64,000 nt of DNA from Clostridia bacterium. GTDB lineage: Bacteria > Bacillota > Clostridia > RGIG6154. Where the stretch lies: assembly GCA_045589295.1 (NCBI GenBank), contig JAZNOU010000007.1:64001-128000 (forward strand). The letters are read 5' to 3'. Of this stretch, positions 1-64,000 are shown in pieces (the first letter of the stretch is position 1; each line of letters opens with the position of its first letter). A model generated the notes under the pieces. That model did not search any database and was not told the origin of the DNA. It worked only from the letters and a program-made list of their open reading frames with translations. The position numbers were made by a program, and so were the translations under genes.

Positions 1-913
1 CAACATTAAACTGACGTTGGATATTCTCGGTAATGCCATTTTTCACTACTTCTGCATAAAGGCCTTCTGTTGGCAAAAACATTATGGCAAAATCTGTTGT
101 GTCCGGCGGGGAAACATATTTTTCATGAATGTCCTTTGCAAAATCTTTAATTCTTCTTTCCAGTATTTTTTTTGCAGTATCAATATCTGTCTGTACACCT
201 TTATCATAAGCAGCTACAAGATTTGCATACGCATCAGTCGGAAATTTTGCATCAATCGGCAAATAAACTGGTTTATCACCATCGCCAGGAAGTTTTACCG
301 CAAACTCAACAAAATTTTGACTTGCTGCTTTTGTGCAAACATTTTTCTCATACTGTTCTGGTGAAAGAATTTCCTCTAAAATAGCACCAAGCTGTATTTC
401 ACCCAATACACCTCGTGTTTTCACATTAGAAAGCGTCTTTTTCAAATCTCCAACGCTTGAAGCTAAGCTTTGCATCTCCCCTAGGCCTTTGTAAACCTGT
501 TCAAGTCTTTCACTTACAATTTTAAATGATTCGCCTATTCTGGTTTCCAATGTTTTCTGAAGCTTTTCATCAACTGTTTGCCTCATTTGTTCAAGTTTTT
601 TAGAATTATCTTCTTGAATATTTTTTAGCCCGCCTTCAACAGCATTCCTGATATTTTCAAGTTTCTGTTCATTAATTTTAGTATTATCAGACATTTGTGA
701 GGACAGCGCCTGCATACGTCCATCCTGGATTTTGGCAATCTGCTCCTGGGATGATGAAAGCACATCACTAAATAATTTCATTGACGATTTAATCTCGTCA
801 GTAATTTCTTTTTTAACAGAATGTAGTTGGTTATCGCTTTTTTGTGTTAATAGTAATACAATAACAACTACTAAAGCGACTAAAACAATCCCAAGTAATA
901 TGTAAAGTCCCAT
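1..913 (-). CDS. rmuC: DNA recombination protein RmuC family (3' end runs off the window)
   Basis: Not in the ORF track because the stop is outside the window. Manual translation from ATG at 913 (GGAGG RBS): N-terminal TM (MGLYILLGIVLVALVVVIVLLL), coiled coil, then VGDLKKTLSNVKTRGVLGEIQL, LPIDAKFP and DFAIMFLPTEGLYAE motifs. Confidence 0.93.
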   Translation of the reverse strand, partial: MGLYILLGIVLVALVVVIVLLLTQKSDNQLHSVKKEITDEIKSSMKLFSDVLSSSQEQIAKIQDGRMQALSSQMSDNTKINEQKLENIRNAVEGGLKNIQEDNSKKLEQMRQTVDEKLQKTLETRIGESFKIVSERLEQVYKGLGEMQSLASSVGDLKKTLSNVKTRGVLGEIQLGAILEEILSPEQYEKNVCTKAASQNFVEFAVKLPGDGDKPVYLPIDAKFPTDAYANLVAAYDKGVQTDIDTAKKILERRIKDFAKDIHEKYVSPPDTTDFAIMFLPTEGLYAEVVKNGITENIQRQFNV

Positions 914-922
914 ATATTCCTC

Positions 923-2167
923 CTATCTTATCTGCCCATCACCTAAAATTACGTATTTGTATGTAGTTATTTCTTTTAGGCCCATCGGTCCCCTTGCATG
1001 AAGTTTTTGCGTACTTATTCCAATTTCGGCTCCAAAACCAAATTCTCCGCCATCAGTAAATCTTGTTGATGCATTTACGTATACTGCTGCAGAATCAACT
1101 TGGTTTGTAAATTTTTGTGCATTTTCTTTGCTTTTTGTAATAATACATTCTGAATGCTTAGTACTATGCTCATCTATATGTCTGATTGCCTCGTCAACAT
1201 CTCTAACGACTTTAACAGAAATAATCTTATCCAGAAATTCGGTATAAAAATCTTGCTCATCAGCTAAAAGTATATTTTTAAAAACTTCTTTTGTTTTTTC
1301 ACAACCTCTGATTTCAACACCTTTTTTTTCGAGTTCACCGAGTACAACAGGCAATGCCTTGGCAGCAATTTTTTCATGTACTAAAAGCGATTCTGCTGCA
1401 TTACATACTCCTGTACGCTGAGTTTTTGCATTAGCAACAACCTTCTTTGCCATTTCAATGTCAGCAAATTCATCAATGTATATATGACAATTTCCGCTCC
1501 CAGTTTCAATTACAGGTACAGTTGAGTTTTCAACGACATTCTTAATTAATCCAGCCCCACCTCTAGGTATTAAAACATCAATATAATTATTTAATTTCAT
1601 CAATTTTGAAGCAGTTTCTCTAGAAGTATCTTCAACTAAAGTAACAATATTTTCATTATATCCAACATTTGCAATAGCTTTTTTAATTACAGAAACTATC
1701 GCCTTATTTGAATTAATAGCATCACTACCACCGCGAAGAACAACAGCACTACCCGCTTTAATACAAAGCGCAGCAGCATCTACTGTTACATTAGGTCTGG
1801 CCTCATATATTATTCCAATTACACCAATTGGTACTCTTTTTTTGGTAATAATCAATCCATTTGAGAGTTTATCCTGCGACAAAATCTCACCAACAGGATC
1901 TGGTAGTTCAACTATATCTGATACAGCCTTCGCAATTGAAGAAACTCGTTCTTTGTTGAGTAATAGTCTGTCAACCAAGGATTCTTTCATATTATTTTTA
2001 CGGGCAACCTCAATATCCAACGCATTATGATTAACGATATAGTCAGAATTTTCAAGTAGCTGTCTTGAAATTTCTTTTAATATCTTATTTTTCTCATCAG
2101 TGTCCAACACCATAATTTGCCTTGACGCATTTTTTGCATTAAAGCCTAAATCTTCCAAATATTCCAT
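923..2167 (-). CDS. proA: Glutamate-5-semialdehyde dehydrogenase
   Basis: PIGVIGIIYEARPNVT, GVCNAAE (catalytic Cys), NASTRFTDGGEFGFGAEIGISTQKLHARGPMGL. Confidence 0.97.
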   Translation of the reverse strand: MEYLEDLGFNAKNASRQIMVLDTDEKNKILKEISRQLLENSDYIVNHNALDIEVARKNNMKESLVDRLLLNKERVSSIAKAVSDIVELPDPVGEILSQDKLSNGLIITKKRVPIGVIGIIYEARPNVTVDAAALCIKAGSAVVLRGGSDAINSNKAIVSVIKKAIANVGYNENIVTLVEDTSRETASKLMKLNNYIDVLIPRGGAGLIKNVVENSTVPVIETGSGNCHIYIDEFADIEMAKKVVANAKTQRTGVCNAAESLLVHEKIAAKALPVVLGELEKKGVEIRGCEKTKEVFKNILLADEQDFYTEFLDKIISVKVVRDVDEAIRHIDEHSTKHSECIITKSKENAQKFTNQVDSAAVYVNASTRFTDGGEFGFGAEIGISTQKLHARGPMGLKEITTYKYVILGDGQIR

Positions 2168-2188
2168 TTAAATTCCCCATTATGTAAT

Positions 2189-2980
2189 TTATTTAAAAAG
2201 TGTACCAACATCTTTGCCTTCTATTATATCATATAAGATTGTCGGATTTTCTCCATTACATACCACAGTAAATATTCCACTTTCTGATGCCATTTCTGCC
2301 GCAGTAACCTTTGTAAGCATTCCACCTGTGCCACGATTTGAGCCAGCACCACCTGCCATTTGTTTAATTTCATTTGTAATTTGTTCCACTTCAGAAATAC
2401 GCTTAGCATCTGAATTTTTCCTTGGGTCTTTATCATACAAACCATCTATATCAGTAAGAATAACCAACAAGTCTGCACCAACAATAGTAGCAACTACCGC
2501 AGAAAGTGTATCATTGTCACCAATAACAATTTCATCAATTGAAACGGCATCGTTTTCATTCACAACAGGAACAACGTGCATATCCAAAAGGGTGTTGAAT
2601 GTATTTGTAACATTATTTTTGCGTTCTGTATTATCAATAACATCTCTTGTTAAAAGCACCTGACCTGTTTTGTAACCATATTCAGAAAACATTTTGTCAT
2701 ATAAATACATAAGTTCGCACTGTCCAACCGCAGCAGCAGCCTGTTTTTCACGGGTAAGTGTTGGTTTTTCTTTAAGCCCCAATTTGCCAACTCCAACACC
2801 AATAGCTCCCGAAGAGACCAAAACAACTTCTATACCCCTGTTTTTAATATCCGCAATTGTTCGTGCCAGCTTATCAATCCTACCTAAATTCAGCTTTCCG
2901 TTGTCATACGTAAGCGTAGATGTTCCTACTTTTACAACAATTCTATTTACTTCATTAATTTTTTCTCTCAAACCAAACAC
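2189..2980 (-). CDS. proB: Glutamate 5-kinase (short form, no PUA domain)
   Basis: IVVKVGTSTLT, VSSGAIGVG, NENDAV, GDNDTLSA, GTGGMLTK; adjacent to proA. Confidence 0.96.
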   Translation of the reverse strand: MFGLREKINEVNRIVVKVGTSTLTYDNGKLNLGRIDKLARTIADIKNRGIEVVLVSSGAIGVGVGKLGLKEKPTLTREKQAAAAVGQCELMYLYDKMFSEYGYKTGQVLLTRDVIDNTERKNNVTNTFNTLLDMHVVPVVNENDAVSIDEIVIGDNDTLSAVVATIVGADLLVILTDIDGLYDKDPRKNSDAKRISEVEQITNEIKQMAGGAGSNRGTGGMLTKVTAAEMASESGIFTVVCNGENPTILYDIIEGKDVGTLFK

Positions 2981-4618
2981 CTAACTTATTAAATTTACTA
3001 TATTTTCACCAATTGCTTTAAAAATTGGTGCTGCAGTTTCGCTGCCCGACTTCCCATTTTCCACAAACACGCACATTGCATACTTTGGATTTTCTGCTGG
3101 GAAAAAACCGGTATACCAACCATGCTGATATCTTTCACCGTTAACATACCATCCTGTTTGTGCACTACCTGTTTTTCCACCTGAACCTACGTTTTCTATA
3201 TACCCCGTAGTTCCTGTGCCTGAAATGTTAGTTTTTAGCATCATATTATATATTTTTTGAGCTGTGGTTTCGGAAATTACCCTGCTTTCACCTGATACTT
3301 TTAAAGTTCTTTTGATCTGTCCAACACCATCAACTACAGAATCAACACAATTAACTTCTTTGATAATACCTCTATTTGCAATAACTGCAGACAGAACCGC
3401 CCCATTTACTGCATTTCCGGAAAGTTTTCCTTGACCTATAGATAAATTTGCAAGATCTGCAAGATAATAATTTTCCTTATCAGGAAGATTTCCACTTCCT
3501 TGGAAAAGTGTCGTTGGATTTAACACCTTCTTACCCAAGCCAAACTTTTGTGAGTACTCAATTATTTTAGAAAAACCCAGTTTTTTACCAACTTCAATAA
3601 AAACAGGATTACATGAATACATAAACGCTTCCTCAAAAGTGAGTTTGCCATGACCATATATATTATGACAATCAATTTTTTGTCCAGATATATAGGAATG
3701 TCCATTGCACACAAACTCATCATTTGGTGTAACAACATTTTCTTCCAATGCAGCTGACGCTACTATAATTTTAAATATTGAACCCATATCGTAGTTTGTC
3801 AGACACCTGTTTATTAAATTCCCGTCTGCTGAATTTAAATAATCTCCAACTTTATCCGGTTCAAATGTAGGTGCAGTTGCCATTGCAACCAAATCAAAAT
3901 TTTCAATATCCAAGATAACAACACCAGCTTTTATGCCACTATCATCAAGCACATTTTGAGCAATGCGGCAAAAATCCAAATCAAGTGTTGTCTTTAATTT
4001 GTTGGTTTTTATATTCTGCCCTACAGTTTGTACTCCTCCACCAGGAATAAAACGCCTCAAAGCATCAGACATAGCAACCACTCTATAATCTTCTACTTTA
4101 TTCAAAAATTTATCGTAAACCTTTTCAAGCCCCGCTGCACCTTTGTTATCGCTGATGTAACCAATAAGTGCAGCGCATGGAGAGTCGTGAAGATACCTTG
4201 ACGGAACGCTTATAAACGTAATGTTAGGATTGCTTTTAATTTCATTTTTTTTATTACCTTTTACTTTTACAAAGGTTCTTTTGTTTTGGTTAAGGCTTAA
4301 ATATATTTTATGTTCATCTTCATCTGAATACCTTGAAAGCAACCGGCATAACTTAAAATCATTTGTAGAATTTTCTGTTGAAAAGACAACAGCATACTCT
4401 TCCTTTTCTATTCCGGTAAAAGCTCTCATTTTCCTATCTAAAATATCGTTTCGCCTGTTAGCTACCTGGACTGAAAGAGAATTTTGTGCCTCTGCTTGTT
4501 TTTTTAATTCAAAACCATTTACCAACATTATGTGGTATAAACGAACAAAAAGAAATAAAAGTAAAAATCCAAAAATTGTTCTTAATAAAAAATTTCTGAT
4601 TGCTATATTTTTGTGCAT
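2981..4618 (-). CDS. Class B penicillin-binding protein (PbpI/YrrR-like transpeptidase)
   Basis: N-terminal TM, SxxK (GSIFK), SxN (SCN), KTG (GKTGS); lies downstream of the mltG-yrrM-yrrO cluster. Confidence 0.9.
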   Translation of the reverse strand: MHKNIAIRNFLLRTIFGFLLLFLFVRLYHIMLVNGFELKKQAEAQNSLSVQVANRRNDILDRKMRAFTGIEKEEYAVVFSTENSTNDFKLCRLLSRYSDEDEHKIYLSLNQNKRTFVKVKGNKKNEIKSNPNITFISVPSRYLHDSPCAALIGYISDNKGAAGLEKVYDKFLNKVEDYRVVAMSDALRRFIPGGGVQTVGQNIKTNKLKTTLDLDFCRIAQNVLDDSGIKAGVVILDIENFDLVAMATAPTFEPDKVGDYLNSADGNLINRCLTNYDMGSIFKIIVASAALEENVVTPNDEFVCNGHSYISGQKIDCHNIYGHGKLTFEEAFMYSCNPVFIEVGKKLGFSKIIEYSQKFGLGKKVLNPTTLFQGSGNLPDKENYYLADLANLSIGQGKLSGNAVNGAVLSAVIANRGIIKEVNCVDSVVDGVGQIKRTLKVSGESRVISETTAQKIYNMMLKTNISGTGTTGYIENVGSGGKTGSAQTGWYVNGERYQHGWYTGFFPAENPKYAMCVFVENGKSGSETAAPIFKAIGENIVNLIS

Positions 4619-4657
4619 TTAATCACCCAAAGATTATTGTGCACATTTTTGTAAAAT

Positions 4658-5872
4658 TTATCTTGCCTTTCTTAAAATTGTACCTTTTGGGCACGCAATT
4701 TCACATGGAATATAAAGTTTCATCATCGCATGCGGGCAACTGTCTATTTCTGATTTGCTTTCATCAAACATTTTTTCAATTTTTATAGTTTTAAAATCAC
4801 CGCCGGGTATTAAAAGTTCAATCTCGTCACCAACAAAAAACTTGTTTCTTTGAGTTACTTCAAGCATTTTTTCATAATTATCAAAGTTATCAACTATTCC
4901 AACCAAATCATAATCCCTCTTATATGAACTTGAACCATAAATCTGCTGATTTGAATCTGGTTTGCCAAAAAAGAAACCTGTTGTATACTCTCTGTGGCTT
5001 ACTTTTAAAAGTTCTTCAGCAATTTTTTCATCAAACGGTAAACCATCAAAATATCTGTCAATTGCATCACGGTATGCTTTTGTTACTGTTGCTACATAGT
5101 ATTCAGTCTTAACCCTACCTTCTATTTTAAAACTTGAAATACCTGCCTTTATAAGCTCCGGCACATACCTTATCATATTCAAATCTTTGGAATTGAATAT
5201 AAATGTTCCTCTGTCATTTTCAAAAACAGGGAAATATTCCCCCTCTCTTTTTTCTTCTGTAAGATAATATTTCCATCTACAAGGATGCGCGCATGCACCA
5301 AGATTGCTGTCTCTGCCTGTCATATAATTAGAAAGCAAGCATCTTCCAGAATATGAAATGCACATAGCACCATGAACAAAACATTCAAGTTCTAACTCTT
5401 TTGGCGTGTTGGCTCTGATTTCTGAAATTTCATTGAGCGAAAGTTCACGTGCTAAAATCACTCTTGACGCCCCAAGCTTATGCCACATATTTGCAGAAGC
5501 AAAGTTAACATTGTTGGCTTGTGTACTTATATGAATGTTAAAATCAGGTGTCGTAGATTTAACAATATCAAACAGTCCTAAATCTGATACTATAATTGCA
5601 TCTGCACCATATTCGTAAACTTTGCTTATATATTCCTTAAATCCGTTTAAATCCTCATTATGTGGTAAAATATTAGCAGTAATATATACTTTTTTACCCC
5701 TTTCATGCGCATATTGTATACCCTCTTTAATTTCTTCCATAGAAAAATTTTCGGCAGCCTCCCTCAAAGAGAAAGATTCTCCACCGATATATACAGCATC
5801 CGCACCATATAAAAAAGCAAATTTTAATTTTGAAAGACTGCCTGCAGGTGCAAGCAATTCAGGTTTATTCAA
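4658..5872 (-). CDS. U32 family peptidase-like protein (YrrO/TrhP-type tRNA hydroxylation protein)
   Basis: KPELLAPAG, GADAVYIGG, HGAMCISYSGRCLLS, CAHPCRW, SFKIEGR. TTG start at 5872 with GAGGT RBS, overlapping the upstream stop. Confidence 0.9.
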   Translation of the reverse strand: MNKPELLAPAGSLSKLKFAFLYGADAVYIGGESFSLREAAENFSMEEIKEGIQYAHERGKKVYITANILPHNEDLNGFKEYISKVYEYGADAIIVSDLGLFDIVKSTTPDFNIHISTQANNVNFASANMWHKLGASRVILARELSLNEISEIRANTPKELELECFVHGAMCISYSGRCLLSNYMTGRDSNLGACAHPCRWKYYLTEEKREGEYFPVFENDRGTFIFNSKDLNMIRYVPELIKAGISSFKIEGRVKTEYYVATVTKAYRDAIDRYFDGLPFDEKIAEELLKVSHREYTTGFFFGKPDSNQQIYGSSSYKRDYDLVGIVDNFDNYEKMLEVTQRNKFFVGDEIELLIPGGDFKTIKIEKMFDESKSEIDSCPHAMMKLYIPCEIACPKGTILRKAR

Positions 5873-6536
5873 TTTCTTTACCTCTTTCGTTATAAATTGA
5901 AACAGCAACACCATCACCAATCGGTATAACAGATGTTGACAGTTTTTCATGATTGCAAAGCATCAACAAATACTCTCTCATTCTGCCGACAATTGTCTTC
6001 TGGCGACGTTTTACAATTGTGTCCTCTGCTGTCATACCCTTATATAAAACATTATCAGAAACAATAAGTCCACCATCATTTATAAGCTTTATTGCATACT
6101 CAAAAAACTCATTGTAATAACCTTTAGCGGCATCAATAAAAATCATGTCATATTTAGAACTAAGACAAGAAAGAACCTCTAAAGCATCGCCTTCAATGAC
6201 TCGTATTTGTTCTGAAAGGCCTAATTTTTTTATATTTTCAATTGCAAGCGTTGTCATGTCGCTGTCACGCTCAACAGTAGTAATTCGGCATTTTTTCCCC
6301 GAAGCAAAAGCCATACATGATGCAGAATATCCTATAGCACTACCAAGTTCGAGTATTTTTTGAGGCTTTTGCATTTTGCATAATATTTCTAGGAAAGCTT
6401 TCATTTCTTTGTGTATAATCGGGACACCATTTTTGATCGCATAATCTTCCATTTCCTTGAGATGTCCTTGTGTTTCAGGCAAAATCTGATGAAGATATTC
6501 AGTTATATATTCATAATTAATTTTTTCTCCTGCCAA
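5865..6536 (-). CDS. O-methyltransferase (YrrM/TrmR-type)
   Basis: ILELGSAIGYS SAM motif, DMIFIDAAKG, DNVLYKG; conserved mltG-yrrM-yrrO synteny. Confidence 0.9.
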   Translation of the reverse strand: MAGEKINYEYITEYLHQILPETQGHLKEMEDYAIKNGVPIIHKEMKAFLEILCKMQKPQKILELGSAIGYSASCMAFASGKKCRITTVERDSDMTTLAIENIKKLGLSEQIRVIEGDALEVLSCLSSKYDMIFIDAAKGYYNEFFEYAIKLINDGGLIVSDNVLYKGMTAEDTIVKRRQKTIVGRMREYLLMLCNHEKLSTSVIPIGDGVAVSIYNERGKEIE

Positions 6537-7541
6537 TTACAAAAGACCTGCCTTTTTCATATTTTTCTGATGTTCATTAAATGTTTTAGCGAAATAATGT
6601 TTACCATTACCATCAGCCGCAAAATATATATACTCCGTTTTTTCAGGATAAAGCGCAGCGTTTATACAACTTAATCCAGGCGAAGCAATCGGACCGATTG
6701 GTAACCCTTTATTCAGATAAGTGTTATAATCAGATTTTATTTTTGTGTCGGCAATACTTAAAACATTTTTTCTTTCTTTTAAAATGTATTGAACCGTAGC
6801 ACACGACTGCAAAAATCCTGCTGACTCATTTTTATCATTTAATCTATTGTAAAAAACTCCCGCAACCAAAGCAAGTTCACTTTTAGCTGCTGCTTCACGC
6901 TCTATAATGGAGGCCATTGTGATAAGTTGATCAACGGTAAAACCAAGTTGTTCAGCGCGTTTTTTCATATCAGGGTTAAACTTATTTTCAAAATTATCAA
7001 GCATTTTTGTTATAATGCTTTTTGCTCCTTCTTCACATGAAAACTCATATGTGTCAGGAAAAAGGTATCCTTCGAGTTGCATATCGCGTTTTTTGATATC
7101 TTTAAAAAACCAATAATCAAAATTATTAATATTGGCAACTTCATTAAACTCATTAACCGTAACAAGTCCCTTTTTCTCCAAAAGTGCCGCAATTTCTCTT
7201 TGTTCCATACCCTCGGTAATTGTAACAGTAACTGACCTGGCTTTTGTAAAGCTTTCAAGTTCACGAACAATTGCACCATAGCTTTTTGAAGAAAATTCAT
7301 GGACCCCCATATAATAAGTATCGCCAAATAAGCGATAAAAAATTTTGAATAAACTTTTTGAACCGATTATATCTTTTTCTTTAAGTTTATCAGCAATTTC
7401 ACTTATCGAATTTCCAGATTGAACTTCCACAACGACAGTATCACGCCTTTTAAAAACACCTGAAATTTCTCCAAAAATAAAAACAAGTACTATAATTAAA
7501 GCAACAGCAAATATACACAGAATTTTTTTCTTATTCAGCAT
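6537..7541 (-). CDS. mltG: Endolytic transglycosylase MltG
   Basis: N-terminal TM, LEGYLFPDTY, ASIIERE (catalytic Glu), YNTYxxxGLPIGPIASPG. Confidence 0.95.
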   Translation of the reverse strand: MLNKKKILCIFAVALIIVLVFIFGEISGVFKRRDTVVVEVQSGNSISEIADKLKEKDIIGSKSLFKIFYRLFGDTYYMGVHEFSSKSYGAIVRELESFTKARSVTVTITEGMEQREIAALLEKKGLVTVNEFNEVANINNFDYWFFKDIKKRDMQLEGYLFPDTYEFSCEEGAKSIITKMLDNFENKFNPDMKKRAEQLGFTVDQLITMASIIEREAAAKSELALVAGVFYNRLNDKNESAGFLQSCATVQYILKERKNVLSIADTKIKSDYNTYLNKGLPIGPIASPGLSCINAALYPEKTEYIYFAADGNGKHYFAKTFNEHQKNMKKAGLL

Positions 7542-7550
7542 ATTACACCC

Positions 7551-8084
7551 TTAATAATAAATTGAATTTTTAACCTTCAAAGCAACATCGTCACCCTTTA
7601 AAACTTTTATAATTTCTAATGCAAAATCCATCGCTGTTCCCGCTGCCTTAGAAGTTGTTACATTTTTATCGGTAACTGTACTTTTGGTTGAAATAACTGC
7701 ACCTTTAAGTTTATCTTCAAAACCAGGATAGCAAATAACCTCTGTGCCTTCTGTGATTTTTAGTTCTCCTAAAATCCATGGTGCAGCACAAATAGCAGCA
7801 ACCCTCTGTTCGCTTTCTGACTGTTTTTTCACTCTGTCAGTTACTTCTTTATTTGACATTAAATTAGGAACACCAGGAATACCACCCGGAAGAACAATCA
7901 TATCACAATCGGGAGCATCAGCAAGCATTACATCACATTTAACGCATATATTGTGATTACCTGTAACATAAATATCTTTTTCTGTTGAAACCAATAATAC
8001 ATCAATTTCTGCACGTCTTAATAAATCAGCAGAAGTTAAAGCTTCAACTTCTTCAAATCCGTTTGCTAAAAATATATTAACCAT
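7551..8084 (-). CDS. DJ-1/PfpI (YajL/ThiJ) family protein
   Basis: GFEEVEA, LPGG, AAICAAP; start set at MVNIFLA with GGAG RBS. Confidence 0.92.
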   Translation of the reverse strand: MVNIFLANGFEEVEALTSADLLRRAEIDVLLVSTEKDIYVTGNHNICVKCDVMLADAPDCDMIVLPGGIPGVPNLMSNKEVTDRVKKQSESEQRVAAICAAPWILGELKITEGTEVICYPGFEDKLKGAVISTKSTVTDKNVTTSKAAGTAMDFALEIIKVLKGDDVALKVKNSIYY

Positions 8085-8787
8085 TTGAAGCCTCACTCCT
8101 TATTTTTCTCTTTAACACATCTTTCATAACAGTGGTAAAGATTTCATCACTGATGTTTTCAATAGTTCTAACTGCTCCACCTTCTACACAAAAAACGGTA
8201 GACCAATCAAATTTTTTAGCCACATAAAGTGCATTTTCATAACTTTTTTCAAGATACGAATGGTCACGCTCGTGAATATCTTTCTTTTCTCCGCCTGTAA
8301 TTTTATTTGCTCTGTTTTGCATAAGTTCTATTGCATATTCGGGCGGCATATCCAGAAAAATAATTTTATTCGGAACAGGTAATTTCAAAAGTTTATATTC
8401 ATAATCATACAACCAATCCAAATACAAATTCTTGATTCTTGTTCCGTCAATTTTAGCTGCCTGATGTATCATATTTGATGTTGTATATCTGTCAGCTATT
8501 ATTACTCCCCCATCTAAATAAAACTGTTCCCATTTTGTTTTATATGAAACATATCTGTCGACAGCATAAAATGACGAGGCAGCATACGCATTTATATCCT
8601 CAGGTTTTTCTGATATTTCACCATTTAAATACATCTTAACCAATGCAGATGAATTACTTCCATAATCGGGGAAAGTTATTTTCATAACTTTAAACCCTTC
8701 ATTTTCTAAACGTTGTTTCAATTTTTCAGCCTGCGTTGCCTTGCCACTGGAGTCAAGTCCTTCTATAACAATTAATTTACCTTTCAC
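8077..8787 (-). CDS. tmk: Thymidylate kinase
   Basis: IVIEGLDSSGKATQ P-loop, FPDY, ADRYTTSN, DIHE; directly downstream of thyX. Confidence 0.85.
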   Translation of the reverse strand: MKGKLIVIEGLDSSGKATQAEKLKQRLENEGFKVMKITFPDYGSNSSALVKMYLNGEISEKPEDINAYAASSFYAVDRYVSYKTKWEQFYLDGGVIIADRYTTSNMIHQAAKIDGTRIKNLYLDWLYDYEYKLLKLPVPNKIIFLDMPPEYAIELMQNRANKITGGEKKDIHERDHSYLEKSYENALYVAKKFDWSTVFCVEGGAVRTIENISDEIFTTVMKDVLKRKIRSEASNG

Positions 8788-9549
8788 TTAATTCTCTCCT
8801 AAATACTCTTTTCTCATAAGCGCCGCTTTTCCGCATGACATCTTACCTTCGGGACACGGACCAACCAAACACTTCGGACCGCATTTTTTAAACAACACCG
8901 GTGCTACTTCCTTAACTAACTTTAACATTTCGTTTGCAAGTTCCCTTATTTCCCACTGTGCTCTCTCACAACATCTATGATTGAAAAAATTGTAAAGACT
9001 TCTGGCGTTGAAAGTCATTATAAGTGTGGTTGCACAAGCATTGGGAAGCACATATCTGGCATCCTCAATAGCTTTTTTCTCAGCTGCAACTTTTGCACTT
9101 TTCTCATCCTTACCCAAAGCTATGAACTCATCATAATGCTTTTTAAATAAAATTTCAGTAAGGTCATTATATGCCTTTTGTTCCATTTCCATAGTATTTA
9201 TGTATATTCTTTTTGCTTCCTCTTCTTTTTCGATTTCGGGAGGAACTACATACTCAAACTGTCCTTCTTTTACATAACGTTGAGATTTAACAGTATAACT
9301 CGCAATTCTATGACGTGTAAGTTGCGCAAGCAGACTACGGCTCACACCAGACACCCCAAACGTAAATGTTGTGTGTTCTATCGGACTTTCGTGTCCCATA
9401 CTCAAAAGCATATTTAAAAATTTCTCAACACCCTCATCATCTAAATTTGAAGATATTGAATCAAGATCTGCATTTGAATAGCAAAGTTTTGCACCAGATG
9501 CGATAAGTCTTTCGCAATCATTAGTGTACTGAATGAGTTTAACTTTCAT
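8788..9549 (-). CDS. thyX: FAD-dependent thymidylate synthase
   Basis: [22 protein letters not shown] (RHRx7S ThyX motif), [14 protein letters not shown]. Confidence 0.96.
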
Positions 9550-10267
9550 TTTTTAATCTCCTTTTAAACAGAACTTTCAACAAAAACACCGGGATTTTAG
9601 CCATTCTGCCAACTCGTTTAGGTTCTTTAATTAATCTATAGAGCCACTCTAAATTTAATTTAATAAACAACTTAGGTGCTCTTTTGGTTTTTCCTGCCAG
9701 AACATCAATACTTCCACCTGCACCTATAAATATTCCAGCATTTAAAACAGATTTATTTTTATTAATCCACATTTCCTGCTTTGGTGCCCCAAGACAAACA
9801 AGCAATAAATCCGGATTGTTTACGTTAATATCATTGATAATAGTTTCGTCATCATCAAAGTATCCGTGATGTGTGCCAGCAATTTTAATATTTTGGAATT
9901 CTTTTAGAATCTCAGTTGCTGCAAGTTTAGCAACACCAGGTTTACCACCAAACAAGTACACACTTCCGCCTAAGTCATTCAGTCCACTTAAAATCCCCTT
10001 AACAATATCAAATCCTGCTGCACGTTTTCTAATTGACCCTCCCAAAATTTTGGAAGCATAAACAATGCCAATACCGTCGGGAGTAACTACATCTGCGCTG
10101 TTTAGCACCGCTCGATAGCTAGAATCACTTATAGATAAATTGACTATTTCGGGATTCGGTGTAACTATAAAAAACTTTTTATTTTCCTTAAGAGCGTCTA
10201 AAGCTTTATGAACAGTTTGACCTACCTCAAAATCATCAAACAAAACACCCATTATATCAGTTTTCAT
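9539..10267 (-). CDS. tagA: WecB/TagA/CpsF family glycosyltransferase (N-acetylmannosaminyltransferase)
   Basis: [37 protein letters not shown]; start MKTDIMG with AGGAG RBS. Confidence 0.88.
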
Positions 10268-11027
10268 ATGCTGCTCCTTCAATAATTTTAATAAGTTCTT
10301 CTCCACTGACTCCGCCATGAGCAGTTATTCGGCATAGCTTAAACGGATCAGTTGTAGATGAATTTACCTTTGGAACTTTATCATTAATCTCTACACAAAC
10401 ACTATACCCTGCAATTCTTGCCTCGTTTCTTACAACTTGATTTGAAAATCCGTAAGGATATGCCAAAGCTATTACCTTTTTATTCAAATTTTTTTCGATG
10501 AGATATTTTGATTTTCTAAGTTCTAAAATTACATCATTTTTAGAAAGATTAATCAATTCACCGTGATAATTTGTATGACTTTGAATATCAATCACACCAG
10601 AATTTTCCATAATCTTTGCTTGTTCCCATGTAAAGTGAGGATATGTAACAACTCCATCAACACCCATTCGTCCTGTTACTATAAAAATTGTTGCTTTCAT
10701 TCCTAGTTGCTTCAAAATGGGATAAGCAACAGTGTAATTATTCAAATACCCATCATCAAATGTAACAAGAATAGGTTTTGGTGGCAATTCTGTTCCGTAA
10801 GTTAAATAATTAATGTAATCTTCAAAAAAGATAGTTGTGTAACCGTAATCTTTAAGTGCTGTCATTTGACTGATAAAGTCTTGAGAAGACATTTCAACGT
10901 TTTTATTGTGATTTTCATATTCATCATTTATGTTATGATACATTAAAATTGGTAATTCTAGTTCTTGTGCACTGCAATTAAATGTAACAGTTAAAAATAC
11001 AATTAAAAGTAAAATTAACCTCTTCAA
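10257..11027 (-). CDS. Secreted polysaccharide deacetylase (CE4/NodB family)
   Basis: Signal peptide, PILMYH, TFDDGY, SHTxxH, LAYPYG. Confidence 0.92.
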   Translation of the reverse strand: MKRLILLLIVFLTVTFNCSAQELELPILMYHNINDEYENHNKNVEMSSQDFISQMTALKDYGYTTIFFEDYINYLTYGTELPPKPILVTFDDGYLNNYTVAYPILKQLGMKATIFIVTGRMGVDGVVTYPHFTWEQAKIMENSGVIDIQSHTNYHGELINLSKNDVILELRKSKYLIEKNLNKKVIALAYPYGFSNQVVRNEARIAGYSVCVEINDKVPKVNSSTTDPFKLCRITAHGGVSGEELIKIIEGAAYEN

Positions 11028-11110
11028 GACCTCACCTCACAGACGTATTCAATTTAGTATAACATATTTTTTGTAATTTTTAAATAGATTTTTAAAATTT
11101 TTACATTAAA

Positions 11111-11146
11111 AACAAAGGTTTTCGCGAAAAAGCGAAAACCTTTGTT
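11111..11146 (-). terminator. Intrinsic terminator after DUF378 gene
   Basis: AACAAAGGTTTTCGC-6nt-GCGAAAACCTTTGTT perfect 15-bp stem with a U run on the minus strand. Confidence 0.75.
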
Positions 11147-11158
11147 AAAAAAATATAA

Positions 11159-11371
11159 TTATGTGTGTGATGTTGTGTCCCTTTTATCTCTGTCGCGGAA
11201 CAAAAATGTTATACACCATATTCCTGCAAGACCAACTAATCCAAAAACAATTCTACTGATAACAGAAAGCTGTCCTCCAAAAATAGTGGCAACAACATCA
11301 ACACCAAAGAGTCCTATCGAACCCCAGTTAAGTGCGCCGATAATAACGAGCACCAACGAAATCATATCCAT
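11159..11371 (-). CDS. DUF378 (YuzA-like) small membrane protein
   Basis: LVIIGALNWGSIGLFGVDVVATIFG, SRIVFGLVGLAG signature; AAGGAG RBS. Confidence 0.9.
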   Translation of the reverse strand: MDMISLVLVIIGALNWGSIGLFGVDVVATIFGGQLSVISRIVFGLVGLAGIWCITFLFRDRDKRDTTSHT

Positions 11372-11400
11372 TTATATCAACTCCTTATAAAGATTAACAT

Positions 11401-11429
11401 TATTATTTGCACCAATGTGTATTTTATAC
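11401..11429 (-). promoter_or_regulatory. Putative forespore (sigma-F/sigma-G type) promoter of DUF378 gene
   Basis: Minus strand GTATA-N14-GCAAATAATA. Confidence 0.5.
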
Positions 11430-11438
11430 ATTTTTTTC

Positions 11439-11467
11439 TTGCTAAGTTTTTAAAAAAATGTTATACT
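11439..11467 (+). promoter_or_regulatory. Sigma-A promoter for cytidylate kinase-like gene and rqcH
   Basis: TTGCTA-N17-TATACT with extended TG. Confidence 0.65.
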
Positions 11468-11518
11468 GATATTAACAAAGATATCTGATTTTTTAATATT
11501 TATTCAAGGAGGTATATT

Positions 11519-12139
11519 ATGAGTTACGTTATTACAATTGGTCGCGAATTTGGCAGTGGAGGTCACGAAATTGCAGAAAAATTATCCGAAATGCTTGGGA
11601 TAAATTATTATGACAAAAACATTATTGACCTTGCATCAGAAAAAAGCGGCATAAACAAACAAATGTTTGAAAACTCTGATGAAAAGCACAATAGTTTTTT
11701 GTATTCTCTTTCAATGGCGCATTACGGCGGTCTTGTATCTCAGAATTATCTTAATGATATAATTACAAACGATAAATTGTTTTTAATTCAGTCAAACATA
11801 ATTAAAGACATCGCTGAGAAAGAATCTTGTATATTTGTCGGCAGATGTGCAGACTATGTTCTTAATGAACACCCAAACAAACTTTCTGTATTTGTTCACG
11901 CAAGCAAAGACTCAAAAGTTAAACGTGTTATGGAAACAATGAAAATTAAAGAGTCTGCCGCTGAAACTCTCATTAAAAAAACCGACAAATCAAGAGCAGC
12001 TTTTTATAACTTTTATTCAAGCAACGCCTGGGGTGCTGCTGCAACTTATGATTTATGTTTAAATACCGACAAATTTGGCATTGAAGGTGCTGCACAACTT
12101 ATTAAAAGTTATGTTGAACAACATATGTTAAACAAATAA
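11519..12139 (+). CDS. Cytidylate kinase-like family protein
   Basis: VITIGREFGSGG, VGRCADYVL, DKSRAAFYNFY, YDLCLN. Confidence 0.88.
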   Translation: MSYVITIGREFGSGGHEIAEKLSEMLGINYYDKNIIDLASEKSGINKQMFENSDEKHNSFLYSLSMAHYGGLVSQNYLNDIITNDKLFLIQSNIIKDIAEKESCIFVGRCADYVLNEHPNKLSVFVHASKDSKVKRVMETMKIKESAAETLIKKTDKSRAAFYNFYSSNAWGAAATYDLCLNTDKFGIEGAAQLIKSYVEQHMLNK

Positions 12140-12150
12140 CGGAGGAGTAT

Positions 12151-13818
12151 ATGGCTTTTGACGCATGCGTCGTAAAATGTTTTGTACATCAAGCGGAAAA
12201 CAAACTTAAAGATGCAAGAATTGACAAAATACATCAACCGCAAAAAGATGAACTTTATATTACTTTAAGAACTCATTCAGGCGGTATGAAACTATATATA
12301 AGTGCTAACCCAAGTTATCCAAGAATATATTTTTCCAACGAAAAAATCGAAAACCCAAGTGAACCACCTATGTTTTGTATGTTACTTAGAAAACACATTG
12401 GTTCTGGAAAAATAAAAAGCATTTATCAGATTGAATTCGAAAGAATTATGATTATTGAAATTGAATGCCGAAACGAACTTATGGATATTGTAACAAAGAA
12501 ACTTGTTGTAGAAATTATGGGTAAACATAGCAATATAATACTTTTAGATGAGAACGATGTCATTATTGATTCCATAAAACGAATTGATATTTCAACAAGT
12601 TCTGTAAGGCAAATTTTACCCGCACTCAAATACAATGTACCACCTAAACAGGATAAGCAAAATCCTTTATTGTGTGACTTTTCTTCACTTCCAGGAAGCG
12701 TTCCTGAACCAGAAAATTATGTAATGAAAAATTTTTACGGAATCAGTAAACTTACTGCAAGAGAGATTGCTTTTAGGTGCGAAACCTCACCATTTCACAA
12801 AGTTATGGAGGAAATATTTACAAACATAAATTCTAATGTTTTTGCTCCTTGCCTTATATATAATACAGACGGGACTCCCCTTGATTTCAGTGCCATTAAT
12901 ATTTCACAATATGGCAATGATTTTAAAATTTACAAGTGTGATTCTGTTTCAGATATTTGTGAAAAATATTACTCCGAAAAAGCACTTGCTTTACGTTTGT
13001 CACAGTTTGCATATGTGCTGCTCAAACTCGTTTCCAACAACATTGAGCGTTGCAAAAAGAAACTGGGCATTTTTAATCAACAACTTTTGGACAGTGCAAA
13101 GCGTGAAACATATAAGGAGTTTGGTGAACTGATAACCGCAAATCTTTACAGAATAGAAAGTGGCGCTTCAAGTATAACTGTTGAAAACTTTTTTCAAGAT
13201 GATATGCCGCTTGTCGAGATTAAGTTAGATGACAGTATAACACCTGCAAAAAATGCGCAAAAATATTTTACTAAATATAATAAAGCAAAAAAAGCCGAAG
13301 AGCAAGCGCATATTCAGATAAAATCCGCCAGTGAAGAACTTTCCTATCTCGAAAGTGTTTATGATGAACTTCAACGTGCAAGCACTTACTCGGAAATTTC
13401 TGAAATTAAAGACGAACTTATTGAGCAAGGTTACATTTCTTCAGGAAATCCATCCAAAAAGAAAAAGATTGCTGTTGCTATGCCGCACAAATATGAATTT
13501 GACGGTTACACGATTTATGTCGGCAAAAACAACAAACAAAATGATTACCTTACCCTAAAGCTTGCAAAAAATAATGATTTGTGGTTTCACACAAAAAACA
13601 TTCCTGGCTCACACGTTATTGTTGTTAAAAAATACGGCGAAGAGATTCCAGACAATATCATTTTAAAGGCTGCAACGCTGGCAGCCACTCACTCAAAAAG
13701 CAAAGGCGGTGCCAAAACGCCTATTGACTACACAACAGTCAAAAATGTAAAAAAACCTTCTGGTGCTAAACCCGGTATGGTTATTTATGACAATTACAAC
13801 ACAATTTATGTTAATTAG
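12151..13818 (+). CDS. rqcH: Ribosome quality control protein RqcH (NFACT/FbpA family)
   Basis: MAFD start, PPMFCMLLRKH, EIMGKHSNIIL, NAQKYFTKYNK, VGKNNKQND, WFHTKNIPGSHV, KPSGAKPGMVIY. Confidence 0.94.
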   Translation: MAFDACVVKCFVHQAENKLKDARIDKIHQPQKDELYITLRTHSGGMKLYISANPSYPRIYFSNEKIENPSEPPMFCMLLRKHIGSGKIKSIYQIEFERIMIIEIECRNELMDIVTKKLVVEIMGKHSNIILLDENDVIIDSIKRIDISTSSVRQILPALKYNVPPKQDKQNPLLCDFSSLPGSVPEPENYVMKNFYGISKLTAREIAFRCETSPFHKVMEEIFTNINSNVFAPCLIYNTDGTPLDFSAINISQYGNDFKIYKCDSVSDICEKYYSEKALALRLSQFAYVLLKLVSNNIERCKKKLGIFNQQLLDSAKRETYKEFGELITANLYRIESGASSITVENFFQDDMPLVEIKLDDSITPAKNAQKYFTKYNKAKKAEEQAHIQIKSASEELSYLESVYDELQRASTYSEISEIKDELIEQGYISSGNPSKKKKIAVAMPHKYEFDGYTIYVGKNNKQNDYLTLKLAKNNDLWFHTKNIPGSHVIVVKKYGEEIPDNIILKAATLAATHSKSKGGAKTPIDYTTVKNVKKPSGAKPGMVIYDNYNTIYVN

Positions 13819-13823
13819 TTTTT

Positions 13824-13852
13824 AAGCAACTATCCAAGAGATAGTTGCTTTT
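13824..13852 (+). terminator. Intrinsic terminator after rqcH
   Basis: AAGCAACTATC-CAAGA-GATAGTTGCTT followed by a T-rich tail. Confidence 0.75.
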
Positions 13853-13863
13853 ACTATTTTTTG

Positions 13864-13892
13864 TTGAAAAATATTTGTATTTATATTATAAT
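13864..13892 (+). promoter_or_regulatory. Sigma-A promoter for AEC transporter and cohesin/SLH gene
   Basis: TTGAAA-N17-TATAAT. Confidence 0.65.
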
Positions 13893-13922
13893 TAACATAT
13901 AAACTTTTAAACTTTTCTTGGA

Positions 13923-14894
13923 GTGATTCTTTTGGCAGACATAAGCATTATAACTGAAAAAATAATATTTCTAGGCATTTTTGCACTAATTGGTTTTGTT
14001 TCCACCTTCCTAAGATACACAAAACCAACACTAAGTGAAGGAATTTCTACTACTCTTACAAGACTTACAATCCCGGCATTGGTTATTTCGTCTTTTTCAA
14101 CGCTTGATATGGATGCCCAACGTTTAAAAAACGGACTTTTAATGCTCATAATTTCTTATTTATTGATATTTTTCTTGATATTTTTAGGTAAGCTTTGTGC
14201 AAAATTTTTAGGGCTTCGCGGTGTCACCGCATCTGCACATACATATTTGACTGCTTGCGGAAATGTTACATTTATGGGCTATCCAATCATCACCGCAATT
14301 TTAGGAACAGAAGGTCTTTATTACGCCATGCTGTATGTACTTGCAAATGATACTGTAATATGGGTTTTATCTGTATACTCTATTGCAAAGTGTACAGGAA
14401 AGAAACACGAAAATATGTTAAAGAAACTTTTAAACCCAAGCACAATTTCTTTATTACTTGGGTTTTTGGTAATGCTTTTTAATGTAAAATTCCCACCTGC
14501 AATTTTAAGTCCTATGCAAACTTTAGGTGCTTGCACCATCCCTCTTTCAATGATATTTATAGGTATAACTCTCGCCACAATTAAATTTTCTAAACTTTTA
14601 AACTGTCTGAAAGGCTTTGTAATTGTGCTTGTCAAAATGCTTCTTGTCCCTGGGGTGTTAATTTCGCTTATGCCTTTATTCGACAGTTTTGGAATTATTT
14701 CTGCAACAGGAATCGTTGTGCTTATCTTACAATGTGCAATGCCATCAACATCGATATATGCAGTACTTTCAAAAACATATGGCGGCGACCCTGAATATGC
14801 AGCACAGAACATTATGATTACAACAGGTATGAGCTTTTTTACAATACCTTTTATCTACTACCTTATTACCAATTTTAACGGTATAGGATTATAA
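13923..14894 (+). CDS. AEC (auxin efflux carrier / malate permease) family transporter
   Basis: About 10 TM helices, GNVTFMGYP, NP, PLSMIFIG, AMP motifs. Confidence 0.9.
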   Translation: MILLADISIITEKIIFLGIFALIGFVSTFLRYTKPTLSEGISTTLTRLTIPALVISSFSTLDMDAQRLKNGLLMLIISYLLIFFLIFLGKLCAKFLGLRGVTASAHTYLTACGNVTFMGYPIITAILGTEGLYYAMLYVLANDTVIWVLSVYSIAKCTGKKHENMLKKLLNPSTISLLLGFLVMLFNVKFPPAILSPMQTLGACTIPLSMIFIGITLATIKFSKLLNCLKGFVIVLVKMLLVPGVLISLMPLFDSFGIISATGIVVLILQCAMPSTSIYAVLSKTYGGDPEYAAQNIMITTGMSFFTIPFIYYLITNFNGIGL

Positions 14895-14904
14895 GGAGAA
14901 TAAC

Positions 14905-15960
14905 ATGAAAAAAATATTATTTATTACTCTTTTGCTCACTATCACATTTATGCTATTTATTACCACAAGTGCAAGCGACCCCGCTTTTTCTTTAAATTCA
15001 GATATTAATTCTGACACCCTTACTATCACAATAAATTCAAACACAAGTTTCAGTGCATTTAACTTAAAATTATATTATGATGCGCAAGTTTTAACACCAA
15101 TTTCTCTCCAAGAATGTGAAATTTTAAAAACGGGTGATGCTATTACAACAAACATAAACGGCAAGAATTATACTGATGATTATGTTTCGGCTGTATGGAT
15201 AGATCTTAATGACACCAAAAAATATGGTGATATTTTTAAATTAACTTTTAAGCTTAAACAACCGATAAAATCAACAACATTAAAACTTATATGCACTGAA
15301 TTAATACAAAATGGTAAGTCTATCACAAATATTCCACCAATTGAATTCATTGCAGATATTTCTGGCACAGAAAACGCCACACCTGCCATTACAACAAAAA
15401 GCAATGCTGATAAAATAAAATATATGAACGACTATGGAAATGAATTTAAACCGCTTGACTATGCTACAAGATACGAAATAATTGATGCTCTTTATAGCTT
15501 GTTTGAATTTAAGAACATCAACGATACTTTAAAATTGACCGACATCGACGATAACTATAAAACAAAAGTCCCTTCTTTTCTTTCAACTGGAATTATATCA
15601 GGATACCCTGATGGAAGCTTCAGAGGCAACAACAATATAACACGCGCAGAATTTGTAAAAATTCTTACAATGGCGTTCAAATTTAATAATTCTGTTTTAA
15701 CAAAAGATTATTTTTCAGACATTTCAGACAGTTGGGCCAAAAGCTATATTAACAATTTTGCATCTATGGGATATGCTAAAGGATATCTAAACCCAGACGG
15801 AACATTTTCATTCAAACCAAATGATTTTGTTACCCGCGCAGAATGTGTTTTATTTATAAACAGAATTATAAATGCAAGTTCTGTACCTTCAAACAAAATA
15901 TATATTGACCTTACTAGTGATTTTTGGGGCTATGATGAAATAATGAAAGCAGTAAAATAA
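14905..15960 (+). CDS. Secreted cohesin-like domain + SLH-domain cell-surface protein
   Basis: Signal peptide; beta-rich segment (LKLYYDAQVL...GDIFKLTFKL); C-terminal SLH repeats (GIISGYPDGSF, ITRAEF, VTRAEC). Confidence 0.8.
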   Translation: MKKILFITLLLTITFMLFITTSASDPAFSLNSDINSDTLTITINSNTSFSAFNLKLYYDAQVLTPISLQECEILKTGDAITTNINGKNYTDDYVSAVWIDLNDTKKYGDIFKLTFKLKQPIKSTTLKLICTELIQNGKSITNIPPIEFIADISGTENATPAITTKSNADKIKYMNDYGNEFKPLDYATRYEIIDALYSLFEFKNINDTLKLTDIDDNYKTKVPSFLSTGIISGYPDGSFRGNNNITRAEFVKILTMAFKFNNSVLTKDYFSDISDSWAKSYINNFASMGYAKGYLNPDGTFSFKPNDFVTRAECVLFINRIINASSVPSNKIYIDLTSDFWGYDEIMKAVK

Positions 15961-15986
15961 AAGAGCAACATCAGTTGCTCTTTTTT
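15959..15986. terminator. Bidirectional intrinsic terminator
   Basis: AAAAGAGCAAC-ATCA-GTTGCTCTTTTTT between convergent genes. Confidence 0.75.
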
Positions 15987-16318
15987 ATTGGTGCAAAATA
16001 TTCATTTTTAACATTATCAACACCAATTAAGTATATTCCCCCGAAATTTGAATTATACCATGAACATGCATACGCCAGTTCAACCAGGGGGTGTTCACAT
16101 TTACCAATGTTTGCTAAAAAACCTAAAATAATATTATCATGAAAGTAAGTATAATAATACCCGTTATTATTCTTAATATTTTCACTAACTTTACTCAATT
16201 CAAATATTTTTTTTAAAATAATGGGTTCAATCAAAACTTCTCTCTTCTTTGTCCAATTTAATTGTAAAAATCCATTAATCTTCAATTTTTCATCCGCATT
16301 AGAAATAAATGTTCTCAT
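15971..16318 (-). CDS. Hypothetical protein (no family recognised)
   Basis: 115-aa ORF with ATG and GGAG RBS, filling the gap between two terminators. Confidence 0.6.
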   Translation of the reverse strand: MRTFISNADEKLKINGFLQLNWTKKREVLIEPIILKKIFELSKVSENIKNNNGYYYTYFHDNIILGFLANIGKCEHPLVELAYACSWYNSNFGGIYLIGVDNVKNEYFAPIKKSN

Positions 16319-16330
16319 AATTTCTCCAAC

Positions 16331-16370
16331 AAAAAAAGATTACAGAAACATTATATGCTTCTGCAATCTC
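16331..16370 (-). terminator. Intrinsic terminator ending the mazEF-hypothetical unit
   Basis: Minus strand GAGATTGCAGAAGCA-TATAA-TGTTTCTGTAATCTTTTTTT. Confidence 0.7.
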
Positions 16371-16375
16371 TAAAA

Positions 16376-16783
16376 TCACTTAATTTCATATGCACCTTTT
16401 ACCAAAACCAAACTATTGGCAGCCACCTTAAGTCCCCTGCCATCATTAACCGGCACAAGCAAATGATGATTTGGTGGAATTTGTGTTCCGTTTGACAAAT
16501 CAGCACCAGAGGATAAATCTGCAACTCCACCTTTTTGCGTAGCCACAATCGTACCTCTACCCATTCTTAATACCATTTCAGTTCCTGCATCGCCGATAAT
16601 TGTTTTACCATTTGCAACTTCTACAACTTTAAACGTCATTTCCTTTTTGAAAACATCATTTATATAGCTCAAAGTTACAACAGGATCTTCTTCACTACCC
16701 GCATTTGCATAAGCTATATATGTAGCAGCTGCACAAACAAAAACAACCACTACTAACATTCCAATCAATCTTTTGTTCTTCAC
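16376..16783 (-). CDS. Hypothetical exported protein
   Basis: Signal peptide, GSEEDPVVTLSY segment, beta-rich C-terminus; AAGGAG RBS. Confidence 0.8.
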   Translation of the reverse strand: MKNKRLIGMLVVVVFVCAAATYIAYANAGSEEDPVVTLSYINDVFKKEMTFKVVEVANGKTIIGDAGTEMVLRMGRGTIVATQKGGVADLSSGADLSNGTQIPPNHHLLVPVNDGRGLKVAANSLVLVKGAYEIK

Positions 16784-16798
16784 TTTAAAAACTCCTTT

Positions 16799-17149
16799 TT
16801 AAATCTCTAACAATCCAAAACTGACCACTAAGGCATCGTTCACTTTTTCCATAAGTTCATTATCCACAGAACCTATTTTTTCTTTTAAACGCCTTTTATC
16901 AATGGTCCGTATTTGCTCAAGTAAAATAACAGAATCTTTAGCAAGCCCATATTCGCTTGCATCCACTTCTATATGTGTAGGCATCTTCGCCTTATTAATC
17001 TGGGATGTTATCGCCGCAGCTATAACAGTTGGACTGTACTTATTTCCGACATCATTTTGAACAATCAAAACAGGTCTAATTCCACCTTGTTCTGAACCCA
17101 CAACAGGACTAAGATCCGCATAATAGATTTCTCCGCGTTTAACAATCAC
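16799..17149 (-). CDS. mazF: Type II toxin MazF/PemK (EndoA) endoribonuclease
   Basis: [46 protein letters not shown]; alr-mazE-mazF synteny. Confidence 0.97.
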
Positions 17150-17152
17150 TCT

Positions 17153-17428
17153 TTATTCACTCTCCGAAAGTTTTTCCTCACACACTGTTAAAGCTTGATT
17201 ATCAGCACACAAACACATTTCGGCGTAATTTAAATTATATCCTGCCGCTTCCCCATATCCTTTTTGCAAAATATCTATATTTATTTTTTTGCACTTTCTC
17301 ACATATAACCGCAGAGACTTTTCAACAACATCGTCAAATGTACAATCAGTTACATTAGCGATGTTTAAAGCTTCATCTATCAGTTTTTGCGGCAAAGTGA
17401 TTTCCATTTTCTTAAGTTCTTGTAACAT
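17153..17428 (-). CDS. mazE: Antitoxin MazE/NdoAI-like (CopG/RHH family, divergent)
   Basis: ITLPQKLI strand/helix, LQKGY...NL C-terminal motif; located between alr and mazF. Confidence 0.8.
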   Translation of the reverse strand: MLQELKKMEITLPQKLIDEALNIANVTDCTFDDVVEKSLRLYVRKCKKINIDILQKGYGEAAGYNLNYAEMCLCADNQALTVCEEKLSESE

Positions 17429-17479
17429 ATCTCTTTTGCCCCCGCGTTTTAATTGAAAGGATTAAACTCCCCGTATATA

Positions 17480-17508
17480 ATTATACACAATTAAAAACCT
17501 AAGGTCAA
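17480..17508 (-). promoter_or_regulatory. Sigma-A promoter for mazEF
   Basis: TTGACC-N17-TATAAT. Confidence 0.75.
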
Positions 17509-17545
17509 TAACAATAATATGGTATACTACCATTTTTTGTGACAA

Positions 17546-18724
17546 TCAATCAAGAAAATTAATTGCTTTTGTAACGTTTCCCTCTTTTAAGTAAATTCTT
17601 GGAATTCTCTTTCCAACACCAGATAAAATCTCATAATTGATTGTATTAGAAAGATTGGCTATGTTTTCAACCGGTATAAAACTTTCACCTTGAGTTCCAA
17701 ATACAGTAACCTCATCACCCACACCTATATTATTGACAGAAGTTACGTCAATAATACATAGATCCATACAAATTCTTCCCAAAACAGGTACAATTTTTCC
17801 GCCAACAATCATACTTCCCTTATTGCTGATAGCTCTTGGAAGTCCGTCAGCATAGCCAACAGGAACAGTAGCAACAATTAAATCCGTTTGAGCTTCATAC
17901 GTCTTTCCATAACTTATCGGTGTGCCCTTTTGCACACTCTTAATATTAACCACACGGGTTTTGAACTGCATTACAGGTTTTAATTTGAAGTCAACTTTAA
18001 CTTCACTTGACGGGCAAACACCATAAATAATAATTCCCGGACGTACCATATCAAGGTGCATTTCAGGGAATTTAATTGTTGCAGCGCTATTACAGCAATG
18101 GCGGTATTTAAATGTAACACCATCATCTTTAAGTTTAGAAATTAACGACATAAACCTTTTAAATTGCAAATGTGTAAATTCATCATCGCTCTCATCTGCA
18201 ACAGAAAAATGTGTAAATATCCCCTCAGCATCAATTCCTTCTAAAGAAACAATTTGCTTGATTTCATTTTCTGCCTCGTTATCTAACTTGTCAGAGCATC
18301 CATACAGATAACCAATTCTACCCATCCCTGTGTCAATTTTAATATGAATTTTAGCTTTTTTATTATTTTTTAAGGCAATTTCTGAAAGTGCTTTAGCATC
18401 ATCTAAGCAAAAAACTGTTTGGGAAATATCATTTTTGATTATTTCTTCAAAACGCACTTTACCAGAACGGCCAAGAATTAAAATTGGTATATTTACACCA
18501 TTATTTCTCAAATGAATTGCCTCATCTACACAAGCAACACCCAGATATTCAACGCCATTCTCAATCAAAGTATTAGCAGTTTCTAAGCTGCCATGCCCAT
18601 AGGCATCAGCCTTTACAACAGCCATAATCTTAGTATTCTTATTTAAAATGGACTTTATATTTAAAATATTTGATTTTAATGAATCAAGATTTACTTCAGC
18701 CCATGAACGATCACTATATATCAT
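17546..18724 (-). CDS. alr: Alanine racemase
   Basis: AVVKADAYGHG (PLP Lys), HIKIDTGMGRIG, ISYG, GRICMD, TINYE. Confidence 0.97.
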   Translation of the reverse strand: MIYSDRSWAEVNLDSLKSNILNIKSILNKNTKIMAVVKADAYGHGSLETANTLIENGVEYLGVACVDEAIHLRNNGVNIPILILGRSGKVRFEEIIKNDISQTVFCLDDAKALSEIALKNNKKAKIHIKIDTGMGRIGYLYGCSDKLDNEAENEIKQIVSLEGIDAEGIFTHFSVADESDDEFTHLQFKRFMSLISKLKDDGVTFKYRHCCNSAATIKFPEMHLDMVRPGIIIYGVCPSSEVKVDFKLKPVMQFKTRVVNIKSVQKGTPISYGKTYEAQTDLIVATVPVGYADGLPRAISNKGSMIVGGKIVPVLGRICMDLCIIDVTSVNNIGVGDEVTVFGTQGESFIPVENIANLSNTINYEILSGVGKRIPRIYLKEGNVTKAINFLD

Positions 18725-18736
18725 AAATATGCCTCT

Positions 18737-19600
18737 TTAAATTTCAGTAATTTTTTTAAACGCTATACCCAGATTATCAATAATATCACAAGGAGTCATT
18801 GAAAAATCTGTAAATTTCTCTTTTGCAATATCTCCTGCTAAACCATGAATATAAGCACCTGCAATTCCACTTTCAAAAGTAGGTAAGCCTTGTGCCGCCA
18901 ATGCAACACAAATTCCAGTCAACACGTCTCCTGAACCACCCTTTGCCATCCCATTATTACCGGTTGGATTAACAAAAACATCCTTTCCATTTGTAATCAC
19001 AGTATTTTTACCTTTTAAAAGAATATTCACGTTATACTCATTAGCAAAACTAACAGCATACTCAGTACGTTTATTGGAAATTTCCTCACACGAATTACCG
19101 CAAAGTCTGCTCATCTCACCAATATGCGGTGTTAGTAAAACATCTGCTTTACTTTTTTTTAAGATGTCAGGGTTAATCGCTAAAACATTAATAGCATCTG
19201 CATCAATAATCATTTTTTTTGCGGTCATACAAAGTTCTTCCAAAACTGCCCTTACTCCATTGCCAACTCCTGCACCCGGACCGATTGCAACAGCATCACA
19301 TTTGTCAGCGACAGTTAAAATTTGACGTACGGAATTTACAGTAATATCTCCGTCTTTATCGTCAACAGGACACGTCATAACCTCGGTTAATTTTATTTCA
19401 AAAATGTTATTTAAAGAACGGGGTACAGCCGCGGTAATAAGACCTGCACCCGATTTCAGTGCAGCATTTGCACACATACAAACGGCTCCTGTAAGGCCGG
19501 TGCTACCACCAATAATGAGCACTCTTCCTCTGTGTCCCTTATGGATATAATCATCAAATTCCGGCAACATTTTGCTCACGTATTCTATGTTGGTAATCAT
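18737..19600 (-). CDS. nnrD: ADP-dependent NAD(P)HX dehydratase (stand-alone)
   Basis: HKGHRGRVLIIGGS, IGPG, DADA, LTPHIGEM, GGSGDVLTG. Confidence 0.92.
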   Translation of the reverse strand: MITNIEYVSKMLPEFDDYIHKGHRGRVLIIGGSTGLTGAVCMCANAALKSGAGLITAAVPRSLNNIFEIKLTEVMTCPVDDKDGDITVNSVRQILTVADKCDAVAIGPGAGVGNGVRAVLEELCMTAKKMIIDADAINVLAINPDILKKSKADVLLTPHIGEMSRLCGNSCEEISNKRTEYAVSFANEYNVNILLKGKNTVITNGKDVFVNPTGNNGMAKGGSGDVLTGICVALAAQGLPTFESGIAGAYIHGLAGDIAKEKFTDFSMTPCDIIDNLGIAFKKITEI

Positions 19601-20112
19601 GCTCTTCTTTCAACTTTTCTTGGCATAACTGTCAAAAAATGTAATATCACTTTTTCATCATCTACTATAACAAGTTTTTCAAGACCACTTTTGCCTTTAA
19701 AAATTATAGCGTAATTAGTGTCCTCATTTCTGCTTTTTGCCGCAAAATAGGTCTTTTTTATTGCCATTGTTTTTAATTCATCACACTGTGCAGGAAGAAT
19801 TTTTTCAATTCTGTCTTTAGTTACAGCAACAAATCTTTTCCTTCTTTTTTTAGCAAAAATACGATCAATATCAATATCCCCGTTGACAATACAATATTCA
19901 AATTCTACATCAGTTGTTTGCGCAAACTTATATGCAACATATACTACAACTGCAGCAAAGAACAATCCCATAGTGTTAAGAATTGGAATCATCGCCGCAA
20001 TCATCATTGATAAAATTGCCCCTGCAAATGCTGCAATAACAATACCCGTCTTTTTTAATACATCGATTTTATCAGGTTCTTTTTTAACAAGACATTCTGT
20101 AATCTGTTCCAT
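19597..20112 (-). CDS. Membrane protein, DUF6106-like
   Basis: ECLVKK start, two TMs, EFEY...GDIDIDRIFAKKRRK. Confidence 0.75.
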   Translation of the reverse strand: MEQITECLVKKEPDKIDVLKKTGIVIAAFAGAILSMMIAAMIPILNTMGLFFAAVVVYVAYKFAQTTDVEFEYCIVNGDIDIDRIFAKKRRKRFVAVTKDRIEKILPAQCDELKTMAIKKTYFAAKSRNEDTNYAIIFKGKSGLEKLVIVDDEKVILHFLTVMPRKVERRA

Positions 20113-20142
20113 ATTTGGTTCCTCTCTTTCTTTTGTTATTCT

Positions 20143-20171
20143 ATTTTAACATTTTTTGTAAAAATAATCAA
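20143..20171 (-). promoter_or_regulatory. Sigma-A promoter for DUF6106-nnrD-alr
   Basis: TTGATT-N17-TAAAAT with extended TG. Confidence 0.6.
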
Positions 20172-20172
20172 G

Positions 20173-22998
20173 TTATTTCAATATCCGTTTCAAATAATGA
20201 CCAGTATACGATTTTTTGCATTTGGCAACTTCCTCTGGAGTTCCTGCTGCAACTACTGTTCCGCCATTATTGCCACCATCAGGCCCCATATCAATTATAT
20301 AGTCCGCACACTTTATTACATCAAGATTGTGCTCAATGACAATAACAGTATTTCCTGCATCAACAAGTTTTTGTAAAACTTCTTCAAGTTTGTGTACATC
20401 TGCTGAATGCAGACCCGTAGTAGGTTCGTCTAAAATGTAAACTGTTTTCCCCGTACTGCGTTTTGAAAGCTCAGTCGCAAGTTTCACGCGTTGTGATTCG
20501 CCGCCTGAGAGTGTTGTTGCAGGTTGACCAAGTGTTACATATCCCAGTCCCACATCAAAAAGTGTTTGTAGCTTTCGCTTCACCGACGGAATATTTTCAA
20601 AAAACCCAAGTGCTTCTTCAACAGTCATATTCAACACTTCGCTAATGTTTTTTCCTTTGTACTTAACTTCCAGAGTTTCCCTGTTGTATCTCTTACCTTT
20701 ACAAACTTCACAAGGCACAAATACATCAGGCAAAAAGTGCATTTCAATTTTTATAATACCATCGCCGCTGCAAGCTTCGCATCTTCCACCTTTGACATTA
20801 AAACTGAATCTCCCGGGTCCATAGCCTCTCGCCTGCGCTTCTTGCGTTGAAGCGAACAAATCTCTTATATCATTAAATAGCCCTGTATATGTTGCAGGAT
20901 TCGAACGTGGTGTTCTACCTATCGGGCTTTGATCAATCTGTATTACTTTATCAAGATGCTCTATACCCAGAATATCTTTTGCTTTACCAGCCTTTTTCCT
21001 TGCACGATTTAATTTCGTTGCCAAAGTTTTATAAAGAATTTCGTTTATGAGTGTACTTTTCCCTGATCCTGAAACACCTGTTACAACTGTCATTACACCC
21101 AGAGGAATTTCAACATCGATATTTTTTAAATTATTCTCGGTGGCACCTACTATTTTCAACCTTTTGTCAGTGATATCACGCCTTTTTTCAGGAATGGCAA
21201 TTTCAATTTCTCCACTCAAATACTTACCGGTTATACTTTCTTTGCATTTTGTAATCTCATCTACAGTGCCTGCATACACTATGTTTCCGCCGTGAACACC
21301 TGCACCGGGGCCAATATCTATTATATAGTCCGCTTCGCGCATTGTTTCTTCATCGTGTTCTACAACAATAACACTGTTACCAAGATCCCTTAAATTTTTA
21401 AGTGTTGCTATAAGTTTGTCATTATCCTTTTGATGAAGCCCTATGCTTGGTTCATCTAAAATATACAAAACGCCCATAAGACTTGAACCAATTTGTGTTG
21501 CAAGCCTTATTCTCTGTGCTTCACCGCCCGAAAGTGTTCTTGCACCTCTTGAAAGCGTCAGATAATCAAGCCCTACGTCAACCAAAAAACCCATTCTTGA
21601 CTTAAGCTCTTTTAATATCATATCAGCAATTATTTTTTCTTTGTCGGTCAAGTTTAAGGATTTTATAAATTCAAGCCCATCAGAAATAGACATATCTGTA
21701 AGTTCAATAATATTTTTACCGCCGACAGTCACAGAAAGACTTTCTTTTTTCAAACGTTTTCCGTTACATTCGGGGCAAATCATATTTACCATTTGTGACT
21801 CATATTCTGTTTTTTGTGCTTCCGAGGTAGTTTCTGCATACTTTCTCTCAAAATTGGATATTACACCCTCAAATCTTGCAAAATAAGTCCCTCCTGAATA
21901 CTCCCTTTGATATTCAAACTTAATTTTTTCATCCCCTGTGCCATACAAAAGTTTATCCTGATATTCTTCAGGGATATCTTTAAATGGTGTTGTCATTTCA
22001 AATCCATAGTGCTTTGCAAGAGCTGAATAATACATATATGCCATACTTTTAGGATTATCTGCAGAATTCCATCCACTTGCAACGATAGCACCTTCTATAA
22101 GGCTTTTATTAGGATCTGGAACAACTTGTTGAGGGTCAATTTTTAGCTGTTCACCCAGACCTGTACAATGTTGGCAAGCACCAAACGGACTATTAAACGA
22201 AAACATTCGCGGAGTAAGTTCTTCAATACTTATACCACAATCAGGACATGCATAATTCTGACTGAACAACATTTCCTCATCGCCGATTACATCAATTATA
22301 ACGTTGCCTGATGCAAGCTTAAGTGCTGTTTCAACCGAATCTGTAAGACGCTTTTGCATATCATCTCTCTTGACAAGTCTGTCAATAATAATACTAACAT
22401 CGTGTTTTTTATTTTTATCCATAGGAATTTTATCTGTAAGTTCATAAATAATACCGTCAACCTTCGCTCTTACATATCCGCTTTTTGCAGCATCGTTAAG
22501 CAACTTTGCATGTTCGCCTTTTCTTCCGCGAATTAGTGGTGCCAACACTTGAAATTTAGTACCATCAGGAAGCTTTAAAACCTTATCAACAATCTCATCA
22601 ACTGATTGTTGCTTGATTTCCTTGTGGCATTTCGGGCAATGAACTATACCGATTCTTGCATATAAAAGTCTTAAATAATCATAAATTTCAGTTACAGTAC
22701 CTACTGTTGACCTTGGATTTCTGCTGGTTGTTTTCTGATCAATTGAAATTGCAGGCGACAATCCCTCGATATAATCAACATCCGGCTTGTCCATCTGCCC
22801 TAAAAACATTCGTGCATACGAAGAAAGCGATTCAACATAACGCCTTTGTCCTTCAGCATATATGGTATCAAATGCAAGTGAAGATTTACCTGAACCGCTA
22901 AGCCCGGTAATAACTACAAGCTTATCCCTTGGGATTTCAATATCAATATTTTTTAAATTGTGTTCTCTTGCGCCCTTTATATAAATATTTTCTCTCAT
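20173..22998 (-). CDS. uvrA: Excinuclease ABC subunit A
   Basis: Two ABC ATPase modules ([21 protein letters not shown]), zinc fingers, 941 aa. Confidence 0.98.
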
Positions 22999-23005
22999 TT
23001 TAACC

Positions 23006-24961
23006 TCAATCCTGTTGTTCTTTTAGTTCTGCAATTTTATCTCTCAGCATTGCCGCACGCTCGAACATAAGATTTTTTGCAGCTAGCTTCATTTCTTTTG
23101 TAAGCTCCTCTATTACCATTTCAACATCATCAATAACCCCGATATTTGTTGCCTGTTCATCATATTTAACAGCTTCAATAACATCACGAACATCTTTAAC
23201 AATGCTTTTGGGAATAATTCCGTATTTTTTATTAAAATTCATCTGAATTTCTCTGCGCCTATTAGTTTCGTCAATGGCACGTTTCATACTGTCAGTTATA
23301 GTATCTGCATACATTATAACTTTGCCATTTACATTTCTTGCAGCTCTTCCTATAGTTTGAATGAGCGACGTTTCACTTCGCAAAAAGCCTTCTTTATCAG
23401 CATCTAAAATTGCAACCAGCGACACCTCAGGAATATCCAAACCTTCTCTTAATAGGTTGATCCCCACCAAAACATCAAACTTTTTAAGTCTTAAATCTCT
23501 GATAATTTCCATTCTTTCAATAGTTTTTACATCAGAGTGCAAATATCTTACTTTAATGCCAGCTTCATCTAGAAATTCCGTAAGACTTTCTGCCATTTTC
23601 TTTGTGAGGGTTGTAACTAAAACCCTTTCGCTCACTTCTAATCTTTTATTAATTTCTGAAAGAAGATGGTCAATCTGTCCTGTTCTTCCCACAACCATAA
23701 CCTCCGGATCTACCAAACCCGTAGGACGATTAATCTGTTCCACAACTGCATCAGATTTTTGTTTTTCATATTCAGCCGGGGTTGCACTTACATATACCAC
23801 TTGCCCTATTTTACCCTCAAATTCTTCAAAACAAAGCGGACGGTTATCATATGCACTTGGAAGTCTAAATCCATAGTCTACAAGACTCTTTTTCCTCGAA
23901 CGATCGCCTGCATACATAGCTCTTACCTGAGGTATTGTAACATGAGCCTCATCAACAACCAAAAGAAAGTCATCGGGGAAATAATCAAGAAGTGTAAATG
24001 GCGCTGAGCCTGCTTTTCTTCCGCTAATATGTCTTGAATAATTTTCGATACCCTGACAAAAACCTGTTTCCAGCATCATTTCTATATCATAGTTTGTACG
24101 TTGCTCAATCCTTTGAGCTTCAACCGCCATATCTCTATCATTAAAGAATTTAATGCGCTCTTCTAATTCATCTTTTATATCCTTAATAGCTGTGTGCATT
24201 TTCTCTTTCGTTGTTACGTAGTGTGATTTAGGAAATATCACCGCGTGATTTCTAACACCAATAACTTCTCCAGTTACGACATTTATTTCTGTTATACGGT
24301 CAATTTCATCACCAAAAAATTCAACTCTAATTGAATTTTCATGTGAGTTTGAAGGAACTATTTCAATTATATCACCACGAACTCTGAATTTACCTCTTGA
24401 AAAATCTATATCATTTCTTTCATACTGCATTTCTATAAGGCGCATTATGACCTCGTCACGATCTTTGTTCATACCAACTCTTAAAGAAAGTACCATTGTG
24501 TTATAGTCGATAGGATCACCCAAACCATAAATACAAGAAACTGACGAAACAATTATAACATCACGTCTTTCAAAAAGTGATGCCGTAGCGCTGTGACGCA
24601 GTTTATCAATATCATCATTTATCGAAGCATCTTTTTCAATATAAGTATCAGTATGCGGAATATATGCCTCAGGTTGATAATAATCGTAATATGATACAAA
24701 AAACTCAACTGCATTTTCCGGAAAAAACTCTTTAAATTCGCTACAAAGCTGTGCCGCCAGTGTTTTATTGTGTGCAAGTACAATAGTAGGTCTGTTGACT
24801 TTTTCTATTACTTTTGCAATAGTATAAGTTTTACCAGAACCTGTAACCCCTTTTAATATCTGACCACAGAGACCATTATTAATACCCTGTACTAACGCAT
24901 TGATTGCCTCAGGCTGATCGCCTGCAGGTTCATATTTTGATACTACCTTAAAATCGGGCAT
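23006..24961 (-). CDS. uvrB: Excinuclease ABC subunit B
   Basis: [20 protein letters not shown] beta-hairpin, QTIGRAAR, C-terminal FERAAMLRD. Confidence 0.98.
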
Positions 24962-25019
24962 ATATTCACCTCCTGTATAAAAATCATATTTTTTGACAAA
25001 ACAAAACTATATCATTTTA

Positions 25020-25048
25020 AGTATAACATAGTCTTATATTTTTTTCAA
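25020..25048 (-). promoter_or_regulatory. Sigma-A promoter for uvrBA
   Basis: TTGAAA-N17-TATACT with extended TG. Confidence 0.65.
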
Positions 25049-25131
25049 CAAAAAGCAACAAATAAGAAACTTCCTAATACTTCTATTTTGTTTTTTTATC
25101 ACAAACTTATAACATATTAAAACTTAAATTT

Positions 25132-25166
25132 AAAAGGCAGAATAAGGTAACTCCTTATTCTGCCTT
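25132..25166 (-). terminator. Intrinsic terminator after GT2 gene
   Basis: AAGGCAGAATAAGG-5nt-CCTTATTCTGCCTT stem followed by T residues on the minus strand. Confidence 0.75.
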
Positions 25167-25175
25167 AAAATCAAA

Positions 25176-26429
25176 TTATTTATTAATTTCTTGTAATGAA
25201 ATTGTTCTTGTGTGTTGCGTATGGAACCATTCCTTATTGTTTTTCTTTACAACACCTACTATTGCAATAGGGAACCATGTAAATGTGTAGAAATAATATG
25301 GTATATACCCCTTTACAACTTTCCAGTTCATTTTACCTTCTAACAGCAAAACTGTAGGCAAATATAACAACTGTCCAATTACAATTGCATTCCAAATTAT
25401 TGGTGAATTAAACAAATATTGCATCTGGAAAAAACCAAAATCACCATTAGGGTAAAATGTTTGAAGATAACCCATAAGAAGTATCATAAACATAGCAATA
25501 AGTCTGATTGGCTGAAAAAGATAGAACGCACAATCAATTGGGATGATATTTCTGTCTTTAAAACCTTTTTTAACAAGTTTAAAGAAAAATCTGTTTGCCA
25601 CATCTGCATGACCTTGCATCCATCTTACTCTCTGCTTATAAGACTGGCTGAAAGTGATTGGCTTTTCATCATATACAATAGCATCATGAGCCCATGCAAC
25701 TTTATAGTTGTTAAGTGCAAGTTTCATGGTAAATTCCATATCTTCTGCAAGACAGGTAGCTCCCCAGCCAATTTCCTTTATAATATCAGTTGAAAGTGCA
25801 AAACCTGTTCCGCAAAGCTGACAACACATTCCGAGTGTATATCTTGCATACTGGAACAATCTATTAATGCTCCAGAAAGAAATTGCATATGAAAGTGTTA
25901 TCCATGAGTCATAAGGATTTTTTGTATCAATGTAACCCTGTACAGCTCTGTAACCTCTGTTAAACTGTCTGTTCATCTGATTGAGGAATTCAGGATGCAC
26001 AACGTTATCAGCATCAAAAACACAAATACCGTCAAACTGAGTTTCCATAGCAAAAATCTTCTCAAACATCCATTCGAGAGCATGACCTTTGCCCTTTAAA
26101 GTATCATTAAATCTTTCATGCACACAAGCGCCATGTTTTCTTGCAACATCAGCTGTTTCATCATCACAATTATCTGCAATAACAAAAACCTCATAGGCAT
26201 CTTTCGGATAATTAAGCGTATTCAAAGAGTCAATAAGATTACCGATTACCGCCTGCTCGTTATGTGCAGCTACTACCATTGCAAACTTGTGAGTTTTTGT
26301 GCCCGTATTTTTACATGCAGGCTCTTTTTTAAATAAGCAACCAACCAACGAAATAACAGTATAATATCCACCAAGCACTAACATTAAAATCTGAAGTACC
26401 ATGCTGAATATGTATGACACAGTAGTCAT
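25176..26429 (-). CDS. Membrane glycosyltransferase family 2 (processive-type motifs)
   Basis: AAHNE, DNCDD, FDAD, AED, QRVRW (QxxRW), flanking TMs; start MTTVSY with AGGAG RBS. Confidence 0.92.
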   Translation of the reverse strand: MTTVSYIFSMVLQILMLVLGGYYTVISLVGCLFKKEPACKNTGTKTHKFAMVVAAHNEQAVIGNLIDSLNTLNYPKDAYEVFVIADNCDDETADVARKHGACVHERFNDTLKGKGHALEWMFEKIFAMETQFDGICVFDADNVVHPEFLNQMNRQFNRGYRAVQGYIDTKNPYDSWITLSYAISFWSINRLFQYARYTLGMCCQLCGTGFALSTDIIKEIGWGATCLAEDMEFTMKLALNNYKVAWAHDAIVYDEKPITFSQSYKQRVRWMQGHADVANRFFFKLVKKGFKDRNIIPIDCAFYLFQPIRLIAMFMILLMGYLQTFYPNGDFGFFQMQYLFNSPIIWNAIVIGQLLYLPTVLLLEGKMNWKVVKGYIPYYFYTFTWFPIAIVGVVKKNNKEWFHTQHTRTISLQEINK

Positions 26430-26576
26430 TTTTTTCACTCCTTTTTTAAACCAACGTACATAATACACTATTTTTCAAAAAAAATCAAGTCTTTTTTTAT
26501 ATTTAATGAAATATTGTAGACTTTTTCTCAAAAATAGTGTAAAGTATTACTATAAACTTGAAAGTGGAGTGAAGAT

Positions 26577-27920
26577 ATGGCAAAGAGCAAAACTGTATTT
26601 ATTTGTTCAGAATGTGGATACAAGACTGCAAAATGGTCTGGCAAGTGTCCCGAATGTAACAGTTGGAACACGATGACCGAAGAAGTCGAAGTAGTTGCAG
26701 ACACAACTTTTTTTCAACCTAAAATCACACAAGGTGCTACTCCTATCAATGATATTACTTCATCTGCCGAAAGCAGATTTACTGGCGGTTCTAAAGAACT
26801 TGACCGCGTACTCGGTGGCGGCATTGTTGAAGGTTCTTTGATTTTAATAGGTGGTGAACCGGGCATTGGAAAATCCACTCTTCTCCTCCAGATTTGCAAA
26901 TCAATAAAAGAAGATGTTTTATATATTTCCGGTGAAGAATCTCCTTCACAAATTAAGATGCGCGCTAAAAGGCTTTCTGTAGATAAGGAAAATTTATCCA
27001 TATTATGCAACACAAATCTTTCAAATATACTTGCCAACATAGAAGCAAAAAAACCAAAAGTTGCAATTATTGACTCAATACAAACCATTTATTCAAAAGA
27101 AATTTCTTCTGCTCCAGGTAGCGTTAGTCAAGTACGACAAGTTACACTCATGCTTATGAAACTCGCCAAAAGTCTTAACATAACAATTTTTATCGTAGGG
27201 CATGTAACCAAGGATGGTTCAATTGCAGGTCCAAGGGTCTTGGAGCACATGGTGGACAGCGTATTATATTTTGAAGGTGACAGTTCACACACATTCAGAC
27301 TTTTAAGAGCGGTTAAAAACCGTTTTGGTTCTACCAACGAAGTAGGTATTTTTGAAATGACCGATTGTGGACTTAACGACATTAAAAACCCATCTTCAAC
27401 ATTTTTAAATGAGTATGACAAACCAATTGCAGGTAACTGCATAACCTGCACCGTGGAAGGTACAAGGCCAATTTTAACCGAAGTACAAGCACTTACCTGC
27501 CCTACTTTCTTGCCTGTTCCCAGAAGAACTGCTTCAGGCATTGATCAACACAGAGTTGTACTTTTAATGGCTGTTTTGGAAAAAAGACTAAAACTAAATC
27601 TTTCAAATTACGACACTTATATAAATATTGCAGGCGGTATGCGTCTTTCTGAACCGGCATCTGACTTAGCTGTTGCACTTTCAATATATTCAAATTATAA
27701 AGATATTATTATCGGTAATTCAACTGTTATTTTTGGCGAAATCGGTCTTTCTGGTGAAGTTCGTTCTGTCACGGCTGCTGAAAGCAGGATTAAAGAGTGT
27801 AAAAAATTAGGCTTTGAAAAAATAATAATCCCATTTTCCAATTACACTTCTTTAAAAGAGAAGACTGGTGTTGTTGGGGTCAAAAATATATCCGATGCCA
27901 TAAAGGCTATCTCAAATTAA
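26577..27920 (+). CDS. radA: DNA repair protein RadA/Sms
   Basis: N-terminal C4 zinc finger, GGEPGIGKST, KNRFG motif, Lon-like C-terminus. Confidence 0.98.
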   Translation: MAKSKTVFICSECGYKTAKWSGKCPECNSWNTMTEEVEVVADTTFFQPKITQGATPINDITSSAESRFTGGSKELDRVLGGGIVEGSLILIGGEPGIGKSTLLLQICKSIKEDVLYISGEESPSQIKMRAKRLSVDKENLSILCNTNLSNILANIEAKKPKVAIIDSIQTIYSKEISSAPGSVSQVRQVTLMLMKLAKSLNITIFIVGHVTKDGSIAGPRVLEHMVDSVLYFEGDSSHTFRLLRAVKNRFGSTNEVGIFEMTDCGLNDIKNPSSTFLNEYDKPIAGNCITCTVEGTRPILTEVQALTCPTFLPVPRRTASGIDQHRVVLLMAVLEKRLKLNLSNYDTYINIAGGMRLSEPASDLAVALSIYSNYKDIIIGNSTVIFGEIGLSGEVRSVTAAESRIKECKKLGFEKIIIPFSNYTSLKEKTGVVGVKNISDAIKAISN

Positions 27921-28278
27921 ATTTTCCTAAAATCCTTATGTTTTGATTTTCTCTTTCAATTATATCCGCAGGGTTGTAACCCAATAAAAGCATAAGCGAA
28001 ATTAAATAAAACGTACTTTGCCCGAGTTCTTTTTCTATTTCTTGTTTGCACGAAGGGCAAAGTTCACCTTTTGCAAGAACTGGAACAGCCTCGTCTAAAC
28101 CGCAAGGCTGTTTTTTCGCACAAAACTCTATACATCCGCAATGTGTAGCAGCTTTTGTTATTGCCCTTATTGCCTTTTCCAAAGAAAGTTGTGATTTGCT
28201 CATTGTATCTACTAAACTTCTGTTACGCTTGTAGTATTTGTTTATTGTTTCACTTATATCCTTAATACAATTACTCAT
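27907..28278 (-). CDS. Conserved Cys-containing hypothetical protein (helical; typical neighbour of radA/carD in Clostridia)
   Basis: RNRSLVD, RAITKAATHCGC, GELCPSC, LGKFNLR; AGGAAGG RBS. Confidence 0.75.
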   Translation of the reverse strand: MSNCIKDISETINKYYKRNRSLVDTMSKSQLSLEKAIRAITKAATHCGCIEFCAKKQPCGLDEAVPVLAKGELCPSCKQEIEKELGQSTFYLISLMLLLGYNPADIIERENQNIRILGKFNLR

Positions 28279-28377
28279 TTTCTGCCTTCCTTTCCTTTTG
28301 CTGTATCTACAACACTAATTATATACTCCACACCTTGAAAATGCTGTCATTTTTTAAAATATTTTTTAAATTATATT

Positions 28378-28406
28378 TTGACTTTTTAATAAAAATATGG
28401 TATAAT
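28378..28406 (+). promoter_or_regulatory. Sigma-A promoter for carD-ispD-ispF-proS
   Basis: TTGACT-N17-TATAAT with extended TG. Confidence 0.8.
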
Positions 28407-28449
28407 TTATACATATTTGGGAATATTTTATTTCCCTGGAGGTGAGTGT

Positions 28450-28926
28450 TTGTATAATATAGGCGAAAAGATTGTTTATCCTATGCATGGTGCAGGTATA
28501 ATTGAAGCAATCGAAGAAAAAGAAATTTTAGGAATAATGCAGAAATATTACATACTTAAAATCGCTACTACCAACATGGACATTATGGTCCCTGTTGCTA
28601 CTGCTGACGATATTGGGGTAAGGCCTATAATTGACCAGAATGATTTATGCAACATATTTGATGAAATCAAGCACTACGAAGAAACCGACGAACTAAACTG
28701 GAATAAGAGATACCGCCTTAATTTGCAAAAAATAAAAACAGGCAGCATTGTAGAAGTTGGTCAGGTTATCAAAAGTTTGCTACTCAGGGAAAACATAAAA
28801 GCACTTTCGACTTGTGAAAAGAAAATGCTTAATAATGCCCGTCAGATTATGGCTAGTGAAATTGTTCTTGCCACCGGCAGAGAACTTGAAGATATCGAGC
28901 TTCAGATTGACAGTTTAATTTGTTAA
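28450..28926 (+). CDS. carD: CarD family transcriptional regulator
   Basis: IGEKIVYPMHGAG, NWNKRYR; TTG start with GGAGGTG RBS. Confidence 0.93.
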   Translation: MYNIGEKIVYPMHGAGIIEAIEEKEILGIMQKYYILKIATTNMDIMVPVATADDIGVRPIIDQNDLCNIFDEIKHYEETDELNWNKRYRLNLQKIKTGSIVEVGQVIKSLLLRENIKALSTCEKKMLNNARQIMASEIVLATGRELEDIELQIDSLIC

Positions 28927-28990
28927 TATTGTTTACAAAGATGAGTTGTATTTTATGCAGCTCATCAATAATTATTAAAGAGGTTAAAAC

Positions 28991-29725
28991 GTGGGGAAAA
29001 TAATTCAGGCAGATTTCGGCAAACATTCCGAAAACCAAAAAAAATGTACTGTTATACTTGCAGCTGCAGGTTGTGGCAGCCGTATGGCATTAGGGTTTAA
29101 TAAAGTCTTTCTTACTATAGATGAAAAACCTGTTATTGCATACAGTCTAGAAATGTTTGAATCAATATACGAAATAAAAAACGTTATAATTGTCGCTTCA
29201 AAGGATGATATTCCTCTCATTAGTGATATAGTTCGCGAATTTGGATATAAAAAAGTTAAAAATATTATTTGTGGTGGCTCAACCAGACAAGAAAGTGTAT
29301 TAAACGGATTGCTTGCAATGCCTTCAGAAACTGACATAGTTTTAATACACGATGCGGCACGACCACTAATTACCGAAAGTGTTATTTTGGAACTTATTAA
29401 GACTGCCGACAGTGAAGGTGCAGCAACTTGTGGTGTATACGCAGTTGATACTTTAAAAACTGTGGACGAAAATCTAAATATAACCGAAACATTAAACAGG
29501 AGCAAAGTTGTTCATATCCAAACTCCTCAGGTTTTTAAAAAGGATATAATTATTCAGGCACACAAAAATGCTGTTTCAACAGGTTTTAAAGGTACCGATG
29601 ACTGCTCTTTGGTAGAAAATCTCGGCATTAATGTTAAGGTTGTTTTGGGTGAGCGTTGTAATATTAAACTTACCTCCCCTGAAGATTTTGTTATCATATC
29701 TGCTTTTATGGAATATAAGGAGTGA
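28991..29725 (+). CDS. ispD: 2-C-methyl-D-erythritol 4-phosphate cytidylyltransferase
   Basis: [35 protein letters not shown]. Confidence 0.95.
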
Positions 29726-29729
29726 TTTT

Positions 29730-30194
29730 ATGCGCATTGGTCACGGAATTGACTTTCACAGATTGACAAATGACAGAGATTTAATTTTAGGTGGAGTAAA
29801 AATTGAGTATGAAAAAGGTTTGCTCGGCCACTCAGATGCAGATGTTTTGTTACACGCCATCTGTGATGCACTTTTAGGTGCTGCCGCAAAAAGAGATATT
29901 GGGTATTATTTTCCAGATTCAAGCGGTGAATTTAAAGGGATTTCAAGTATTGAACTATTAAAAAGATCAAAAGAAATAATTAAACCTTTTGAGGTTTGTA
30001 ATATTGATGCAACAATAATTGCCCAAAAGCCAAAGCTTATGCCATACATTGAAGAAATGGTATCAAACATTTCAGATGCTTTAGATATTCCAAAGCATTG
30101 TATCAATGTAAAAGCAACTACTAGCGAAGGCATGGGTTATTGCGGTATAGGCGAAGGTATTGAGGCTCACGCCGTTTGCCTACTTAAAGACTAA
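29730..30194 (+). CDS. ispF: 2-C-methyl-D-erythritol 2,4-cyclodiphosphate synthase
   Basis: [36 protein letters not shown]; start at ATG 29730 with AGGAG RBS. Confidence 0.96.
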
Positions 30195-30225
30195 CAATTT
30201 TTCTTAAAAGAAAGTGAGATATATT

Positions 30226-31665
30226 ATGGCTAAAGAACAGAAAAAATTTGTAGAAGATATCACTTCAATGGATGTTGATTTTGCAAAGTGGTATACTGAC
30301 ATTGTAAAAAAAGCTGACCTTGTTGATTATTCAGGGATCAGAGGTTGTATGATCATAAGACCTTACGGATATGCTATTTGGGAAAATATCCAGCAGGCTC
30401 TTAATAAAATGTTCAAGGACACAGGGCACGAAAACGTGTATATGCCTATGTTTATCCCTGAAAGTCTTCTTCAAAAAGAAAAAGATCACGTAGAAGGCTT
30501 TGCGCCCGAAGTAGCCTGGGTTACCCATGGTGGTACTGAAAAATTAACCGAGCGTCTTTGTGTAAGACCTACATCAGAAACACTTTTCTGTGACCACTAC
30601 AAAGATATTATTCACTCATACAGAGATTTACCTAAGCTTTACAATCAATGGTGTTCTGTTGTGAGATGGGAAAAAACTACAAGACCCTTCTTACGTTCTT
30701 TGGAATTTTTGTGGCAGGAAGGTCACACTGCACATGCTACCGCTGAAGAATCAATGGAAGAAACAATTAATATGCTTAATATCTACGCCAAATTCTGTGA
30801 AGAATATCTGGCAATGCCTGTAATTAAAGGTCAGAAGACTGATAAGGAAAAATTTGCAGGAGCTGTTTCAACATTTACTATTGAAGCTTTAATGCACAAT
30901 GGTTATGCTCTTCAATCCGGAACTTCACACAACTTTGGCGATGGCTTTGCTAAAGCATTTGGCATTCAGTTTACTGATAAAGACAACACATTAAAACATG
31001 TTCACCAGACATCCTGGGGTGTTTCCACAAGACTTATTGGTGGTCTTATAATGGTCCATGGGGATGATAATGGTTTGGTACTACCTCCAAAAATCGCGCC
31101 AGTTCAGCTTATGATTATTCCGATTGCACAGCACAAAGAAGGAGTTTTGGAAAAAGCAAATGAACTTCTTTCCCTCCTTTCAGATTCAGTAAGAGTAAAA
31201 CTTGACGATTCAGATAAAAGCCCTGGATTTAAGTTCAGCGAGCAGGAAATGCGCGGCATTCCACTTAGAATTGAAATTGGCCCTAAAGATATTGAAAACA
31301 ATCAGGCAATTTTAGCCAGACGTGACAATGGTGAAAAAATTACTGTATCACTTGACAACATGAAGGAAGAGGTTGTTAAACTTTTAGATACTATTCAAAA
31401 AGATATGTTTGAACGTGCAAAAAACCACAGAGAGGAACGCACATTCAAAGCAACAGATATGGATAGTTTTGCAAAACAACTTGAAGAAAAACCTGGTTTT
31501 GTAAAAGCTATGTGGTGTGGTGATGTTGAGTGTGAAGAAAAAATTAAAGAACTCACAGGCGCAACATCAAGATGTATGCCATTTGAACAAGAACAAATTT
31601 CCGAAAAATGTGTATGCTGCGGAAAACCTGCTAAAAAAATGGTATATTGGGGCAAAGCATATTAA
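30226..31665 (+). CDS. proS: Proline--tRNA ligase (archaeal/eukaryote-like type)
   Basis: [32 protein letters not shown]-terminal zinc-binding domain ending GKAY. Confidence 0.97.
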
Positions 31666-31668
31666 TAC

Positions 31669-31697
31669 TTGACAAATTTAAAAAAACATTGTATAAT
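31669..31697 (+). promoter_or_regulatory. Sigma-A promoter of TPP riboswitch-thiT leader
   Basis: TTGACA-N17-TATAAT perfect consensus. Confidence 0.85.
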
Positions 31698-31703
31698 AAA
31701 CTC

Positions 31704-31795
31704 GAATATCGGGGAGCCGTAGTATCGGCTGAGAGGAAACACAAAGTTTCGACCCGTCAACCTGATTTGGATAATGCCAACGTAGGGAATATTTC
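31704..31795 (+). ncRNA. TPP riboswitch aptamer
   Basis: GGGGAGC...GCTGAGA...GACCCG..AACCTGAT.TGGATAATGCCAACGTAGGGA consensus, directly upstream of a thiamine S-component gene. Confidence 0.95.
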
Positions 31796-31807
31796 TGAAA
31801 TGTAATT

Positions 31808-31841
31808 TAGAGATAGTCTTGTTGGCTATCTCTATTTTTTT
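31808..31841 (+). terminator. Riboswitch expression-platform terminator
   Basis: TAGAGATAGTC-TTGTT-GGCTATCTCTA followed by T7. Confidence 0.8.
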
Positions 31842-31902
31842 GAGATAGCCAAAAAATTTATCCGTTCAGGCGTACAAAATACACTTTGAAAGGATGTTTT
31901 TT

Positions 31903-32541
31903 ATGAAAAACAACACAAAAAAATTAGTTACGTCTGCAATGTTAATCGCAATCGCGGTAGTTTTATCTTTGCTGACACCATTTAATCTGCCTTTTGGCGG
32001 AGGAATTACTCTTGCAAGCGGATTGCCGATCATAATAATATCATTTATGTTTGGCACAAAATTTGGTCTGTTCTCTGCTTTTATCTACAGCCTCTTACAA
32101 ATGGTTACAGGAATGAACACCGTAGCATCATTCTTTTTGCCCGGTGAAAGCCAAATGGTACTTTGGAAGGCAATTACAGTATGTCTGCTTGATTACATCC
32201 TCGCCTATACAGTTTTGGGTCTTGGAGGCATTTTTAAAAACAGATTCAAAAATAACTCTGTTTCAATAATAATTGGAACAATTTTCGCACTTTCTTTGAG
32301 ATACGTAATACATATAATTTCTGGTGCTGTGTTCTTTGGTGCTTGGGCTGAATGGTTTTTCACACAAGACGGCTTCTACAAAATCGGTGAAACAATTTTA
32401 AATACTTTTTCAGGCACTTCCCTATCAGTTATTTATTCTATCTTCTACAACGGGCTTTATATGATACCTGAAATTTTGATTACCGCAGTTATTGCCCCAA
32501 TTGTATATAAAATTATAAATGCAAGTAAATTTTTAAAATAA
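31903..32541 (+). CDS. thiT: Energy-coupled thiamine transporter S component ThiT
   Basis: AMLIAIAVVLS, PFGGGITL, LLDYILAY, HIISGAVFF, YSIFYN; TPP riboswitch upstream. Confidence 0.92.
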   Translation: MKNNTKKLVTSAMLIAIAVVLSLLTPFNLPFGGGITLASGLPIIIISFMFGTKFGLFSAFIYSLLQMVTGMNTVASFFLPGESQMVLWKAITVCLLDYILAYTVLGLGGIFKNRFKNNSVSIIIGTIFALSLRYVIHIISGAVFFGAWAEWFFTQDGFYKIGETILNTFSGTSLSVIYSIFYNGLYMIPEILITAVIAPIVYKIINASKFLK

Positions 32542-32574
32542 AAAAACTGACGGATTATATCCGTCAGTTTTTTT
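32540..32574. terminator. Bidirectional terminator thiT/glyA
   Basis: A7-CTGACGGAT-TAT-ATCCGTCAG-T7. Confidence 0.85.
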
Positions 32575-33811
32575 ATTCATAAATTGGATATTTTTCACAT
32601 AGTGCAATAACTTCTTTTGTGATTTGTTCTTTTGAATTTTCAAAATCTGTTGCAACCAATTTAATCCATTTAGCGATTTTTACCATTTCTTCTTCTTTAA
32701 AGCCTCTGCTGGTAACAGCAGGTGTCCCAATTCTTACACCACTTGTTACGAACGGACTTTGAGGATCGTTTGGAATTGCATTTTTATTCGCGGTAATATG
32801 AACTTCATCGAGTCTTGCTTCCAACTCTTTTCCTGTAATATTAAATGGTTGTAAGTCAATAAGCATTAAATGGTTATCTGTTCCGCCAGAAACAACTCTA
32901 AAACCTTCTTTAACGAGTTCTTCTGAAAGAACTTTTGCATTTTTAATAATCTGTTTCTGATACTCCTTAAATTCATCAGTTAAGGCTTCACCAAATGCAA
33001 CCGCTTTTGCTGCAATAATATGCATCAAAGGCCCGCCCTGAGTTCCCGGAAATACCGCTTTATCAATCTTTTGTGCGAGTTCTTCTTTACAAAGAATAAG
33101 ACCGCCTCTTGGACCTCTAAGTGTTTTATGTGTAGTTGTTGTAACAACATCGGCATAAGGTACCGGACTTGGGTGAAGACCAGCAGCAACGAGTCCTGCA
33201 ATATGAGCCATATCTACCATAAGATATGCACCAACTTCATCTGCAATTTCTCTAATCTTTTTAAAGTCAATAATTCTTGAATATGCACTTGCACCCGCAA
33301 CAATCATTTTAGGTTTACATTCTTTTGCTATCTTAAGCATTTCATCATAATCAAGAGTTTCAGTATCGTCCGATACTCCATAAGGTACGATATTAAAATA
33401 CTTACCTGAAATGTTTACAGGCGAACCATGTGACAAGTGCCCCCCATGTGCGAGGTTAAGTCCCATAATTGTGCCGCCATTTTCAACAAGTGCAAAAAAT
33501 ACTGCTAAGTTTGCATTAGCACCACTGTGTGGCTGTACATTTGCATGTTCTGCACCAAAAAGTTTCTTTGCACGCTCTCTTGCAATATTTTCAACAATAT
33601 CTACATACTGGCAACCGCCGTAATATCTTTTTGATGGATAACCTTCTGCATATTTATTTGTTAGAACTGTTCCTGCGGCTAAAAGTACAGCTTTAGAAAC
33701 AATATTTTCAGAAGCAATAAGTTCTATGTTGTGCTGTTGCCTTGTAAATTCTAAATTGCAGGCGTCAAACACTTCTTTATCATAATTTAAAAGTTCATCA
33801 AAAAAATTCAT
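32573..33811 (-). CDS. glyA: Serine hydroxymethyltransferase
   Basis: [35 protein letters not shown]. Confidence 0.98.
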
Positions 33812-33847
33812 AATTATTCTCCTTTTCCAAATACATCAATCGTGATA

Positions 33848-33906
33848 ATTTTACCACAATTCCTCACTATAGTCAAGTTGACCATTTAAAAATATAATGA
33901 TATAAT
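33848..33906. promoter_or_regulatory. Back-to-back divergent sigma-A promoters (glyA and cca)
   Basis: Minus: TTGACT-N17-TAAAAT (33876-33848). Plus: TTGACC-N17-TATAAT (33878-33906). Both have extended TG. Confidence 0.75.
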
Positions 33907-33925
33907 AATTTTGGTGGTGATAAAA

Positions 33926-35110
33926 ATGCAGATTTATATTCCAAGTCATATTGAACTTGCTTTAAATATGTTAAAGCTTGCTGGATTTGAAAGTTACATT
34001 GTCGGCGGTTGTGTTCGTGACAGCTTAATAAATAAATTACCAAACGATTGGGATATTTGCACATCTGCCCTCCCCAGTCAAACATGTGAAATTTTCAAAA
34101 ATTTTAAAATGGTATTAAACGGAGCGAAACACGGAACAGTTCGTGTTATAATAAACCACTTACCTGTTGAAATAACCACTTTTAGAATTGACGGAAAATA
34201 TTTAAACAATCGTTCTCCGGAAAACATTAGTTTTACATCTTCATTAAAAGAGGATTTAATTCGCCGTGATTTTACAATTAATGCAATGGCATATTCAAAT
34301 GAAAGCGGAATAATTGATTTATATGGCGGAAAAAAAGACCTTGAACAAAAACTAATAAAATGTGTTGGCAATGCTGAAGAAAGATTTGAAGAAGATGCAC
34401 TTCGCATTATGAGAGCGCTGAGGTTTGCGTCACAGCTCAACTTTAAAATTGAAGAGAAAACAAAAGCTGTGATTTTCTCAAAAAAGGATTTGCTTAAAAA
34501 CATTTCCGCCGAAAGGATTACCGAAGAATTCTTAAAATTGATTTCTTACGATAATTGTTTTAGGATTTTAGATGAATTTGCTGAAGTCATCAGAGTTTTT
34601 ATGCCACATTTTTCAAACCAGTTTAAAAAAATCAGTGCAAGCACCGATATTAGAGTTAACCTAGCTTACATCCTTAGTGCAAGCAAATGTGATTATGAGC
34701 ATATTTTTGGTGTTTTAAAAATACCAACAGCATTAAAAAAAGATGTTATTACAATTTTAAATAGCAAAAACATTGTCATCAATGCAGATAAAATTGAAAT
34801 CAAACAACACCTGTTTACTTTTGGCGAAGATTTATTAAAACTAATTTTAGAGTTTAAATCTTGTTATGGAGAAGACACCGACGAACAAATTAAAATTATA
34901 GATGATATAATCGCCAACAATCAACCATATTTACTTAGACACCTTAAAATTTCAGGCAACGATATAAAAGGCCTTGGAGTTTCTTCCGGTGAAAAAATAG
35001 GCAATATTTTAAATTATTTACTAAAACGTGTCATTTCAGAGAAACTTGCTAACCGCAAATCTTATCTCATTGAAGAAGCACAAAAATATATTTTAAAAAA
35101 TAAATTTTAA
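33926..35110 (+). CDS. cca: tRNA nucleotidyltransferase (CCA-adding family)
   Basis: VGGCVRD, DWD, EITTFR, EDLIRRDFTINAMA, EDALRIMRALRF, ERI. Confidence 0.9.
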   Translation: MQIYIPSHIELALNMLKLAGFESYIVGGCVRDSLINKLPNDWDICTSALPSQTCEIFKNFKMVLNGAKHGTVRVIINHLPVEITTFRIDGKYLNNRSPENISFTSSLKEDLIRRDFTINAMAYSNESGIIDLYGGKKDLEQKLIKCVGNAEERFEEDALRIMRALRFASQLNFKIEEKTKAVIFSKKDLLKNISAERITEEFLKLISYDNCFRILDEFAEVIRVFMPHFSNQFKKISASTDIRVNLAYILSASKCDYEHIFGVLKIPTALKKDVITILNSKNIVINADKIEIKQHLFTFGEDLLKLILEFKSCYGEDTDEQIKIIDDIIANNQPYLLRHLKISGNDIKGLGVSSGEKIGNILNYLLKRVISEKLANRKSYLIEEAQKYILKNKF

Positions 35111-35140
35111 GAACTTAAAGCAGCAGCTTTAAGTTCTTTT
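35109..35140. terminator. Terminator between convergent cca and recO
   Basis: AAGAACTTAAAGC-AGCA-GCTTTAAGTTCTT. Confidence 0.7.
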
Positions 35141-35861
35141 ATAATATACTGTTAAAATAATCAAGTGATTTTGGTGTTCTTCCAAGCTGGATACACGTAT
35201 ACTTTTCAAAAATTTCAGACAAAAATTTTATTATCTCGCAAGATGCTGAAAAAGAAAATATTTTTTTAACTGATGATGATGTCACATAATTAATAACACT
35301 AAGACACGAACAATTCAGCTCTACACCACTACTTTTACAATTGCCACAATTAACTGTACCATTTAAGACATCAAAATAAAGTAAATCGCCCGTATTACCA
35401 CAATTATAGCATCCTGAAAAATCAGGCAACATACCTTGCATATCTAAAAGTTTTATTTCAAAAATCAACTTTGCGGTCATTAAATCGTATTTCTTTTTTG
35501 AAAGAACGTAATATGTGTTCAATAAAAGTGAAAGCGTGTCAGCACACTCTACACCCTCGGGTACTACTTCCGATGCAAGCTGAGCAAGATATGTAGCAAG
35601 TGCAAGTGCTTTAATATCTTCGCTAAGCTCATAAAAGCTCTCAATAACAGCAGAATTTCTTAAAAAATAAATATCATTACCCTTTGCTAGTTCAAATTCA
35701 GAAAAATTCAAAAAAGCAGCACCAGAATTTTTCTTTGAATTGCGTATATGTTTTGCACTAACCCTTATTTTACCCAAATCAGGAGTTAGAACTGTCAACA
35801 TCTTGTCCGAGTCTTTCGTATTCACTTCTCTTAAGATTACGCCGTTTGTTTTGTATGTCAT
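35139..35861 (-). CDS. recO: DNA repair protein RecO
   Basis: GVILRE...DKMLTVLTPDLGKI OB fold, CxxC...CxxC zinc finger; downstream of era. Confidence 0.92.
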   Translation of the reverse strand: MTYKTNGVILREVNTKDSDKMLTVLTPDLGKIRVSAKHIRNSKKNSGAAFLNFSEFELAKGNDIYFLRNSAVIESFYELSEDIKALALATYLAQLASEVVPEGVECADTLSLLLNTYYVLSKKKYDLMTAKLIFEIKLLDMQGMLPDFSGCYNCGNTGDLLYFDVLNGTVNCGNCKSSGVELNCSCLSVINYVTSSSVKKIFSFSASCEIIKFLSEIFEKYTCIQLGRTPKSLDYFNSIL

Positions 35862-35991
35862 AAACATCGACCTCATCAGTTATTTCATCTGCATTTTCAC
35901 TAGCAGTTAATCTCAAAAATTCCATATAAGTTAAATATGCTTCTAGATTTCCGGTCCTTTTAAAAAAATCCCAGTAGTTTTGACTATTCAT
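35779..35991 (-). CDS. YqzL family small protein
   Basis: WDFFKRTGNLEAYLTY signature; GAGGTG RBS; era-yqzL-recO synteny. Confidence 0.8.
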   Translation of the reverse strand: MNSQNYWDFFKRTGNLEAYLTYMEFLRLTASENADEITDEVDVYDIQNKRRNLKRSEYERLGQDVDSSNS

Positions 35992-36008
35992 TCTTGTCAC
36001 CTCATTTA

Positions 36009-36037
36009 TATTTTGAGTGACAAAGCAAAAACTATTC
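36009..36037 (-). promoter_or_regulatory. Putative sigma-G promoter for yqzL-recO
   Basis: GAATA-N17-CAAAATA. Confidence 0.55.
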
Positions 36038-36047
36038 AAGCAAAAAT

Positions 36048-36929
36048 TTACTTTGAAGAAAAACCGAAATTTTTAAGCATTACTGATGAATTTCTCCAAT
36101 CCTCTTTTATCTTTACCCATAGTTCCAAAAACACTTTTGTACCAAAAAAATCTTCCGCTTCTTCTCTCGAAAGCTGTCCTATTTTTTTCAGCATTTGTCC
36201 GCCTTTTCCTATAATAATGCCTTTATGTGATTTTTTCTCGCAATATATTGTTGCAGCAATATTTAAAATGCCGTTTTCTCTTTCCTTAAAAGATGAAATT
36301 TCAACCGCAATACCATGCGGGACTTCTTTATCAAGACACCACAATGCTTTTTCTCTTATAAATTCTGCCATTATTTGTTTTTCAGGTTGGTCAGTTAACA
36401 TATCTTCAGGAAAATACATTGGTCCTTCTTCTAAAACGGCCTCAATCTCTTTTAAAAGCACATCCACACCATCATTATTTGTGGCAGACAGCGGTATAAA
36501 AGCATTAAAATCCATTTTTGTGCTGTATACACTCATAATTTTTAAAAGTTCTTCCTTGTCTACCAAATCTATTTTGTTAAGAACTAAAAAAACAGGCATT
36601 TTTGACAAAGAAATATTATTGATAATATCATCATTATAATCTTCTTTTTCTGTGCAATCAATCACCAAAACTACAGCGTCAACAGAATTCATCGCACCTT
36701 GAATTTCTTTTTCCATAAACTCGCCAAGTTTATTTTTTGGTTTATGAATTCCGGGTGTGTCCATAAAAACAATCTGAACATCTCTTTTAGAATAAATTCC
36801 AGATATTGCATTTCTTGTTGTCTGCGGCTTGTTAGAAACTGCTGCTATTTTTTCCCCTATTATGCAATTAAGCAGAGTTGACTTCCCTGCATTAGGTTTT
36901 CCAATTATTGATACAAATCCTGATTTCAT
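36048..36929 (-). CDS. era: GTPase Era
   Basis: GKPNAGKST, QTTR, DTPG, NKID, KH domain with IIGKGG. Confidence 0.97.
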   Translation of the reverse strand: MKSGFVSIIGKPNAGKSTLLNCIIGEKIAAVSNKPQTTRNAISGIYSKRDVQIVFMDTPGIHKPKNKLGEFMEKEIQGAMNSVDAVVLVIDCTEKEDYNDDIINNISLSKMPVFLVLNKIDLVDKEELLKIMSVYSTKMDFNAFIPLSATNNDGVDVLLKEIEAVLEEGPMYFPEDMLTDQPEKQIMAEFIREKALWCLDKEVPHGIAVEISSFKERENGILNIAATIYCEKKSHKGIIIGKGGQMLKKIGQLSREEAEDFFGTKVFLELWVKIKEDWRNSSVMLKNFGFSSK

Positions 36930-36939
36930 AAAACTTTGA

Positions 36940-37407
36940 TCATATACCAAGTTCTGATACTATGATTTTCTCCTTATCTCTCATTATTTTTTTATCTTCT
37001 TCTGTCATATGGTCATATCCCAACAAATGCAACATTGAGTGAATTGTAAGATAACCTGCTTCGTGTTCATTAGAATGTCCAAATTCATCGGCTTGGGAAA
37101 ATATTTTTTTCAAATTCAACACAACATCTCCAAGTGGAAAGGTTTCGCCAAAAAAGCTCTGATTTAATTTTCCTGGCACTTCAAATTCAAATTGTGGAAA
37201 TGATAAAACATCAGTTTCCTTATCTATATTTCTGAAATCTTTATTAATCTTTCTAATCCCTTCACCATCTGTAAACAAAACTGATATTTCAACATCTACA
37301 TCAATATTAAAATGATTCAACGTTCCCTTTATAGCCTTGTCAATTACATCATTGATGTCTGCAGAAACTTCCTCCGTTTCATTGATCTTTTCTATTACTA
37401 TTTTCAT
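36940..37407 (-). CDS. ybeY: rRNA maturation RNase YbeY
   Basis: TDVLSFP, LGDVV, HSMLHLLGYDH. Confidence 0.96.
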   Translation of the reverse strand: MKIVIEKINETEEVSADINDVIDKAIKGTLNHFNIDVDVEISVLFTDGEGIRKINKDFRNIDKETDVLSFPQFEFEVPGKLNQSFFGETFPLGDVVLNLKKIFSQADEFGHSNEHEAGYLTIHSMLHLLGYDHMTEEDKKIMRDKEKIIVSELGI

Positions 37408-38371
37408 CTCGTTTTTCCTTTTTAGCTTTATTGTATTTTTCATACGCTACTATTATCTTCTGAACAAGCGGATGTCTTACAACATCTTTTTCACTCAAAT
37501 ATTTAATATCAATTCCATCAATATTTTTAAGGACCCTTTGTGCCTCCTTAAGCCCTGACATTTTGTCTCTTGGTAAATCAATCTGCGTAACATCGCCCGT
37601 TACAACCGCTTTTGAGGAAAAGCCTATTCTTGTCAAAAACATTTTCATCTGCTCACACGTTGTATTCTGGGCTTCATCTAAAATAATAAAACTGTCATCT
37701 AAGGTTCTTCCCCTCATATATGCAAGAGGCGCAATTTCTATTATTCCCTTTTCAACATAATTTTGGCACGTTTCCGGCCCTAACATATCATATAGTGCAT
37801 CATAAAGAGGTCTTAAATATGGATCAATTTTTGTTTGCAAATCACCAGGTAAAAATCCCAATTTTTCACCCGCTTCAATTGCAGGTCTTGTTAAAATAAT
37901 ACGTTTAACAGATTTATTTCTAAGCTCATTAACTGCTGCAGCCACTGCTAAATATGTTTTACCCGTACCGGCAGGTCCAATTCCAAAAACAACTGTATTT
38001 TTTATAATGCTTTCAATATACCCGGCTTGTCCTATTGTTTTTGCTTTGATAACTTTGCCGCTCGCAGTAACGCAAACGGTATTGCTACTTAATTTTACAA
38101 CTAAATCTCCGCTGTTTTCCTTTACAATTGAACACACATAATTAACTTTTTGAACGTCAATTACACCTTCATTTTTATAAACTTGAAGTAAAGTATCAAT
38201 TGCAGAAAGGGCAAGTTCAGTTTCATAGTCATCACCTGAAATTTTGATTAGCCCATTTCTGCTTGTAACTTTAACACCAAATTTATTTTCTATTATTTTG
38301 ATATTCTCGTCAAAATTACCAAAAAGATTTGTTACAGCATTGTTATCTTTTTCATGTAGTATTTTTTCCAT
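37379..38371 (-). CDS. phoH: PhoH family ATPase
   Basis: GPAGTGKT, RPAIEAGEKLGFLPG, APLAYMRGRT, DEAQN. Confidence 0.95.
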   Translation of the reverse strand: MEKILHEKDNNAVTNLFGNFDENIKIIENKFGVKVTSRNGLIKISGDDYETELALSAIDTLLQVYKNEGVIDVQKVNYVCSIVKENSGDLVVKLSSNTVCVTASGKVIKAKTIGQAGYIESIIKNTVVFGIGPAGTGKTYLAVAAAVNELRNKSVKRIILTRPAIEAGEKLGFLPGDLQTKIDPYLRPLYDALYDMLGPETCQNYVEKGIIEIAPLAYMRGRTLDDSFIILDEAQNTTCEQMKMFLTRIGFSSKAVVTGDVTQIDLPRDKMSGLKEAQRVLKNIDGIDIKYLSEKDVVRHPLVQKIIVAYEKYNKAKKEKRDENSNRKDQ

Positions 38372-38388
38372 ATTTTACCTTCCTAAAA

Positions 38389-39573
38389 TCAATACTGTGC
38401 TGCTTTCGACACGCCACCATCTTCCAAAGCAACAACACAAAGATTTATTTCTACATTTTTACCATCAAAAGTATAGTTATACTCAGTATCTAAAACCATA
38501 TGGTTTTCACTAAGTTGATTTATAACATTATTATACAATTTTTCTTTATTATTTTCAAATATGTACTTATCAGAATACTTCTTTATAACAGTTTCTACTT
38601 TATTACATTTAATTTTTTCTAACAAAATAAAATTTCCTACTAAGCTTTTGTTTTCATACATCTTGTCATACTCTTTATCAGAAAGCATTTCTCCTAAAAA
38701 CAAATTAACTTTTTTCCCAAAAAACTCAATTCTATATCTGTTTTTAATTTCTGAGGTCGGTATTCTTTCAGTAACTTCAACAGGAAAACTTTGCTTAATA
38801 TAGTTAAAGGTTTTAAGTTTAATATCTGCCACGGAGTGCGCTGTCATAATATCACCCTGCTTGCTCTCGTTGATACCACTTACAAGCAAATCGCCCTTTC
38901 GTACTGTGTCACCTTTTTTTGCTATGACAAATCCGTCTTTCACTACAATATTTTCAACAATTCCATCTTTAAGAGCAACAATATTAACAGCTATTTTTTT
39001 ATCAACAATTTCGGGTTTAGGCACCTTTTCCACCACCTCAACACTTGCCCTTGCACCTTTTATCTCGATACCAATCCAAGTTATATCATTATTAAGTGCA
39101 AGTATTTTTTTTCTAACTTCTTTAGTGTTGATATTCTTTTTAAATTTTCCTTTATAAAGTCCGGATTGCTTTAACTGAGAATATATAACCTCCTCAGGAA
39201 TTCTTTCCAGCCCCGAAACTGTTATCTCGCATACAGTATTCGACAAAAGCATTATTACCACTACCATAAACAATGCGCCCAGATATAAAGACACTCTGTT
39301 TTTATACTTTTTGATCTCGTGCATTGCACCCTTAGAGTCCATAATATAAAGCTTTGCAGATATTTTATCAGAAATCTTCAAAATTTCATCATAGTCTTTT
39401 CTGTAGCAACTAAACACCGCAACAGATTTTCCTATATAACGAACATTCCACAGCTGTATATTTTTGCGGGTAGCTATATTAAAAAACTTTTCAACATATT
39501 TTCCCTCAAGCCTTATTATATCATACTCTACAAAAAAATCAAATACCCCTCGCAATATTTTTTCCTCCATCAA
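38389..39573 (-). CDS. yqfD: Sporulation protein YqfD
   Basis: EKFFN...IQLWNV, TM, IVALKDGIV, VRKGDLLVSG; yqfC-yqfD-phoH synteny. Confidence 0.9.
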   Translation of the reverse strand: MMEEKILRGVFDFFVEYDIIRLEGKYVEKFFNIATRKNIQLWNVRYIGKSVAVFSCYRKDYDEILKISDKISAKLYIMDSKGAMHEIKKYKNRVSLYLGALFMVVVIMLLSNTVCEITVSGLERIPEEVIYSQLKQSGLYKGKFKKNINTKEVRKKILALNNDITWIGIEIKGARASVEVVEKVPKPEIVDKKIAVNIVALKDGIVENIVVKDGFVIAKKGDTVRKGDLLVSGINESKQGDIMTAHSVADIKLKTFNYIKQSFPVEVTERIPTSEIKNRYRIEFFGKKVNLFLGEMLSDKEYDKMYENKSLVGNFILLEKIKCNKVETVIKKYSDKYIFENNKEKLYNNVINQLSENHMVLDTEYNYTFDGKNVEINLCVVALEDGGVSKAAQY

Positions 39574-39830
39574 GACATTGTTAATGCAGTTATCCTTCCA
39601 AATATTTCTATTTCATCTTCTGAAATATTTTTAATGTCAAGATTTTCACCGCTGACCTTTAAAATATAAATCTTGGTATTAAGTCTTATAACAGTTTGCG
39701 AAAATTCAATCAAACCTTTATGATTTTCAACCGTTAAACTCTCATCACCCATGAGCGTTATTTTAGGATAATCCAATGTTACTTCTTTAGGCAATTCAAG
39801 TGCATTAGTAATTTTCTTATATATCTTCAT
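39570..39830 (-). CDS. yqfC: Sporulation protein YqfC (YabP/YqfC family)
   Basis: LELPKEV, ENHKGLIEF, IFGRI. Confidence 0.9.
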   Translation of the reverse strand: MKIYKKITNALELPKEVTLDYPKITLMGDESLTVENHKGLIEFSQTVIRLNTKIYILKVSGENLDIKNISEDEIEIFGRITALTMS

Positions 39831-39847
39831 TATTATCACCTTATAAA

Positions 39848-39877
39848 ATTGTATGTGTAATATAAAACGCTTTATGC
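39848..39877 (-). promoter_or_regulatory. Sigma-E promoter for yqfCD
   Basis: GCATA-N17-CATACAAT (consensus sigma-E -10). Confidence 0.75.
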
Positions 39878-39901
39878 AATAAAATTAACTGAGGTGATTT
39901 A

Positions 39902-40831
39902 ATGAACGTTAAAAAAATGACCGATATTTTTAACCTAGCTTTTTGCTTGGTTGCCGTTTTATTTTTATTTATGTACCCATCTTACTGTATTGATTCTGCA
40001 AAAGATGGTGTTACTACAGCACTTTATATTGTTTTACCATCACTTTTCCCTTTTATGGTGCTATCAAAATATATAATAAACAACAACATTCACATCAAAG
40101 TATCAAAAATTATTGGCAAACCATTTGAAAAGATGTTTGGCATCAGTAAAAATTATGCAGTATTATTTGTATTAGGCTGTATCGGTGGATATCCAATTGG
40201 TGCAATATCAATAAGCCAACTTCTAAAAAAAAGAGAAATCACTATAAAGGATGCTGAAATTTTAATAGGATTTTGCAACAATTGCGGTCCGATGTTTGTA
40301 ATTGGCACTGTTGGAACATTAATGTTGCAAAACACTCTATACGGATATATTTTATATGCTATTCATTTAATAAGTGTAATGTTATGCGGGATAATTATGT
40401 GCAGATTTTTTAAACCCGCAAAAATATCTGTGCCTGTAAAAAGCTCTATACATCAAAACTCAATAAGTTCTGTAGTTTCATCCGCAAATTCAATGCTCAA
40501 CATTGCAAGCTACATAATAATCTTTTCTGTAATTTCAAAATTTGTCACTGTATCCTTAAAAAAAGAAAATGTTGTAACAACAATTGTTCTATGTGTACTT
40601 GAAATAACAACAGGGATTAAAAATATTTCTACAACATTTTTAAATGATGTTTTAAAACTTTCAATAATTTCTGCTTCTCTTGGATTTTCAGGATTTTGCG
40701 TACTCTCGCAGTGTAAGTCAGTTTTTGACGAACAACAAATTTCTTTCTTTAAGTATATTATTTCAAAAACCATTATTGCAGCACTTTCTTTTGTCATTTC
40801 ATTTATAACTTTTAGCATAATTTTACCATAG
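39902..40831 (+). CDS. ylbJ: Sporulation integral membrane protein YlbJ-like
   Basis: VLPSLFPF, GGYPIGA, FCNNCGPMFVIGTVG, LEITTG, GFSGFCVLSQ. Confidence 0.88.
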   Translation: MNVKKMTDIFNLAFCLVAVLFLFMYPSYCIDSAKDGVTTALYIVLPSLFPFMVLSKYIINNNIHIKVSKIIGKPFEKMFGISKNYAVLFVLGCIGGYPIGAISISQLLKKREITIKDAEILIGFCNNCGPMFVIGTVGTLMLQNTLYGYILYAIHLISVMLCGIIMCRFFKPAKISVPVKSSIHQNSISSVVSSANSMLNIASYIIIFSVISKFVTVSLKKENVVTTIVLCVLEITTGIKNISTTFLNDVLKLSIISASLGFSGFCVLSQCKSVFDEQQISFFKYIISKTIIAALSFVISFITFSIILP

Positions 40832-40860
40832 TAATATCTAATCACCAGGGAAAGTTAGTA

Positions 40861-41622
40861 TTGGTGATTATTTTGACAGTTTTTATGCTAGCCACTGGTA
40901 GTTTTTTACTGATTTTTAGCTATATATATTCCTCTGTCTTTGCAAGATTGGGTTGCGACAACATAGACTTAACTAATTATGAAAACTCAAAATTTATCTA
41001 TAACTATTCCGGAATAAAGCTATGCGCAGATTTTGAACTTAAAAATAGCACACGTGCTATTGCGGTATTTTACGTTGGACATGACAATATAAACATTGAT
41101 TATTTTAAAAAATTTTATAGCGAAAAAAATATTTCTATAGTAACAATTTATGCAAGCGGTTGCGGAAAAAGCGGAGGAAAAAGAAGGCAAACCGAAGAAG
41201 TTTTGAAATCTGACCTTAACTTATGGCTTGACTATTTAAAAACTATAATTGGTACAAACTGCAAAGTAATACTTCATGGATTTGCAGATACCGCTTTAAG
41301 TACATTTTTGTGTGCTTCGAATAACACCTATGGTATTGTTTTGGATAGTACGCATATTTACCCGCCATATCTTTTTAAAAACATAAAATGCAAATTGCTT
41401 AATATTTTTTTAAAAAGAAAGTACCGAGTTAAAATCTCCGGTACTAAAAACATTGCCTTTATATGTTCACCTGAAAATCTTTCAAGAGATTCTTATAAAA
41501 TATATGAACATTGCTATGGCGACAAAACTCTTTATATTTATGAAAAATTAGATTATGACAATTTTTCAAAAAAACTAGACACTTTTATCACACGCTTAAA
41601 ACTACCTGAAGAATTAACATAA
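40861..41622 (+). CDS. Membrane-anchored alpha/beta-hydrolase-fold protein, degenerate
   Basis: N-terminal TM, GCGKSGG, DLNLWLDYL, VILHG, GIVLDS elements of the fold, but no GxSxG nucleophile motif. Confidence 0.6.
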   Translation: MVIILTVFMLATGSFLLIFSYIYSSVFARLGCDNIDLTNYENSKFIYNYSGIKLCADFELKNSTRAIAVFYVGHDNINIDYFKKFYSEKNISIVTIYASGCGKSGGKRRQTEEVLKSDLNLWLDYLKTIIGTNCKVILHGFADTALSTFLCASNNTYGIVLDSTHIYPPYLFKNIKCKLLNIFLKRKYRVKISGTKNIAFICSPENLSRDSYKIYEHCYGDKTLYIYEKLDYDNFSKKLDTFITRLKLPEELT

Positions 41623-41863
41623 GCGTCACACCGGGAATTCCTAAAATTCCCGCTATAATTGCTGTTGCAAGATTTACACCTATTTGTATATTAACTATAC
41701 TGCCAACAACATTTATAAAAAGCAAAAAAACTCCTCCTGCTATTGCATTACCCAAAAGTTTAAATGCAATTTTTAAAGGCGCATAGAATATTCTAATCAA
41801 AAAGAACAACAAAACAAGTCCTATAACATATGCTATAATTAAGTTGTCACCCAAAAACTCCAT
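41588..41863 (-). CDS. bofA: Pro-sigmaK processing inhibitor BofA family
   Basis: Small hydrophobic protein with N..IG.N...GILGIPG motif; sigma-E-type promoter upstream. Confidence 0.9.
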   Translation of the reverse strand: MEFLGDNLIIAYVIGLVLLFFLIRIFYAPLKIAFKLLGNAIAGGVFLLFINVVGSIVNIQIGVNLATAIIAGILGIPGVTLMLILQVVLSV

Positions 41864-41906
41864 AATCTCCCTCGCTTTCGCACACAGAAAAACTTTAAGT
41901 CTTTAA

Positions 41907-41935
41907 ATAATATGTGGTTTGTCCGTTTTATATTC
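41907..41935 (-). promoter_or_regulatory. Sigma-E promoter for bofA
   Basis: GAATA-N16-CATATTAT. Confidence 0.7.
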
Positions 41936-41939
41936 AAAT

Positions 41940-41975
41940 AAAATAAAACCCACTCAAACGAGTGGGTTTTATTTT
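41940..41975 (-). terminator. Intrinsic terminator after large SLH protein gene
   Basis: AAATAAAACCCACTC-AAAC-GAGTGGGTTTTATTT. Confidence 0.85.
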
Positions 41976-44900
41976 TTAATTAGAAGATGCACAAATCTGA
42001 TAGTACGCCCAATGATCTTTTGGAACGTCTGGGAATGTGCATACATTATCTGTTGCAACTTCTTTTTTCAAAACTCTGTTTAAGATAGTAACAGCTTCAG
42101 CTCTGTTGATAACTGCATCAGGCCTGAAATTACCATCTTCATAGCCCATTATCCAACCATTTTTATATGCAGTTGCAATATTTTCGAACGCCCAGTGCGA
42201 ATCATTAACATCACCAAACGTTTGTTCTGGCTGAGTGTTTGTAACCATTCTTGAAAGAATAGCAGCAAACTCAGCTCTTGTAACCGCTTTTGTTGGACGG
42301 AATGTCCCATCATCATATCCTTTGATTATTCCTTTTGACGCAAGCGTTCTAACTTGCGTGCTGTACCACTCATCATGTGGAATATCAACAAAACTTGTTT
42401 CATTTTCATAAGCGATATCTATAAGCAAGCGATAAATCATAACAGAAACCTCTGCCCTTGTAACACTATTAGCAGGATTAAAGTTACCTTTGTCATCACC
42501 TTTGATAAACTGAATAGAAGGATCAGTATTTAGTACTTTTGCTATTTCAAAATTGGGTTCAGGCTCGGGGATTTGTTCTTTTTCCTCGTCTTTTTCCTGT
42601 TGCTTTTCTTCTTCAGTTTTTTCTTCCCATGCAGCATATAGAGTCATACCAGCTTTTAAAACACTGTCAAAATTGTATTTATTTCTCAGCGCTTTATCTA
42701 TATACCAGCCAGTAAACTTATATCCTTCCTTTACAGGGTCAGCAGGAGCAGAAATTTTACCGCCAAGTTCAGCTTTTATATTATCAACCTTACTTCCTCC
42801 ATTTGAGTCAAATTTAACGGTTAACTGAACAGGACCGCCGCCACCGCCTCCGCCACCGCCGGCTCCTCCACCGCCGCCTGAAACATTCCATCCGGCATAA
42901 AGAGTAATATCTGCGGTAACGATAGAATTTGCATCAATTTTTGTACCTTGTTTTCCTGCTGATGTATACCAGGCATCAAATGTATGCCCTGTCTTTGAGA
43001 ATGTTGAAACTGCAGGTAAAACATATGTTTGGCCATAAGCAACTGTTTTGCTTGCAACCCCCACTACTGTTGCATCCTGATAATCAAATGTTACTGTATA
43101 ACTCCTCAAACTTTGACTAAACTGTGGATATATCTCAAGATTCATAATAACATTGTTAAATATCTTATCCCAACCTGTAAACGTAAAATGGTACTGCTCA
43201 GTTGATTCTTTAGTTGGAGGCTGTGGCAAACTTGCACTGCCCTGATATTTTATAGACTGCGTGTCAAGAACTTCTCCCGCTGCATTATAGAATTTAACAA
43301 CATACAAATTTCTATTAAAATATACCTTTAATTCAGTAGTTTCATCTATTGCCACCAATGCAGAAAGCAAGTTGTCTGCATTTTGAGTATCAAACGAAAA
43401 GCCCTGATAATTTTTAATCGGAGCACTAACCTCACTGCCAGCAACAGCATATTCTGTAATAGTTTCTGCCCACGAATATGTTCCATCTAAATTTTCTTTG
43501 TAATAACTTACCTTGTAAGAAGGCTTTTCCCAATACGCATAAATTGAAATATCATCTATAACAAGATCACTTGATGAAATTGGTAGTCCTTCGCCGTTTG
43601 GTTCTGTAAACCAACCCCTAAAAATATATCCTGTTTTTTCAAACGTTGCTCTGTCAGGGATAATTACATTAGCACCGTATTCTAAAGTGTTGCTGTATAC
43701 ATCACTATACACAATCGCTCCCTGATAATCGTAAGTAATTTCATAACTACGTACTGTTCGATTAAACAAAGGATAAATATCAAGATTTTGAGTTACATTT
43801 GTAAACGCTTTATCCCAACCTGTAAATGTATAATAATATTGCGGTGTTGATGCCTTAAAAGGTGATGTTGGTTCTGATGCATCCCCCTCAAATCTAACAA
43901 GCTGAGTATCATAAACATTTCCAAGGCCTTCCGTGTCATCATAGAATTTTACGATAAACTCATCACGTTCATAATAAACTCTTAAAACAGTTGTTCCGTC
44001 TGATGCAACTTCATCGGACATAAAACTTAAGTTGTAATCAACTTTAAATCCTATATAATTGTACGGAATAACAGAAACAGTTTCTCCTGCGTCTGCATCA
44101 TATGTCTCGGTTATATCAGGTGTATTTGAATATACACCATAAACGTCCTGTTTATAATGTTCAACAGTATAAAGCGGTCTTTGTGACCAATAAGCATACA
44201 GAACTATATCAGAACTAACTGTAATGGCAGTGGCTCTGTCACCCGCCCCGTACGGTTCAGTAAACCAACCAACAAATGTATATCCGTCTCTGCTGAAAGT
44301 GCTCTCATTTGGAACAATAATATTTGCCTCATATTTGGCACTTGAATACACCATTCCAGAAACAGTAGCATCCTGATAATCAAATACTATATTATAAATT
44401 TTTCTGTTATAATGCGCTTTAAGCTGGGTACTACCATCTGCTTTGACTACATCTGAAAGAATGTTTTCAGAATTTATGCTATCTAATTCAAAACCTTCGT
44501 AAAATTTAGACGGTGCTGTAACTGTACTTCCTTCCAAACCGCTCAATGTTTCTAATTCAGCAAGTGTGTATGTACCATCTAAGTTTTCTTTGTAGTAACT
44601 TACCTTGTAAGAAGGTTTTTCCCAATACGCATAAATTGTCATTTCTCCCGTTACTACATTGCTTGTTGTAATTTCTGTTCCCTCACCATTTGGCATTGTA
44701 AACCAACCTTTGAAAATATGTCCTGTTTTTTCAAAAGTCTGTTCTTCGGGTAAAACAACATTTGAACCGTATTCAATTGTATTGCTTGCTACTCCTACAC
44801 TTGTTGCTCCTTGATAGTTATATGTTATTGTGTATTTTCTTAAACTTTGGCTATACTGCGGATAAACATCAAGGTTTTGCACTACATTTGTAAATTCTTT

Positions 44901-46898
44901 ATCCCAACCTGTAAATGTATAGTCATACTGCTCAGTTGAGGCTTTTGATGGTGCTTGAGGCTGAATTGCACTGCCCTGGTATTTTACAGTTTGTGTATTA
45001 TGCACTCCACCTTCTGCATCGTAAAATTTTACTGTATAAAGTTTTCGTGAGTAATACAGTTTTAATGTATTTTCACTCCCTGCTGCACCTTGGTATGATG
45101 GCACTCTGTCTGCATGTGAAGTATTTTCTACAAAACCTTCATACGTTAAAGGTGTTGCTGTTGCCGTCTGTGAAGATTCAAGATAAAACTGTGTTGTTGC
45201 GGATTCATCCAAATAATATGTTCCGTCAAGATTTTCTTTGTAGTGGTTAACAATATATTTCGGCTGTGAAACCCATTTTGCATATATTGTTACTGTACCT
45301 TGAACTGTATCATTTGTTTTAACTTTATCACTTTCGTCAAAAACATCTGAATAATACCATCCGGCAAATTCAAAATTTGTCTTTTCAAATGTATTTTCGT
45401 CCGGGAGAACAATTTTTTCACCATACTCAACTACATTGCTTGCGATTCCGACAGTTGTTGCACCCTGATAATCGTAAGTTACGGTGTAGCTTCTTAAAGT
45501 TTGACTATACTGTGGATAAATATCAAGATTTTGTACTACATTTGCAAATTCTTTATCCCAACCTGTAAATGTATAGTCATACTGCTCAGTTGAGGCTTTT
45601 GATGGTGCTTGAGGCTGAATTGCACTGCCCTGGTATTTTACAGATTGTGTATCAAGAACTTCTCCTGTTGCATTATAGAATTTTACTGTATAAATATTTC
45701 TGTCGTAACGTAATTCCAATACAGTTGAATTATCGGCCAAGACATTTCCCGATGTAATACTTTCAGCTTGATTAAACGTAAAACCCTCGTATGTATTGGG
45801 AATAGCAGTTACATATTTATTTTCATCTGAATATTCTATCTTTTTATCCAAAATTTGTTCTGAGTATGTACCATCTAAATTTTCAAGATAATGTTTAACT
45901 GAATATGTTGGTTTTTCAACCCAATAAGCGTATATTTCTAAATTATTGTCGACAACCGTATCAGAAGTGATCTTTTCACCTTGCCCGTTTGGTTGTGTAT
46001 ACCAACCTTTAAAAGTATAGTTAGTTTTACTGAAAGTTGTTTCATCTGGAACAGGGACTACACTTCCGTATTTTGCAGTATTGCTTGAAATACCAAACTG
46101 GGTTGCTTCCCCGTAATTGTAGATAACATTATAAGTTCTAAGCTTATAATAACACTTAAGAACTAAACTTCCGTCCATTTCAACTATGCCGGTTCTAATA
46201 TTTCCGGCGGATGAATCATACAAATGACTATCAAAATTCTTTCGTGTAGCCGAAACAGAACTTCCTACCGGCGCAAAATATGTTTCAGAAACGATTTCAT
46301 ATTCACCGTTTAAAAGTTCTTTATAGTGTTCAACAGTATATATTCCATCCGCATTTATAATATTAAAATCTAGCGGTGCATATCCATCTTCATTGGCATC
46401 TAAGTCAGAGGGATCATATGTAAAAAGCTCAATTACTTCAAATTCACACGCAAAAAATCTTGCATCCGCATCCAAGACTTCAAAATCTATACTAAAAATA
46501 TCACCAGTTGCTGCCAAATTCATATTATACATATTAGTTACACCAACTGCAGTAATATAATCAAGGTTAGAAATGTCCTGACTTCCCAAGCCATCAGAAT
46601 TACTTACAATGTCATCCATATAGCTGTCATACAATTTTTTGTCAACAACAGCAGAGTAAGATGATTCATTGTAAATGGGTCTGAATTTTGATTTATCATA
46701 TTTTAACGCCACAACATAAGAAGCCAGTCCAGGATTATCCTCTATTGAAACAGTTGCTGTAACCTTATTGCTTATAAATTCACTTGTTGTTACTTTAAAT
46801 TCAAGGGTACCCTCCGCACTAACCGAAATAGAAAATGCTAAGCACATCGTAAATATTGCAATTAATGTTATAACTATGCCGGTTGCCCTTTTAATCAT
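41976..46898 (-). CDS. Large cell-surface protein: cohesin-like domain, InlB B-repeat/Flg_new-type repeats, poly-Gly linker, three SLH domains
   Basis: Signal peptide, ALKYDKSKF...GDIFSIDFEV beta-sandwich, repeated F.GWY...YA.W and FTGWDK modules, C-terminal VTRAEV/VTRAEF/INRAEA SLH motifs. Confidence 0.9.
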   Translation of the reverse strand: MIKRATGIVITLIAIFTMCLAFSISVSAEGTLEFKVTTSEFISNKVTATVSIEDNPGLASYVVALKYDKSKFRPIYNESSYSAVVDKKLYDSYMDDIVSNSDGLGSQDISNLDYITAVGVTNMYNMNLAATGDIFSIDFEVLDADARFFACEFEVIELFTYDPSDLDANEDGYAPLDFNIINADGIYTVEHYKELLNGEYEIVSETYFAPVGSSVSATRKNFDSHLYDSSAGNIRTGIVEMDGSLVLKCYYKLRTYNVIYNYGEATQFGISSNTAKYGSVVPVPDETTFSKTNYTFKGWYTQPNGQGEKITSDTVVDNNLEIYAYWVEKPTYSVKHYLENLDGTYSEQILDKKIEYSDENKYVTAIPNTYEGFTFNQAESITSGNVLADNSTVLELRYDRNIYTVKFYNATGEVLDTQSVKYQGSAIQPQAPSKASTEQYDYTFTGWDKEFANVVQNLDIYPQYSQTLRSYTVTYDYQGATTVGIASNVVEYGEKIVLPDENTFEKTNFEFAGWYYSDVFDESDKVKTNDTVQGTVTIYAKWVSQPKYIVNHYKENLDGTYYLDESATTQFYLESSQTATATPLTYEGFVENTSHADRVPSYQGAAGSENTLKLYYSRKLYTVKFYDAEGGVHNTQTVKYQGSAIQPQAPSKASTEQYDYTFTGWDKEFTNVVQNLDVYPQYSQSLRKYTITYNYQGATSVGVASNTIEYGSNVVLPEEQTFEKTGHIFKGWFTMPNGEGTEITTSNVVTGEMTIYAYWEKPSYKVSYYKENLDGTYTLAELETLSGLEGSTVTAPSKFYEGFELDSINSENILSDVVKADGSTQLKAHYNRKIYNIVFDYQDATVSGMVYSSAKYEANIIVPNESTFSRDGYTFVGWFTEPYGAGDRATAITVSSDIVLYAYWSQRPLYTVEHYKQDVYGVYSNTPDITETYDADAGETVSVIPYNYIGFKVDYNLSFMSDEVASDGTTVLRVYYERDEFIVKFYDDTEGLGNVYDTQLVRFEGDASEPTSPFKASTPQYYYTFTGWDKAFTNVTQNLDIYPLFNRTVRSYEITYDYQGAIVYSDVYSNTLEYGANVIIPDRATFEKTGYIFRGWFTEPNGEGLPISSSDLVIDDISIYAYWEKPSYKVSYYKENLDGTYSWAETITEYAVAGSEVSAPIKNYQGFSFDTQNADNLLSALVAIDETTELKVYFNRNLYVVKFYNAAGEVLDTQSIKYQGSASLPQPPTKESTEQYHFTFTGWDKIFNNVIMNLEIYPQFSQSLRSYTVTFDYQDATVVGVASKTVAYGQTYVLPAVSTFSKTGHTFDAWYTSAGKQGTKIDANSIVTADITLYAGWNVSGGGGGAGGGGGGGGGPVQLTVKFDSNGGSKVDNIKAELGGKISAPADPVKEGYKFTGWYIDKALRNKYNFDSVLKAGMTLYAAWEEKTEEEKQQEKDEEKEQIPEPEPNFEIAKVLNTDPSIQFIKGDDKGNFNPANSVTRAEVSVMIYRLLIDIAYENETSFVDIPHDEWYSTQVRTLASKGIIKGYDDGTFRPTKAVTRAEFAAILSRMVTNTQPEQTFGDVNDSHWAFENIATAYKNGWIMGYEDGNFRPDAVINRAEAVTILNRVLKKEVATDNVCTFPDVPKDHWAYYQICASSN
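42834..42878 (-). repeat. GC-rich GGN codon tract encoding G5-A-G9 linker
   Basis: Direct reading of the sequence. Confidence 0.85.
43483..44638. repeat. 64-bp near-identical direct repeat (43483-43546 vs 44575-44638, 3 mismatches)
   Basis: Both copies encode IYAYWEKPSYKVSYYKENLDG; offset 1092 bp. Confidence 0.88.
44892..45643. repeat. 98-bp exact direct repeat inside the surface-protein gene (44892-44989 = 45546-45643)
   Basis: Base-by-base comparison; offset 654 bp. Confidence 0.92.
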
Positions 46899-46948
46899 AT
46901 ATACACATCCATTCTCAATCTAAAATTCTGCAAACCTACCTATTAAAT

Positions 46949-46977
46949 ATTATACTTGTTGGAAAATTGCTTGTCAA
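46949..46977 (-). promoter_or_regulatory. Sigma-A promoter for large surface protein
   Basis: TTGACA-N17-TATAAT perfect consensus. Confidence 0.85.
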
Positions 46978-46983
46978 TAATTT

Positions 46984-48798
46984 TCACTCAAAAAAAGACA
47001 TAAGTTTAATGTGTTTAACTATCTTTTCTGCCTCTTTTTTTGATATACCTTTAATTTGAGATATATCATTTGCTGTAGCACTTTTAATATTTTCCAACGT
47101 CTTAAATTTAGACATTAGCGCTATATATCGCTTTTTCCCTATTCCAGGGATTTTCATAAGTTCGCTTTCGGTGTTTTTCTTTTTTCTTAAAAGTCTGTGA
47201 TAAGATATTGCAACCCTATGCATTTCATCCTGAATTTCTGTTGCAAGTTTAAAACATTTAGTGCCAACCGGAATATTAAACTCTTTATTTTCCGATACAA
47301 TATCGCGCGTTTTGTGTTTATCATCTTTTATTATTCCAAGCACTGTAATATCAACACCAATTTCATTTAAAGCAGCTCTTGCAGCATTAATCTGCCCCTT
47401 TCCACCATCGACAAAAACGATATCAGGTTTCTTATCAAAGCTTTCATCCTTTTTATCATGAGTAAACCTACGTGTAATTACCTCTCTCATTGCTCCGTAA
47501 TCATCTTGTCTACTCAAAGAATGAATTTTAAACTTTCTGTACTGTTTTTTGCACGGCAACCCATTTTCAAACACAACCATTGAAGCTACCGTTTCACTGC
47601 CTGCGATATTAGAAATGTCGTACGCTTCTATCCTGAAAGGAATTTCACTTAAGCCTAAATAATATTTAAATTGTTCCAATGCTTCGTTATTATCAGAAGT
47701 TTTTTTAGTCAATTTTTTGTTATCAATAGCCTCAAGTGCATTTTTACGTGCCATTTCCATAAGTTTCAAATTATCGCCTTTTAAAGGTTTTTTAAGTACA
47801 ACCTTACTTCTATTAAGATTGGACAAAAACTCAGTTATTTCTGCTTGATTTTCAGGCAAATCTGAAAGAAAAATATTTTTGGCAGGTTTAAAATCAGAAT
47901 AATATTGCATCAAAAAAGCTTCAATAATATTGCCATTATCATCCTCGATACTGTTGTTCATAAAAAATGTTTTCTTATCAATTAGTTTACCTTTTTTTAT
48001 ATGCAAAAGTTGCACACATACATCATTATTGCTTTTTAAAAGGCACAAAATATCTTTATCTTTATCATCGACTGAAACTGTAAGCTGGCTTTCATACATT
48101 TTTTCTATACCGTTTATTCTGTCACGAAATACTGCCGCATCCTCAAACCTGAATTCTTCGGCAGCTTTATTCATTTTATCAGTAAGTTCTCTTATCAAAG
48201 CCTGAGTATTACCCATTAAAACCTTTACTGCTTGTTTAACTTTTTCGGCATATTCTTCTTTCGTAATTTTACCACAACAAGGAGCATCACACCTTTGTAT
48301 GTGATGATTAAGGCACGGATTTTTCACCTTAGACAAATCGCCGCTACATTCTCTTATTTTAAAAATTTTATTTACAACTGATATAACTTTTTTTGCATGA
48401 AAAGAGCTAATAAAGGGGCCAAAATATGTTGAGTTCTTATTATCTTTACGTCGCGATAAAACTAGCCTGGGAAAGTCTTCGTGTGTTAGTTCAATAAACG
48501 GATAGCCTTTATCGTCTTTAAGCAAAATATTATACTTTGGTCTATATTTTTTTATAAGCGAGCATTCTAAATTAAGCGCTTCTGTTTCCGTATTAGTAAC
48601 TATATACTCCAAATTCGCGATTGCTGAAACCATAGCAAGAACTTTTGCTGTATGCGATGAGTTCTTTTTAAAATATTGAGTAACCCTGTTTTTAAGATTT
48701 TTTGCCTTTCCGACATAAATAATAGTATCATCAGCGGATTTCATAATATACACACCCGGATTTTCAGGTAGTGATTTTAAAAATTCGTCCGTAACCAT
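46984..48798 (-). CDS. uvrC: Excinuclease ABC subunit C
   Basis: GIY-YIG (PGVY...IYVGKAKNL), PKYNILLKDDK, UVR domain, RIEAYDISN, DGGKGQ, HhH. Confidence 0.97.
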   Translation of the reverse strand: MVTDEFLKSLPENPGVYIMKSADDTIIYVGKAKNLKNRVTQYFKKNSSHTAKVLAMVSAIANLEYIVTNTETEALNLECSLIKKYRPKYNILLKDDKGYPFIELTHEDFPRLVLSRRKDNKNSTYFGPFISSFHAKKVISVVNKIFKIRECSGDLSKVKNPCLNHHIQRCDAPCCGKITKEEYAEKVKQAVKVLMGNTQALIRELTDKMNKAAEEFRFEDAAVFRDRINGIEKMYESQLTVSVDDKDKDILCLLKSNNDVCVQLLHIKKGKLIDKKTFFMNNSIEDDNGNIIEAFLMQYYSDFKPAKNIFLSDLPENQAEITEFLSNLNRSKVVLKKPLKGDNLKLMEMARKNALEAIDNKKLTKKTSDNNEALEQFKYYLGLSEIPFRIEAYDISNIAGSETVASMVVFENGLPCKKQYRKFKIHSLSRQDDYGAMREVITRRFTHDKKDESFDKKPDIVFVDGGKGQINAARAALNEIGVDITVLGIIKDDKHKTRDIVSENKEFNIPVGTKCFKLATEIQDEMHRVAISYHRLLRKKKNTESELMKIPGIGKKRYIALMSKFKTLENIKSATANDISQIKGISKKEAEKIVKHIKLMSFFE

Positions 48799-48825
48799 AT
48801 TTCCCCTCCTTCTGCTTATATTAAA

Positions 48826-48850
48826 TTATGCCCGCTAATAGCGGGCATAA
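48826..48850 (-). terminator. Perfect inverted repeat between ptsH and uvrC (probable weak terminator)
   Basis: TTATGCCCGCTA-A-TAGCGGGCATAA; poor U tract. Confidence 0.55.
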
Positions 48851-48860
48851 ACAAACTAAC

Positions 48861-49127
48861 TTATTCTGTAAAACCTGAATGAACCAAAGCAACCATTGCC
48901 TGAACAGCTTCTGATTCATCAGAGCCGTCTGCGATTATGTTAATCTCCGTCCCCTGAAGCACACCAAGTGACAACACGCCAAGAAGACTCTTTGCGTTAA
49001 CTCTGCGCTCGTTTTTCTCAATCCATACATTGCAATTATATTCATTAGCTTTCTGGATAAATGATGTGGCAGGTCTCGAATGAAGGCCCACTTTATTCTG
49101 AATAATTACGGTTTCGGAAATCATCAC
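48861..49127 (-). CDS. ptsH: Phosphocarrier protein HPr
   Basis: GLHSRPA (His15) and VNAKSLLG (Ser46) motifs. Confidence 0.9.
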   Translation of the reverse strand: MMISETVIIQNKVGLHSRPATSFIQKANEYNCNVWIEKNERRVNAKSLLGVLSLGVLQGTEINIIADGSDESEAVQAMVALVHSGFTE

Positions 49128-49163
49128 AGTCCTCCTAAAACAAAATTGATGTCTAATACTATT

Positions 49164-49192
49164 ATAATACTAAAAAAAGCCAAATAAGTCAA
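49164..49192 (-). promoter_or_regulatory. Sigma-A promoter for ptsH
   Basis: TTGACT-N17-TATTAT. Confidence 0.65.
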
Positions 49193-49219
49193 CAAAATAT
49201 TGCAAAAAAATTTATTTTT

Positions 49220-51025
49220 TTACTCAACAGTAACTGATTTAGCTAAATTTCTTGGTTTATCAACATCAATTCCTCTGTGTCGCGAAACATAATATGCGAA
49301 AAGTTGAAGCATAATTACAGCAAATATTGGAGATATTTCATCTCCCTCATCGGGAATTAAAATCACTTCATCAACCTCGCTAATTACATCATACATTGTT
49401 TCAAGTGTAACCGCAATTACCACTCCACCGCGTGCTTTTACCTCCTTAATGTTGCTTAGCATCTTGTCGAATAGTTTCCTTTGAGTACAAATTGCAATTA
49501 CTGGTGTACCTTCTTCTATCAAAGCTAATGTTCCATGTTTTAATTCCCCAGCGCAATAGCTTTCTGCGTGAATATACGAAATCTCTTTAAGCTTAAGCGC
49601 ACCTTCCATTGAAATAATACCATCTATACCCCTTCCAATGAAAAACATATTTTTAGTATCAAAAAATAGTTCAGCCATTTTTTTTACGTTGTCAGTTTCC
49701 GAAATAAGTTCTTCTATTATTTCAGCTGACCGCAATAGTTTTTGTATAAATTCATCATAATGTAATTTTTTGTTGTGTGCAAGAAATTCCGAAATCAACA
49801 TTAGTACATACACCTGGGTAATATATCCTTTTGTTGTTGCCACGGCTATTTCAGGACCTGCAAAGGTATATATCACGTCATCGCACTCTCTTGCAAGACT
49901 GCTGTCTTTTACATTAGTAATTGCAAGCGTTTTAATATTACTTTGCTTTGCATATTTTACTGCAGCCAAAGTATCAGATGTTTCACCTGATTGACTTATT
50001 GCAATCACTACATCATTATTTCCTATGATTGGATTATTATATCTAAACTCAGAAGCAAGCTGTACGCACACATTTATCCTAGCAAATTTTTCTATATAAA
50101 ACTTTCCAACAAGCCCTGCATTAAATGCGCTTCCACAAGCTACAATGTGAATATGTTCAACACCTTCGAAAAAACCAGCATCAATTTCTTCAATAAACAC
50201 TCTTCCTTTAATAATTCTGGGGGTAATAGTTTTTCTGATAGCTTCCGGTTGTTGCATAATTTCTTTTTCCATATAAAAATCAAAACCTTCTTTGCCAATT
50301 TCATCTGCTTTATATTTTACCTGATGAAATTGTTTTTCTATCTCTGTTTTGTTTTCGTCTGTTATCTTTATATCCGACTTTGTTATAATTGCAAACTCAC
50401 CGTCATTTAAAATATAAATCTTTTCTGTCAACGGTAAAATTGCAGGAATATCTGAGCAAACAAAATTTTCATTCTCGCCAACTCCTGCAATAAGCGGACT
50501 ATCCTTAGCAGTTGCAAACAATGTTTCAGGCTGATATACACTCATAACACCTATAGCATACGATCCTTTCAAAAGCTTTGTTGTTTTTACAAGCGCCTCA
50601 AAAACATCGCCCTTATAATAATACTGCAATAAATTAGCAATTACCTCTGTGTCTGTTTGTGAAACAAAACTATAACCATTTAACTTCAGCATATTTTTAA
50701 TTTCAAGATAATTTTCAATTATGCCATTATGAACTACTGCAAAGGTTTTATCCTCAGATAAATGCGGATGAGCGTTTACATCATCGGGTTTACCATGCGT
50801 TGCCCACCTTGTATGACCAATGCCTGCATTTGAACCCAAATTTGTATTTTTTATTTTTCTTTTTAAATTTGAAATATCCCCTTTACATTTACACACCTTT
50901 ATTTTTCTACATGATATAACTCCTACCCCTGCAGAATCGTATCCTCTGTATTGAAGCCTGTATAACATATCTAACAAGCAATCTGTCGCACTTTTTACTC
51001 CAACATAACCTGTAATTCCACACAT
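49220..51025 (-). CDS. glmS: Glutamine--fructose-6-phosphate transaminase
   Basis: MCGI start (catalytic Cys1), RGYDSAG, GHTRWATHG, SQSGET, LKLKE, PRNLAKSVTVE. Confidence 0.97.
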   Translation of the reverse strand: MCGITGYVGVKSATDCLLDMLYRLQYRGYDSAGVGVISCRKIKVCKCKGDISNLKRKIKNTNLGSNAGIGHTRWATHGKPDDVNAHPHLSEDKTFAVVHNGIIENYLEIKNMLKLNGYSFVSQTDTEVIANLLQYYYKGDVFEALVKTTKLLKGSYAIGVMSVYQPETLFATAKDSPLIAGVGENENFVCSDIPAILPLTEKIYILNDGEFAIITKSDIKITDENKTEIEKQFHQVKYKADEIGKEGFDFYMEKEIMQQPEAIRKTITPRIIKGRVFIEEIDAGFFEGVEHIHIVACGSAFNAGLVGKFYIEKFARINVCVQLASEFRYNNPIIGNNDVVIAISQSGETSDTLAAVKYAKQSNIKTLAITNVKDSSLARECDDVIYTFAGPEIAVATTKGYITQVYVLMLISEFLAHNKKLHYDEFIQKLLRSAEIIEELISETDNVKKMAELFFDTKNMFFIGRGIDGIISMEGALKLKEISYIHAESYCAGELKHGTLALIEEGTPVIAICTQRKLFDKMLSNIKEVKARGGVVIAVTLETMYDVISEVDEVILIPDEGDEISPIFAVIMLQLFAYYVSRHRGIDVDKPRNLAKSVTVE

Positions 51026-51070
51026 AACATTCATCCTTTCTTGTTATTATGTAAAACTATTTTTTGTATT

Positions 51071-51101
51071 AAAAAACTGCAAAATTCAATTTGCAGTTTT
51101 T
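51071..51101 (-). terminator. Hairpin/terminator between cdaR and glmS
   Basis: Minus strand AAAAACTGCAAA-TTGAAT-TTTGCAGTTTTTT. Confidence 0.7.
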
Positions 51102-51152
51102 CAATATTATTCTTTATTATAACCGTTTGGCAAAAAAATACACAAGTATAGT

Positions 51153-52097
51153 TTATTGCTTAGATGTTAAAATTAACTTAAATTTGTTATATTCCCCTGA
51201 AAAAGACATACCTTCAGATAATTTTAAATTCACATCAACAGAAAAAGTTTTTTGTTCTCCAAAATTATCTGGTAATTTAATTAAGTCTGTTTCAATTTTT
51301 GAAATTGATTTTACAATATCAGCATTTCCTTTTATTTTAACAATTTCAGGCGAAACTCTTACATCATACCCCGAGATCTGTGCAGAACTTTCAAACACAG
51401 GCACAATCTGAATTTCCTTTTCATGTGAAAAAGTTACATTTACAAGTGTTTCTGTAATATCTGTTGTAACAAAAGACAAGTCAGCTTTTCTTCCGGTGGT
51501 ATCAACAATTTCAAATGCGCAGTTTTTTGATAGCGTTCCATCAGCACCGGAAATATCAATTTTAGCAATTGCACCTTTTATCTTATTAATATGACTTTTA
51601 GGTCCTCTTACCTTAACTTGTTTATCCTGCGGCACAACATTGTCCAAAACAAAACCTTCTTTTGGTTCTCCTAACGTTTCAACCTCAATATCTTTATTAA
51701 CTGAAATAATATAATCTACAAAAACATTAGTTTTGTTAGCAGTAATGTTCGTAAAACTAACCCCTTGGATTTTTGTATTCAATATAATTTCCAATTCATA
51801 GTTTCCAGGGCTTGTAATTTTAGACACATCAATTTGAGCTAAAATATCATTAGCTGAAATTTTGGAAACTTCTGAGTGTCTGCCTTCAATTTTCACATCC
51901 AGTGACTTAACGCTGTTAGAGATAATTTTAAGTCCTGAGGCATCAAATTCTGCATTATTTATTGTTCTGACAGGAACTGCTTTCATAACCAAAGAAACAG
52001 TTGGATTATTCACACCTACAACATACATCCATAAAAGAATAGATATAAGGACAGATACTACTCTGATTACAGTGTCATTATGAAATAGTTTTCTCAT
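51153..52097 (-). CDS. cdaR: CdaR/YbbR family regulator of diadenylate cyclase
   Basis: SILLWMYV TM, YbbR-type repeats (V.V.G); overlaps the cdaA stop. Confidence 0.9.
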   Translation of the reverse strand: MRKLFHNDTVIRVVSVLISILLWMYVVGVNNPTVSLVMKAVPVRTINNAEFDASGLKIISNSVKSLDVKIEGRHSEVSKISANDILAQIDVSKITSPGNYELEIILNTKIQGVSFTNITANKTNVFVDYIISVNKDIEVETLGEPKEGFVLDNVVPQDKQVKVRGPKSHINKIKGAIAKIDISGADGTLSKNCAFEIVDTTGRKADLSFVTTDITETLVNVTFSHEKEIQIVPVFESSAQISGYDVRVSPEIVKIKGNADIVKSISKIETDLIKLPDNFGEQKTFSVDVNLKLSEGMSFSGEYNKFKLILTSKQ

Positions 52098-52945
52098 TGT
52101 CTGTCCTTCACCCTTTCCTTGATTTTTCTAATAGGAGATTTTTTCTCATCATCAAATATAATAAGATTTTTTTCCAAAGAGCGTTTTAAAGTTTCAGGTG
52201 TATAATTTCGTGTAAGCGAACCATCTTTTGCAACGGAAATTTTACCTGTTTCTTCAGAAACCACAATCACCAATGCATCAGATGTTTCTGACATCCCAAT
52301 TGCAGCCCTGTGCCTTGTCCCTAACTCTGAGCTTAAGTTTTTACTCTCACAAAGGGGTAAAAGACATCCTGCCGCTTTAATCTGGTTGTCTTTTATAATA
52401 ACTGCTCCATCGTGCAAAGGGGTATTGGGATAAAAAATATTAAGAAGCAGTTCTTTTGTTACTTTTGATTCAAGCTGTGTTCCTGTTAAAGTAACATCGC
52501 CAATTCTTGTATTTCTTTCTATAACAATAAGTCCACCTGTCTTTGTAGATGAAAGTGTACCAACAGCAGAACAAATTTCAACAATGGTTTGCTCCATAAT
52601 TTGTTTACTTCCTGAATCGGATGCAAAAATAAAGTCACCTAGTTTAGTTCTTCCTGCTTGTTCTAAGGCACGTCTTAATTCAGGTTGAAACACAATTATA
52701 AGCGCTAAAAAACCAACCTGCATAACATTTGTTAACAAAAAATTGATAACGTTTAAATTAAACCAATCGCTGACCTGAGTAACAACAAGCAAAACCACAA
52801 GCCCCTTTATAAGCTGGGCTGCACGTGTTTCTGCGATCAACTTGATTAACCAATAAATTGCTAAAGATATAAAAAGAATGTCAAACAAGTCATTTAATTT
52901 AAAAACATTAATATAGCTTGAAAAAAAAGTTAAAATTCTTTCCAT
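52094..52945 (-). CDS. cdaA: Diadenylate cyclase CdaA
   Basis: Three TMs, FQPELRRALE, PLHDGA, GTRHRAA, VSEETG. Confidence 0.96.
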   Translation of the reverse strand: MERILTFFSSYINVFKLNDLFDILFISLAIYWLIKLIAETRAAQLIKGLVVLLVVTQVSDWFNLNVINFLLTNVMQVGFLALIIVFQPELRRALEQAGRTKLGDFIFASDSGSKQIMEQTIVEICSAVGTLSSTKTGGLIVIERNTRIGDVTLTGTQLESKVTKELLLNIFYPNTPLHDGAVIIKDNQIKAAGCLLPLCESKNLSSELGTRHRAAIGMSETSDALVIVVSEETGKISVAKDGSLTRNYTPETLKRSLEKNLIIFDDEKKSPIRKIKERVKDRQ

Positions 52946-52971
52946 AACAAACTCCTAAATATTATTCATAT

Positions 52972-54135
52972 TTAGTATACATCAAAATGTCTTACTGTGT
53001 CAATAATATTCAGGAATTTTTCTACCTGTTTTTTTGTATTAAAACAGCTTAGTGATGCCCTCAAGCACCCTGTTTTCAATGTGCCGATTGTCTTATGCGC
53101 AAGCATAGCACAGTGCAATCCACCACGCACTGCAACATTATATTTTTCGCTCAAAATATTGGCAATTTCAACACTATCCTTCCCTATAATATTGAACCCC
53201 ACAACACCTGTTGCTTTTATGCCTTCATTTTTCGAATACACACAAATATTTTTCATAGAATTCAATCCGTCAATCATTGTTTCGGCAAGCATATTTTCGT
53301 ATTTTTCAATGTTGTCTATACCAACATCTTTAATAAATTTTATCCCCTCACCTAAAGCACCTATTGCCGGCGCATTTTGTGTCCCTGTTTCAAATCTGTC
53401 GGGCAAAATTTCAGGCTGAATTAAGAGTTCTGAGCTACTACCGCTCCCCCCTTCAAACAAGGTATCAAGCTCCAACCCCTTCTTAACATACATTACACCT
53501 GTCCCTTGAGGTCCAAACAATCCTTTGTGTCCCGAACATACCAAAATATCAATATTATTTTTTTGCACATCAATATCAATATGCCCTGCAGATTGCGACG
53601 CATCCACTGCAAAAACAATATTACCTTTTTTAGCTATTTCACCTATTTTTTCTATATCCGCAATTCTACCATTAACATTAGAGACGTGGTTAATTATTAT
53701 CATTTTAGTTTCAGGGGTAATAACGCTTTCTAAATCTTCAAAGTATCCGTTTTCATTTTCTTGTGCAACAGAACACTTTACTCCTTTTTGAGTAAGTTTG
53801 TAAATTGGCCTTACAACTGAATTGTGCTCATATGGGGAAATTATAACGTGGTCATTGTTATTCAAAACCCCTTTTATTGCAAAATTAAGCCCCGTTGATG
53901 CATTATTTACAAAACAAATTTCTTCTGGTGATGGTATATTAAAAAGTTCACTCACCAAAATTCTTGTATCAAAAATAACATCACTTGCTCTGTTTGCAAG
54001 CAAGTGACCTCCTCTTCCAGCGTTGCCGCCGGCTGTTTTCATAACTGAAATTATTTTGTTGTAAACTGCCTCAGGTTTCATATACGTTGTTGCACTATTA
54101 TCCAAATATATAAGTTTTTCAGTCAATTTTCTCAT
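52972..54135 (-). CDS. Class V PLP-dependent aminotransferase / cysteine desulfurase-like
   Basis: IYLDNSATT, EHNSV, DASQ, SGHKGL (PLP Lys), RGGLHCA (persulfide Cys). Confidence 0.92.
   Translation of the reverse strand: MRKLTEKLIYLDNSATTYMKPEAVYNKIISVMKTAGGNAGRGGHLLANRASDVIFDTRILVSELFNIPSPEEICFVNNASTGLNFAIKGVLNNNDHVIISPYEHNSVVRPIYKLTQKGVKCSVAQENENGYFEDLESVITPETKMIIINHVSNVNGRIADIEKIGEIAKKGNIVFAVDASQSAGHIDIDVQKNNIDILVCSGHKGLFGPQGTGVMYVKKGLELDTLFEGGSGSSSELLIQPEILPDRFETGTQNAPAIGALGEGIKFIKDVGIDNIEKYENMLAETMIDGLNSMKNICVYSKNEGIKATGVVGFNIIGKDSVEIANILSEKYNVAVRGGLHCAMLAHKTIGTLKTGCLRASLSCFNTKKQVEKFLNIIDTVRHFDVY
52974..53003 (-). promoter_or_regulatory. Sigma-A promoter for cdaA-cdaR embedded in the upstream CDS
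   Basis: TTGACA-N18-TATACT within the last codons of the desulfurase gene. Confidence 0.6.
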
Positions 54136-54382
54136 ACTCAACGCGCCCCTTCGCAACAGTTCTTTCAGCATATACACCTTTCACCTGAATGCCGAGTTTG
54201 CTGCATATACCCAGTATATCACCTGTAAGATGTCTTTTTACACGCACACTGTGACTACACCCATTTTTCGAAATAATTTTTGGTGTATGCAATGTCTGAC
54301 AAAAAATTCCGTTTTCTAATGCTAAGCGCTCCACTCTTTTAGCTGCTGTAACAGATGACAGTGCAATTATTGAATAATTCAT
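54119..54382 (-). CDS. DUF3343 family (putative S/Se carrier-like) small protein
   Basis: SVTAAKR, TP..IS..GC motif; coupled to the desulfurase; GGAGG RBS. Confidence 0.8.
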   Translation of the reverse strand: MNYSIIALSSVTAAKRVERLALENGIFCQTLHTPKIISKNGCSHSVRVKRHLTGDILGICSKLGIQVKGVYAERTVAKGRVEYEKID

Positions 54383-54418
54383 ATTATCCTCCCAAACCCC
54401 AGCACTCACGTACATTAC

Positions 54419-54446
54419 ATTTTATGTCTTACCAAAATGTTTGTGA
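54419..54446 (-). promoter_or_regulatory. Putative mother-cell (sigma-K/sigma-E type) promoter for DUF3343-desulfurase
   Basis: TCACA-N15-CATAAAAT, right after a terminator. Confidence 0.55.
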
Positions 54447-54448
54447 AT

Positions 54449-54473
54449 AAAAAAAACAGCCCCAAAGGAGCTG
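54449..54473 (-). terminator. Intrinsic terminator after purH-like gene
   Basis: Minus strand CAGCTCC-TTT-GGGGCTG-T8. Confidence 0.8.
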
Positions 54474-54477
54474 ATGT

Positions 54478-56016
54478 TTAATTTTTATAATGTGTTATAT
54501 TTGCAGTTAAAAGTGAAATATTGCATTCATTACACTTATTAATCAATTCCTGTTCGATAGGTGTTCCTCCAGGGTAAATAATGGCACAAATTCCATTTTC
54601 ACTTAAAACATCTACAACTCTGATGTCACGTATAACCGAATCAAATGCAACAACTGCTTTGTCACAAATATCACTGCATTTTGAAATTGCAACTTTTGCG
54701 GCATCAGCACCATCATTCTGTGCCTGGCCAACGCCAATCATCTGACCATCTTTAGTAATAACAACTGAACTTGATTTTGTATGCTTAGAAAGTTTCCATG
54801 CAAACAGAAGTTCTTTAAGTTCCTGTTCAGATGGACTACATTGTGTAAGACATTTCAAGTCGTTTTCCTCTAACAATCTGTTGTTAACACTTTGAATAAG
54901 TATACCACCCGAAACACTCTGAACTTCGTTGGTAACCGGAATGTGTTTACTGCTTATTTCAGGCAATTCAAAAAATCTAAGACCTTCTTTTCCAGACAGA
55001 ACTTCTAAACAATCTTCATCATATGATGGAGCAACAATTGCATTTAGAGGATATTTAATAATTTCCAAAGCGGTTCTTCTGTCAACCTCAGCATTTGTAA
55101 TAACAACACAATTTTCAAGTGAGTTAAATTCTCTTTTACAAGCACGCATATACGCTTCATATACACTCTCACTTTCGCCTGCTCCGGAAATATTCCTTCC
55201 TTTTACTGAAATAACGGCAAGATTATCAAATTCTTCGATAACGCTTATTGCATAATCTATATCACTTATACAATTATACGTAAGTGCTTCTCCACCAAGC
55301 TGTTTTACATCTTTTATGCCAATATCATCACTCAAAACATCCCTGTAAAGAGCTGCCGTCTGATGCGTATTTTGTCCGTTTGTAAGGTCCATTGTCTTTT
55401 CATAAGTTAAAGTAAGCATTTGTGGATAACCGTCTGAAATATTTTTGTTGCTGACATAAGAACAAATAAGTGCATCATAATGGCTAATATATGAGAGTGC
55501 TTTAAGACATAGTTCAGTTTTTGTATCTTTAGAAACTTCCCCTTTTTCAGAAATCTCACAAATAACCTTGTCATAGTCTTGGTGATTAACCAAAACTGCA
55601 ACATCTTCAAAATTCTTAGCTGCTGCCCTTAAAATCGCAGCAGTTCCAACGTTAATGTTTGAAAGTGCATCTTTTATATCAGCGCTCTTATTCATAACAA
55701 ATTCTGTTGGAAGTTCAACTACCACAACATCTATAGGCTCCGTTCCAAGTTCCTTCATCTGAAGCATATCTTCTGCATCGGAACGCCTTGCGGATATACC
55801 CATATGAATTTTTGCATTAAGTGTTTCAATAGTACCACCAAGATAGGACTGAGCTGTTGTAACATCAAATGCAGACAAAACTTCCAGTCCACTGTTTTTA
55901 AGAAATTCATAGGTAGTTCCAAGCGCAATAATTTCAAAGCCAAGGTCAGAAAGTTTTTGTGAAAAATCCAAAATATGTGACTTATCACAAACGTCTATAA
56001 GCGCACGTTTTTTCAT
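54478..56016 (-). CDS. purH: PurH-like protein (IMP cyclohydrolase/AICAR transformylase fold) with degenerate active sites
   Basis: Collinear with PurH over its whole length (MKKRALI, RAAAKNF, HQTAALY, IVAP, LLFAWK, PGG), but catalytic motifs are substituted. GGAGG RBS. The symbol denotes homology, not activity. Confidence 0.85.
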   Translation of the reverse strand: MKKRALIDVCDKSHILDFSQKLSDLGFEIIALGTTYEFLKNSGLEVLSAFDVTTAQSYLGGTIETLNAKIHMGISARRSDAEDMLQMKELGTEPIDVVVVELPTEFVMNKSADIKDALSNINVGTAAILRAAAKNFEDVAVLVNHQDYDKVICEISEKGEVSKDTKTELCLKALSYISHYDALICSYVSNKNISDGYPQMLTLTYEKTMDLTNGQNTHQTAALYRDVLSDDIGIKDVKQLGGEALTYNCISDIDYAISVIEEFDNLAVISVKGRNISGAGESESVYEAYMRACKREFNSLENCVVITNAEVDRRTALEIIKYPLNAIVAPSYDEDCLEVLSGKEGLRFFELPEISSKHIPVTNEVQSVSGGILIQSVNNRLLEENDLKCLTQCSPSEQELKELLFAWKLSKHTKSSSVVITKDGQMIGVGQAQNDGADAAKVAISKCSDICDKAVVAFDSVIRDIRVVDVLSENGICAIIYPGGTPIEQELINKCNECNISLLTANITHYKN

Positions 56017-56062
56017 ACAATCCTCCGTTTTCGGCTTCAATAACCTTTATTTAATCTTTATT

Positions 56063-56091
56063 ATTATACTTCAATTCCTTACAAAAGTCAA
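56063..56091 (-). promoter_or_regulatory. Sigma-A promoter for purH-like gene
   Basis: TTGACT-N17-TATAAT. Confidence 0.8.
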
Positions 56092-56144
56092 GGTTTGAGT
56101 GAAATCCAACTACTCAAACCTGTAACTGTCAACAGTGTGACTCC

Positions 56145-56186
56145 AAAAAAAGCAAACCCCGGGATTATCCCCGAGGTTTGTTTTTT
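56145..56186 (-). terminator. Intrinsic terminator after tyrS
   Basis: Minus strand CAAACCTCGGGGATAATCCCGGGGTTTGC-T7. Confidence 0.8.
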
Positions 56187-57408
56187 ATTTTAAAATTGCT
56201 TTATGGAATACTTTTTTACCTTTTCTTATTTTAACACCATTTTTCAACATATCGTCAGTAATTTCCATATTAAAATCAGAAACTTTTTCGTCGTTAACTG
56301 CAATACCGCCTTGTTGAACAAGACGTCTGATTTCACTCTTACTTGCCGCAAGCTGACAAACCATCATAAGATCAGAAAGCAAAATCTTTCCGCCTGTGAG
56401 CATACTTTCCTCAATTTCTGTAGCGGGCATATTTGCGTCATCACCCTTTCCAGAGAAAAGTGCTCTTGATGTAGCTTGAGCTTTTTCAGCTTCTTCTTTG
56501 CCGTGAACAAGCGCAGTAAGTTCAAAAGCCAAAATTTCTTTCTTTTCATTGATTCTGCTATCTTCCCAATTTTCCATTTGGTTAATTTCATCAAGTGAAA
56601 GGAATGTAAGCATTTTAAGGCACTTCATAACATCTGCATCGTCTACATTTCTCCAGTACTGATAAAATTCAAACGGAGTTGTTTTATTTGGATCAAGCCA
56701 AACCGCGCCATTTGCAGTTTTGCCCATTTTTTTACCTTCACTATTCATCAAAAGTGTAATTGTCATTGCATAAGCATCTTTGCCTGTTTTACGTCTGATA
56801 AGATCAGTTCCGCCAAGCATATTGCTCCACTGATCATCTCCGCCAAACTGCATATTACAACCATAAGTATTATGTAGATGCAAAAAGTCATAAGACTGCA
56901 TAATCATATAGTTAAATTCTAAAAAGCTAAGACCTTTTTCCATACGTTGCTTATAGCATTCTGCACGAAGCATATTATTAACTGAAAAACATGCCCCAAC
57001 CTCTCTTAAAAGGTCAACATAATTCAGTTTTAAAAGCCAATCTGCATTATTAACCATGATAGCTTTGTCTTCACCAAACTCGATAAAACGTTCCATCTGC
57101 TTTTTAAAACAATCGCAATTGTGCTGAATAGTTTCAGGTGTCATCATAGAACGCATATCTGTTCTACCTGATGGGTCACCAATATAAGCGGTACCGCCGC
57201 CAATTAAAACAACAGGCTTATTCCCTGCCATCTGCAATCTTTTCATCAAACAAAGTGCCATAAAATGACCAACATGCAGAGAATCTGCTGTCGGGTCAAA
57301 CCCTATATAAAATTTAGCTCCACCACTGTTAACAAGTTCTCTGATTTCTTTTTCATCGGTAACCTGAGCAATAAGCCCACGTTCTACCAATTCCTGATAA
57401 ATTTCCAC
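56185..57408 (-). CDS. tyrS: Tyrosine--tRNA ligase
   Basis: [13 protein letters not shown] (HIGH), QSYDF, GGDDQW, KMGKT (KMSKS), S4 domain. Confidence 0.98.
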
Positions 57409-57439
57409 TGTAATTCCTCCAAAATAATTTGCTATGAGT

Positions 57440-57468
57440 ATTTTAGCACAAAAAGTTATTAATGTAAA
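57440..57468 (-). promoter_or_regulatory. Sigma-A promoter for tyrS
   Basis: TTTACA-N17-TAAAAT with extended TG. Confidence 0.6.
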
Positions 57469-57486
57469 GCAAATTGCAAAATTTTG

Positions 57487-58524
57487 TTAATTCTCATAAT
57501 CTCCTCTTGATACAACAATTTCATACCCGATTTCTTTCATTGTTTTTTTGAGAGATTTAAGACTCTCAGCCGCTTCATCACCGGTGCAAATTTTGTTGTC
57601 GTAAAGTAAATACTTTTTTCTGACATTTTCTGGAGATAAATTTGGCATAACTACATTTGCTCCTGCTAAAATTCCAAGTTGCCTTCCATCTTTATCAATA
57701 GTACCCAATGCAGTAGTTGACGGAAGTAATACCTTGGGCAGCATAATTCTTATTAAGCTAATCAAGAACAATGTAAGTTCAAGGTTTCCGTGTTCAAAAT
57801 TATTAAACGGCGTATCTTTATGTGGTATAAATGGTCCAACTCCAACCATTTGAGGTTTAAAATCTTTAATAAAAATCAAATCTTTTGCCAAAGCCTGAAT
57901 ACTTTGATATGGTGAACCAACCATAAATCCACAACCTGTCTGAAAACCAATTTCTTTAAGGTCATTTAAGCATCTCAACCTATTTTCAAAACTCATACTT
58001 TCAGGATGAAGTTTTAAGTAATGCTCTTTGTCTGCAGTTTCATGGCGTAACAAATATCTGTTGGCACCTGCGTTATACAAATTTTGGTAACTTTCTCTGC
58101 TTTTTTCTCCCAAAGAAAGTGTTATTGCACAATTTGAATATTTCTTTCTTATGTGTGCAACGATGTCACACATTATATCGTCGGTGTAGAATTCATCTTC
58201 ACCGCCTTGAAGTACAAAAGTACGAAACCCAAGTTCATATCCCGTTTTACAACAATCCAAAATATTTTCCTTTGACAACCTGTACCTTTGCGCATTTTTA
58301 TTACTTCTTCTTAATCCGCAGTAGAGACAGTCATTTTTGCAAAAGCTAGAAATTTCTATAAGACCTCTGATAAATATTTTGTTGTCGAAATTTTCAATAG
58401 CCACTTTTCTTGCAATTTCTGCAGCATACTCTCTATCTTCATAAGTAAAATCCGACAAAAGTGTGCGAAACTCACTATAGTTTAAACTTTTTTGTGTCGC
58501 AAGTTTATCAATAAGCTTTTTCAA
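57487..58524 (-). CDS. hydE: [FeFe]-hydrogenase maturase HydE (radical SAM)
   Basis: RGLIEIS.FCKNDCLYC, LQGGED, RYLLRHET, GPFIPH..TP, GANVVMPNLSP and YxxY (YLLY). Confidence 0.9.
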   Translation of the reverse strand: MKKLIDKLATQKSLNYSEFRTLLSDFTYEDREYAAEIARKVAIENFDNKIFIRGLIEISSFCKNDCLYCGLRRSNKNAQRYRLSKENILDCCKTGYELGFRTFVLQGGEDEFYTDDIMCDIVAHIRKKYSNCAITLSLGEKSRESYQNLYNAGANRYLLRHETADKEHYLKLHPESMSFENRLRCLNDLKEIGFQTGCGFMVGSPYQSIQALAKDLIFIKDFKPQMVGVGPFIPHKDTPFNNFEHGNLELTLFLISLIRIMLPKVLLPSTTALGTIDKDGRQLGILAGANVVMPNLSPENVRKKYLLYDNKICTGDEAAESLKSLKKTMKEIGYEIVVSRGDYEN

Positions 58525-58611
58525 AAAACAACCTCCCTATCTTTATTTTATCATTTCAAACTACTAAAAAGAGTTTCACATATTGTAACATACATCTAAA
58601 TATTTTTCAAT

Positions 58612-58646
58612 AAAAAAACGGATAATCCATTAAGACTATCCGCTTT
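58612..58646 (-). terminator. Intrinsic terminator after spoVG
   Basis: Minus strand GCGGATAGTC-TTAATG-GATTATCCGT followed by a T tract. Confidence 0.75.
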
Positions 58647-58657
58647 ATTCTTAATAA

Positions 58658-58939
58658 TTATTCAGCTACAGGTTCGTCAGCATCTTTAAGGCTTTCTTCA
58701 TATTTAGCCAAAACTGCCTGCTGAAGTGATTCGCGCATCTGAACATTAATTGGATGTGCAATATCCTTAAATTCACCATCTGAAGTCTTACGGCTTGGCA
58801 TTGCAATAAACAATCTATCCTGACCTTCAATAACCTTAATGTCATGCACTACGAATGCATCATCAAACGTTACCGAAACAACTGCTTTCATTCTCCCTTC
58901 TGCCGTAATACGTCTCACTCTAATATCTGTGATATTCAT
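58658..58939 (-). CDS. spoVG: Septation regulator SpoVG
   Basis: [35 protein letters not shown]. Confidence 0.97.
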
Positions 58940-58997
58940 GACCTTTCCTCCTTGTCTTTGGGTGCAACAAATCAACATTACCGCACCACTTTATTAA

Positions 58998-59026
58998 AGT
59001 TTAATATTTTAGTAGTAACTTGTCAA
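58998..59026 (-). promoter_or_regulatory. Sigma-A promoter for spoVG
   Basis: TTGACA-N17-TAAACT. Confidence 0.65.
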
Positions 59027-59159
59027 TAAATGTAGATAATTTTTGTTGGTTTTGACAAACGATTTGTATACTTTTTTGCAAAACTTTTCATTAAATCGTA
59101 ACTTAAACCAGAAAATTTTCATATATTGCCGATATATCCATATTTTTTGAAAAATTCTA

Positions 59160-59188
59160 TTGATTAAAATTGCCGCGTGTGGTATAAT
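59160..59188 (+). promoter_or_regulatory. Sigma-A promoter for zinc-ribbon gene-murA-MBL hydrolase
   Basis: TTGATT-N17-TATAAT with extended TG. Confidence 0.75.
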
Positions 59189-59220
59189 AAATTTGTAAAA
59201 ATATATAGGGAGGAATTTTT

Positions 59221-59580
59221 ATGGATTATATAAATAAGATTAGTGAAGAAGTCGGCAAAGCTGCCAGATTTATTTCCAAAGAAACAAGCAAACTTGTTCA
59301 ATCTGCAAAACTTACTTACACTGCTTCTGACATTGAGGCACAGCTTGAAAAAGTTTACACTTCAATTGGTAAAAAGTTTGTAGAAACTTGCATCCGTGAA
59401 AACGAAACTCCTGAACAGTTTTCAGAAGAATTTGAATGTATTGCAGAGCTTAAAGACGCACTTGAAGCTACTAAAGATAAGATTTCAGAAATTAAAAACA
59501 CAAAAAAATGTCCTGCTTGCTCTGAACCCATTTCTGAAAATGATGCTTACTGCAAAAAATGCGGAGCTAAATCCGAATAA
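59221..59580 (+). CDS. Coiled-coil + zinc-ribbon domain protein
   Basis: C-terminal CPAC...YCKKCG; GGGAGG RBS. Confidence 0.85.
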   Translation: MDYINKISEEVGKAARFISKETSKLVQSAKLTYTASDIEAQLEKVYTSIGKKFVETCIRENETPEQFSEEFECIAELKDALEATKDKISEIKNTKKCPACSEPISENDAYCKKCGAKSE

Positions 59581-59598
59581 TTTTAAAAGAGGCTTATA

Positions 59599-60885
59599 AT
59601 GGATAAATTAGTTATAAACGGTGGAAAAAGTCTTAACGGCTCTGTAACAATCAGCGGTGCAAAAAATGCTGTTGTTGCTATCATCCCCTCGGCACTTTTG
59701 GTTGACGGAAAATGTGTTATTGAAAATGTCCCAACCATTGATGATGTATCTGTAATAACAGAAATTCTGACCCAGCTTGGTGCAAAAGTAAAACTTATAA
59801 ATAAGACAACTTTGGAAATTGACTCCAGCCATGTTGACACATACTGTGCTGACAACTCAATGGTAAGAAAAATGCGTGCTTCATATTATCTTATGGGGGC
59901 ACTTTTAGGAAAATTTCACAAAGCTGTTGTTTCAATGCCTGGTGGTTGTGACTTCGGTTCAAGACCTATAGACCAACACCTGAAAGGTTTTAAAACATTG
60001 GGTGCCGAGATTTCTCAAGAAAATGGCAACTACAGCTTGTGCGCAAACCAGCTCGTAGGTTCACATATTTTCTTTGATGTTGTTTCTGTTGGTGCAACTA
60101 TTAATGTTATGCTTGCAGCTGTTAAAGCCCAGGGGCTTACAATAATCGAAAACGCTGCAAAAGAACCTCACATTGTTGATGTTGCCAACTTTTTAAACTC
60201 AATGGGTGCAAATATCAAAGGCGCGGGCACCGACGTTATAAAAATAAAAGGCGTTAATTTCTTAAAAGGTGGAACATATTCGGTTATCCCCGATTATATT
60301 GAAGCCGGTACTTATATGCTTATGGCTGCCGCTGCCGGTGGTGATGTTACAATCAAAAACGTTATACCTAAACATTTAGAATCAATTTCTGCAAAACTCG
60401 TTGAAACAGGTGCAAACGTTGTCGAATACGAAGACAGTGTTAGAGTTATAAATTCTTCAAGACTTCAGCCCTGCAGAATTAAAACTTTACCTTATCCTGG
60501 TTTTCCAACTGACCTTCAACCTCTTGCAGTTACACTTTTAACTACTGCTTCAGGCACCAGTTATGTAAATGAAAGCGTTTGGGATAACAGATTTCAGTAT
60601 ATAGACGAATTAAGACGTTTCGGCGCAAATCTTAATGTTGATGGTAGTACTGCTACTATTGAAGGTGTTTCTCGTCTTACCGGTTGCAAAGCAAAGGCTG
60701 TCGATTTAAGGGCTGGCGCTGCAATGGTTATGGCCGCCTTAATGGCAGATGGTCAGTCCGAGATTACAAACCTCAAATACATTGACCGAGGATATGAAGA
60801 CCTAGAAGAAAAGCTCACCAATCTTGGTGCTGACATAAAAAGAATTCGCGATTTCGAAGGATCTCCATTAAATATTGCAAACTAA
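59599..60885 (+). CDS. murA: UDP-N-acetylglucosamine 1-carboxyvinyltransferase
   Basis: SGAKNA, MRAS, PGGCDFGSRPIDQH (catalytic Cys), PYPGFPTD, DLRAGAA, RGYE. Confidence 0.97.
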   Translation: MDKLVINGGKSLNGSVTISGAKNAVVAIIPSALLVDGKCVIENVPTIDDVSVITEILTQLGAKVKLINKTTLEIDSSHVDTYCADNSMVRKMRASYYLMGALLGKFHKAVVSMPGGCDFGSRPIDQHLKGFKTLGAEISQENGNYSLCANQLVGSHIFFDVVSVGATINVMLAAVKAQGLTIIENAAKEPHIVDVANFLNSMGANIKGAGTDVIKIKGVNFLKGGTYSVIPDYIEAGTYMLMAAAAGGDVTIKNVIPKHLESISAKLVETGANVVEYEDSVRVINSSRLQPCRIKTLPYPGFPTDLQPLAVTLLTTASGTSYVNESVWDNRFQYIDELRRFGANLNVDGSTATIEGVSRLTGCKAKAVDLRAGAAMVMAALMADGQSEITNLKYIDRGYEDLEEKLTNLGADIKRIRDFEGSPLNIAN

Positions 60886-60894
60886 AGGATTTGT

Positions 60895-61665
60895 ATGTTA
60901 AATTTTTGTTCACTTTTTAGTTCAAGCAGCGCTAATTGTCTGCTTGTTACTGACAAAAACACAAAAGTATTGATAGATTGCGGCTCAAGCCTTAAAAGGA
61001 CTTCGGCCGCTCTTTTACGTCTTGGAATTGATATTGCTGACATAGATGCCATCTTGGTCACTCACGAGCATAGTGACCACATCTCAGGCATCCCACTCGC
61101 ATCAAGCAAATATAATATTTCAGTATATGCAAACCAACTTACATACAACGCTATGAGCGGAAAAGAAAAAATCAAGAATTTGAATATTATTTCATTTGAT
61201 GAGTTTAACATTGGAACGCTTACTATCATACCATTCAAAACTCCTCATGATTCAGCCTGCTCTTGTGGTTATGTTATAAAAAGCGGTAAAAGTCAACTTA
61301 CCGTTGCAACTGACTTAGGACATATAGACCGTGAAATTTTAAAATATTTCTATGGTTCTGAATTTGTATTTTTAGAATCAAACCACGATATTCAACTGTT
61401 ATTAAATGGCCCGTACCCATATTCACTAAAACGAAGAATACTGTCTGACGTTGGACATCTTTCAAACAATGCATGCTCAGACCTTGTTTGTCACCTTGCA
61501 TCCAATGGTGTAAAAAAATTTATGTTAGGACATTTAAGCGAAAGCAACAACACACCTGATATTGCACTGAAAACAACTATAGATTCCTTAAACTTTAATA
61601 ATCTTAGTGTAGAAAGCATCAGCGTTGCTCCAAAAGAAGAAATTTCAGAAATTATCACTATTTGA
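60895..61665 (+). CDS. MBL-fold metallo-hydrolase (YycJ/WalJ-like)
   Basis: THEHSDH, HD, ATDLG, LESNHD, GHLSN, HLS. Confidence 0.9.
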   Translation: MLNFCSLFSSSSANCLLVTDKNTKVLIDCGSSLKRTSAALLRLGIDIADIDAILVTHEHSDHISGIPLASSKYNISVYANQLTYNAMSGKEKIKNLNIISFDEFNIGTLTIIPFKTPHDSACSCGYVIKSGKSQLTVATDLGHIDREILKYFYGSEFVFLESNHDIQLLLNGPYPYSLKRRILSDVGHLSNNACSDLVCHLASNGVKKFMLGHLSESNNTPDIALKTTIDSLNFNNLSVESISVAPKEEISEIITI

Positions 61666-61683
61666 AAATAAAAAGCATACTAT
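61655..61683 (+). promoter_or_regulatory. Putative sigma-K-type promoter for M14 peptidase
   Basis: TCACT-N16-CATACTAT overlapping the end of the upstream CDS. Confidence 0.5.
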
Positions 61684-61715
61684 ATAGTATATTATTTATT
61701 TTGGATGTGACGGGT

Positions 61716-62612
61716 ATGCTTAACATAAAAAACAATTACAACTTTTTCTGTTTAGAAAGCGATTTAAAAATCTTATCTTCCTTTAAAGAAGCTAAGATTT
61801 TTTCTATTGGGAAAAGTGTTTGTAATAGAGATTTATATTGTATTAAGTTTGGTAAAGGAAACAAACATGTGTTTTTTAACGGGGCACATCACGGTCTTGA
61901 ATGGATTACCTCCCCACTGCTCGTGAAATTCTGTTATGATATCTTAAATTCAAAACACAAACGAATTTGCGGTTATGATGCTGAAAACATTTTAGAAAAT
62001 ACTACCTTTCATATTGTGCCAATGGTTAATCCTGATGGCATTGAAATTGCACAAAATGGCATTGATAAAAATTCACCTAACTATGAGAAATATGTATCAT
62101 ATAACAAGGGTGAGGATTTTACTTCCAAATGGCAGGCAAATGCAAACGGTGTTGACTTAAACCACAACTATGACGCTTGTTTTTCGCTATCAAAACGAAT
62201 GAATGAATCATCAGGAATAATAGGACCTAACTACACTAAATATACAGGAGAGTATTTTGAATCTGAACCGGAAAGCCGTGCTATTTGTGAATATGTGCGT
62301 AAAAACAGATTTTCCCTCACTCTTTCATTTCACTCGCAAGGCGAAGTTATTTATTATGATTATAATGGTAGAATTCCTCCAAGAGGATTAGAAATCGGGA
62401 AAATTCTATGCAAAGAAAGTGGTTATGTTTTAGACAAGGCAACAGGACTTACTGCATGTGGTGGTTTCAAAGACTGGTTTATAAAAATGTATAATTTGCC
62501 CAGCTATACAGTCGAAGTAGGTTGTGGAAAAAACCCACTTCCATTCTCACAATTTGCAGAAATTTACGAGAAAGTTTTGCCGCTTATGCTTTCAGCCGCC
62601 GCACTTGCATAA
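61716..62612 (+). CDS. M14 family zinc peptidase (gamma-D-glutamyl-meso-diaminopimelate endopeptidase-like)
   Basis: HHGLEW (HxxE), PMVNPDG, NANGVDLNHNY, SEPES, FHSQGE, TVEVG. Confidence 0.88.
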   Translation: MLNIKNNYNFFCLESDLKILSSFKEAKIFSIGKSVCNRDLYCIKFGKGNKHVFFNGAHHGLEWITSPLLVKFCYDILNSKHKRICGYDAENILENTTFHIVPMVNPDGIEIAQNGIDKNSPNYEKYVSYNKGEDFTSKWQANANGVDLNHNYDACFSLSKRMNESSGIIGPNYTKYTGEYFESEPESRAICEYVRKNRFSLTLSFHSQGEVIYYDYNGRIPPRGLEIGKILCKESGYVLDKATGLTACGGFKDWFIKMYNLPSYTVEVGCGKNPLPFSQFAEIYEKVLPLMLSAAALA

Positions 62613-62624
62613 CCTAACTTTTTC

Positions 62625-62653
62625 TTGACTAAAAATAACATTTATTATATAAT
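62625..62653 (+). promoter_or_regulatory. Sigma-A promoter for ung-rluA-family gene
   Basis: TTGACT-N17-TATAAT. Confidence 0.75.
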
Positions 62654-62724
62654 TTTAACAAACAAGAGTTGTAAATTTATTTTGAATTATGTATTTAAAA
62701 CCATCTGTAAAACAAGGAGAAGAA

Positions 62725-63393
62725 ATGGTTAATTTAGGTAATGATTGGGATGAACTTTTAAAAGAAGAATTTGAGAAAGATTACTATTTAAATCTTCGTT
62801 CCTTTCTTGTAAATGAATACAAATCCAAGCATATATATCCTGATATGTATGATATTTTTAACGCACTAAAATACACTGAGTATAAAAATGTAAAGGCTGT
62901 AATTTTGGGACAAGATCCCTATCATGGGTTTGGGCAAGCTCATGGTCTTTGCTTTTCAGTAAAAAAAGGTGTCAAAAAACCTCCATCTCTAGTTAATATT
63001 TTTAAAGAGTTAAAATCTGACCTTGGAATTGACGAGCCGACTCACGGTGAACTGACTCACTGGGCAAAGCAAGGTGTTCTATTGTTAAACACAACCCTTA
63101 CCGTGCGTGAGGCAGCTCCTGCCAGTCACAAGGGAAAAGGATGGGAAATTTTTACCGATAGAATTATTGAACTGTTGAATAAGCGCGACAAACCAATTGT
63201 TTTTATTCTATGGGGCTCAAATGCACGTTCAAAAACTTCCTTAATAACAAACCCAATTCACAAAGTTTTAGAAACAGTTCACCCAAGTCCCCTTTCAGCT
63301 TATGGTGGTTTTTTTGGATGTAAACATTTTTCTCAAACAAATGAGTTTTTAAAAAACAACAACTTAGGCGAAATTGATTGGAAAATACAATGA
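62725..63393 (+). CDS. ung: Uracil-DNA glycosylase
   Basis: GQDPYH, PPSLVNI, GVLLLN, HPSPLS; AAGGAG RBS. Confidence 0.97.
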
Positions 63394-64000
63394 GAGAATT
63401 AATTTTAAAGATTGAAAAATCTTACGAAAACTTTTCAGTAGGCGAACTTTTAAAAAGGCACTTTTGCTTATCGTCACGGCTTATTTCAAAACTAAAACTT
63501 TCAGGCGGAATTATTCTAAATGGAGAAACAGTTACTGTCAGAAAAACTGTTAAAATCGGCGATATACTTTGCATAAAATTCCCACAAAATCAATCGCAAA
63601 ATGTTATTCCCGTCAAGCTTCCGCTTGATATATTATATGAAGATGAAGATATTCTCGCTGTTAACAAGCCAAAAAATATGCCCGTACACCCATCTTTGAA
63701 TAATTATGACAATACTCTTGGCAACGCGGTAATGTTTTATTACAAAGACTCACCTTTTGTATATAGACCTGTCAATAGATTAGACAGAGATACAACAGGT
63801 ATTGTCATTATTGCAAAAACACCCCAGGCATGCCACGATCTTAGCAAGCAAATGCAGGAAGGCAAATTCAAAAAAGAATATCTTGCCCTCCTAAGCGGGG
63901 TTCCCTCACCCGAATATGGTATTATAGATGCTCCAATCAAAAGAGAACAAGAAAGCATTATAAAACGTTGTGTAGCAAGTGATGGTCAAAAAGCTATTAC
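63390..64000 (+). CDS. RluA/RluD family pseudouridine synthase (runs off the window)
   Basis: Not in the ORF track. ATG overlaps the ung stop; manual translation gives [29 protein letters not shown] (catalytic Asp). Confidence 0.92.

Follow-up and report, generated by a model that had tools for sequence, protein, structure and literature searches.

The 64,000-nucleotide stretch of Clostridia DNA analysed here (the window) carries a gene for a full-length homologue of PurH in which residues of both active sites have been replaced, raising the question of why such a gene has stayed intact.

The PurH-like gene and its product

As put forward in a preliminary description, the protein is encoded by an uninterrupted 512-aa open reading frame with its own GGAGG ribosome-binding site; the promoter and terminator described with it were located as well, both as consensus matches only.

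54478..56016, minus strand: PurH-like gene (probable pseudoenzyme), 512 aa, stop codon included in the coordinates
Residues ~1-195 of its product: N-terminal MGS-like/IMPCH-type domain; residues ~196-512: AICARFT-type domain
56022..56026, minus strand: GGAGG ribosome-binding site, 5 nt ahead of the ATG, read from the sequence
56063..56091, minus strand: sigma-A-type promoter-like site TTGACT-17-TATAAT, 11 of 12 consensus matches
56153..56180, minus strand: terminator-like hairpin of the upstream tyrS, 12 pairs, between tyrS and the PurH-like gene
54449..54473, minus strand: terminator-like hairpin and T-run directly 3′ of the stop (stem 54473-54457, 7 pairs, loop of 3, T8)

The start was assigned to the ATG at 56016; the aligned Met is the start in all 13 orthologues, and an alternative in-frame TTG lies upstream at 56040. 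Purine-rich sites comparable to GGAGG precede the gene in 13/13 orthologues, and -35/-10-like boxes were read by eye in all 13 upstream sequences. The scan returned 11 promoter-like sites, shuffled sequence gave 8.3 ± 3.2, and such signals are taken as consensus matches only. Base composition and codon bias were similar to those of the neighbouring genes.

The encoded protein is a full-length PurH homologue with the PurH fold. It has the two-domain PurH architecture (MGS-like IMPCH followed by AICARFT, ~510 residues), with Pfam matches to MGS (PF02142, E 4.4e-8) and, over residues 132-446, to AICARFT_IMPCHas (PF01808, E 1.2e-75). Residues 3-510 were aligned by HMMER (E 1e-72 to 1e-60) with the bifunctional PurH/ATIC proteins 3ZZM/4A1O and 4EHI, which share its architecture, length and fold. 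The AlphaFold2 model (mean pLDDT 87.4, pTM 0.79) matched M. tuberculosis PurH (3zzm/4a1o) in Foldseek with a TM of 0.85-0.88 over ~520 columns; a search of the ESM Atlas with PF01808 clusters excluded gave no usable match. The protein scored above the cut-off of NF002049 (411.4 bits, cut-off 402) and below that of TIGR00355 (389.6 bits, cut-off 528), with positions 1-510 of the 511 in the latter profile covered. It differs from bifunctional PurH/ATIC in its replaced signature residues, its location outside a pur operon, its faster dN and its more acidic composition.

Loss of both active sites

When the protein was aligned in HMMER with the PurH enzymes of C. jejuni (4ehi) and M. tuberculosis (3zzm), and again in MAFFT, all of the motif losses claimed earlier for the two sites were confirmed residue by residue. 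In the IMPCH domain, SVSDK was replaced by DVCDK, STGGT by ALGTT, GRVKTLHP by GTIETLNA, NLYPF by ELP-T and IDIGG by INVGT. The AICARFT domain showed the changes (R)YGENPHQ to TNGQNTHQ, KHxNPCG to KGRNISG and KSN to KSS, followed by GQxxR to AQNDG, SDAFFPF to FDSVIRD and RHF to THY. Three of the four IMP cyclohydrolase residues given in human numbering in PMC3261824 (Lys66, Tyr104, Asp125 and Lys137) are lost: in an alignment with avian ATIC (1g8m), Lys66 corresponded to Glu63, Tyr104 to a gap and Asp125 to Asn122, with Lys137 kept as Lys134. Asp125 persists in four of the five genera that carry orthologues. At the AICARFT site, Arg208, Tyr209, His268 and Arg589 are all replaced (RY to TN, KH to KG) and Lys267 persists as Lys272, on a partly presumptive placement of human residue numbers on the motifs.

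Eleven signature motif patterns, written as consensus, were run on the PurH-like protein and its 150 best library matches. The protein matched none of the 11, and at least eight were matched by 121 of the 151 proteins tested. Similar losses extended through the clade of orthologues. Ten canonical PurH proteins share 194 columns with a conservation of at least 90%. In the clade 97 of these are free and 37 are kept; 3 columns have switched, 10 have been gained, and the gained and switched columns form no motif. The KH dipeptide reads KG, KH, KR/KG, NN and GE/GD/GK in the five genera. Net charge in the clade is -20 to -33, compared with -8 to -18 in canonical PurH, which fits the loss of basic phosphate-binding residues. 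The claim that the hydrophobic scaffold was kept while functional residues were lost was also borne out: at 149 columns hydrophobic in at least 9 of the 10 canonical proteins, 1264 of 1490 clade cells (85%) are hydrophobic, whereas at 84 conserved polar columns 404 of 840 (48%) are identical. Segment 144-172 is the sole stretch of the clade as conserved as in real PurH.

Half of the canonical columns are free, the former catalytic residues change from genus to genus, and hardly any newly conserved positions have appeared, a pattern that points to a pseudoenzyme and away from a new enzyme. A neo-functionalised enzyme or small-molecule binder with a rebuilt pocket is rather unlikely. One point in its favour is ForH (PDB 6NKO), a single-domain protein of 216 residues that acts as an enzyme in formycin biosynthesis and is homologous to, but diverged from, the N-terminal domain of PurH (E 4.5e-16, Foldseek rank 22). 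Nucleotides or bases are common ligands of the deaminase-like fold (PMC3239186), and the strong purifying selection described below also speaks for this reading. Within genus g1, moreover, variation at the former AICARFT motif positions is below average, with 14/46 varying against 203/437 elsewhere (Fisher p 0.04), which could reflect residual pocket function. Against a rebuilt pocket, its residues are unconserved between genera and the 10 gained and 3 switched columns supply no motif; both sites lack their phosphate-binding loops and net charge is more negative; and the former catalytic loop (residues 57-63, once GRVKTLHP) is modelled with the lowest confidence, as the sole segment with pLDDT below 50. 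The earlier suggestion that the protein binds a different ligand was weakened by these results.

Replacement enzymes in the same genome

PurH-related sequence was found at two places in the genome, the PurH-like frame itself and contig C3, and neither is a second, canonical full-length purH. Contig C3 holds a pur operon in the order purE-purM-purN-PurO-like-AICARFT-purD-FGAM synthase, in which the PurO-like gene matches PF07826 (228 bits) and the stand-alone AICARFT scores 683 bits with NF005492 (cut-off 415). The only matches to purF, purC and purB fell under the TIGR cut-offs, so a whole purine pathway is not claimed for this genome. A stand-alone transformylase is also present in 12 of the 13 carriers of the PurH-like gene. 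Among 23 class relatives outside the family, none combines the full-length and split forms, and 14, like genus g3 within the family, have the split system without the PurH-like protein.

In the sections of Cruz et al. 2019 (PMC6486802) available here, purV (the stand-alone AICARFT) and purO anticorrelate with purH in bacteria, and the three occur together in one bacterial OTU. The pur operon of this genome contains the same pair as those split systems; it differs in carrying a full-length purH homologue alongside, and degenerate copies are not mentioned in those sections.

These data bear on the possibility that the protein is a bifunctional PurH that evolves fast but still works, as a backup to the split enzymes, which is very improbable. 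It would account for the score of 411 bits against the NF002049 cut-off of 402 and for the retention of Lys272 and Lys134. It is opposed by the failure to reach the TIGR00355 cut-off, the absence of every signature motif, and the residue changes (Lys66 to Glu, the Tyr104 position deleted, His268 to Gly, and Arg208, Tyr209 and Arg589 replaced; list in PMC3261824), as well as by the lack of any coexistence of full-length and split forms in the 23 class relatives, in keeping with the anticorrelation reported in PMC6486802.

The preliminary description had also proposed heterodimerisation with a canonical PurH, in which the dead subunit would pair with a working AICAR transformylase, poison or tune the shared sites and set ZMP/ZTP levels. 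The transformylase region of PurH does dimerise, the other chain contributing to the active-site pocket (PMC3239186 and PMC12605026), and nearly all carriers have a transformylase with which to pair. The proposal is nonetheless improbable. A canonical full-length PurH is missing from the genome. Its working enzyme belongs to another subfamily (NF005492) and aligns with the PurH-like protein at 29% identity over 163 residues, plus a second stretch of 35 residues, which gives a conserved mixed interface little to build on. The split system also does without the PurH-like protein in the 14 class relatives and in g3. As described previously, no pur gene lies close by, a scan of 26 ORFs of the window (30.2-63.4 kb) having returned none, and in five genera the PurH-like gene never adjoins pur genes. 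An Rfam search of the window for a purine or ZTP riboswitch found neither, its only match being a TPP riboswitch 22 kb away.

Distribution and selection

The carriers belong to one uncultured gut Clostridia family. The gene is present in 13 of 18 family genomes and 5 of 6 genera, and in 12 of the 13 genomes of good quality. It is absent from all four genomes of g3, one of them 96% complete; a search there for a remnant recovered the desulfurase cluster and no PurH-like match. As anticipated, the orthologues group in a clade of their own (SH-aLRT 100 in two quick trees) and share this type of motif loss. Among 1.84 billion representative proteins the clade comprised only five clusters (575-787 bits), the next match (484 bits) being canonical.

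If the gene were a relic drifting after displacement by the split enzymes, stops and frameshifts should be accumulating. Half of the conserved columns are lost, g3 has lost the gene, and the genus stems are long (0.73-1.15 changes per site; those of the real transformylase measure 0.04-0.14), all as would be seen in a relic. However, none of the 13 copies contains an internal stop, even at a between-genus identity of 33-38%, and promoter-like boxes and ribosome-binding sites precede each one. NG86 estimates of dN/dS were 0.048-0.197 in 12 within-genus pairs, in line with the ratio below 1 expected of maintained orthologues; dS was saturated (0.9-3.2) in 11 of the 12, a YN00 estimate was obtained for one, and the ratios are rough for that reason. 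The least saturated pair gave dN 0.051 and dS 0.87. None of 2000 neutral simulations stayed open, even at within-genus divergence. A relic pseudogene is contradicted by the open frames, the dN/dS values and the simulations, and has next to no chance of being correct; the earlier view that the gene is not a decaying pseudogene was upheld.

The PurH-like gene is maintained by strong purifying selection. Both domains are constrained. The dN of the gene is 3-4 times that of the genome's real transformylase. Strain variants in four DNA runs pointed the same way (8 synonymous, 4 non-synonymous and no indels; pN/pS 0.14), in a sample of 12 variants from low-depth contigs in which one run may be the window's own source.

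A probable non-catalytic role

With an open frame, both sites lost and the chemistry done by other genes, the protein most likely survives in a non-catalytic form. It is probably a catalytically dead full-length PurH paralogue, a pseudoenzyme that has been retained and most likely acts by binding rather than chemistry; judged from its residues, it is predicted to lack PurH activity. Of the earlier account, the retention of a PurH homologue with both sites gone, by purifying selection, stood; the heterodimer with a canonical PurH and the different ligand did not gain support. Pseudoenzymes as such are well known, and a search of one literature collection found no published description of a dead PurH.

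This pseudoenzyme may have arisen as follows. In the family ancestor, the stand-alone AICAR transformylase and the PurO-type IMP cyclohydrolase of the pur operon would have taken over the last two purine steps. The full-length purH would then have been released from catalysis and could have shed the residues with which both sites bound nucleotide, phosphate and folate. The copy itself would not have been lost, its fold, length, housekeeping-type promoter and ribosome-binding site being kept under strong purifying selection. Our best guess is that the protein, which we infer to be expressed and dimeric, scaffolds or regulates some macromolecular partner.

A search of the literature for non-catalytic roles of prokaryotic PurH found only 50S dimerisation by the M. 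acetivorans MRDF, in which two 50S subunits are joined by aEF2 and a PurH dimer whose active sites are empty (PDB 9OU7; PMC12605026). The PurH-like protein matches this PurH (9ou7) in sequence and fold, the fold match (TM 0.66) being weaker than that to the bacterial enzyme. In contrast, M. acetivorans PurH is an archaeal protein that depends on aEF2 and does the PurH chemistry of its cell, and in an alignment it retains the canonical motifs. Nothing found here links the Clostridia protein to ribosomes, and MRDF is a precedent only. HPF is present in 12 of 18 family genomes, including 4/4 of g1, and no complementarity between HPF and the PurH-like gene, looked for as a test of the ribosome idea, was seen across the 18. 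E. coli PurH has been listed among RNA-associated proteins (preprint).

That an old second, non-catalytic job of PurH was kept alone after purV and purO took the chemistry is unlikely. Were it true, the family would be a natural separation-of-function experiment in which both sites were free to go, and the clade would mark the surface that matters (segment 144-172). If the protein has a real second role of any kind, that role is separated from catalysis as in no mutant of a working PurH, and it could help to explain why PurH appears outside metabolism, for instance in archaeal ribosome dimers.

A conserved neighbourhood was sought across the five genera and none was found, so that no partner is suggested for the PurH-like gene, and the protein matches no defence family in PADLOC. 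Two sulfur-related genes lie downstream of it in the window:

54119..54415, minus strand: Se/S-carrier-like protein (PF11823), downstream neighbour
52972..54177, minus strand: cysteine desulfurase family protein (TIGR01977, 436 bits), downstream neighbour

This Se/S-carrier/cysteine desulfurase pair follows the PurH-like gene in g1 and g6, a syntenic and candidate link only; in g4, a Na/Pi cotransporter gene begins 10-12 nt past the PurH-like stop. Since its product scores above one of the NCBI equivalog cut-offs, annotation pipelines and metabolic models may credit these gut Clostridia with a functional purH on the strength of this gene.

Structure and lost active sites of the PurH-like protein

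The PurH-like gene, encoding P0001, and the signals around it are as follows.

54478-56016, minus strand: PurH-like ORF of 512 residues with no stop inside
56026-56022, minus strand: ribosome-binding site GGAGG, upstream of the ATG at 56016
56091-56063, minus strand: promoter-like site TTGACT-17-TATAAT, consensus match
54473-54457, minus strand: terminator-like hairpin after the PurH-like stop, consensus match
56180-56153, minus strand: 12-pair hairpin ending the upstream tyrS, consensus match

A promoter scan returned 11 sites compared with 8.3 ± 3.2 in shuffles, an excess that, as a count of sequence matches, would by itself prove nothing about a promoter upstream of the ORF. Upstream sequences judged by eye contained -35/-10-like boxes and a purine-rich ribosome-binding site before all 13 of the 13 orthologues. 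The codon bias and composition of the gene resembled those of its neighbours.

P0001 matched PF01808 (E 1.2e-75) as well as the MGS-like domain, covered positions 1-510 of the 511 of TIGR00355 (389.6 bits; cut-off 528) and scored 411.4 bits against the NF002049 cut-off of 402. The structure predicted by AlphaFold2 from a 31-sequence alignment had a mean pLDDT of 87.4 and a pTM of 0.79, residues 57-63 being the sole segment with pLDDT below 50. Foldseek aligned this model to M. tuberculosis PurH over ~520 columns with a TM score of 0.85-0.88 and 28% identity.

Motif replacements throughout both catalytic domains had been listed in the preliminary description, and each one was indeed seen when P0001 was aligned by HMMER with the PurH proteins of C. 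jejuni (4ehi) and M. tuberculosis (3zzm) and with avian ATIC (1g8m). The residue list given in the available text of PMC3261824 comprises Lys66, Tyr104, Asp125 and Lys137; the corresponding positions of P0001 were Glu63, a gap, Asn122 and a retained lysine (Lys134). In the transformylase domain, RY was replaced by TN, KH by KG, GQxxR by AQNDG, SDAFFPF by FDSVIRD and RHF by THY. None of 11 motif patterns, a set of our own, was matched by P0001, and at least eight were matched by 121 of the 151 proteins tested. P0001 is probably a pseudoenzyme, a PurH-fold protein that would serve a non-catalytic, binding-type role and is probably still dimeric.

Distribution of the degenerate form

A word-indexed search recovered seven clusters at 72-79% identity before a drop to 42%, where canonical PurH begins. 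Likewise, a profile of the clade searched against 1.84 billion representatives found five clusters at 575-787 bits, the next, at 484, being canonical. The orthologues formed a single clade (SH-aLRT 100 in two quick trees). By record, close relatives were MAGs of uncultured Clostridia or Eubacteriales, of which one came from goat colon, and the DNA runs containing the stretch were animal gut metagenomes.

A full-length homologue was present in 13 of the 18 genomes of the family, which has six genera (g1-g6): g1, that of the window genome, 4/4 with its own genome included; g2, g5 and g6, 2/2 each; g4, 3/4; and g3, 0/4. The g4 genome without the gene was 65% complete, and 12 of the 13 good-quality family genomes carried it. 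The stand-alone AICAR transformylase was also found in 12 of the 13 carriers and was not found in the other, G013 (85% complete). Among 23 class relatives outside the family, six had only the full-length form, 14 only the short form, three neither and none both.

Every family copy was degenerate, each in its own way: the KH dipeptide read KG, KH, KR/KG, NN or GE/GD/GK, and the GRVKTLHP loop was deleted in the g5 copies. Separately, eight full-length PurH-like proteins of the public library (P0156, P0215, P0202, P0250, P0195, P0267, P0171 and P0179) matched just 1-5 of the 11 motifs, with the IMPCH core deleted in two. In the tree none of the eight joined the dead clade, which suggests that PurH has degenerated more than once.

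Selection on the PurH-like gene

Frameshifted or neutrally evolving orthologues would have pointed to decay. Internal stops were found in 0 of the 13 copies, despite just 33-38% identity between genera, and dN/dS (NG86) was below 1, at 0.048-0.197 in 12 within-genus pairs, with dS saturated in most pairs (best pair dN 0.051, dS 0.87) and a YN00 estimate obtained for just one of the 12. Both the N- and C-terminal domains were under constraint. The frame stayed open in 0 of 2000 neutral simulations, of substitutions only, per comparison, within-genus divergence included. Contigs from four DNA runs, of low depth and one perhaps from the window's own source, differed from the ORF at 12 positions (8 synonymous, 4 non-synonymous, no indels; pN/pS ~0.14).

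The gene was nevertheless fast-evolving. Within-genus identity was 73-84% versus 92-93% for the stand-alone transformylase (dN/dS 0.025-0.077, 11 pairs), the latter retained 73-81% between genera, and genus stems carried 0.73-1.15 versus 0.04-0.14 changes per site. In 10 of 11 same-genome pairs dS was also higher in the PurH-like gene (e.g. 0.87 versus 0.34), one g2 pair showing the reverse; weaker codon bias or lower expression may account for this.

Across 10 canonical PurH proteins, 194 columns reached 90% conservation or more; the clade freed 97 of these, kept 37 and changed just three to a different conserved residue, and new conservation arose in only 10 columns. Hydrophobic columns retained their character in 85% of clade cells, and conserved polar and Gly/Pro columns showed 48% identity. 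Net charge was -20 to -33 (pI 4.45-4.87) compared with -8 to -18 (pI 5.16-5.86) for canonical PurH, an acidic shift consistent with basic residues that bound phosphate having been lost. This pattern is that of a fold preserved without its pockets rather than of a re-tooled active site. Two observations cut the other way. Within g1, former transformylase motif positions were less variable than the remainder (14/46 versus 203/437, p 0.04). In addition, the conservation of residues 144-172 (window about 55501-55587; DY..V..EI...GEVS..TK) between genera matched that among canonical PurH proteins (ratio 1.01), which no other 30-column window of the dead clade did.

Purine enzymes and candidate partners

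A canonical PurH with which P0001 could heterodimerize had been suggested, but the window's genome (1.54 Mb, 97% complete) contained two PurH-related places, the P0001 ORF and one on another contig, C3. There, purE, purM, purN, a PurO-type IMP cyclohydrolase-like gene, an AICAR transformylase, purD and FGAM synthase were found, so that the PurH reactions would be carried out from C3 and not by P0001. In the transformylase, which is stand-alone (394 aa; NF005492, 683 bits, cut-off 415), KHVSP, GQQSR, SDAFFPF and RLFHH are all present.

C3 (locus L023), 12028-12744, minus strand: PurO-type gene of the pur operon (PF07826, 228 bits)

The PurO-type gene scored far under the archaeal PurO model cut-offs (67 versus 150 bits); with its strong PF07826 match, this indicates a bacterial PurO-like subfamily. 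The operon has the purV/purO arrangement (stand-alone transformylase and IMP cyclohydrolase genes) that, according to the available text of Cruz et al. 2019 (PMC6486802), usually excludes purH. Matches to purF, purC and purB in the genome were only under TIGR cut-offs, and a complete pathway is not claimed.

The suggested heterodimer lacks a close partner: the sole active relative in the genome belongs to another subfamily and aligns over 163 residues at 29% identity, with a further stretch of 35 residues, and many relatives use the same split enzymes without this protein. Any particular partner is much less probable than the pseudoenzyme assignment itself.

Comparison of neighbourhoods across carrier genera gave no hint of a partner. 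A Se/S-carrier-like gene (PF11823) and a TIGR01977 cysteine desulfurase (window 52972-54415, minus strand) adjoin cdaA-cdaR-glmS; this pair (also at L014, L015 and L117) lies downstream of the PurH-like gene in g1 and g6 and occurs without it in g3. In all three g4 carriers (L018, L020, L021), a Na/Pi cotransporter gene with a PhoU domain begins 10-12 nt past the PurH-like stop, a spacing at which the two are probably co-transcribed. The remaining carrier genera had different neighbourhoods.

Precedents and other features of the window

Within the paper library searched, none was found to describe a PurH that is dead or a pseudoenzyme. For a PurH that acts without catalysis, the closest precedent is the ribosome dimerization factor of M. 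acetivorans. According to the available text of PMC12605026, two 50S subunits are joined there by aEF2 together with a dimer of PurH whose active sites are empty; the factor is also mentioned in PMC13324472. Its PurH retains the motifs that P0001 has lost. E. coli PurH is listed among RNA-associated proteins in the accessible part of a preprint (10.64898/2026.07.23.740326). By analogy, a retained second job of PurH is conceivable. Against a ribosomal role for P0001, HPF was present in 12 of the 18 family genomes, all of g1 included, and the protein is strongly acidic; nothing tying it to the ribosome was found in the present analysis.

Elsewhere in the window, a TPP riboswitch (31700-31805, plus strand; 75 bits, gathering score 54.3) directly precedes a ThiT/YuaJ-type thiamine transporter gene (31894-32541, plus strand), and a 1640-aa surface protein with Listeria-Bacteroides repeats and S-layer homology domains is encoded at 41976-46898 (minus strand).
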